Shown: piece by piece, positions 1 through 64,000 of the stretch | How positions within the stretch are numbered: the stretch's first letter is position 1 | Layout of the letters: each line of letters starts with the position of its first letter | NCBI GenBank assembly: GCA_964016885.1 | Contig: OZ024755.1 | Span: forward strand, 26,040,001-26,104,000 | DNA from: Eledone cirrhosa | Taxonomy: Eukaryota | Reading direction: 5' to 3' | Length of the DNA: 64,000 nt | The notes under the pieces: model-generated | What the model was told of the DNA's origin: nothing | The model's input: the letters and a program-made list of their open reading frames with translations, nothing else | The model's database searches: none | Program-made: the position numbers and the translations under genes

Positions 1-368
1 ATGGAAACTGTTATAGCAAGAGACAAAAAAAGAAGATTTGGTGGACCAAATGTAAATAATTTAATACCATGTGCATTCATGTTTTTCAAATGATGCAATT
101 GCTTTGTGTGTGCTGACAAGTATGTCATGTTGTTGAAATAACTCCATACACCATTGCAGCTATCTGTAATACTAGCAGTGATTTTGTATAGCCAGTTGCT
201 TTCTGAGCTATTCTCTCGTAATTCCTTTATCTATGTACAGGGTGTGGAGTGCTTATCCAACTGTTGCATGTTTAGAATAGGTACTTTGCATCCTTGTGGG
301 TTGTTGAAAGCAACTAAAAGTGTTGGTGTCAGGAAAGACATCCAACTGTAAATAAAACATTGCCTTAA

Positions 369-565
369 CCCTTTAGCATTTAAACCAGCCAGAATTCTCT
401 CACCTCTTTCTGTTCAAACCGGCCATAACTGGCCACTCATCTTGATGTTAAGGTGTTCTCAAAATAAATAATATCAAAATCTCAGATTTGATGTTATGTG
501 AGATAATTATGCAAGATAAAGCCTTCACCACAAAAAATACAATAGAGTAATGTAAATGCCAAGGG
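369..565. mobile_element. piggyBac-type MITE (second copy ~866-1025; longer relative ~12750-13530)
   Basis: TTAA TSD; TIR CCCTTTAGCATTT / AAATGCCAAGGG. Confidence 0.7.
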
Positions 566-3500
566 TTAAAAAGCCCCTTTTAACTCATTCCAGCATGGAA
601 AAGTCAACATAAAAATGATGGTAGATCTCGGCTGTCACTCATAATCGAGTATAACTTGATAGGATGTAAGAACATATATGAGGTATGGGGCCCACACTCT
701 GTATTATGAGAAGTCAGTATTTCCCAGTACTGACCTGTCCATTGCTAGCAGGGGAAAATGGGTGTTAGATGATGATAAGATGGGGAGGGGGACAGAAAGG
801 CAAAACTTGCTTATCAACTGATGTTTATTCTACCAACCTTCCAAAGTTCACTACTTCTGTTTTACCCCTTTAGCATTTAAACCAGCTGTATCCAGCCAGA
901 ATTCTCATACTGATGTTAAGGTATTGTTCTCAAAATAAATAGCATCAAAATCTCATAGATTTGATATGTGAGTTAATTATGTACAAATACAATAGTAAAT
1001 ATAGAGTAATGTAAATACTAAAGGGTTAAACTGTTACCATCTATATTCTCAGCAAGTAGAAACAAATAAATATAGTCTATATTTTGAATGTTTTAAATCA
1101 TCCACTTCACCGGATTATAAATAACACTTCAATGTAGATGATTTCTATTCTATTACGTGTTCCAACTGACGTGCTGAGGCACTGTTGAAAGAAAAAAAAA
1201 ACGGGATTCATAAAACTGAAGGTGTAATTTAGGTTAAATTACTGCTATTGTTCACTAACACACATTACTTTTTGGGGGGGTCAATGTGTGGTGGTGGTGG
1301 TGGTGGTGGACAAGATCTATTTAGGATGATGTGTTCTCTTCACAATTGACTGATATCATTATCATCATCATTGTTTAATGTCCGTTTTTCCATGCTGGCA
1401 TGGGTTTGACGAGTTGTCCCATTGTGAGACATGCCCGGTACGATGACCATGTCTTGCTTATACAGAACTGTTTCTGGCTTAGTTTCTATGGCTGGATGCT
1501 TCTACTAATGCCAACTACATTTACAGTGTGAGCTGGGTACTTGTCGTGGCACCAAAACAATCTAAACTGGGGTGGGAGTTGGAGAAGTGGATTTAGGGTG
1601 GGACACTTATTTGGTGATGGGTGGTGTATAGAAGGGAGAAGGTAAGGGAAAGTAGTGCTTACTAGATGTATGCTTCAAGCCATGCATATGGCAAGGCAGA
1701 TCTATATTACAACATAACACCAGAGATCTCAATCCTATGTCCATCGCCTATGAGAGGTGCAGTTGTGCAATGTCAGTTTTTATCAACTTTGAGCACCCTG
1801 CACCTTTTTATGTAGCTGTCATCTTTCATATGCATCACATGGCCATATCGATGCAATCTCCTGTCTTGCACACTCCATCTGATTCCTCTTATGCCTAGTT
1901 TCTCTCAGTTCATTTGTGCTTTGCATCTATATTTCTATTGATTATATCAACCCCAGTACTTATTTTACTGGTTTCAGTTATTAGACTGTGGCCATAGTGG
2001 AGCACTCCCTTGAAGGGATTGAGTGTATCATATCAACTACAGTACATTACCATATTTCTAATGAAAGACTATGTAATTAACCCTTTCATTACCAATTTTC
2101 TAATGAAGCCACTACCTGTGTAATTAACCCTTTCATTACCATATTTCAAATGAAAGACACTACATATGTCAGTAATCCTTTCATTACCATATTTCTAATT
2201 AAAGACAATCTGTGTCATTTAACTAATGAAAAGATTTGATAGATTAACTGAGATATTTCTTTCATTAAGGTGGTAATTATGTTGGAAGATTTTAACTTAA
2301 GATAAGGTCTTTATATAAAATTAAGCTGGAAGATTTAAATTTAAATAGGGACTCTTTAAAATGGGTGATTTAGTTTCATAGAACCAGATGTGATTTTGGG
2401 TGAGTTGGTATCAAACGAGCTACATCTTTTGAAACCAAAAATACTAGGAACTTCCTCTAGTTCAACAATAGACTGTTTAAAATGCAATTCAACCATGAAA
2501 CTGGGAGCAAACACTGTAAAGACCATATTACACAATTTATTGCTTCTTGTATAAGTACTGCTTTTTTTTTTTTTAACGTGCGTATTTGCTCTCTCTCTCT
2601 CTATATATATATATATGTATATATATATATAATACATATATGTGTGTAAAATGAATAACAAATATATGGGCCGAGATGTCAGACAAACGAACAAAACACA
2701 GACTTTCCCAACTCATCAGTCGATTGCTAGAGATACATTGTTTCTGTACTTCAAGATTGATACAACTTGCTTAAGTGCACAAGGGACAGTGACTAATGGA
2801 TGAAAGACAATATGAATGGGCTTTCAACTATTTACAAATAAGAGAAAAATATGCTACAAACCTAGTGCTGTAACTGAAACAAAGATATATATTTGTGTCA
2901 TATATTGACAGAATTAAGAATGAGTACTCAATACCAATTCCTTCATCTTCTCAGGTGATAACTGTCTCAACATCACCCCAATCATTTCTACAAGTCTAGT
3001 CTCCCATATGCACAGGGGGTGGGGGACTTATGAATCTGGCAAGAGCAAGATCCCACCCCACACACTGATAACACATTAGCACAAGTGACTGGGGAACCAT
3101 GGCTTCTGCCTATACTACGTCTCCTGAGGTGACAAAACTAAGGAAGTGGTGCTATTTTATTGGCACAGATTTACTACGTGATACTCCAATATGTGTAGCA
3201 ATGTCTATATGGTGCCAAGAGTTCAGAGTCCTGGCTTGAATATATGTGTATCATCATCGTTTAAGCATGGGTTAGACGGTTCTGTTCCATTTGATGCGGC
3301 AATGGTCTGGAGACCATGTCTCGCTCGCACAGAAGCGTCTCTGGCAGGTTGTTTTACACCAACCACATTTACAGTGTGGACTGTTGTGGCATCGAGACAG
3401 TGGACGGGAGAGGTGGGGTGTACATGGAGTTAAGAGGTGCCTACCGACTATATATATATATATATATATGTTGTGTGTGTACATCTTCAGAATCATTTTA

Positions 3501-4135
3501 CATCTGTATGCCCCCACTCCCTCCCACTGCAAAGTGGTCGTGGAAGTGCCACGGCAAAAAAATCACCCACCACTCACTGTAAATGAGGTTGGTGTTAGGA
3601 AGGGAATCCAGCTGTAGAAATCGAGCCAGAATCGGTTCCCGTATGAGCAAGACAAGGTCAGTCGACCGGACACTGCCCACAATAGGACAACCCGTCTAAC
3701 CCATGCTAGCGTGGAGGAACGGACATAAAACGGTGATGCTTGATTCCTGCTACTAAGAGTTGGATAATATATATATATGTGTGTGTGTGTGACATGACAA
3801 AAACTGCCCAGTACGACATGGTCACCTGATCTGACATGTTTGATAACGTGACAACGTGTCTAACACATGTGTACATATGGAAGAAATGTTAAATGATGAT
3901 GTTAATATATATATGTTTGTATGTACACTTGAAACATGAGGACTTCTGATGATTGTTATTCTTGAGTAATCATGTTTTACAATGTTGTTGTAGAAAGGCA
4001 TTCTTGTTTTTCAAATATATTTTACTGTACGGAGAATTTGTCTTTTTTAAATTCTTTCTTGAGTTTGACTTTTTCTAAACTTTGAACTGTACATATTTTG
4101 CATTCCCACCCCTTCCTCTCTCTCTTTATATATAT

Positions 4136-4186
<51 letters not shown>

Positions 4187-4736
4187 TACTGTTTCTTGTT
4201 TTCTCATGTGTCATTTCTCAACATTCTAAATATATATATAGCAGATTGGTAGAATTGTTAGGCCATTGAAGCTGCGTAGGGGGGCACAACTCTGCTAAGT
4301 CGTGTCTCGTTAGTTTCTAATTCCATCAGTTTAATTGGGAAGCGATGGTTGTTGTTCAAACATCTTTAGAAGGTGTATTATAAACAGTAAAAGATATTAG
4401 TGTCCATATTCTATTTATGGTGCTAAGTTGGCGCAGTGTGTCCAGAGCATTGAGTGTAGGCCACCAAGACACTTTGAAATAATTGTCTCGGCTCTTCACT
4501 CTGCCTGGGCCATCACCATCTCATCATCATATGTTCACTTTTCATTCTAGCATGGGTTAGGCACGTCATTACAGTCTGAGAGTAGACCGGTCAGATGACC
4601 ATGTCTTCCTGTGTCTCATATTTGATATAGTTTCTATGGTCAGGTACCTTTCCTCACCTACCAATTTACTGAGTGTACTGGGTGCATTTTATCATAGTAT
4701 ATCTATACCTACATATATAATTTATATATATATATA

Positions 4737-5460
4737 GAGGCACATGGCTTAGTGGTTAGAGCATTGGGCTTGCAATCGAAAGGTTGTGAGTTCAATTCTC
4801 AGACCGGGTGATGTGTTGTTTCCTTGAGCAAGACACTTTATTTCACATTGCTCTAGTTTACTCAGCTGTAGAAATGAGATGACAGGACTGGAGTCCCTAT
4901 CATTTCACTGCAAAGTGGACATGGAGGTGCCACAGCAAAAAAGCACCCAGCCCACACTGTAAAGTGGACGTGTAGGCGCCACGGAAAAAAAAGCACCCAG
5001 CACTCACTGTAAATGAGGTTGGTGTTAGGAAGGGTATCCAGCTGTAGTCAAGCCAGAATCAGTTCCCGTCCCACCCTTACAAGCAGGGAAAAGCAGACGT
5101 AAAATGATGATATATATAAGCACATGGCTTAGTGGTTAGAGCATTGGCCTTGCAATCGAAAGGTTGTGAGTTCAATTCTCAGACCGGGCGATGTGTTGTT
5201 TCCTTGAGCAAAACACTTTATTTCACATTGCTCCAGTTTACTCAGCTGCAGAAATGAGATGATAGGGACTGGGGTCCATATCATTCCACTGTAAAGTGGA
5301 TGTGGAGGTGCCATGGCAAAAAAGCACCCAGCACTCACTGTAAATGAGGTTGGTGTTAGGAAAGGCATCCAGCTGTAGAAATCAAGCCAGCATCAGTTCC
5401 CGTCCCACCCTTGCAAGCAGGGAAAAAAAAGCGGACGTAAAATGAAATGATGATGAATGA
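4737..5460 (+). mobile_element. Two tandem tRNA-derived SINEs (family A, CORE-like body, (ATG)n tail)
   Basis: A box TGGCTTAGTGG, B box GAGTTCAATTC, CCTTGAGCAAGACACTT; near-identical copies elsewhere in the window. Confidence 0.85.
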
Positions 5461-6268
5461 TATAAGGGTGGTGCCTCAGCATGGCCTCAGCCGGATGGCT
5501 GGGACAGGTAAAAGCGTATATATATATAATATCCTTTAATGTCTGCTTACAGAGTGTACTGGGTGCATTTTATCATAACATATGTAATTTGTATATGTAT
5601 GTGTGTGTATATAAATATATATATATATGTCATCTTCATTTAACATTTGTTTGCAGGGTGTACTAGGTACATTTTCGTGGCCACTAGAGAGATTGTTGGT
5701 TATTGTCCCATTTGAAGCACCCTTTCTGCTGTGTGCTTGAGTGGTGGTGGAAAGGAGATAAATGGGATATGATTTGACTTGGAGAAGATGACCTCCAATA
5801 GAGCTGTGGCATTGTAGTAATGGTGTGAATACCTAAACAGTGCTGGCTGTGGGGTGGTCACTCACTGGTGCATTGGGGTGTGGCTATGTAGAGAATAGCT
5901 AAGAAGTGATACTGGAAAGACATGGATGGGGTGTCTACATGGGACTGGTAGTGGAAGGGAGGAAGCATGAGGATGAGTATATATATATATCATCATTTTA
6001 CATCTACTTTTCCCTGCTTGCAAGGGTGGGACGGGTCCTATTCAGCACAGCATCTCTCCACTTGTCACGGTCCTTCGTCATATATACACATACATATACA
6101 CTTCAGAGATTATTTTGAAGGATAAAGTGTAAATCTTGTAGTTTGAATTTGAAATATAAATTTTGCGACTCCAGCCCTGTTTTTCTGACACACCCCATAT
6201 ATATATCTGTGATTATAATGTTTTGTCATTGGTTAACATAAATCTAATATATATGTTTGTTTCCATAG

Positions 6269-6322
6269 GAGCCTGTAGCACCTTTGAAGTCAGAAGTTCC
6301 AATGAAGAAGAATAATCGCCCA
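6269..6322 (+). CDS. Internal exon of an unidentified upstream gene (EPVAPLKSEVPMKKNNRP)
   Basis: tttgtttccatag acceptor, gtaagt donor, 54 nt, only frame 0 is open. Confidence 0.6.
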
Positions 6323-6382
6323 GTAAGTAGCAATTCCATTACTCAAAGCAATCATTCAATCACGTAAATATAATTCTAATTA

Positions 6383-8336
6383 ATGTCTGTGAATGGGAAG
6401 TTTGTCCATGAAAACAAGACCATCCTGTTCTCAGGCCGTCAGAACGGGACCCACCGAGATGGAGTTGCAATCATCATGGACAGGGCTGCCAGTGGTGCCC
6501 TTGAGGAGTGGACTCCTATCAACGAACGCCTAATGACAGCAAGATTCACCACATCACATGCAAAGGTCACCATAGCTCAGTGCTATGCTCCAACCAACGA
6601 ACATAACGATGATGACAAGGACGCTTTCTACCAGCAACTACAAGATGTTGTCAACAAAACCCCACGTCATGACATCCTGATCATCATGGGAGACATGAAC
6701 GCACAGATCGGGGGAAGCAGGGTTGGCTTTGAACATGTTATTGGCCCCCATGCTTATGGAAACCGCACGGACAATGGAGACAGGTTTGTCCAGTTCTGTG
6801 CCATGAACAATATGAAAATCGGCTCGTCACTATTTGACCACAAGAACATCCACAAGGTCACATGGGCTTCGAACGACCACAGGACCAAGATGCAAATAGA
6901 CCACATTGCAATTGGCCCAAGTTGGAGAACTCCTTGCCTGCAGGACGTCCGAGTCTACCAGGGCGCAGATGTCTGCAGTGACCACTATCTGTCTGTTACC
7001 AAACTTAAAATCAGACTGAGGAAGCAGAAGAAGAAGAAAGCACCCACTACAAGGCGTTTTGACACTACCAAGCTGAAGAACGGTGACACAGAAGCACAGT
7101 TCGAGGCTGCTTTGAGGAACAGATTTGCTGTCCTTGGGGAGTCTGCACCAGGCTTGGTCAATTGGTGGGAGGAAATGAAGAAGACCATGGAAGCTGCAGG
7201 GGAAGAAATCCTGGGCTACAGGAAGTCCCTCAGAGAAGCTTGGGTCAGCGACAACACCTGGCTGATTAATGAAAGGAAAGCCCTACACCAGCGGAGGCAT
7301 GCCACTACCCCAGAGGCCATCAAGGTATATCAGCAGTATGTTGACAAGGAGGTGAAACGCAGCGCCCAAAAGGACAAACGAATGTGGCTTGAGGGTAAGG
7401 GGGAAGCAGCTGCGGCACGCAATGACATGCGCTCTGTGTACCAAATTGCCAAGAAAATCACCGGCAGCTCTAGAGCTAACTCAGGCCCGGTTAAAGCGAA
7501 AGATGGTACGCTGCTTTCCAAGGGTGAAGAAAAGTTAGTCGGATGGGCTGAACATTTCAAGGAAGTCCTCAACCGACCGGAGCCACGTGTGCCAGCAGAC
7601 ACTAAGGAACCTACTAGTTTGTTGCCTATCAATACTGATGACTTCACCGAGAAGGAAGTCCGCATGGCCATCAAAACCCTTAAGAATAACAAGTCACCAG
7701 GTATGGATGGCATTTCTGCTGAAATGCTGAAGTCAGGAGGCGAAAGCATGGTCAAGTAGTGGATGGGCCACTTATGTAATCTTGTGTGGAACACGGGTGA
7801 AGTCCCAGAAGATTGGAGAAACGGAGCGGTTGTCTGTATCCCCAAGAAAGGCAACCTTGCCAATTGTGGCAACTGGAGGGGAGTGACACTTCTCTCCATA
7901 CCAGGGAAGGTCTATTGTCTGGTGATACTGAACCGCATACGTGGCATGGTAGACCGGGAACTGCGAGAACAACAGGCAGGGTTCCGACCAAAACGTTCCT
8001 GTGCAGAGCAGATCTTTACGCTACGCCGCATCATTGAGAGGTCCAACGAATTCCAGAGGCCCCTCGCCATCAGCTTCATCGATTTCTCCAAAGCATTCGA
8101 TAGCATTCATCGACCGTCACTCTGGAGCATCATGCATGAGTATGGTCTGCCCCCAGAAAGTCATTTCGGCAATCAAACAGATTTACGCAAACTCCAAGTG
8201 CTGCATACGGACAGAGGATGGTTACAGTGACTGGTTTGAGGTGGTTACTGGCGTGCGTCAAGGTTGCTCGCTCTCTCCAATTCTCTTTGCCATAGCCATT
8301 GACTGGGTACTAAGAAGAGCATCTAAAGACCAGGGT
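6383..8336 (+). mobile_element. RTE-clade LINE, truncated (AP endonuclease + N-terminal RT)
   Basis: APE motifs (QCYAPT, MGDMNA, IDHI, SDH) and RT motifs (KSPGMDGI, NWRGVTLLS, DFSKAFDS, GVRQGCSLSP); one stop at ~7757 and a frameshift at ~8150. Confidence 0.92.
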
Positions 8337-9394
8337 ATATATTTGGGGAAGGTGTGTTTGGGTGATCCAATAAAATTTGACCTAGAATTATGTTTAACAA
8401 AGTCTTTTCATTGTAATGATATATGAATGGTTGGTGCCATAAGTATTTGTCTGTGAAACATTGCCATAAAAAGGACCTGTGCCAGGAAGGGCATCTGTTT
8501 GTAGGGAAGGACCTGTGCCAGAAAGTGTAGGGTTGAGCCTGTCGTAGGGCCTTCAGAACTAATGGAATGAAACAAAAAATGATATTTACAGCTCACATTT
8601 TTGTAAGTTGAGCTGACATCCTATGAAGCTGGATCTCATAGGTTTCATAGGTGTTTTAATGATAGGGGTCCAAGTTAATGGAAGAAATCTACTGTAATCA
8701 GGCCTGGAAAGGGATGGGCTCCGCCAGGCTTAAAATACCCAAGAAACGCTATATGTCAACACAGCGGCCCTACGACTCTATCAGGAATTACAGGACCATA
8801 CATACATTTAATGTGGCCAGTTATTTACACCACAATACATCTTATTTGACAGCTTATAAGACACACTTTTTTCCAAAAAATGTTCCAGCAAATTACTCTG
8901 CATCTTATAAGGTCAATGGTCAGTTTGGGTTAGTGGCTAGTGGAGTTCTAATGCTGTAGTGACTCTTAAATTACAACGTAAACATCTCTGCCAACAATAA
9001 CAACTTTTTTCTAAGAAAGCTACAATTTTAATAAATTTTATGATGAATAGAATATTTATTTTCACTTTCTTTTGTTTTAAAAATGTACTAAATATTTCAA
9101 CAAAAAATACAATGTAGAAAATAAAGTAAATATATTTTCCCACTTCCTTATGTTTTAAAAATGTACTAAAATATTACAATTAGAATTTTCGATGTAGAAT
9201 GATAAATTAAAAAGTACGATGTACAAACTTTATACCCTTCACCTGATATTCATAGTTTGAACACATTTACATATTTGTTATGCTTGCCCAAATTAAGGTG
9301 TGTTTTATAAACCCTCAAATACGGTATTTATTATGGTCAGTATATTTACTGCAATATTGAAAATAAAATTTATTTTCTGTTTTTACTCTTTCAG

Positions 9395-9451
9395 GAAAGG
9401 CGAGGAGCAGTGTCTACCAACCAGCGGCAGAAAGATTCTCAAGTAGATTAG
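9395..9451 (+). CDS. Probable terminal coding exon of the same gene (ERRGAVSTNQRQKDSQVD*)
   Basis: Strong polypyrimidine acceptor ttttctgtttttactctttcag; phase 0 matches the previous exon; followed by a UTR-like AT-rich region with several AATAAA (~10960-11370). Confidence 0.55.
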   Translation, partial: ERRGAVSTNQRQKDSQVD

Positions 9452-9669
9452 GCTTGAACCTACATCCACTAAGTCGAACTGAGGGAGGAAAACAAACATT
9501 TCTACACACATTTGCACACATACGTACACACATATTCTAATGCAGTCATGCTCAGACTTACATATATGAACATGTACACACATAGATACAAAATTTAAAA
9601 AAGAAAAACATTTCTAATCTATGCCATGATTGCACAAACTTCACACATACATATACACATTCTTACATG

Positions 9670-10058
9670 CACACACATATATATATACATACATACATAT
9701 ATATATATACATATATATACATATATATATATATATACATATATATATACATTTATATATATACACATATATATACATTTATATATGTATACATATATAT
9801 ATACACATATATATATACACATATATATATACACATATATATATATACATTTATATATATATACACATATATACATATATATACACATATATATATACAT
9901 ATATATATACATATATATATACATATATATATACATATATATATACATATATATATATACATATATATACACATATATATATACATATATATACACATAT
10001 ATATACACATATATATATACATATATATACACATATATATATACACATATATATATAC

Positions 10059-10091
<33 letters not shown>

Positions 10092-10140
10092 CATATATAT
10101 ATACATATATACATATATATACACATATATATACACACAC
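9670..10140. repeat. Compound (TA)n/(CA) microsatellite, ~470 bp
   Basis: Pure ATAT/ACAT repeats; explains the Y/I/H/T-rich spurious ORFs. Confidence 0.95.
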
Positions 10141-10532
10141 AGCTACATATACAAACAATATATTCCTTCTCTCTGAAAAAAAAACAGACGTTTTAAAAAA
10201 ATATAAACATTTACTGACTTTATATCATATCTAGGGAAAAAATGAAATTTGAAATAATGGAAGAGACAGTTTCCATAACGTTGTCGATGATTACAACAAC
10301 AACAACTATAAAAACAAAAACAAAAAAAGGCTGTTTGATTGCTCTTTAGGGTAATGGGGGTAGTGATCTAAAAACTTATCTACTAATATATATATAAATA
10401 TATATACACGTGTGTGTGTGTATGTATATATATATATATACACGTGTGCGTGTGTATATATATATATACACATGCACACACACGTTTGAATATGTATGTA
10501 TACATACATACACACACACAACATATATTATA

Positions 10533-10580
<48 letters not shown>

Positions 10581-11129
10581 CATTTTCAAATTAACAATCT
10601 CACCAAGCAGACAAAGTATGATAGTACCAATAGATGGAGGCGAGGGGGGACAACAAACAATTAACTAAAATACAAAAGATCTTCACAGAAAAGAAACCAT
10701 TTTTTTAAGTGCAACAAAAACTAGAACTTTGGAAAGTTTATAGTGACTTTAATGTGTGTGGCCAGGTTGCAGCACAAGGTATTGCCAGCTTATCTCTGTG
10801 TATGACCAGTGACTGGAGCTAATAGATAGGTTCTATAGGTGGGTATTGTTATCATTATTGATAATATTACCCTCCTTGGGCGGTATCGATATGCTGTTTC
10901 CTCAACTATAAAAAAGAAAATTTCACAAAAAAAAAAAATGAAATCCATTTTTTTCGTTGCCAATAAAAAAAAAATGAATTCTCAATAAAGATTTTTAGTT
11001 AACTCCAAGAATTATTTTTGTTCATGGAGATTGTTAACAGTAATGATATATAATATATACACACAATGATCAGTTCTACAATATTTCAGAGGATAAAAAG
11101 AAAATATATAAAGACAGAAACATTAACCC

Positions 11130-11160
<31 letters not shown>

Positions 11161-11864
11161 AAAAATGACTTTAAAAAATTTCCCAATTCTTATTATAAAC
11201 TGGAATTAAAGTTAAGAACATTTATGGACATTCTAAGAAATTATGTTTAAAAGAGATGAACAGAAAAATGGCAAAAAAAATAAAATAAAAAAGAACGTCG
11301 AGAGCAGCTGTATTGGAGGAAGAGGAATTCCACAGTGTTCGCCAATTGGTAAACCTCTTTCAATAAAACCTACAACAGCATCTGTCTGCAGTTCTTACTT
11401 GATAAATATTTACATTACATTTTTTTAAATTTATATCTATTCATACCCCCTTCGTTCTTTGTTTTCACATCACCCCTTGTGTTCTTTTATTACTGGTTTT
11501 ATTCATTAATGTGTGGTCATGCTGGGGCATTCTTTCTATGTCTAGAATGTGACCATGCTGGTGCACCACAGTCATTACACTGCAGGCATGCCAGGGCACT
11601 GTTACAGTCAGACTGGCCATGCTGGATCGTTGAGGCTGGTGTTAGTTTTGAACATTTCTATTTAAATTGTTTTAAGTTAAAACCTGAGGTAAAATTACAT
11701 TGTGACTACTTTAAACATTTCTCAGTGACCTTATTCTATTTCAGCAATTTCTATTCATGAATTTAGTAGAAACTTAGCTATATTTCTACTAAATATTTAT
11801 TTTAAAACCTTCCATCATAATTTTGTGTAAGGATGTTATGTTAGTAAATCTTTGCAAACTCTTG

Positions 11865-12410
11865 AAATAATTGTTTCTACTTTTAGCACAAGGCTAGCAA
11901 TTAACCAGTGTATTACTGGTATTTTATCGACCCCGCAATGATGAAAGGTAAAGTTAACCTTGGCGGAGTTTGAACTCAGATCGTAAAGGGACGTAACTAT
12001 GCTGGAAAGCATGGCGTCCGACCCTCTACCGATAATCCACCGCAAACTCTTGAAATAATTGTTTCTACGTTAGGCAAAAGGCTAGCAAATATGCAGTGCA
12101 TTACTGGTACTTTATATTATTGACCCCGTAAGGATGAAAGGCAAAATTAACCTTGGCGGGATTTGAACTCGGAATGGCAAGGGCCGTAACTCTATAGGTC
12201 AAAGCTTGGCAAACTCTTGAAATAATGAATAATAATTGTTTCTACTTTTGGCACAAGGCCAGCAATTACCCAGTGTATTACTGGTACTTTATTTTATCGA
12301 ACCCCGCCAGGATGAAAAGTAAAGTTAACCTTGGCGGAGTTTGAACTCAGAACGTAAAGGGCCATAACTCTGCTGTAAAGCATGGCGTCTGGCGGTCTAC
12401 CGATTCACCA
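11865..12410 (-). mobile_element. Three tandem SINE family B copies (Nin/Deu-like domain); others at ~13380, 13940, 36870, 40440, 61155, 62385
   Basis: Repeated unit whose - strand reads GAGTTCAAA.CC.CC.AGG...TTTCATCCT....GGGGTCGATAAAATAAAGTACCAG. Confidence 0.7.
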
Positions 12411-14919
12411 TAATGAAAATTGTGTACACTGCTAAGGTGCATGTATAGTACATAGAATAATGCACAAATCATAGATTTCCCAGGATTTTAATGATAGGGG
12501 CCCCGTTCTATATTGTTACAGCCCCTACCAATGCAGGTTTAGCTAGCCTCTTACGAGATTGTATCTCGTAGGATATTTCCGAGGTGTTTTGATGATAGAG
12601 GCCTCTGTTCTATCATGTTATAGCCCCTACCAATCGATCAATTTCGCAATGGTTTAAAAATTACGAACAGTCTTTTTCATTATAAAAGGGTTAAACTGAC
12701 TGTCAACTCATTTGACTTTTTGTAAGCGTTTAAAACAGCCAAAATTATTTCCCCTTTATTTGTTTACACCGGCTAAAACCAACCGCGGCCACACGTTCTA
12801 AAATTAAACAACGTCGTCAAAATCTCGTCGGTTCGAGATTACTTCGAGATAAAGCCTTTGCCGCGAAATATAAAAAATATGGTGAATTAACTTGAAACAA
12901 CACGTTTCTTTAACGACTTGGAAGGTTTTACACGCAATGACATTCAAAATGAAGAAGAAACGAAAGATAACTTTGATAGGTATTGGCCGAGACCATGTCT
13001 AACTTATTAGCAATATCAGTTATTTATCTTCAAATGAATCAGACATATATCTCTGAAATTTCATCGACAATGATTGTTGTTTTGATACTGAAAGCAAAAT
13101 TAAATCTAGGAAAACCCGTTCAACTTATGGCAACAAATGCTGCGGAAATTTCTTACCATAAATATGTTCGGTATAAAGCAATTTCAAAGACTGGAATTAC
13201 TGGTGACCCTTATATATCAAGTATTATGCCGAAAACAAGGTAATTAAAATTAAATCAGTATTTACACCTGTCCATAAAATAATTGATATTTAAACATCTG
13301 ACAAAATTTCAAGTCTGTACGTAAGAAAATTACAAACAAATATAGTTGATAACCCTCTTGAGTATGATTAACTCAAAATAATTGTTTCTACTTTTGGCAT
13401 TAGGCCAACAATTAAACCAGTGCATTACTGGTGCTTTATTTTATCGACCCCCGTAAGGATAAAAGGTAAAGTTAACGACGGCGGGATTTGAACTCACACT
13501 CCGCCGAGGTTAACTAAATGCTAAAAGGGGAAATAATTCAGCAGTCTTGTTGGTTATTTCCCTTCATTAACTTATCACAATCCAGCAACACCTGTGTTTC
13601 TCACAGATAATTGGTTTTCAGGTCACCTTTTCTCGTTTTGTTTTATAAATAAGTGTGGAAGTTTACAAAAGCCAAATTTAGAATTCATTGAAGAAAAAAA
13701 TTTAATTTTTATTTTAGGTTTGATATTAAGTGAAGTTAATTTATTTTGTATTTCACTTTTGATTGTTTTTGAACTGTAAGGTTAGCATTGAGTGTTGTGG
13801 ATTAAATATATCTATCCTTGCTCTATGTACGTAAATATTCTTAGGACCAGTCATACCAACTGTTCAAATCCATCACATCATATTCTGTTTCGATTGAGTT
13901 ATTTATACAGTTCACTTAGGCCACCAGTGGCTATAATATTGTTTCTACTTTTGGCACAAGGCCAGCAATTATCTCAGTGCATTACTGGTTCTTTATTTTA
14001 TCGACCCCGTAAGAATAAAAGGCAAAGTTAACCTCGACGGGATTTGAACCAGTGGCTATATAATGAAGTTGGGTTTAATTAACTTGCACCCAGAACCACT
14101 CACTTGCTATCCCATACCCAACTTTTCATCGCATCATGCCACTCCTATTGACACACTCTCACACCTATATCTATCTCCCTCCCCAGAGATAAGAGGGCTC
14201 CAGTGATGGTGCCATGAAAATACACAAAGGTGGTTGCTTAAAAGAGTTTAGAGAACTCTCTAGTGTTGGTGATCTACATGAGAAACATACCCAGTACACT
14301 GTCAAGCGGTTGGTGATGGGAAGGACATTCAGCCATAGAAATCTTGCTAAAGGGTGCAAATCATCCCCCAAAGTAGTTTCTATGGAAATTTAGACGGTGA
14401 AGCTGAACGTAGAGGTGGTATCAGTGACTTGTGAGGAGAACTCTGCCAGCAGGTGGCAGTATGGATGGAAGGAATAACAAGGTCATGTTGAAGGAATGTA
14501 TGAGACAATCAATAACAGCCAGACTACTTAAATTGTCACAGTAACAGTGATTGCTATTTTCTATTCAGAATTAAGAAATTCCTACGGATGGAGTTTAAAA
14601 AATCAAATCCAATTTTGGAGCCTTTCGACGGCATACACACTCAAATATAGAGTAGGTATATGACATTAACTTACCACACACTGTAAAGTGGTCGTGTAGG
14701 AGTCGGCAAAAAGCACCCAGTACACACTGTTAGGAAGGGCTTCAAAGTGTAGAAATCTAGCCAGAAACAGTTCTGTATGAACAGAACACGGTCACCTGAC
14801 AGAGCTTGCCTGAAATGTGACAAGTCTAACATCCTCTTTCCACGCTAGTATGGGTTAAACAATGATGATTGATGTATATATGTGGGTGGAAAGAAGCTCG
14901 TTATCTAACATTTTTTCAC

Positions 14920-14925
14920 TTTATT
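14920..14925 (-). promoter_or_regulatory. Candidate polyadenylation signal (AATAAA) of TTC27
   Basis: AATAAA on the - strand at the end of a ~1.2-kb largely TE-poor stretch after the stop codon; other AATAAA sites also exist. Confidence 0.35.
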
Positions 14926-16152
14926 AATTATTGTATAGACACAAACGACTGATGTATTGTTCCCTAAATGCACAAGGTAGACTTTACACATGCATATTAC
15001 AGACACGTAGACCAGTTTGGGAAGAAATACATTATTTTGTTTCAGCTCCACATTTGAAAAGAGAGCAATAGCCTTAAACATGCCATTCCTATAGAAATCA
15101 GGGTTTTAACAGCTACCCTGATAACAAATGAATAAAGTCAGTTATATTTTCAGCTACCCCAATAACAGATCAATAAAGCAAGTTATTTATACTTTTACCT
15201 TGATAACATAGATCAGGGTTAACCCCAACCCGAGCTTCCACATCACCATAGACACAGGCCACCCACAGATATTGTCAGCTGTCACAATTCCTCAGGATTG
15301 ACCAAACTTTTCAATAACAACACTGAATATATTTTTTAAAATTTTATTTTAGAAACATTAAAGAAAGCAAATGTTCTTTGATGTTTAGTAATTGTTCTCT
15401 GGGGTAAAGGAAGACTGGGGTAAACTCAGGGAATCTCAAATACTGGAGGTCCTCATAAAATAACAGTAGTGAGATATAAAGAAATACAGTCAACCTACAT
15501 CAGCATTTAAAATACATGTGTTAAAGCTATTTACAAAGTTGTATATATGTATTTAAGTTTGAATGTGTTTTCAGTAATTGGACCCTCATACATAACTGGC
15601 ACTTCGTTCATTGTTCTCAAAAGGCAAATGAAATGTAAAGTTGACTGTGGTGGAATTTGAACTTAAAACATGTAGGGATGTTAGTAAATATTGCAAGGTA
15701 TTTAGTCCAGCAGCCATCCATCAAACACTGTTTTAAACAAATATAAAACCAGGACATCAGATATATCTTTCAAACCACTTTTTTTTTGTATTTGGCAGAA
15801 TATACACTATACATATATACAGTAATTTATACATGCACACAGTATCTTGTATATATTACATATCAGTATACAAAGGAATGATTTTGATTTTTGTTTTGCT
15901 TTTTTCTGCCCCCTTTTATATGTGTGTGCGTGTATATATATGTGTGTGTGTGTGTAAATATATAATTTTGTGTGTCTTCTGATTGCAATTAAAATTCTGT
16001 CGTTTGCCCTCAGATGGAGACTAAACGAAAGTGATCAAAACTAGTTGATAATTTGTTTAAAATGGGACAAAAAGATAAAATATAAGCTCCAGCCTGGGCC
16101 CCAACCAAGAGGTTGGAACAAGTAAAAGGGGGAAATGATGGAAGTTTTGTGA

Positions 16153-45942
<29,790 letters not shown>

Positions 45943-46684
45943 AACTGCGGAGAATGAAAGTAAAGTGACTCGCAACACTGAGACGGTGTCAGCCGAGAAA
46001 TTGTCCCCTGTGCAAATGTAGTAATGCAGCAATACAGATATGTACAGGAATAGAAGTAAATATATATGTTAGAGTGTGTCTGTCTGTCTATGTATGTGTG
46101 TGTGTATGTACGTATGTATACAAACATTTTCTCTCCAGCACACATTCATATCTAACCTCTCCAACAAGTTTATTGACCTCTGCCAGCCACCTTCACCACC
46201 CCAATAATAAATATACACCCAACCATATTACATCAATAAATGCTATACACCAGCCCTGACCTGGAACCCACAGGATAAGAGGAAAGGAGGCCGGCCCCGT
46301 GGCATCTGAATTAAGAAAACTGTAAACCAACAGGTGTGGAGTGGCGAGAGCAGCCCAGGATCGTGTACGGTGGCGGAGGGTCGTCAATGGTCTATGCTCC
46401 ACAGAAAGCGAAGGGGCTGAATGAATGAATGACCTTTCGCGGGTGACACCCATCTACCACCAACAACCCATTCTCTTTAAATTCCTTCAACTCAACACAT
46501 TTGCATTTAATTTCAGAAATCAACACTACAGGAATGTCATCTCTCGAGGGTGGGGCTGGCGCACCATTTTTAGGAAATTACGTGGTTTTCTCTACCCCCA
46601 CCCCTCAATCATACTCCTATACCTCTGAAATAGTGCATACGCACACACATATTCACCAACACAGACACACTAACACCTACGCAC

Positions 46685-46782
<98 letters not shown>

Positions 46783-46909
46783 AAGGGCGGTGCCCCAGCA
46801 TGGCCTCAGCCGGATGGCTGAAACAGGTAAAAGAGTATGTATATATATATATTTCGTTTCTGAATTTGTTTAGCAAGATTCTTTATCTGAAATCGTGTGT
46901 TGAAACCGG

Positions 46910-46987
46910 TATTGTTATACTTTGGGAGGGTCATGTTGCCAATAAGTGCGTGTGTTTCTTATTGGCAACATGACCCTCCCAAAGTAT

Positions 46988-46993
<6 letters not shown>
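46910..46993. repeat. Short near-perfect palindrome; same arm family as 50362-50610
   Basis: TTGTTATACTTTGGGAGGGTCATGTTGCCAATAAG...CTTATTGGCAACATGACCCTCCCAAAGTATAACAA. Confidence 0.85.
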
Positions 46994-47045
<52 letters not shown>

Positions 47046-47050
<5 letters not shown>

Positions 47051-47280
47051 ATATTAACAAATGGAAACTATATTTATAAAACCATATTTATTTCATTATA
47101 CATATTTCAAGGACACCAAAGCAAATTATGGTGCGCTTTCATCAGATAAAATATAATATAGATCAGTTTTATAAACAAATGTTGACATACCATAATTTGC
47201 TTTGGTGTCCTTGAAATATGTATAATGAAATAAATATGGTTTTATAAATATAGTTTCCATTTATTTAATATCATTGTGTA
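47046..47280. mobile_element. (TA)n-flanked foldback element (Penelope-like terminal repeat derivative)
   Basis: Arms ~47046-47132 and ~47189-47280 are reverse complements; a hammerhead overlaps one arm. Confidence 0.65.
47089..47153 (-). ncRNA. Minimal type I hammerhead ribozyme
   Basis: TATTTTAT-CTGATGA-AAGCGCACCA..TGGTGTCCTT-GAA-ATATGTAT-A-ATGAAATA; same helix I and core as the 59422 motif. Confidence 0.75.
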
Positions 47281-47289
47281 TATATATAT

Positions 47290-47436
47290 ATTATTTCTGA
47301 AGACGGCATATGTATGTGTTGGTATGTATATTCTATTTGATAGTTTGTATAATTTTGTATAATTTTGTACATAGATCTTTTGAATATGCATGCCAATTCT
47401 AACACATATATGTCCTAGAAACGATCGTTAAATAAT
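47290..47436 (+). ncRNA. Type I hammerhead ribozyme with long helix II insertion
   Basis: ATTATTT-CTGAAGA-[GGCATATGTATGTGTTGG...CTAACACATATATGTC]-GAA-ACGATCGT-T-AAATAAT; palindromic helix III; GUU triplet. Confidence 0.62.
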
Positions 47437-47493
47437 GAACTTTTTTTGTTTAATATAAGGAACTGTTTCATTGTTTTATTCATTATTTTTTTA

Positions 47494-47543
<50 letters not shown>

Positions 47544-47657
47544 ATAGGGTGTGGTAAAAACCAGGTAGATCATAACCTACCAGAGTACTCGATACTTGGG
47601 GTAGTAGAGTGGGCAATATGAAAAGATTCAGGACCTCGTCGGCGTCCTGAATCTTTT

Positions 47658-47699
<42 letters not shown>

Positions 47700-47886
47700 C
47701 CAGTTTTTGGTTAAGAAAGCCAGTTTCATGGATGGTTTCAACGTGATTTTGAAAATTTGGACTGCGAACAACAATTATAATTGAGTGGCTGCTATTTGCA
47801 GTATAGCAATATAAGGTTGCACTTACCAATGAAACGGTCGTAAATACCTGGATAAAATCCTTCTCTTAATGCTTACCTGTGTTTTC

Positions 47887-47937
<51 letters not shown>

Positions 47938-48345
47938 GGGCTCCGTAAGCTGCAGGGAGGGCAGCCCATCTAGAAGAGCACACACTCCGAACGAATAAGA
48001 TTGCATGAGGTAGACGTGGGTGCACAGTTGTAGGAGGGCTTACCTAGCCATGTGCGAGAACCTCTCGACCATAATCAGGCAATCATCCTTACATTTTCCC
48101 TTTAAGGTACATAGAGATTACCACTGTCAGGTAAAACATCTTATAGCAAACTATTCGGCGTTAAGGGGCTTTTGCGGCTTAAGAAGCTCTGCATAGCTGC
48201 CACTCTCAGTTTAGGCAGAGCCATAGACTAATGAATGAAACTAATAAAAAAAAAAATAATAAAAGATTGTATTCAGCTACGCTATCAAAAGAATGTTGAA
48301 TTAAAATTACATATTAAAAAAGAAACTTAAAAAAAAAAAGCCGAA

Positions 48346-48438
48346 TCTCGCGAGACGGATTCGAACCATCGACCTAAGGATGACAGATATCTATAACACC
48401 ACTACAGTCCTCCGCTCTACCAACTGAGCTATCGCGAG
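48346..48438 (-). tRNA. tRNA-Tyr(GTA) with 20-nt intron
   Basis: CTCGCGATAGCTCAGTTGGTAGAGCGGAGGACTGTAG-[TGGTGTTATAGATATCTGTC]-ATCCTTAGGTCGATGGTTCGAATCCGTCTCGCGAGA; A/B boxes; oligo-T terminator downstream. Confidence 0.96.
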
Positions 48439-48649
48439 AATCTGGAAACGAGCATCTTAATTTATTGTACTATTTCTAGCAGTCAGTCAGAGCTGATCGT
48501 TGGTATTTTGTAAATATGTATATATATATATATGTGTGTATACATATATACAACGTTAAATAGCTTTGATTTGATTTTCTAAAGATTACAATGTATTAAA
48601 ACGTGATTAAAAAATATCAATATATTTATTAATAACCCTATATATATTT

Positions 48650-49945
48650 TGGTCTTTGGTATATCCTCGGGGAATTCAATGTAGAAAATGGAATTATCCA
48701 AGTCATCCAGGCCCTTTATAAGGATGCCACCAGTACAGCTCTTTGTGGGAAACGTCTTTCAGACAACTGTTGGCGTGACAGGGGTGCGTACTTTCACCCA
48801 CGTTGTTTAACCTGTTTTTCTAACGAATCATGTAAGAAATCCTTAATGACCATGATACCTCAATCTCGGTCAGTGGTAGACCCTTCTGTAAACTACGTTT
48901 TGCAGACGACATTGACCTCATAGCAGATAGTAACAACGAACTCCAAAACTTAACCAACAAACTTGTTGAAAGAGCAGGAGCATATGCAAAGGCCTTGTTT
49001 CAGGTGGGTACCAGGGAACAAGCCCCCCACCCCCCACCCCCACACACACACACTTTTTCAAACGTCTGTTTTATTTTTTTTGTTTATTTGATATAATAAT
49101 TTCTTTTTAAGCTTATTTATTTATATCTGAACTTCATTTGAATAAATAAAATTTAATTACCGTAAAATGTTACTTATGTGATAGGGTACGGAAAAGGCAC
49201 TATAAGCAATTTATGTTCCTTTAAGAATCAACAAATGTTGGCTTGTTCCCCTCACATGTTTAAGGCAAACGAGGCCCCTGAGCATATGGAATGGAGGTTA
49301 GCGCCGAGAAATCCAAAGTAATGAGGAATAGCACAAGTAGCCCCTGTGACAACATGACCATAAACGGACATTCATTGGAGGAAGTGTTCAGGTTCAAATA
49401 CTTGGGAGCAGTCTTGTTTAAGAAATGTTATCTGCAATGCAGAAATCTGCACACGGATTGCCGCAGTGATGGCCAAAGTGGCAAGAATATGGAGGAGCAA
49501 CATCAGTTTTCAGACCAAGTACAGATTGTACAAATCGCTGGTAGTCTCTGTCCTCCTATATGGGTGTGAGTCCTGGACACTTTTGGCAGAAACAGAGAGA
49601 AGGATCCAGCCATTTGAGGACAAATGCATGGGAACGTAAAACCAATGAATACGTGCGGAGTAAGGTCACCAGCATCCTCTCCTCGCCACTGTCAAGAGAA
49701 GGAAACCGGCATGGTTTGGCCACGTCACACGACATGACAGCTTGTGTAAGACCATCCTGCAAGGTACTGTTGAAGGTGGACGCAGGAGGGGACACGAACG
49801 CAAAAACTGGTTGGACAATGTCAAAGAACGGGCGCAAATGACGACACCAGATTTGTTGACGGCCGCCGTTGATAGACTGTTTTGAGTGTGTGCTGCTTCT
49901 GCAGTAGGATCCCCCTGACGATTACAGAAGTCAAGGGACTGATGA
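48650..49945 (+). mobile_element. Decayed RTE LINE 3' part interrupted by a hAT MITE
   Basis: LRFADDIDL, FKYLG and YGCESW remnants; ...CTGATGAT tail. Confidence 0.8.
48987..49280. mobile_element. hAT-type MITE
   Basis: 8-bp TSD AGCATATG on both sides; imperfect TIR CAAAGGCCTTGTTT / AAACGAGGCCCCTG. Confidence 0.8.
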
Positions 49946-50273
49946 TATATTTTAACGTGATTGTATAGTTAGGAAGTTGTCACTGAGATAACCTGAAGAT
50001 CGAGACAGACACAAACTCATTGAATGGATTTGATCTGCCCGGGGCAACAGCCAGAAAAAACAACAACTCGTGCGCGCACATAAACTGTGACACCGTGCAC
50101 ACACCCATACATACAACATAGAGAGATACTGGTGACGTCCCCTTGACTAGGTGTTCATGAAAGTGTCTGCACACACGCATTTCTATTCTAATGGCCAATT
50201 ATTTTCTCTCAGTTCATCCGAGTTTCGTACCGTTTGTGTTGTTGTTATTTACCTTTTACACATACACACACAT

Positions 50274-50354
50274 ATTGGGTCATCACGTATGAAATTTGTA
50301 GAAATTTGTAGAAAAAAAACAAATTTCTACAAATTTCATACTTGACGACCCTAT
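50274..50354. mobile_element. Tiny Tc1/mariner-like MITE (TIRs only)
   Basis: GGGTCATCACGTATGAAATTTGTAGAAATTTG / CAAATTTCTACAAATTTCATACTTGACGACCC, TA flanks. Confidence 0.55.
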
Positions 50355-50361
50355 ATGTATA

Positions 50362-50610
50362 TATTATACTTTGGGAGGGTCATGCTGCGAATAAAAACAC
50401 ACACATACCTGTTGGTTTTCACTTCTATTTATTATAAATTTCCGGTTGGTTGGTTCAATAACCAGATGGTTGTTTATATATTGTCAAAGCTCTTTCGTCA
50501 CACATTCTGTGACCTCCTCGGTGACTGATTTCTTAAATTGAATTGAAGTGAAAACTAACAGGTGCGTGTGTTTTTATTAGCAGCATGGCCCTCCCCAAGT
50601 ATAACAATAT
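50362..50610. mobile_element. Foldback element with ~65-bp inverted arms and a hammerhead relic in the loop
   Basis: ATACTTTGGGAGGGTCATGCTG...TTTTCACTTC / GAAGTGAAAA...CAGCATGGCCCTCCCCAAGTAT; TA-flanked. Confidence 0.7.
50483..50525 (-). ncRNA. Degenerate hammerhead ribozyme (core CCGAGGA)
   Basis: GTCA-CCGAGGA-G-GTCACA/TGTGAC-GAA-AGAGCT-T-TGAC; one core substitution; lies in the loop of a foldback element. Confidence 0.5.
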
Positions 50611-50779
50611 ATATATAGGAGCAGAAGTTTCTGTAAATCCGTAGAAAACTGGTGAGGGTACCAAAGTCAGCTCTCAATGCTAGAGCAGAGTGTATATAAT
50701 AAGAACAAAGTGGAGGTGTTACATCAATAATTTATTGATCAGTCATGGTTGCAATTGTTTCACAAACCAGCGGCACATA

Positions 50780-51330
50780 ATCCGGGTTAATATTCTGTAT
50801 CTGGGAGCAAAGATTGAGAACACAGAGGATGATGTGGTGGATAGGAAGAGCAAAGCCTGGGCGGTATGTCCATAGTTTGAGGTCGGTGCGGAAGTCGGAC
50901 CTTCGTAAAGACTTGAAGATCCGTCTCTTCGTCGCTACAGTGGAATCTGTGGTGCTGTATGGGTCTGAGACGTGGACACTGAACAACAGACTCACTAAGA
51001 TGGTGGATGGAATGCTGAGGATGGCTCTGAACATTAATCTGTATACACTGAGAATGAAGAACTCAGATCTGTACGGGAGCCTCCCAAATGTCAGCTCGAA
51101 AGTGACACACAGGAGACTGAGGTTCGCTGGATATGCTCACCGGCATTCAGAGTTGACACTACACTCAGTGGTCCTGTGGGAGCCCCTGCACGGACACACT
51201 TGAAGAGGGAGACCGAGTATGACATATATTGATGCCCTAAGGAAAGACACTGGTCTCTGGGAGACGTAGGACATGGCAGCTATGATGAAGGACAGAGACC
51301 GGTGGAGAGAACTCGTCCATGGATCTTTTA
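50780..51330 (+). mobile_element. RTE LINE 3' fragment
   Basis: LKIRLFVATVESVVLYGSETW...RRLRFAGYAHRH. Confidence 0.8.
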
Positions 51331-51589
51331 CCATGGAATTTTACCCGCCCTATATATATATATGCATAAATATATACATACATACACACACACACACATA
51401 CATATATTTATATATATATGTAATTTGTAATATTTTTTACATAGATCTCTAACATGATATACATACCAACACACACACATATATCCCAGAAACGATCGTA
51501 AAATGATGAATTTTTCAATATAAGGAACCTGTTCTTTGTTTTTATTAATTTATATATATATATATATGAGAAAACTCATCGTTAAAACA

Positions 51590-51780
51590 GCAAAATGCCG
51601 CAGAACAGGAAGATGGACATGCCGTCTGGCCATTTGCTGTCCCCTCGATCCAACACCGCCGGCTCTAGCTCGAGGAGGAAGCTTGCAGCATCCAAGCCAT
51701 GCTTTATGATCTCGTTGAGAGCAGCCATGGAGTTGGAGGCAGCCGGCATTGTGGCGACAGGACAACTCATCTACGAAATC
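51590..51780 (-). mobile_element. CRE/R2-like (RLE) non-LTR retrotransposon 3' fragment
   Basis: ALNEIIKHGL...LELEP..LDRGDSKWPDGMSIF, a restriction-like endonuclease motif. Confidence 0.7.
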
Positions 51781-51955
51781 GACGGAGCAACCACACCACC
51801 ACTAGCACTACCACCACCTGCTATTGCTACTCCCACTACCACATACACACAGTATGACATGTGCCTCCCCTTCTCCCTCTCACTATAGCAATCATCAGCA
51901 ACAACCACTTCACATTTCTTATGACTAAAGTACTTTAGAGCCTGTCAGCATGTAT

Positions 51956-52048
51956 CTCGCGATAGCTCAGTTGGTAGAGCGGAGGACTGTAGTGGTATTA
52001 TTTCTCTCTGTTATCCTTAGGTCGATGGTTCGAATCCGTCTCGCGAGA
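51956..52048 (+). tRNA. tRNA-Tyr(GTA) with 20-nt intron
   Basis: Same exons; intron TGGTATTATTTCTCTCTGTT; poly-T terminator. Confidence 0.96.
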
Positions 52049-52700
52049 TGGCTGATTTTTTTTTTTTTTTTTTTATTGATTTTTTTTTTTTTCTATTTCT
52101 AAATATTCTTCCATATTGCCTTGCGGATATTTCAGCAGTGCAATGATCAAAGACATTCCAGCCGTGACCATCTCGTCTTTCTATTCAGATTGTGTCTAGA
52201 ACAAATTCTTCCATATTGTCTTTCGGATATTTCAGCAGAGCAATGATCAAAGACATTCCAGCCGTGACCATCTCGTCTCTCTTCTTCCAGTTCTCCCAAA
52301 GTGAGACCAGCCAAGCTATCCAGCCATCTTGTTCGGGGTCTACCGGTTGGTTTTTGCCTGTAAAATTTGTCCAGTGATTCTTTCCTGAGACATTCTAACC
52401 ACACGCCCATAGTATCGGAGCTGTGATTTCTCAATTCGGAGAAGTAGCGGCGGCTCTACCTGGAGTGACTCTCTGATCTCCCAGCAAAATATGTGTATTC
52501 ATTTTGATGAAAATAAATAAATGATAGTCGATCAGCACTATAACAATTGGAATTTACATCCGACCAATCATCTCACTGTGTCTTTCTTTTTGGATGTAAT
52601 GGTCCTTTTGAGCTCTTTGTTCTACACAATATATTAAAAAATGATATAGTCACTGCTGAAAAGTGTTTGATTGCTGGTCGGCTGAAACATGCAACTATGT

Positions 52701-52731
<31 letters not shown>

Positions 52732-52772
52732 TTAGGTAAAAAAAACTAAAATAAAAAAAAAAAAAAGAGCCA

Positions 52773-52863
52773 TCTCGCGAGACGGATTCGAACCATCGAC
52801 CTAAGGATAACAGAGAATTAACGCCACTACAGTCCTCCGCTCTACCAACTGAGCTATCGCGAG
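52773..52863 (-). tRNA. tRNA-Tyr(GTA) with 18-nt intron
   Basis: Same exons; intron TGGCGTTAATTCTCTGTT; poly-T terminator. Confidence 0.96.
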
Positions 52864-53774
52864 ATACATGATGACACGCTGGAAAATACTTTAATCATAA
52901 GAAATGTGAAGTGGTAGCTGCTGCTGCTGATTTTTATAGTGAGAGGGGAAGATGTATATTATAATGTGGGAGTAGCAATAGCGAACGGACTGAGAGAGGT
53001 GAACGACTTACTGTGTGAGTGGTAATGGGAGTAGCATTAACAGAGAGAGTGACGGAGGTGTATAACTTATTGTGTGAGTGGTAGTGGGAGTAACATTTAA
53101 CACTGCTGACGTCATTTTTGTGTGTATCTACTTCATTCTGTGTCTTTATGAGTGTGTCTTTCTATGTAAATGTGGATGTATCTATGTGTTTCTATTTCCT
53201 ATATATACGTGTATCAATGTCTGTGTATATGTACCAGTGACTGTGTGTGTATACTTGTATCAGTGTCTGTTTATGTCGATTCTTCGAAAATTAGATCGAT
53301 AAAATATGTAGCAAACTTGAAAAAGAGCCAATATAATCGATTAAATCTCTTCAATGATTGAAACCAGCAAAAAAAAAAAAAACTGCCCCAGCATGGCAAC
53401 TGTGTAAAAAGAGTGTGGTGCCCCAGCATGGTCATAGGCAAATGACAAAAACCAGTAAAAGAATAGTGATCCAGCATGGCCGCTGTCTAATGATGACTGT
53501 AACTAGTAGAATAACTGTTCCAGTATGGCCGGTGTCTAATAATGACAAACTATTAAAAAAATAGTGCTCCAGCATGGCCAGAGTCTAATGACTGAAACCA
53601 GTAAAAGAACGGTGCTCCAAAATGACTGTACCACTGAAATATTACATAAAGTAGTCCTAGATAAACAATCTGAATAAAGAGATGAGATGGTCATGGCTGG
53701 AATGTCCTTGAATGAAATAAGTGAAAGACTACATAAAAATATTTGAAAATAGAAACAATAAAAAAAAATAGCCA

Positions 53775-53867
53775 TCTCGCGAGACGGATTCGAACCATCG
53801 ACCTAAGGATAACAGAAAGAATTAACACCACTACAGTCCTCCGCTCTACCAACTGAGCTATCGCGAG
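53775..53867 (-). tRNA. tRNA-Tyr(GTA) with 20-nt intron
   Basis: Same exons; intron TGGTGTTAATTCTTTCTGTT; poly-T terminator. Confidence 0.96.
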
Positions 53868-54239
53868 ATACATAACAATTCGCTCTAAAATACTTTAGTC
53901 ATAAGAAATGTGAAGTGATAGCTGCTGCTGATGATAGTTGTAGTGAGAGTGAGAGCTGTATATCTTACTGTGAGAGTAGTAAATACAGAAAGAGAAAGAG
54001 TGGGAGAGATTTATGGCTTGTCGTGTGAGTGGTGATTGTTTTATTTGTTTTTTAATTCTTTTTCTAGGACTTCTGATATTTTCTTTGAAAGCAAAGTTTT
54101 TGCATTGGCCTCCAAAGTACTACCGTGGGCCACAAGTCAAGCTGACGACATGGCCAGTCCACCACTGCTTAAGGTGTTACCTACTTTCAGCGAGAGCAAT
54201 ATTCTCGGGGGATTGGGTTGACCATGACCAACATCGGTT

Positions 54240-54930
54240 GCCTACTCAGTCTGGATGAGCTCTGTATCGCCATTAGACTCTGAGTGGGAGCCGATGTCTA
54301 CGGGGGATTGAAATGTCGCTGTGGTAGGCCCTATGATACCACAGATCTTCATGGCCTGAATGCAGGTCGCCTCGCTCGTCATACCGAGCTAAACTGCGCA
54401 TCGAGGCTTCCCTCAGGCTTGGCCTCTAGATCTGCGAGCCACACAAATATTGCTGCAGATCCATTGTAGGCTCTTTCGGCCTCCACCCTATTTCCTGTGG
54501 CTACAGTGTCGGCCGGCTTCCACACTATGCTGCTTTCAACGAGGTCATGAAACATGGCTTGAATGCTGAAGACCCCCACCACCACCACCACCACCACCAC
54601 CACCACCAGCTCGTGCCGATGGGGTTGAACTAAGGGGACGGCAAAAGGCCAGACGGCATGACCATCTTCCCGTTCCGCGATGGTAAACCCCTCGTCTGGG
54701 ATGCCACTTGCAGCGATACATTCTACAGCGGCACACCTGCTGCACTTCGGGCTGAGAAGGGTAAACTCCAAATATTGGTCGAGCCCGTAGCAGTGGAAAC
54801 TTCTGGTGTCCTTGGCCCTAGGGGCCACCTGCCTACTCACCACCATCGGCGCAGAACTGGTTAGCCGCAGGTGTGAGCCTCACGAACGGGAATGGCTCCT
54901 CCAGCGCATCTTCCGGAGAAACGCCTGCTG
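54240..54930 (+). mobile_element. CRE/R2-like (RLE) non-LTR fragments (two adjacent pieces)
   Basis: CRCG...HGL...RH.ELN zinc knuckle and RPDGMTIFPFRDGKPLVWDATCSDT...VAVETSG. Confidence 0.75.
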
Positions 54931-55518
54931 CTCTATTATGTTCGCCGGAGTGGCCAGTGCGTGGGACCCCCATTTCCTCATAATAATGAGAAATGGGGAG
55001 GGCGGGAGATGCGGAGGCGATGGCAGTGGGAGTTTGGTTCCTTTGTATTCAGACCTGGTGTACATGTGTATGTAATTTTACTTCGTATTTAATAAGTTCT
55101 TACATAAAATGATACTTTAAGATCACTGCTTATCACGTGGTCAATTCTGATTTTGAATATGAATCTGTCATAGCTGCGAAACGTGTATATACACATGGAT
55201 ATAGGAACGATGCTGTTCCAGACGAAGCATAAAGGACTAATAAGGAAATACCAAAAACTCTTCAAAGAAGACTTCAAAAGTACTTAACTATTAACCATCA
55301 TATATGGTGACCGTATCGCAATCCGCCACCTGCGACCCGTTCTCTACCAAGAATCAGCTGAAGTAACTTTTTTAAATAATCTGTTTAAAATATACTTAAT
55401 TCATGGGATTAAATATAGTTTTGGGTGTCAATAAACCCTGGAAAAGCCAAATATAGCTCCTACCGGATAACAAATAATGTAAGTATTTAAAAATTAAAAA
55501 AAGAAAATAATAACGAAA

Positions 55519-55610
55519 TCTCGCGAGACGGATTCGAACCATCGACCTAAGGATAACAACTGTTAATTGACCACTACAGTCCTCCGCTCTACCAACTGAG
55601 CTATCGCGAG
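55519..55610 (-). tRNA. tRNA-Tyr(GTA) with 19-nt intron
   Basis: Same exons; intron TGGTCAATTAACAGTTGTT; T-run downstream. Confidence 0.96.
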
Positions 55611-55929
55611 ACAGTTGGTTACTGTGTGTTAAATACATTAATGATTGGAAGTTAAAAATACAGCTGATTGTTATAGTGTAATGGAGAGTGAGGAGAGGAA
55701 AGGGGAGAAAGAGTGGGGCGGGGAGTAAGAGGAGAATAAGTAGTAAGTTAGGAGAGGAGGAGAGGAGTTTATGTGTGTTAAGTTGGATGTATCTTCATTT
55801 TAATTTACGAATAAGTTGCTATGCATTCATAGACACAGATACTCACGCTAAGAGTATTGCAATCGTTTGTCAAAATATAGCTTTTCAAGCCTGTTACAGA
55901 CTTGCACTCCTTCGCTCATTGACGACAAC

Positions 55930-56480
55930 CATGGATCTCCCTGGCATCAAGTCTTGCATCAGATTACCTGTTAACCTTCACATGCCGCTTCAGTCCTGCT
56001 ACAGATCGACATTCCTTGTCACATTCATTACATTTTGCAATACCGTAGAGTTCATAGTTCACTGGTTTTCCCTGAACATGGCTACAACTGTGGCTCTTGA
56101 GCCCAGATTTGCTCAAGCACACCTTTCCACACTCAGGACACACCAATCCAATGAAGACACCGATCGTTTCGAGAGATACACCACGGCATTTCTTACGCAT
56201 ATTCCGTTTGATCTTCTCGTGCTCTATGCGTATGTCCTAAAAATGTATGGACCCTATCATTCACCATTCCACGCCAAGTTTCTCTTTTAAGAGCTTTTAT
56301 CTCCCAGTCAGGCATCATTAAACCGATTTTTTACAATGAGTTCTTTACATAATCTTTGAATCGGAGTTTTGGCTTGTAAGGTGGTCTTTTACCTTTACAA
56401 AGCTCGCCATACAAAAGCTGTTTCGGGATTCCATCATCCTCCATTCTGGAGAGGTGTACGATCCATCCATTGGTGGATGA
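55930..56480 (-). mobile_element. LINE 3' fragment with C2H2 zinc fingers
   Basis: HLSRMEDDGIPKQLLYGEL..GKR...PKLRFKD, then CPECGKVCLSKSGLKSH and CNECDKECRSVAGLKRH. Confidence 0.75.
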
Positions 56481-56739
56481 ACATACAAACATACACAAAC
56501 ACACACAGATACATATATACACAAAAAACACACACATTCGCACATACATATACATATAGACTCAGATACATACATACACACAAACACACACATAGATACA
56601 TACATATACACACATTCATGGGAGCATAGGGTAATACCATCTGGCCTATCCCTTCGTTAAGTTATGTTTCAAACATCAACTTAATCAGAATGTTAATTAC
56701 TTTACTAAATCCATCTAAATTCTTGATTATTTTCAAAAT

Positions 56740-57060
56740 TGTAGTGTCTTTCGTCAGAACAATGGTGATGAAAGGATTAAAGACATAGGCAGCGTTTTTC
56801 ATTAGAAATATGGGAATCAAAAGATTAAAACCATAGGCAGTGTCTTTCATTAGAAATATGGGAATCAAAAGATTAAAACCATAGGCAGTATCTTCCATTA
56901 GAAATATGGGAATCAAAAGATTAAAACCATAGGCAGTATCTTTCATTAGAAATATGGGAATCAAAAGATTAAAACCATAGGCAGTATCTTTCATTAGAAA
57001 TATGGGAATCAAAAGATTAAAACCATAGGCAGTGTCTTTCATTAGAAATATGGGAATGAA
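56740..57060. repeat. 48-bp minisatellite (dispersed relatives at ~2050, ~35480, ~41450)
   Basis: AAAGATTAAAACCATAGGCAGT(G/A)TCTTTCATTAGAAATATGGGAATCA, ~6 copies. Confidence 0.9.
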
Positions 57061-57412
57061 AGAGTTTGACATAAGCAGTGACTTTCTCTCATAACTCAAG
57101 ATACGAAGACCTATCTTTCCTACAGCTTTGCTATTTTATTTTTTAGATAGTTATCTCCCTTGCATAATTTATAATGTCAGTATCAGTAGAGGGTAGGATA
57201 ACATGCTTTGAGGTATACAGTTACGACCCTTTACGTTCTGTGTTCAAATCCTGCCAAAATAAATGTGCATAAGGGAAAGCGGCTCTTCTGCAGTACAGCA
57301 TAACGCCAGAGATCTCAATCATCATGAGTCATCTCCTTTATATATATAATTATTATTATTATTATTATCACTATTTGTACAAATATGCAACTTAACAATA
57401 TTCTGCATATCC

Positions 57413-57450
57413 GCAATTGACAATGCATATAATGCTGAAACCGGTATTGT
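57413..57450 (+). ncRNA. Degenerate hammerhead ribozyme relic
   Basis: GCAA-TTGACAA-T-GCAT/ATGC-T-GAA-ACCGGT-A-TTGT; helices intact, core has two transitions. Confidence 0.4.
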
Positions 57451-57668
57451 AAATAAATTTAATATTTTGCATATCATCGACATTGCTATTCCGCTGTTAA
57501 TAAACAACGCTTTTCACGTCGCTCCACTTCTCATTGTACGCCGTCCAGCGCCAAGTACATATTTCTATTTTTCCTGAAACTGGTTCTTTATAATAAACTT
57601 TCAATAATATTTTTCAAATTATTAACTTAATAAAAAATGGCCCCGGGTGCAACCGGGCTCAGCTGCTA

Positions 57669-57742
<74 letters not shown>

Positions 57743-58779
57743 AATGAATAATAACAGGTAGACATCATAAAAAGGTAATTTATTCCGTGTGCTTACAAAT
57801 GTTTCCACGGTGGTACTACAGCCTAGTTATGCTACGTGCAAATTTACAACTATTTGCAGAACTCAAATATCCAATGCTGTGACCACTGTATCCTCAGAGA
57901 AGAATGCACATAGCATAACTAGGCTGTAGTACCACCGTGGAAACATTTGTAACCACACGGAATAAATTACCTTTTTATGATGTCTACCTGTTATTATTCA
58001 TTCTTTATATACACTCCGGAATACAGAAGGATCAGGAACTAAGTTTCTTCAACAATTCTTCCATAACTCGTAGAGTAACCTCTCACCGTACGTCAACCAT
58101 ATCCAGTGTAGTAATTAACCATTACTACATCTAGGATACTGAGGTTGAGTTATTTTATTTTTATCTGGCTGCCTATTGATAAACACAGAAAAACTTGATT
58201 AACTCACTGCTAATTAGATAATTATTTTACTATTATACCATCCTTTGTGAAACATGTTTGAAGTTTGAAGTTCTGACCGATCTGCGGAAAAAGTTTGTAT
58301 TTTGAATTTTAAACGTGTCTAGGTACCAAGGCTTTTTGCCCATATGAGTCTGTGAGTATTGATTTATTATTTTCTAGATCGTACAGGCAGACCTTATGTT
58401 GTTGAATTAAGATTTTTCACTCTAGCGATCTTATTAGTCAATTGCAACTATAACATGTAAATGTTCATCAAATATTAATTTATACTGCTTAGAAGCGATT
58501 CCTAGAGCTGAAATGATTGTAAATGACCTCTCTGAGTCTAAACTCTAAGCTATTTATTTATATATATATATATATATTTATTAAAATACCAGATTAAAGT
58601 TTAAGCAAATAATCGCTGCTTTCACCCTTAACGGGATCTTCTGAAATAACGGTTTTTATATATAATCCTTATCGAAGCCACTTCGGATTTTGGTCATCAC
58701 ATTTTTTATTATTACTATATATATATATATGTGTGTGTGTGTAAATAATCCGAGGCCATATTCATTTGGTTCAGGTTTA

Positions 58780-58837
58780 CCGTCTGAGGAGCTCTGGCTG
58801 TCATAACTAATAGTCCTCAGCGAAATATATATAACGG
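58780..58837 (+). ncRNA. Minimal type I hammerhead ribozyme
   Basis: CCGT-CTGAGGA-GCT...AGC-GAA-A-TATATA-T-A-ACGG: helix I CCGT/ACGG, full core, helix II, palindromic helix III, AUA cleavage triplet. Confidence 0.8.
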
Positions 58838-58990
58838 ATTTAATAAACCTGAACCAAATGAATATGGCCTCGGGGGTTTTATTGATATATAATGCTCCGC
58901 CCTGCACTTTTATACAGGTCGTTGAGCGCTTTCTTTTAACTACTTCGCAACCCACAGACCATTACGTGGTCCACACTATAGGTTGACCCC

Positions 58991-59049
<59 letters not shown>

Positions 59050-59142
59050 GGGATTCGAAACCGATCGGTAAAGGTAACTATAGTAGGTAAAGTCAATTTT
59101 TTAAAATTTATTTTGAAACTTTTTCATTATTTACTAAACCTT

Positions 59143-59173
<31 letters not shown>

Positions 59174-59421
59174 ATGTAGGAGGTGAGTTTTATTGTAGCA
59201 CAATCAAGCAATGCAAATATCGGATAAGTAGCACTCAACAGTTTATAAGACTGGAGTATAAATAATATAAAATCAAAAGATGGTTAAAAGAGTTTCATGT
59301 ATTTTATTATGCGCATTTCAAAAACAAATATCATCATGGGATAATATTTGCGTTCTCAACATATGTTGATTTAACACTTCACTGCTCGTAAGTGTTTTTT
59401 AAGTTTCATATCATGTCTCTC

Positions 59422-59492
59422 TATTTTATCTGATGAGAACGCAAATATCATCCCATGATGATATTTGTTTTTGAAATGCGCATAATAAAATA
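59422..59492 (+). ncRNA. Minimal type I hammerhead ribozyme
   Basis: TATTTTAT-CTGATGA-[CAAATATCATC/GATGATATTTG stem]-GAA-ATGCGCAT-A-ATAAAATA: 8-bp helix I, palindromic helix III ATGCGCAT, AUA site. Confidence 0.8.
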
Positions 59493-59616
59493 CATGAAAC
59501 TCTTTTAACCATCTTTTGATTTTATATTATTTATACTCCAGTCTTATAAACTGTTGAGTGCTACTTATCCGATATTTGCATTGCTTTATTGTGCTACAAT
59601 AAAACTCACCTCCTAC

Positions 59617-59661
<45 letters not shown>

Positions 59662-59817
59662 TAAGGGGTCAACCTATAGTGTGGACCACGTAATGGTCTG
59701 TGGGTTGCGAAGTAGTTAAAAGAAAGCGCTCAACGACCTGTATAAAAGTGCAGGGCGGAGCATTATATATCAATAAAATCCCCGAGGCCATATTCATTTG
59801 GTTCAGGTTTATTAAAT

Positions 59818-59875
59818 CCGTTATATATATTTCGCTGAGGACTATTAGTTATGACAGCCAGAGCTCCTCAGACGG
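59818..59875 (-). ncRNA. Minimal type I hammerhead ribozyme (inverted copy of 58780-58837)
   Basis: Reverse complement of the 58780 motif, in the right arm of the palindrome. Confidence 0.8.
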
Positions 59876-59912
59876 TAAACCTGAACCAAATGAATATGGC
59901 CTCGGATTATTT

Positions 59913-59970
<58 letters not shown>

Positions 59971-60714
59971 ATAATAAAAAATGTGATGACCAAAATCCGA
60001 AGAGGCTTCGATAAGGATTATATATAAAAACCGTTATTTCAGAAGATCCCGTTAAGGGTGAAAGCAGCGATTATTTGCTTAAACTTTAATCTGGTATTTT
60101 AATAAATATATATATATATATTAGGTATAGGATTATCCTAGATGTAGTAATGGTTAATTACTACACTGGATATGGTTGACGTACGGTGAGAGGTTACTCT
60201 ACGAGTTATGGAAGAATTGTTGAAGAAACTTAGTTCCTGATCCTTCTGTATTCCGGAGTGTATATAAAGAATGAATAATAACAGGTAGACATCATAAAAA
60301 GGTAATTTATTCCGTGTGGTTACAAATGTTTCCACGGTGGTACTACAGCCTAGTTATGCTATGTGCATTCTTCTCTGAGGATACAGTGGTCACAGCATTG
60401 GATATTTGAGTTCTGCAAATAGTTGTAAATTTACATTGCCTTTGTCAGTGTTGAACAAAAGGGCAACGATGGTTGCTAAACACTGTACGGCTTAATTCGG
60501 GATGTTTGTTTACAAACAAACCGAGCATTATAATAAATGTTCGGTAAATCCATACGTACATATATATATATGTGTGCATGTATGTATATATATATACATA
60601 CTACTGTACGTCTGTATACATATATGTATGTACGTATACATACTTATATTTAAGTAACAGCCGTACTAAGAGTGAGAAATGAAATTTCGTTTCATTTTTT
60701 CCACACACACACAC

Positions 60715-60764
<50 letters not shown>

Positions 60765-60802
60765 CAAATAGTTTTATCGCTCTACATGGCTGAATACAAT
60801 AA

Positions 60803-61376
60803 ATGTAATCTGAGCTTTTCGAATATTAATAATAATATTCGGTTCGTTTGCAATTATGCAAACAGCCTCTTTAAACCATGTTAGTAGAATAACCTCATCT
60901 TTCTTGCTCTTGTTATTTCTGCGAGGTCGCCCAACCGAGTACTAGCTGCTTCTGTTGTTAGGATTTCACTTTCACTTGTTCACATTACATCTATGATTTT
61001 ATTTCGTTTTGCGACCATTGACTTTGTATTAAACAACAACATATTAATATTTATTTTTAATCTAATTCGGAGAAGGTCAAAATCTACACGCCTTAAAGAG
61101 GCTGTTTGCATAATTGCGAACGAATCGAATATTACTAATATTCGAAAAAGGGTTTGGCAGTATCGATAGAGGGTTGAACGCCATGCTTTGAGGCATAGAA
61201 TTATGGCCTTTTATGATCTGAGTTCAAATCCCGCAGAGGTTAACTTTACCTTTACAGGGTCGATAAAATAAAATACCAGTCACTCACTGGGATCGATTTA
61301 ATCGACTTTTCCCTCCCCCAAAATTGCTGGCTTTGTGCCTATATAAGAAACCATTATTAATATTCGAAAGGCTCAG

Positions 61377-61382
<6 letters not shown>
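60803..61382. mobile_element. Foldback element with ~70-bp arms; right arm split by a SINE-B insertion
   Basis: Left arm ATGTAATCTGAGC..TTCGAATATT..CAAACAGCCTCTTTAA; right arm resumes after the SINE, with ATTA(C/T)TAATATTCGAAA duplicated on both sides of it. Confidence 0.7.
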
Positions 61383-61438
<56 letters not shown>

Positions 61439-62228
61439 AAGAGGGAGATCCGTGGTGATGCAACACTCTGGCCATCCAGATTAAGCCGATGTAGTTCAAC
61501 TATCAAATTTATTTCAAGCCAATTCTAAAATGTCTTTAAAATAAACTCTGGAAACATTTTGTAGCTGGAGTCTTTATTTTCCACTTCTTTCTTGGCAACA
61601 TCTGCAATAATATTGGTACGAAGCGACTGAGAGTACAAGACTCCCTTTTGGACAGGATGTCAATTCATTGCAGGTTTAAACCTCCAGCTATTGCTGTTGG
61701 TACTCATTTTCAGCTGCGTGTACTGGAACAATATGAAATGAAGTGTTTTGTTCAAGAACACAACACACAACCCAAACCAGGAATCGAACCCACGATATTA
61801 TGATTGTAAGTCCAACACCCTTGCCACCAGGCCACGCGTCTCCACTTTCAATGTAGAAAAGCAGCAGTGAAAACAACGCCTTCATCAAAATAAGACAGAA
61901 TGGTCACGTCTGTTCAACAGCAATCCTCAAATGCAGTTGAGGTAACTGAGACCAACATACGCATGTAGGGTCTCTACAACCACTGGTCACCCAAATAACG
62001 GAAAATAAGACATTCTTGTTTTTAAATTGCAGATTAAATTGTCACACGAGAAAAAAGAATGCTGTCGACAATACTTTGCAAGGACGATAACTCTTATTTC
62101 AAGTAAACGTCAATACCACTAGACAGTGTTGTTGTCAATTGAACATCTATATATATAGATATATCTGAAGGAGTGCTGAGATTCAAAATACATTTTACGA
62201 AGTTGGTTATTTACCTAGTTGTGATCTG

Positions 62229-62363
62229 ATGTATACTATAACTAAAGTTGTTTTCTTTTGTATGTTGATATGTTGTTTACTATCATTTTGTTTTGCTGCA
62301 ACGTCCTGTCCATGTTTCAAGCCAGCGCTATGTGATGTTGTAAAGAATTCTGAACGCAATGAG
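62229..62363 (+). CDS. CTBS: Di-N-acetylchitobiase-like gene, exon 1 (signal peptide + CPC..PALC motif)
   Basis: MYTITKVVFFCMLICCLLSFCFAATSCPCFKPALCDVVKNSERNE then GTAAAT donor; resembles the chitobiase N-terminus CPCPEPELC...E. The rest of the gene lies beyond the window. Confidence 0.72.
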
Positions 62364-63059
62364 GTAAATATACTAAGACTAAATAATTGTTTCTACTTTA
62401 GGCGCAATGCATGCAATTACGCAGGTGCTTTAGTGGTGCTTTATTTTATCGACCCCGATAAAATAAAGCAAAGCTATCCTCGGCTGCATTTGAACTCAGA
62501 ACTTAAGGGGCAATTAAATTACATAGATGTTGTTTAACCCCAGATCACTCCTTGGTTGGGAAGATCTATGACCAAAGGCGCTTCATCCTGTCCCATTTCC
62601 AACTTTTTGTAAACCTAGGACTTCACTGACTAATGTGTTCTTCCTTTTTCGTTAAAACGAAGTTAATTTTGTTTTTTTAAACAACAACATATCAATATTT
62701 ATTTTTAATCTAATTCGAAGAGGGTCAAAATCTATCAAGAAAAAAATGAACAACAAAAATAATAAAAAAATTTTTGTGTGTTTTTGTTGCAGAGTTTTTG
62801 TTTTGATCTCTCTTCGGATTTGTAGACAAAACACAAAAAGGACTTGTTTTATTTTACGTAGATTTGGCCGTTATCTATTCAAATTAATCGTTTGAAATAC
62901 CAGACATCGCTGAGTGGTTAAGGAGTTCATTTCACAACCATCTTGTTCCGGGCTCTGTATTGCTGCACAGCACTTTGAGCAAGTACCCCGAAAGGGCTCT
63001 GGAAATAACCAGTTAAATAAGGTACTCAATACGTTAGTTGAGAATACCCGTGGCCAACG

Positions 63060-63520
63060 TTGATGGCCTACTCAGCCTGGACGAGCTTCGTGTCTTCATC
63101 GCCCTCAGGGTGGGAGCTAAAGTCTGCATGGGTTTGAGGTGCCGATGCGACAAAATCCTCGACTCCACGGTTTTTCTTGCCGCCTGAATGGCGGCCGCTT
63201 CGCGCTCACACGGAGCTAAACCTCATTCTGAAGAGAGCTTTGCCTGGGCGAATATCCCCTCAGTCTTGGAAGCATCTGGTTTGTCCAGAAGTGACGGCAA
63301 AAGACCTGACGGTCTTACCCTGTGCCCCTGGTCGAGAGGCAGGTGCCTTGTCTGGGACGTCACCGTTAGTGACTCTTTTGCTCTTTCCCCCTGGATGCTG
63401 CGGTTAGGACGAGAGCCACAGCTTCCGCAGCCGAGCGGAGTAAGACCCTCAAATACTCTGATCTGTCGGCGAGCTACATTTTTCAGCGCATCAGCCGAGG
63501 CAACGCTGCGAGTGTGCATA
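63060..63520 (+). mobile_element. CRE/R2-like (RLE) non-LTR fragment
   Basis: [39 protein letters not shown]. Confidence 0.8.
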
Positions 63521-63944
63521 TGGTGGCTGGTACAAACACTACACTTGTGACAATTATTGACACATAGTGCTGGGCCCATGCCACCATGTGACGACAAGTG
63601 CAGAGAGATCTCCAGATATAAAGCAGTGCCTGTGCCGTGAAGCTTTTATAGTGAGCAAAGGCACTGCACAAAGCCAGTCCCACTCTCTTAACCAAGATGA
63701 TATTTACCAAAAAGAAGAACAAGTCAACATCATTGGATACCACCAGGGTTGCAGGTGTTATATCAGAGTTTTCCTTCTAGAATTCTGCCTTGACAAGGCT
63801 AAGGGGTCATCTCTCCCGGTGATTTTGGATATATATATATATACACATATATATATATATACACACATATATATACACATATATATATATATATATATGT
63901 GTGTATATATATATACACATATATACATATATATACATACATAT

Positions 63945-64000
<56 letters not shown>

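Follow-up and report, generated by a model that had tools for sequence, protein, structure and literature searches.

Near the gene TTC27, in the 64,000-nucleotide window of Eledone cirrhosa DNA analysed here, seven modules alternate with (TA)n runs along a tract of 1.1 kb, and several of them carry whole or partial hammerhead ribozymes. This tract raises the question of what the modules are and whether their ribozymes have any role beside the gene. In our view, it is made of stacked fragments of several high-copy families, likely 5'-truncated 3' ends of Penelope-like elements (PLEs), with hammerheads for which no activity is predicted here. We put the probability of this reading at about 75%.

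The layout was read from the sequence between 45500 and 49500. A scan placed the starts of (TA)n runs at 46692, 46840, 46992, 47279, 47500, 47662 and 47892. An 88-nt run (46692-46779) forms the left border of the pile and a 43-nt run (47892-47934) the right one, and the inner runs include stretches of 55 nt (46992-47046), 13 nt (47279-47291), 42 nt (47500-47541) and 36 nt (47662-47697). An earlier note had reported a hammerhead 3' half running into a palindrome, a hairpin with an intact hammerhead on the minus strand, a second hammerhead with a long helix II on the plus strand and a further 3' half around 47830, all in modules bounded by (TA)n. Every one of these features is present, with the seven TA runs lying between and around the modules, and two modules (M0, a repeat tail, and M4) come in addition to them. 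Outside the pile, the window holds five near-identical tRNA genes (48346-48438, 51956-52048, 52773-52863, 53775-53867 and 55519-55610; Rfam), the nearest 400 bp away. They have a 21-23-nt insert after the anticodon, and their sequence resembles that of tRNA-Tyr(GUA) genes with an intron; ARAGORN, run in bacterial mode, calls them Leu or unknown.

The leftmost module, M0 (46780-46839, plus strand), is a 60-nt repeat tail, presumably SINE-like, without a hammerhead core; five further copies in the window show 73-92% identity. Its GAAAC-NN-GTA was rejected as part of a ribozyme, as it mimics a 3' half but has no matching other half. Tails of this type lie at 46780-46839, 5464, 53417, 53564, 1963-2013 and 25459-25502, and two of the six adjoin a TA run. 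M1a (46853-46911, plus strand) was recognized by scans as a remnant ending in a hammerhead 3' half at 46902-46911 (GAAACCGGTA); a search of this module for a CUGANGA core found none. The palindrome that follows, M1b (46912-46991, plus strand), adjoins the TA of M1a's GTA and has 34-nt arms (46913-46946 and 46958-46991) that are 100% complementary. Alignments identify it as the 3' tip, about 45 nt long, of a repeat family, preceded by its own inverted copy. Scans and alignment also revealed a longer TA-flanked foldback of this family at 50360-50610 (minus strand), with the same 3' end and a different fold-back point; its spacer holds a weak minimal hammerhead (50521-50487) with one core change and an extra base before helix II. 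We discarded the possibility that the GAAACCGGTA half and the palindrome form one element, given that the longer copy of the palindrome family is devoid of that motif, and the sequences indicate that the two come from different elements. The half at 57437 matches the end of M1a at 17 of 18 bases, including the first bases past the site, so that the boundary between M1a and M1b may shift by a few bases. This half (57433-57450) and another at 59057 are isolated palindromic 3' halves, and a TA-flanked palindrome with 40-nt arms (93%) at 50270-50358 directly adjoins the M1b-family foldback. Rfam matches to miRNA families at 46911-46993 are far under the gathering score and were set aside as reflecting a plain hairpin.

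M2 (47047-47278, minus strand) is a high-copy foldback element, as revealed by scans, read mapping and folding, with arms of 77 nt (47056-47132 and 47189-47265) that are 99% complementary. It carries a type I hammerhead (47097-47145) with the core at 47145 and the predicted cut between 47097 and 47096, built from CUGAUGA, a 9-bp helix II with C.C at pair 4, GAAA, a palindromic helix III and UA. A related foldback at 59174-59618 (plus strand; hammerhead 59430-59484) aligns to M2 across the hammerhead and downstream, and has a longer 3' end. Other copies of M2 are followed by (TA)n, as seen in 5,240 reads, or by a longer 3' end resembling that of 59174-59618. The 3' end of M2 falls about 90 nt short of that of the 59174 element and of many reads, to be compared with published tails of 30-40 bp. 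Within copies, arm identity amounts to 85/88 in M2, 177/179 in the 59174 element, 99/101 in 57740, 37/37 in M1b and 68/81 in 50360. In reads from elsewhere in the genome, positions 47265 or 47274 are joined to 47049, that is, an M2 arm end, a short (TA)n and the next M2 arm start; copies of the M2 family thus adjoin one another there across TA runs. The 59174 foldback lies in the first hotspot of the window (57740-60435), surrounded by a nested head-to-head pair (58578-58993 versus 59662-60105, 93%), and around the hammerheads at 58784 (plus) and 59871 (minus) helix I is extended by an enclosing stretch of 30 bp. Another foldback with 101-nt arms is found at 57740-58005.

M3 (47292-47499, plus strand; scan, mapping and folding) is a high-copy element that starts at helix I. 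Its hammerhead comprises a core at 47297-47303, a helix II domain of 114 nt, GAAA at 47418, a palindromic helix III and GUU, with the site after 47429. The base of helix II is C.A (or an extra C plus unpaired UA), which explains why M3 was missed by the strict scan and found by the relaxed one. A 5'-truncated copy of this family lies between TA runs at 51424-51550 (plus strand; alignment), keeping M3's 3' end and having a GUA site. M4 (47542-47661), a repeat of no assigned class between TA runs, ends in a foldback of 17 nt and has no hammerhead; its copy at 41904, found by alignment, has another foldback at the same end; its hairpin loop was considered as a hammerhead part and rejected, no matching other half being found. 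M5 (47698-47891, plus strand; scans and shuffles) contains a 3' half at 47831-47842. Its first base opens a 9/11 match to the 5' strand of helix I, followed by a degenerate core, and such a match arises in 0.1% of shuffles within the first five offsets and in 2.5% anywhere. This match, the degenerate core and a 114-nt spacing as in M3 suggest that M5 is likely a decayed, M3-like whole hammerhead.

The motifs exceed chance in a shuffled control, for which we used 100 local dinucleotide shuffles with the TA runs kept fixed. Three full hammerheads score at least 12 in the window, two in the tract and one at 59430, versus a shuffle mean of 0.02 (maximum 1). Strict palindromic 3' halves number 12 in the whole window versus 3.4±1.8 in shuffles (maximum 8), and three within 46850-47900 versus 0.03 (maximum 1). 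The descriptor was relaxed after the motifs had been seen, what somewhat flatters the contrast. Seven of the 12 halves in the window lie at most 100 nt from a TA run, against a background of 17% (p=0.0016), but outside the tract the figure is only four of nine, a borderline result (p=0.053).

Mapping of reads and contigs from four runs onto 47047-47499 (453 bases) at 80% likeness matched 6,889 contigs of run X1, possibly from the same sample, 33,695 raw reads of run X11, a reduced-representation run with the same species label, as well as 85 contigs from organism B and 38 from organism C. Copy numbers do not follow from the summed depth, which is taken here to mean "high copy". Among the listed contig pieces none covers all of 47047-47499, and the local order of modules therefore rests on the assembly. 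Within the 64 kb, alignment found copies of M0 (five), M1b, M3 and M4. Core conservation is judged on the 40 of 63 variants listed for M2 plus the M3 stretch. Among the 20 listed for M2, 11 fall inside the hammerhead fold: none in the core, three in loop II, six keeping the pairing, one offset by a change in its partner that is also listed, provided that both occur in the same reads, and one breaking the pairing; the other nine are in the mirror arm or outer end. Reads of the family often carry C at M2 positions 11.1/11.2 (47212 and 47211). For M3, 18 of the 20 listed variants comprise one in the core (about 30% A in place of U17), four that keep pairs, two that break them, one that depends on register and the rest unpaired. 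The U/A alternative at M3's cleavage nucleotide is thus the only core variant listed for the two families. GUU is the majority state of the M3 family, with GUA in about 30% of depth, and is common in natural PLE hammerheads, which led us to abandon the idea that GUU is a private decay of M3. Such helix-preserving variation indicates that the ribozymes have been shaped by selection at the level of the family.

The modules behave like PLE ends, suggesting that membership of this group is likely. Truncation at the 5' end, an inverted copy or a palindrome at the junction, all PLE traits, are observed in M1b, M2, M4, the 50360 and 59174 foldbacks and the truncated M3 copy, and a contig of organism C, whose 5' end carries the first bases of M3 in inverted orientation, is a further instance of PLE-type inversion. 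Copies within the M1b family, and likewise within the M4 family, share their 3' end but fold back at different points; together with the M3 contig of organism C, this points to inversions arising repeatedly. Another PLE trait is a type I hammerhead close to the 3' end whose helix III is minimal or palindromic, and those of M2 and M3 are complete and lie 47-70 nt from that end. The insertion bias of PLEs for AT-rich or (TA)n DNA is seen as well, with every module, and other M2 copies too, flanked by TA. The claim in the earlier note that different PLE-related families repeatedly targeted TA microsatellites is supported as far as unrelated families stacked at (TA)n are concerned, and a PLE origin fits their anatomy, but no PLE open reading frame (ORF) is tied to them. 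Neither a PLE reverse transcriptase (RT) nor a GIY-YIG domain was found with Pfam in 87 of the 90 candidate frames at 38-64 kb (the 121 frames in the first 38 kb lay outside the scan). No contig linked module ends to a PLE ORF, and exact-pattern scans of metagenome and viral contigs gave 0 loci. As the fragments are non-coding, this absence is expected either way. Besides the missing ORF, other points count against a PLE explanation: the G10.1-C11.1 pair before GAAA and the extra base after A9 of the PLE consensus are replaced in M2 by A-U and no extra base and in M3 by C.A, the consensus features occurring only in the 50521 motif; the M2 fold-back junction is multi-copy, unlike a one-off inversion; and TA adjacency is borderline outside the tract.

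Under the PLE reading, the endonuclease of the element would nick TA-rich DNA, and target-primed reverse transcription would begin at or near the RNA 3' end and stop early. The cDNA would often fold back and self-prime its second strand, giving a head-to-head inverted copy as in M1b, M2 and M4. TA runs left at the ends of each insertion would stay targets, and families would accumulate. The hammerhead would be carried along in the terminal repeat; judging from published PLEs, it may have served the parent RNA with the assistance of a dimer or a protein.

None of the four motifs is predicted to work at this place; the folding energies are secondary-structure predictions, with tertiary contacts and proteins outside the model. 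A minus-strand transcript toward TTC27 would make M2's 77-nt antisense arm before the ribozyme, and the hammerhead fold is predicted to cost a ddG of 60 kcal/mol with that arm, versus 2.5 without it, in an RNA starting in the spacer. In any RNA reading through the element, the M2 ribozyme is therefore predicted to be sequestered by this arm. The active fold of M3 is predicted to lie 12 kcal/mol above the ensemble, and its helix III requires a partner. Helix III of M3 and that of M5 can pair (-9.4 kcal/mol, predicted), but the helix I strand of M3 would form 2 bp with the M5 flank, 0 with the M1a flank and 1 with the plus arm of M2, and we rejected a productive M3-M5 or M3-M1a dimer, as no neighbour completes helix I (0-2 bp). 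The other two motifs, M1a and M5, have no working or intact 5' core.

The recurring junction of M2, its long helix I and the shared helix II mismatch leave room for a bolder reading, in which M2 is a self-propagating non-coding hairpin retroelement; we regard it as tentative and less likely than not. With the inverted arm absent, the M2 spacer would pair as the 5' strand in a long helix I with 32 predicted enclosing pairs (16 are predicted for 59430, 35 for 58784 and 8 for M3), and M2, M3, 59430 and 58784 all have C.C or C.U at the fourth pair of helix II. The spacer/arm junction is crossed by 156 reads (47129-47201/47202/47209), and 1,130 reads have a homologous spacer ending at the same arm start, shorter junctions being rarer; in the spacer itself, 49-52 contigs differ. 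According to this proposal, an RNA starting in the spacer would fold into a hammerhead with a long helix I. This subtype would be marked by a C.Y mismatch that is conserved in helix II and common to three unrelated families here. A Penelope-type enzyme would copy the RNA in trans, and a programmed fold-back of the cDNA would rebuild the inverted arm at each insertion, also silencing the ribozyme in read-through RNA. If true, many "MITEs" in mollusc repeat annotations would be retroelements in need of reclassification.

MITEs of the Tc1/mariner type target TA and have inverted arms, TA flanks and high copy numbers; their terminal inverted repeats are fixed, and the TA is duplicated once. The foldbacks M1b and M2 could be TA-specific MITEs moved by a transposase of this type, the hammerhead being a passenger from a retroelement ancestor. 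The long, near-perfect arms, the TA flanks, the very high copy number and the spacer/arm junction common to many M2 copies (156 reads) would suit this view. Unlike such MITEs, however, the modules vary in arm length and fold-back point within families, exist as one-armed truncated copies, carry a ribozyme and are flanked by long (TA)n tracts instead of one TA, and their helix-preserving variation points to selection on RNA. A target-site duplication is unreadable because the flanks lie inside (TA)n. On balance, we consider a MITE origin unlikely.

Equally unlikely is an origin of M3 and M5 as solo monomers of non-LTR retrozymes, which are hammerhead circles of about 200 nt, instead of as direct PLE ends, with M2 being PLE-derived. 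Their size (194-208 nt), type I hammerhead and lack of an ORF are compatible with it, and the available text of a recent preprint (10.64898/2026.07.22.740005) describes solo monomers and derives retrozymes from PLE terminal repeats. On the other hand, tandem hammerhead units are absent at this locus, no tail-to-head M3 joint appears among the 15 of 33 joints listed, the units begin at helix I and not at the cleavage site, and they show 5' truncation and a 3'-biased depth, the 3' part of M3 being about four times as deep as its 5' end in run X1.

The suggestion of the earlier note that the stacked motifs might cleave divergent transcripts, or transcripts upstream of the TTC27 start, is not supported, and we find a co-opted role at the TTC27 promoter highly improbable. 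TTC27 lies on the minus strand, where an exon search returned TTC27-like proteins of mussels, periwinkle and clam that match 12-14 exons at 16-37 kb. The earlier note placed the motifs about 1 kb upstream of the TTC27 start, but the 5'-most exon with (weak) protein homology support (37918-38092, minus strand) starts about 9 kb from the tract. A homolog search with the exon at 38090-37920 returned none, and an N-terminal profile did not find the first exon; a candidate first coding exon was read from the sequence at 45721-45739 (minus strand). Near it, at 45.0-46.0 kb, CpG o/e reaches 1.25-1.79, and this CpG-rich segment hints at a promoter 1-2 kb from the tract. Also in favour of co-option are the two complete cores, one on each strand, and the possible pairing of M3 and M5 helix III. 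Yet the start of TTC27 is only a candidate, 1-9 kb away, M2 is predicted to be sequestered, M3 to misfold as a monomer and to form only 2 bp with the M5 flank, M1a and M5 are without a functional core, and thousands of copies carry these motifs as a family trait. A TTC27 intron also holds a fragment of a non-LTR retrotransposon (38228-39229, plus strand) with RT and a PHD-like finger (Pfam), and a longer endonuclease/RT-like non-LTR frame was read by eye at 6.4-8.4 kb (6380-8426, plus strand).

Least probable of all is that AT-rich DNA yielded the hammerheads by chance or that the assembly created them: none of the listed contigs runs across the stretch and Rfam has no hammerhead at gathering score in the window, nor at E<=10 on 46000-48300, but shuffles give far fewer motifs and independent copies exist in the window and in the raw reads of another sample.

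We regard the tract as a clear, ordinary case in which debris of the PLE type has nested in TA microsatellites; nothing points to a function in TTC27. The hammerhead families of this mollusc escape Rfam, and a literature search judged by titles returned no description of such families in cephalopods; one on palindromes of non-autonomous Penelope elements gave unrelated titles only. The word "hammerhead" is not found in the available part of the octopus repeat annotation, and the accessible text on active Penelope families of Octopus vulgaris (PMC13282606) does not mention these ribozymes. The modules may offer short natural substrates for studying how inverted PLE ends are formed.

The closest known systems are PLEs, whose hammerheads are described in the available parts of Cervera and De la Pena (2014, PMC4209133) and its supplement as widespread, mostly single in truncated copies and at times arranged on opposite strands at distances of 100-700 bp, with a palindromic helix III, low activity even as dimers and common GUU triplets. 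The motifs of our tract resemble these pLTR hammerheads in being type I, with a CUGANGA/GAAA/NUH core and a palindromic, dimer-requiring helix III, in their GUU, GUA and AUA triplets, and in the many families per genome, the mostly single motifs and the opposite-strand pairs. Unlike the consensus there (helix I of 4-5 bp, G10.1-C11.1), helix I plus its extension reaches 16-35 predicted pairs in three elements here, the helix II domain of M3 has 114 nt, pair 4 of helix II is C.C/C.U in four elements, and the modules are known from non-coding fragments with no PLE ORF linked.

As for insertion, 5' truncation, an adjacent inverted copy, a variable tail of 30-40 bp and a bias for (TA)n were described in PLEs (Craig et al. 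2021, PMC8557442), and palindromes at inverted junctions were read as self-priming (Arkhipova et al. 2013, PMC3846280), as far as the available text of both goes. From the portions accessible, other studies report that a PLE cuts AT-rich DNA with internal RT starts, that its protein-assisted hammerhead is dispensable for insertion, with RNA-seq ends at its site not seen (PMC11167929), and that PLEs insert into or beside earlier copies (PMC6765202). The nesting of PLE-type copies in (TA)n has thus already been described in kind. Our modules share with the PLEs of PMC8557442 and PMC3846280 heavy 5' truncation, an inverted 5' copy, a junction palindrome, possibly a variable tail, and (TA)n targets that hide duplications, but the copies are wholly non-coding (80-450 nt) and the M2 junction is recurrent. 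Naiads are without canonical hammerheads; Neptune, Poseidon and Hydra are candidate clades for the modules. Like the non-LTR retrozymes in the available text of Cervera and De la Pena (2020, PMC7229834) and the Li et al. 2026 preprint (10.64898/2026.07.22.740005), the elements are small, non-coding, type I, PLE-related and found in molluscs, but the defining marks of a retrozyme are tandem units and circular RNA, and no tandem is seen at our locus. Compared with these systems, what is unusual here is limited to the long helix I, the common C.Y mismatch of helix II and the multi-copy fold-back junction.

Follow-up and report, generated by a model that had tools for sequence, protein, structure and literature searches.

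The large interrupted palindrome at positions 57734-60431 of the 64,000-nucleotide stretch of DNA analysed here (the window) adds one more case to a repeat type already known, consisting of hammerhead-bearing stubs of the type associated with Penelope-like elements (PLEs), with inverted copies, that have probably been secondarily duplicated. The explanation that we favour, and hold with moderate confidence, is that a cluster of PLE-type stubs flanked by (TA)n tracts was mirrored later by one fold-back duplication at the DNA level, centred on a hairpin stub that we call module C. At least three stubs in the cluster carry hammerhead sequence. The original prediction had suggested that the whole locus might be one undescribed ribozyme-bearing system; this view is not supported, given the dispersal of the central module through the genome, as judged from read matches, and the fold-back, (TA)n-flanked anatomy already published for PLEs. 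The locus is probably ordinary repeat debris rather than a new RNA system. We found no paper on such a locus, or on these families in a cephalopod, and Repbase or Dfam may catalogue them.

The window contains no N, is eukaryotic, and is rich in microsatellites and LINE fragments; similarity to SINEs suggests that it may come from a cephalopod. The palindrome within it measures about 2.7-2.8 kb and, as had been predicted, is centred near 59396, but comparison of its arms shows that it is asymmetric. The exact arms lie at 57841-59358 (left) and 59434-60431 (right), on either side of a unique 75-nt spacer (59359-59433, plus strand) made of family sequence upstream of the second hammerhead, and in both arms the order of modules outward from the spacer is C, (TA)n, B, (CA)n(TA)n, D, (TA)n, E, A, and the A-loop. 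Over the four ungapped segments compared, the arms differ by 4 substitutions in 878 bp (0.46%), with 2/186 in C, 1/253 in B, 1/141 in D, and 0/298 in E/A; they additionally differ by one change beside a TA tract and by unequal microsatellite lengths. At the center, an inverted copy of module C on the minus strand (C', 59173-59358), truncated inside the hammerhead core, faces the module C body on the plus strand (59434-59618), which belongs to a very high-copy dispersed family and ends at (TA)n. Module B (58750-58992, plus strand) is composed of a 30-bp inverted copy, a 64-nt loop that holds a hammerhead, and a 3' body ending at (TA)n, and its mirror copy occupies 59663-59915 on the minus strand. 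Module D (58575-58715) lies between (TA)n tracts and is mirrored at 59968-60108, and the A/E block (57841-58138), comprising a 64-nt loop, the A arm, and E, is duplicated unchanged at 60134-60431. Direct (head-to-tail) repeats of B or C units, or of any other module, are absent from the locus. A common loop of 63-64 nt for A, B, and C was considered and dropped, the true spacer of C being 75 nt and that of a further hairpin near 47 kb being 56 nt.

Two blocks are confined to the left arm. One, X (about 59046-59145, plus strand), is a 5'-truncated stub that retains only the 3' half of a hammerhead (GAAA, a palindromic helix III, and TA) between (TA)n tracts; the other, Y (58139-58560), is about 420 bp long and single copy in the window. 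In the right arm Y is replaced by a 12-nt filler (60122-60133) built of short inverted copies of the adjacent end of E, which, going by known end-joining patterns, resembles snap-back repair. The left arm terminates in a 107-bp fold-back (A', 57734-57840, minus strand), an inverted copy of module A that abuts (TA)n; it differs at 2 of 107 positions from both other copies of A (for instance 57905-58011), which are identical to each other, a weak sign that the A hairpin may be older than the duplication. The right arm departs from the mirror exactly at the fold point of A and gives way to F (60432-60548), a unique, hairpin-rich segment of 117 bp with a TA/CA-rich tract after it, and the sequence beyond 60431 has no match to the left flank. 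F could be either original flank or upstream sequence of the A family, and the folding of the A-loop and F (z of -2.9 and -3.2) is compatible with both views. The junction of C sits inside a 14-bp palindrome and the end of the right arm inside one of 12 bp, though short palindromes are common in AT-rich DNA.

A descriptor for minimal type I hammerheads found four cores in the 64 kb, at 58784(+), 59430(+), 59871(-), and 47145(-), the last of these outside the palindrome, and gave no hits in any of 200 block-wise dinucleotide shuffles. This chance figure refers to the generic descriptor, another pattern drawn from the hits themselves having been set aside, and it supports the earlier identification of the motifs as minimal hammerheads such as PLEs are known to carry. 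HH1 (58780-58837, plus strand) has a helix I of 4 bp, the core CUGAGGA, and the helix III TATATA, with a predicted cut after 58833, while HH2 (59422-59492, plus strand) has a helix I of 8 bp, a long helix II, and the helix III TGCGCA, with a predicted cut after 59484. Three intact hammerheads had been claimed, with palindromic helices III and with cuts at 58833 and 59484. The positions, core letters, helices, and cut sites all agree with what we found, but only two of the hammerheads are distinct, that with its core at 59871(-) (HH3, in the mirror copy of B and identical to HH1 in sequence) being the mirror duplicate of the one at 58784(+), and predicted folding, described below, disfavours activity. 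Covariance models gave partial support: HH2 was the top match to Rfam Hammerhead_1 (RF00163), but at 17.9 bits (E of 0.043) it did not reach the gathering threshold of 34, and HH1 was not listed; this model represents a long helix II poorly. Rfam over 50000-64000 returned only tRNAs and low-complexity miRNA matches and no hammerhead, the descriptor found no hammerhead in A, D, E, F, or Y, and scans with exact HH2-type patterns had no match in metagenome, viral, or prokaryote genome contigs. The motifs at the locus resemble the minimal hammerheads described in PMC4209133 in being type I, in their short palindromic helix III and long helix II, and in belonging to many families per genome, mostly as single motifs. 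That source counts thousands per genome, probably truncated PLEs, and also describes dual minimal hammerheads on opposite strands, 100-700 bp apart, in Schistosoma. The present motifs differ from those in that HH2 here has a G-U pair at 10.1-11.1, with G-C and A-U present elsewhere in the C family, and in that HH1 carries, in its helix II region, a 7-nt complement to its own core.

Hairpin-stub anatomy is a background feature of the window. At 47046-47280 a hairpin of the form (TA)n-arm-loop-arm-(TA)n carries a hammerhead that has helix I and the core in common with HH2, its helices II and III being different yet paired. A further hammerhead motif, with a helix II region of 114 nt, lies at 47297 and has a truncated relative at 51489, and the hairpins at 46910 and 50350 represent one additional family with different fold points. 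The 3' ends of B, X, C, the 47-kb hairpin, and other stubs fall within 3 nt of (TA)n, that of B only once its extension is included, the boundaries having been set by eye or by BLAST; as a control, about 4% of random positions lie within 25 nt of (TA)n. Of the 14 rows compared, four (the arm of A and three further hairpins) have a right end that is not at TA.

These stubs share a set of traits with PLEs. In addition to the minimal type I hammerhead with a palindromic helix III, they show an inverted 5'-truncated copy by the 5' end (in B, C, and 47046-47280, and at five joints in other C copies), a palindrome at the inverted junction (the 14-bp and 12-bp examples), 5' truncation, and a (TA)n target bias; module A has the same inverted shape, with no polarity assigned. 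PMC8557442 names as usual PLE features a tail on one side, a bias towards (TA)n, and a 5'-truncated copy that lies inverted at the 5' end, and the truncated PLE insertions described there and in PMC3846280 are like the locus in their inverted truncated 5' copy, junction palindrome, and 5' truncation, as well as in a tail-like variable 3' end, the (TA)n target, and the terminal-repeat hammerhead. They differ from the locus in that the latter is without an ORF and has several families stacked in one place and afterwards duplicated en bloc; the longer 3' end of the C family lies about 85-90 nt past the shorter one, as against a PLE tail of 30-40 bp. The stubs are likely to be truncated terminal-repeat copies of PLEs, an assignment based on anatomy because none of the modules is linked to an RT or GIY-YIG ORF, and since no such ORF is present we do not file the locus as a full PLE. 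The single RT plus GIY-YIG ORF of canonical EN+ PLEs is absent from the locus, where the longest stop-to-stop frame is 106 aa. A Pfam search of 15 chosen ORFs from the window found no PLE domain, and five ORFs of the locus had no match of any kind, in keeping with the prediction that the locus contains no RT ORF; the domains found with the RT ORFs of the window are APE or PHD and not GIY-YIG. A 33-aa frame that crosses F and contains a DKG-like tripeptide had no Pfam match and was rejected.

To examine module C beyond the window, 59359-59618 was compared at 85% likeness with four (X1, X4, X5, and X8) of ten listed runs; X5, like X6 and X7, contains only a small share of the words. Matches to the family, most of them 90-99% alike and coming from two organism labels, comprised 3018 contigs in X1, 231 in X4, 23 in X5, and 4955 reads in X8. 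Summed depth in X1, which is no copy number, was about a hundred times lower at the 5' end than in the body. Copies of the family end in (TA)n at 59522, 59527, 59535, and 59616, with loose ends of TATATA, so that there are two 3'-end zones (59522-59535 and about 59616) more than 40 bp apart. Loose ends of the family, 30 letters of which are visible, also continue upstream of 59360, indicating that the copy here is 5' truncated. Judged by these matches, the central module is a very high-copy, 5'-truncated repeat that is dispersed genome-wide and ends in (TA)n, a statement confined to module C, the one module compared with reads. Other copies of the C family fold back too, at other points. Of the seven joints listed, five are opposite-strand and run 59361-59522, 59361-59587, 59365-59485, 59422-59465, and 59451-59546, each seen in one or two read starts or one contig, and three of them near the reference edge. 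Three of the five start at 59361-59365, and a CATATG mini-palindrome at 59360-59365 marks the start point both for these three and for the copy here; the junction of the locus itself (59359 to 59434) was not among the joints listed for the four runs.

Sequence variation in the family bears on both the ribozyme and the history of the arms. Among the 40 variants listed (there are 21 others besides), 11 fall inside the hammerhead, 7 of them in helix II, 2 in the loop, 1 at the free N7 position, and 1 in helix III, and none of the 40 touches a conserved core letter. All 7 listed helix II variants keep pairing, although transitions often preserve G-U pairs by chance, which weakens this count, and the helix III variant, seen mainly in X8, breaks its pair. 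This pattern would fit a family with a conserved ribozyme fold. At all 10 tested positions where other members of the family differ frequently or almost invariably, three of them near-fixed in X1, the two C arms carry the same letter; they differ mutually at only 2 sites, suggesting that the arms were copied from one another after the C copy had aged. The shared private letters could alternatively represent a subfamily or species difference, since no run contains more than 0.42 of the words.

The divergence of the arms is low and even over unrelated modules (4/878), which points to one event. On the explanation that we favour, a PLE reverse transcriptase would have primed at a nicked (TA)n tract and stopped early, and the new strand would have snapped back and copied itself to give the arm-loop-arm stub whose anatomy we observe; several families (A, B, X, and C) may have inserted in this way at one TA-rich spot. 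A break or stalled fork beside C could then have let one strand fold back on the arms of C and use some 1.3 kb of adjacent stubs (B, D, E, and A) as template, the template being left at the hairpin loop of A and the flank rejoined. Y would have been lost afterwards from the right arm, leaving the snap-back filler, and X would have been either acquired by the left arm or deleted from the right. PMC7999016 describes large palindromes that form by fold-back priming at a short inverted repeat close to a break, and the locus is like these in its large inverted duplication around a spacer between pre-existing short arms. It differs from them in that the duplication stays local, spanning about 1.3 kb, and is joined back to the flank, with no palindromic chromosome, and in that the initiating break is hypothetical. 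The ancestral or empty allele that this duplication presupposes is likewise hypothetical.

Alternatively, though we think it unlikely, one retrotransposition could have made the whole 2.8-kb palindrome, the stubs being of PLE type as before: a PLE enzyme would have copied a read-through RNA (C and captured neighbours as far as F), and the product would have folded back at the 5' end of C to give the second arm, folded a second time at A, and been joined to (TA)n. The head-to-head arrangement about the 5' end of C and the microsatellite at both outer ends are consistent with this, as is F, a one-sided extension that resembles the PLE tail of PMC8557442. For PLEs, PMC3846280 reports the capture of host DNA, proposes template jumps on read-through transcripts, and hypothesises self-priming from the palindromes at inverted junctions. 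The exact end of the right arm at the fold point of A would be accounted for, and with it the F junction; this stop fits an insertion made by reverse transcription as well as it fits a later duplication. Against a single retrotransposition, copies of C end at 59522-59616, so that copying normally starts within C and omits the downstream flank (internal initiation of copying is described in PMC11167929), and the loss of Y would still require a second, DNA-level event. A' is also slightly more diverged than the arms (2/107 versus 4/878), a weak argument in the same direction. We favour the later duplication over an insertion made in one step by reverse transcription.

It is distinctly improbable that the palindrome is a chimera of assembly or of reads, such as would result if two haplotypes had been joined via the C hairpin. 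The 0.46% arm divergence and the two presence/absence blocks do look allelic, PLE inversions are said in PMC8557442 to trouble assemblies, and no read spanning the locus was seen; however, the mirror stops at 60431 and is followed by sequence that does not match the left flank, small palindromes or filler are present at the Y junction and at each of the two breakpoints, the window is free of N, and a fold-back read would give identical arms without the blocks of 100 and 420 bp. There is a similarly slim chance that the modules are solo retrozyme monomers or some other non-PLE ribozyme repeat, such as MITE-like fold-back elements. No coding partner is in view, and a preprint on retrozymes (bioRxiv 10.64898/2026.07.22.740005) describes solo monomers as common and argues that retrozymes derive from PLE terminal repeats, which makes the line between the two thin; the metazoan non-LTR retrozymes of PMC7229834 are also like the locus in being non-coding, low in GC, and a few hundred nucleotides long with a type I hammerhead. 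Retrozymes are defined in both sources by tandem units with one ribozyme, and at least two head-to-tail units with the same hammerhead, along with expression as monomeric linear and circular RNA, are expected of a non-LTR retrozyme, whereas no module here is repeated head to tail, the repeats are inverted, and the ribozymes on the same strand are unrelated. Fold points vary among copies, unlike fixed terminal inverted repeats, and the C family extends upstream of the copy here.

The consequences of this arrangement for RNA were assessed by predicted folding, which disregards proteins. In the RNA 58834-59500, the helices of HH2 are predicted to pair with the antisense arm transcribed before them, and the active fold costs 69.9 kcal/mol. 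The core of HH1 is predicted to be sequestered by its internal 7-nt complement (ddG of 3.3-4.9 kcal/mol), and its active fold costs 102.7 kcal/mol once the mirror arm is included. Isolated HH2 is already 3.1 kcal/mol from an active-like fold, so small gaps are not decisive, while one of 70 kcal/mol is. Co-folding gave no clean active dimers and was excluded from the evidence. The helix III palindromes of HH1 and HH2 differ, and the two cannot form the usual dimer with each other. According to PMC4209133, minimal PLE hammerheads do not cleave as monomers and cleave at a low level as dimers. The hammerhead of the anole PLE PAc cuts only with its protein (PMC11167929), and predictions on naked RNA can therefore mislead. 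Both ribozymes are predicted to be inactive in their present arrangement. For a transcript that reads through the full locus, folding predicts about 88% pairing, in agreement with the earlier suggestion that the locus could fold into long dsRNA, which, if the locus is transcribed, is likely to be its only consequence at the RNA level. The original prediction was that a plus-strand transcript is cut near 58833 and 59484 to release a 650-nt unit, possibly circularisable; it is highly improbable that such an RNA is made, circularises, and is mobilised again. Each core is complete, the two lie on one strand 651 nt apart, and RtcB can join such ends regardless of family (PMC7229834), but the folding costs just given stand against cleavage, as does the reported failure of monomers to cleave, the two ribozymes are unrelated (their modules have a best local match of 9 nt, at chance level) and differ in helix III, and copies of the C family end in (TA)n and begin from other upstream sequence, not from module B.

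A wider and more speculative possibility, to which we assign a low probability, joins these observations: very high-copy, non-coding hammerhead elements would insert as self-primed hairpins launched from the fixed CATATG, the palindrome would be the product of one retrotransposition, and thousands of second-strand intermediates would lie frozen in the genome. Were this true, the 2.8-kb palindrome would have carried stubs of several families along, and the stubs would be frozen intermediates of the PLE fold-back step, each of which would silence the ribozyme that it carries and seed dsRNA; PMC8557442 calls the mechanism of that step undefined. On the explanation that we favour, the locus itself matters little, being repeat debris of a kind already described. 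It nevertheless indicates that palindromes of kilobase size can probably arise from hairpin stubs lying in TA tracts. If transcribed, stubs of this sort would supply dsRNA in quantity, a point of interest should the host be a cephalopod in which A-to-I editing is heavy. What deserves to be followed is a possible fixed launch site for fold-back in a very abundant family, and the points at which fold-back is launched and lands in the C family bear on how PLEs make their inverted copies.

Hammerheads are also present in the window outside the palindrome locus. One stub, a hairpin at 47046-47280 that is separate from that locus and has (TA)n on both sides, contains a complete minimal hammerhead on the - strand (core at 47145), which is akin in helix I and the core to HH2, the minimal type I motif on the + strand of the palindrome (59422-59492). 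A further hammerhead motif, at 47290-47499, has its core at 47297, a helix I of 8 bp, a helix II region of 114 nt, and a helix III of sequence CGATCG; a truncated relative lies at 51424-51550, and (TA)n closes each of the two. Another hairpin family is represented by two copies (46910-46994 and 50350-50619), each of which also terminates at (TA)n. They fold back at different points, leaving loops of 11 and about 95 nt, respectively, and no hammerhead was seen in either copy.

On the left of the palindrome locus, the outer (TA)n tract is adjoined by a GC-rich hairpin followed by CTAG (57637-57669), which we take to resemble a Helitron 3' end. A 48-bp tandem minisatellite occupies 56743-57078 and has dispersed relatives near 2100, 35500, 41450, and 44750. 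Just beyond the mirror end of the right arm, the unique 117 bp at 60432-60548 contain three small near-perfect hairpins. Four near-identical, intron-bearing tRNA genes, found in both orientations, span 51955-55611 (Rfam, 59 bits); they are most likely tRNA-Tyr genes, and ARAGORN labels them Leu or unknown. ARAGORN made a fifth tRNA call at 48345-48439.

Exon-like ORFs of a host gene lie on the - strand at 28792-38210, with the first exon ~20 kb from the palindrome locus. These ORFs presumably resemble TTC27, and Pfam returned no match for them. Broken LINE ORFs encoding reverse transcriptase (RT) lie at 6380-8426, with APE, and at 38228-39232, with a PHD finger; they are not of the Penelope-like type.

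Within the palindrome, HH1, the minimal type I hammerhead motif at 58780-58837 (+), contains a perfect 7-nt complement to its CUGAGGA core box in the 3' strand of helix II, with box and complement both inside 58784-58820. This complement could represent a built-in lock, chance, or a relic of fold-back.
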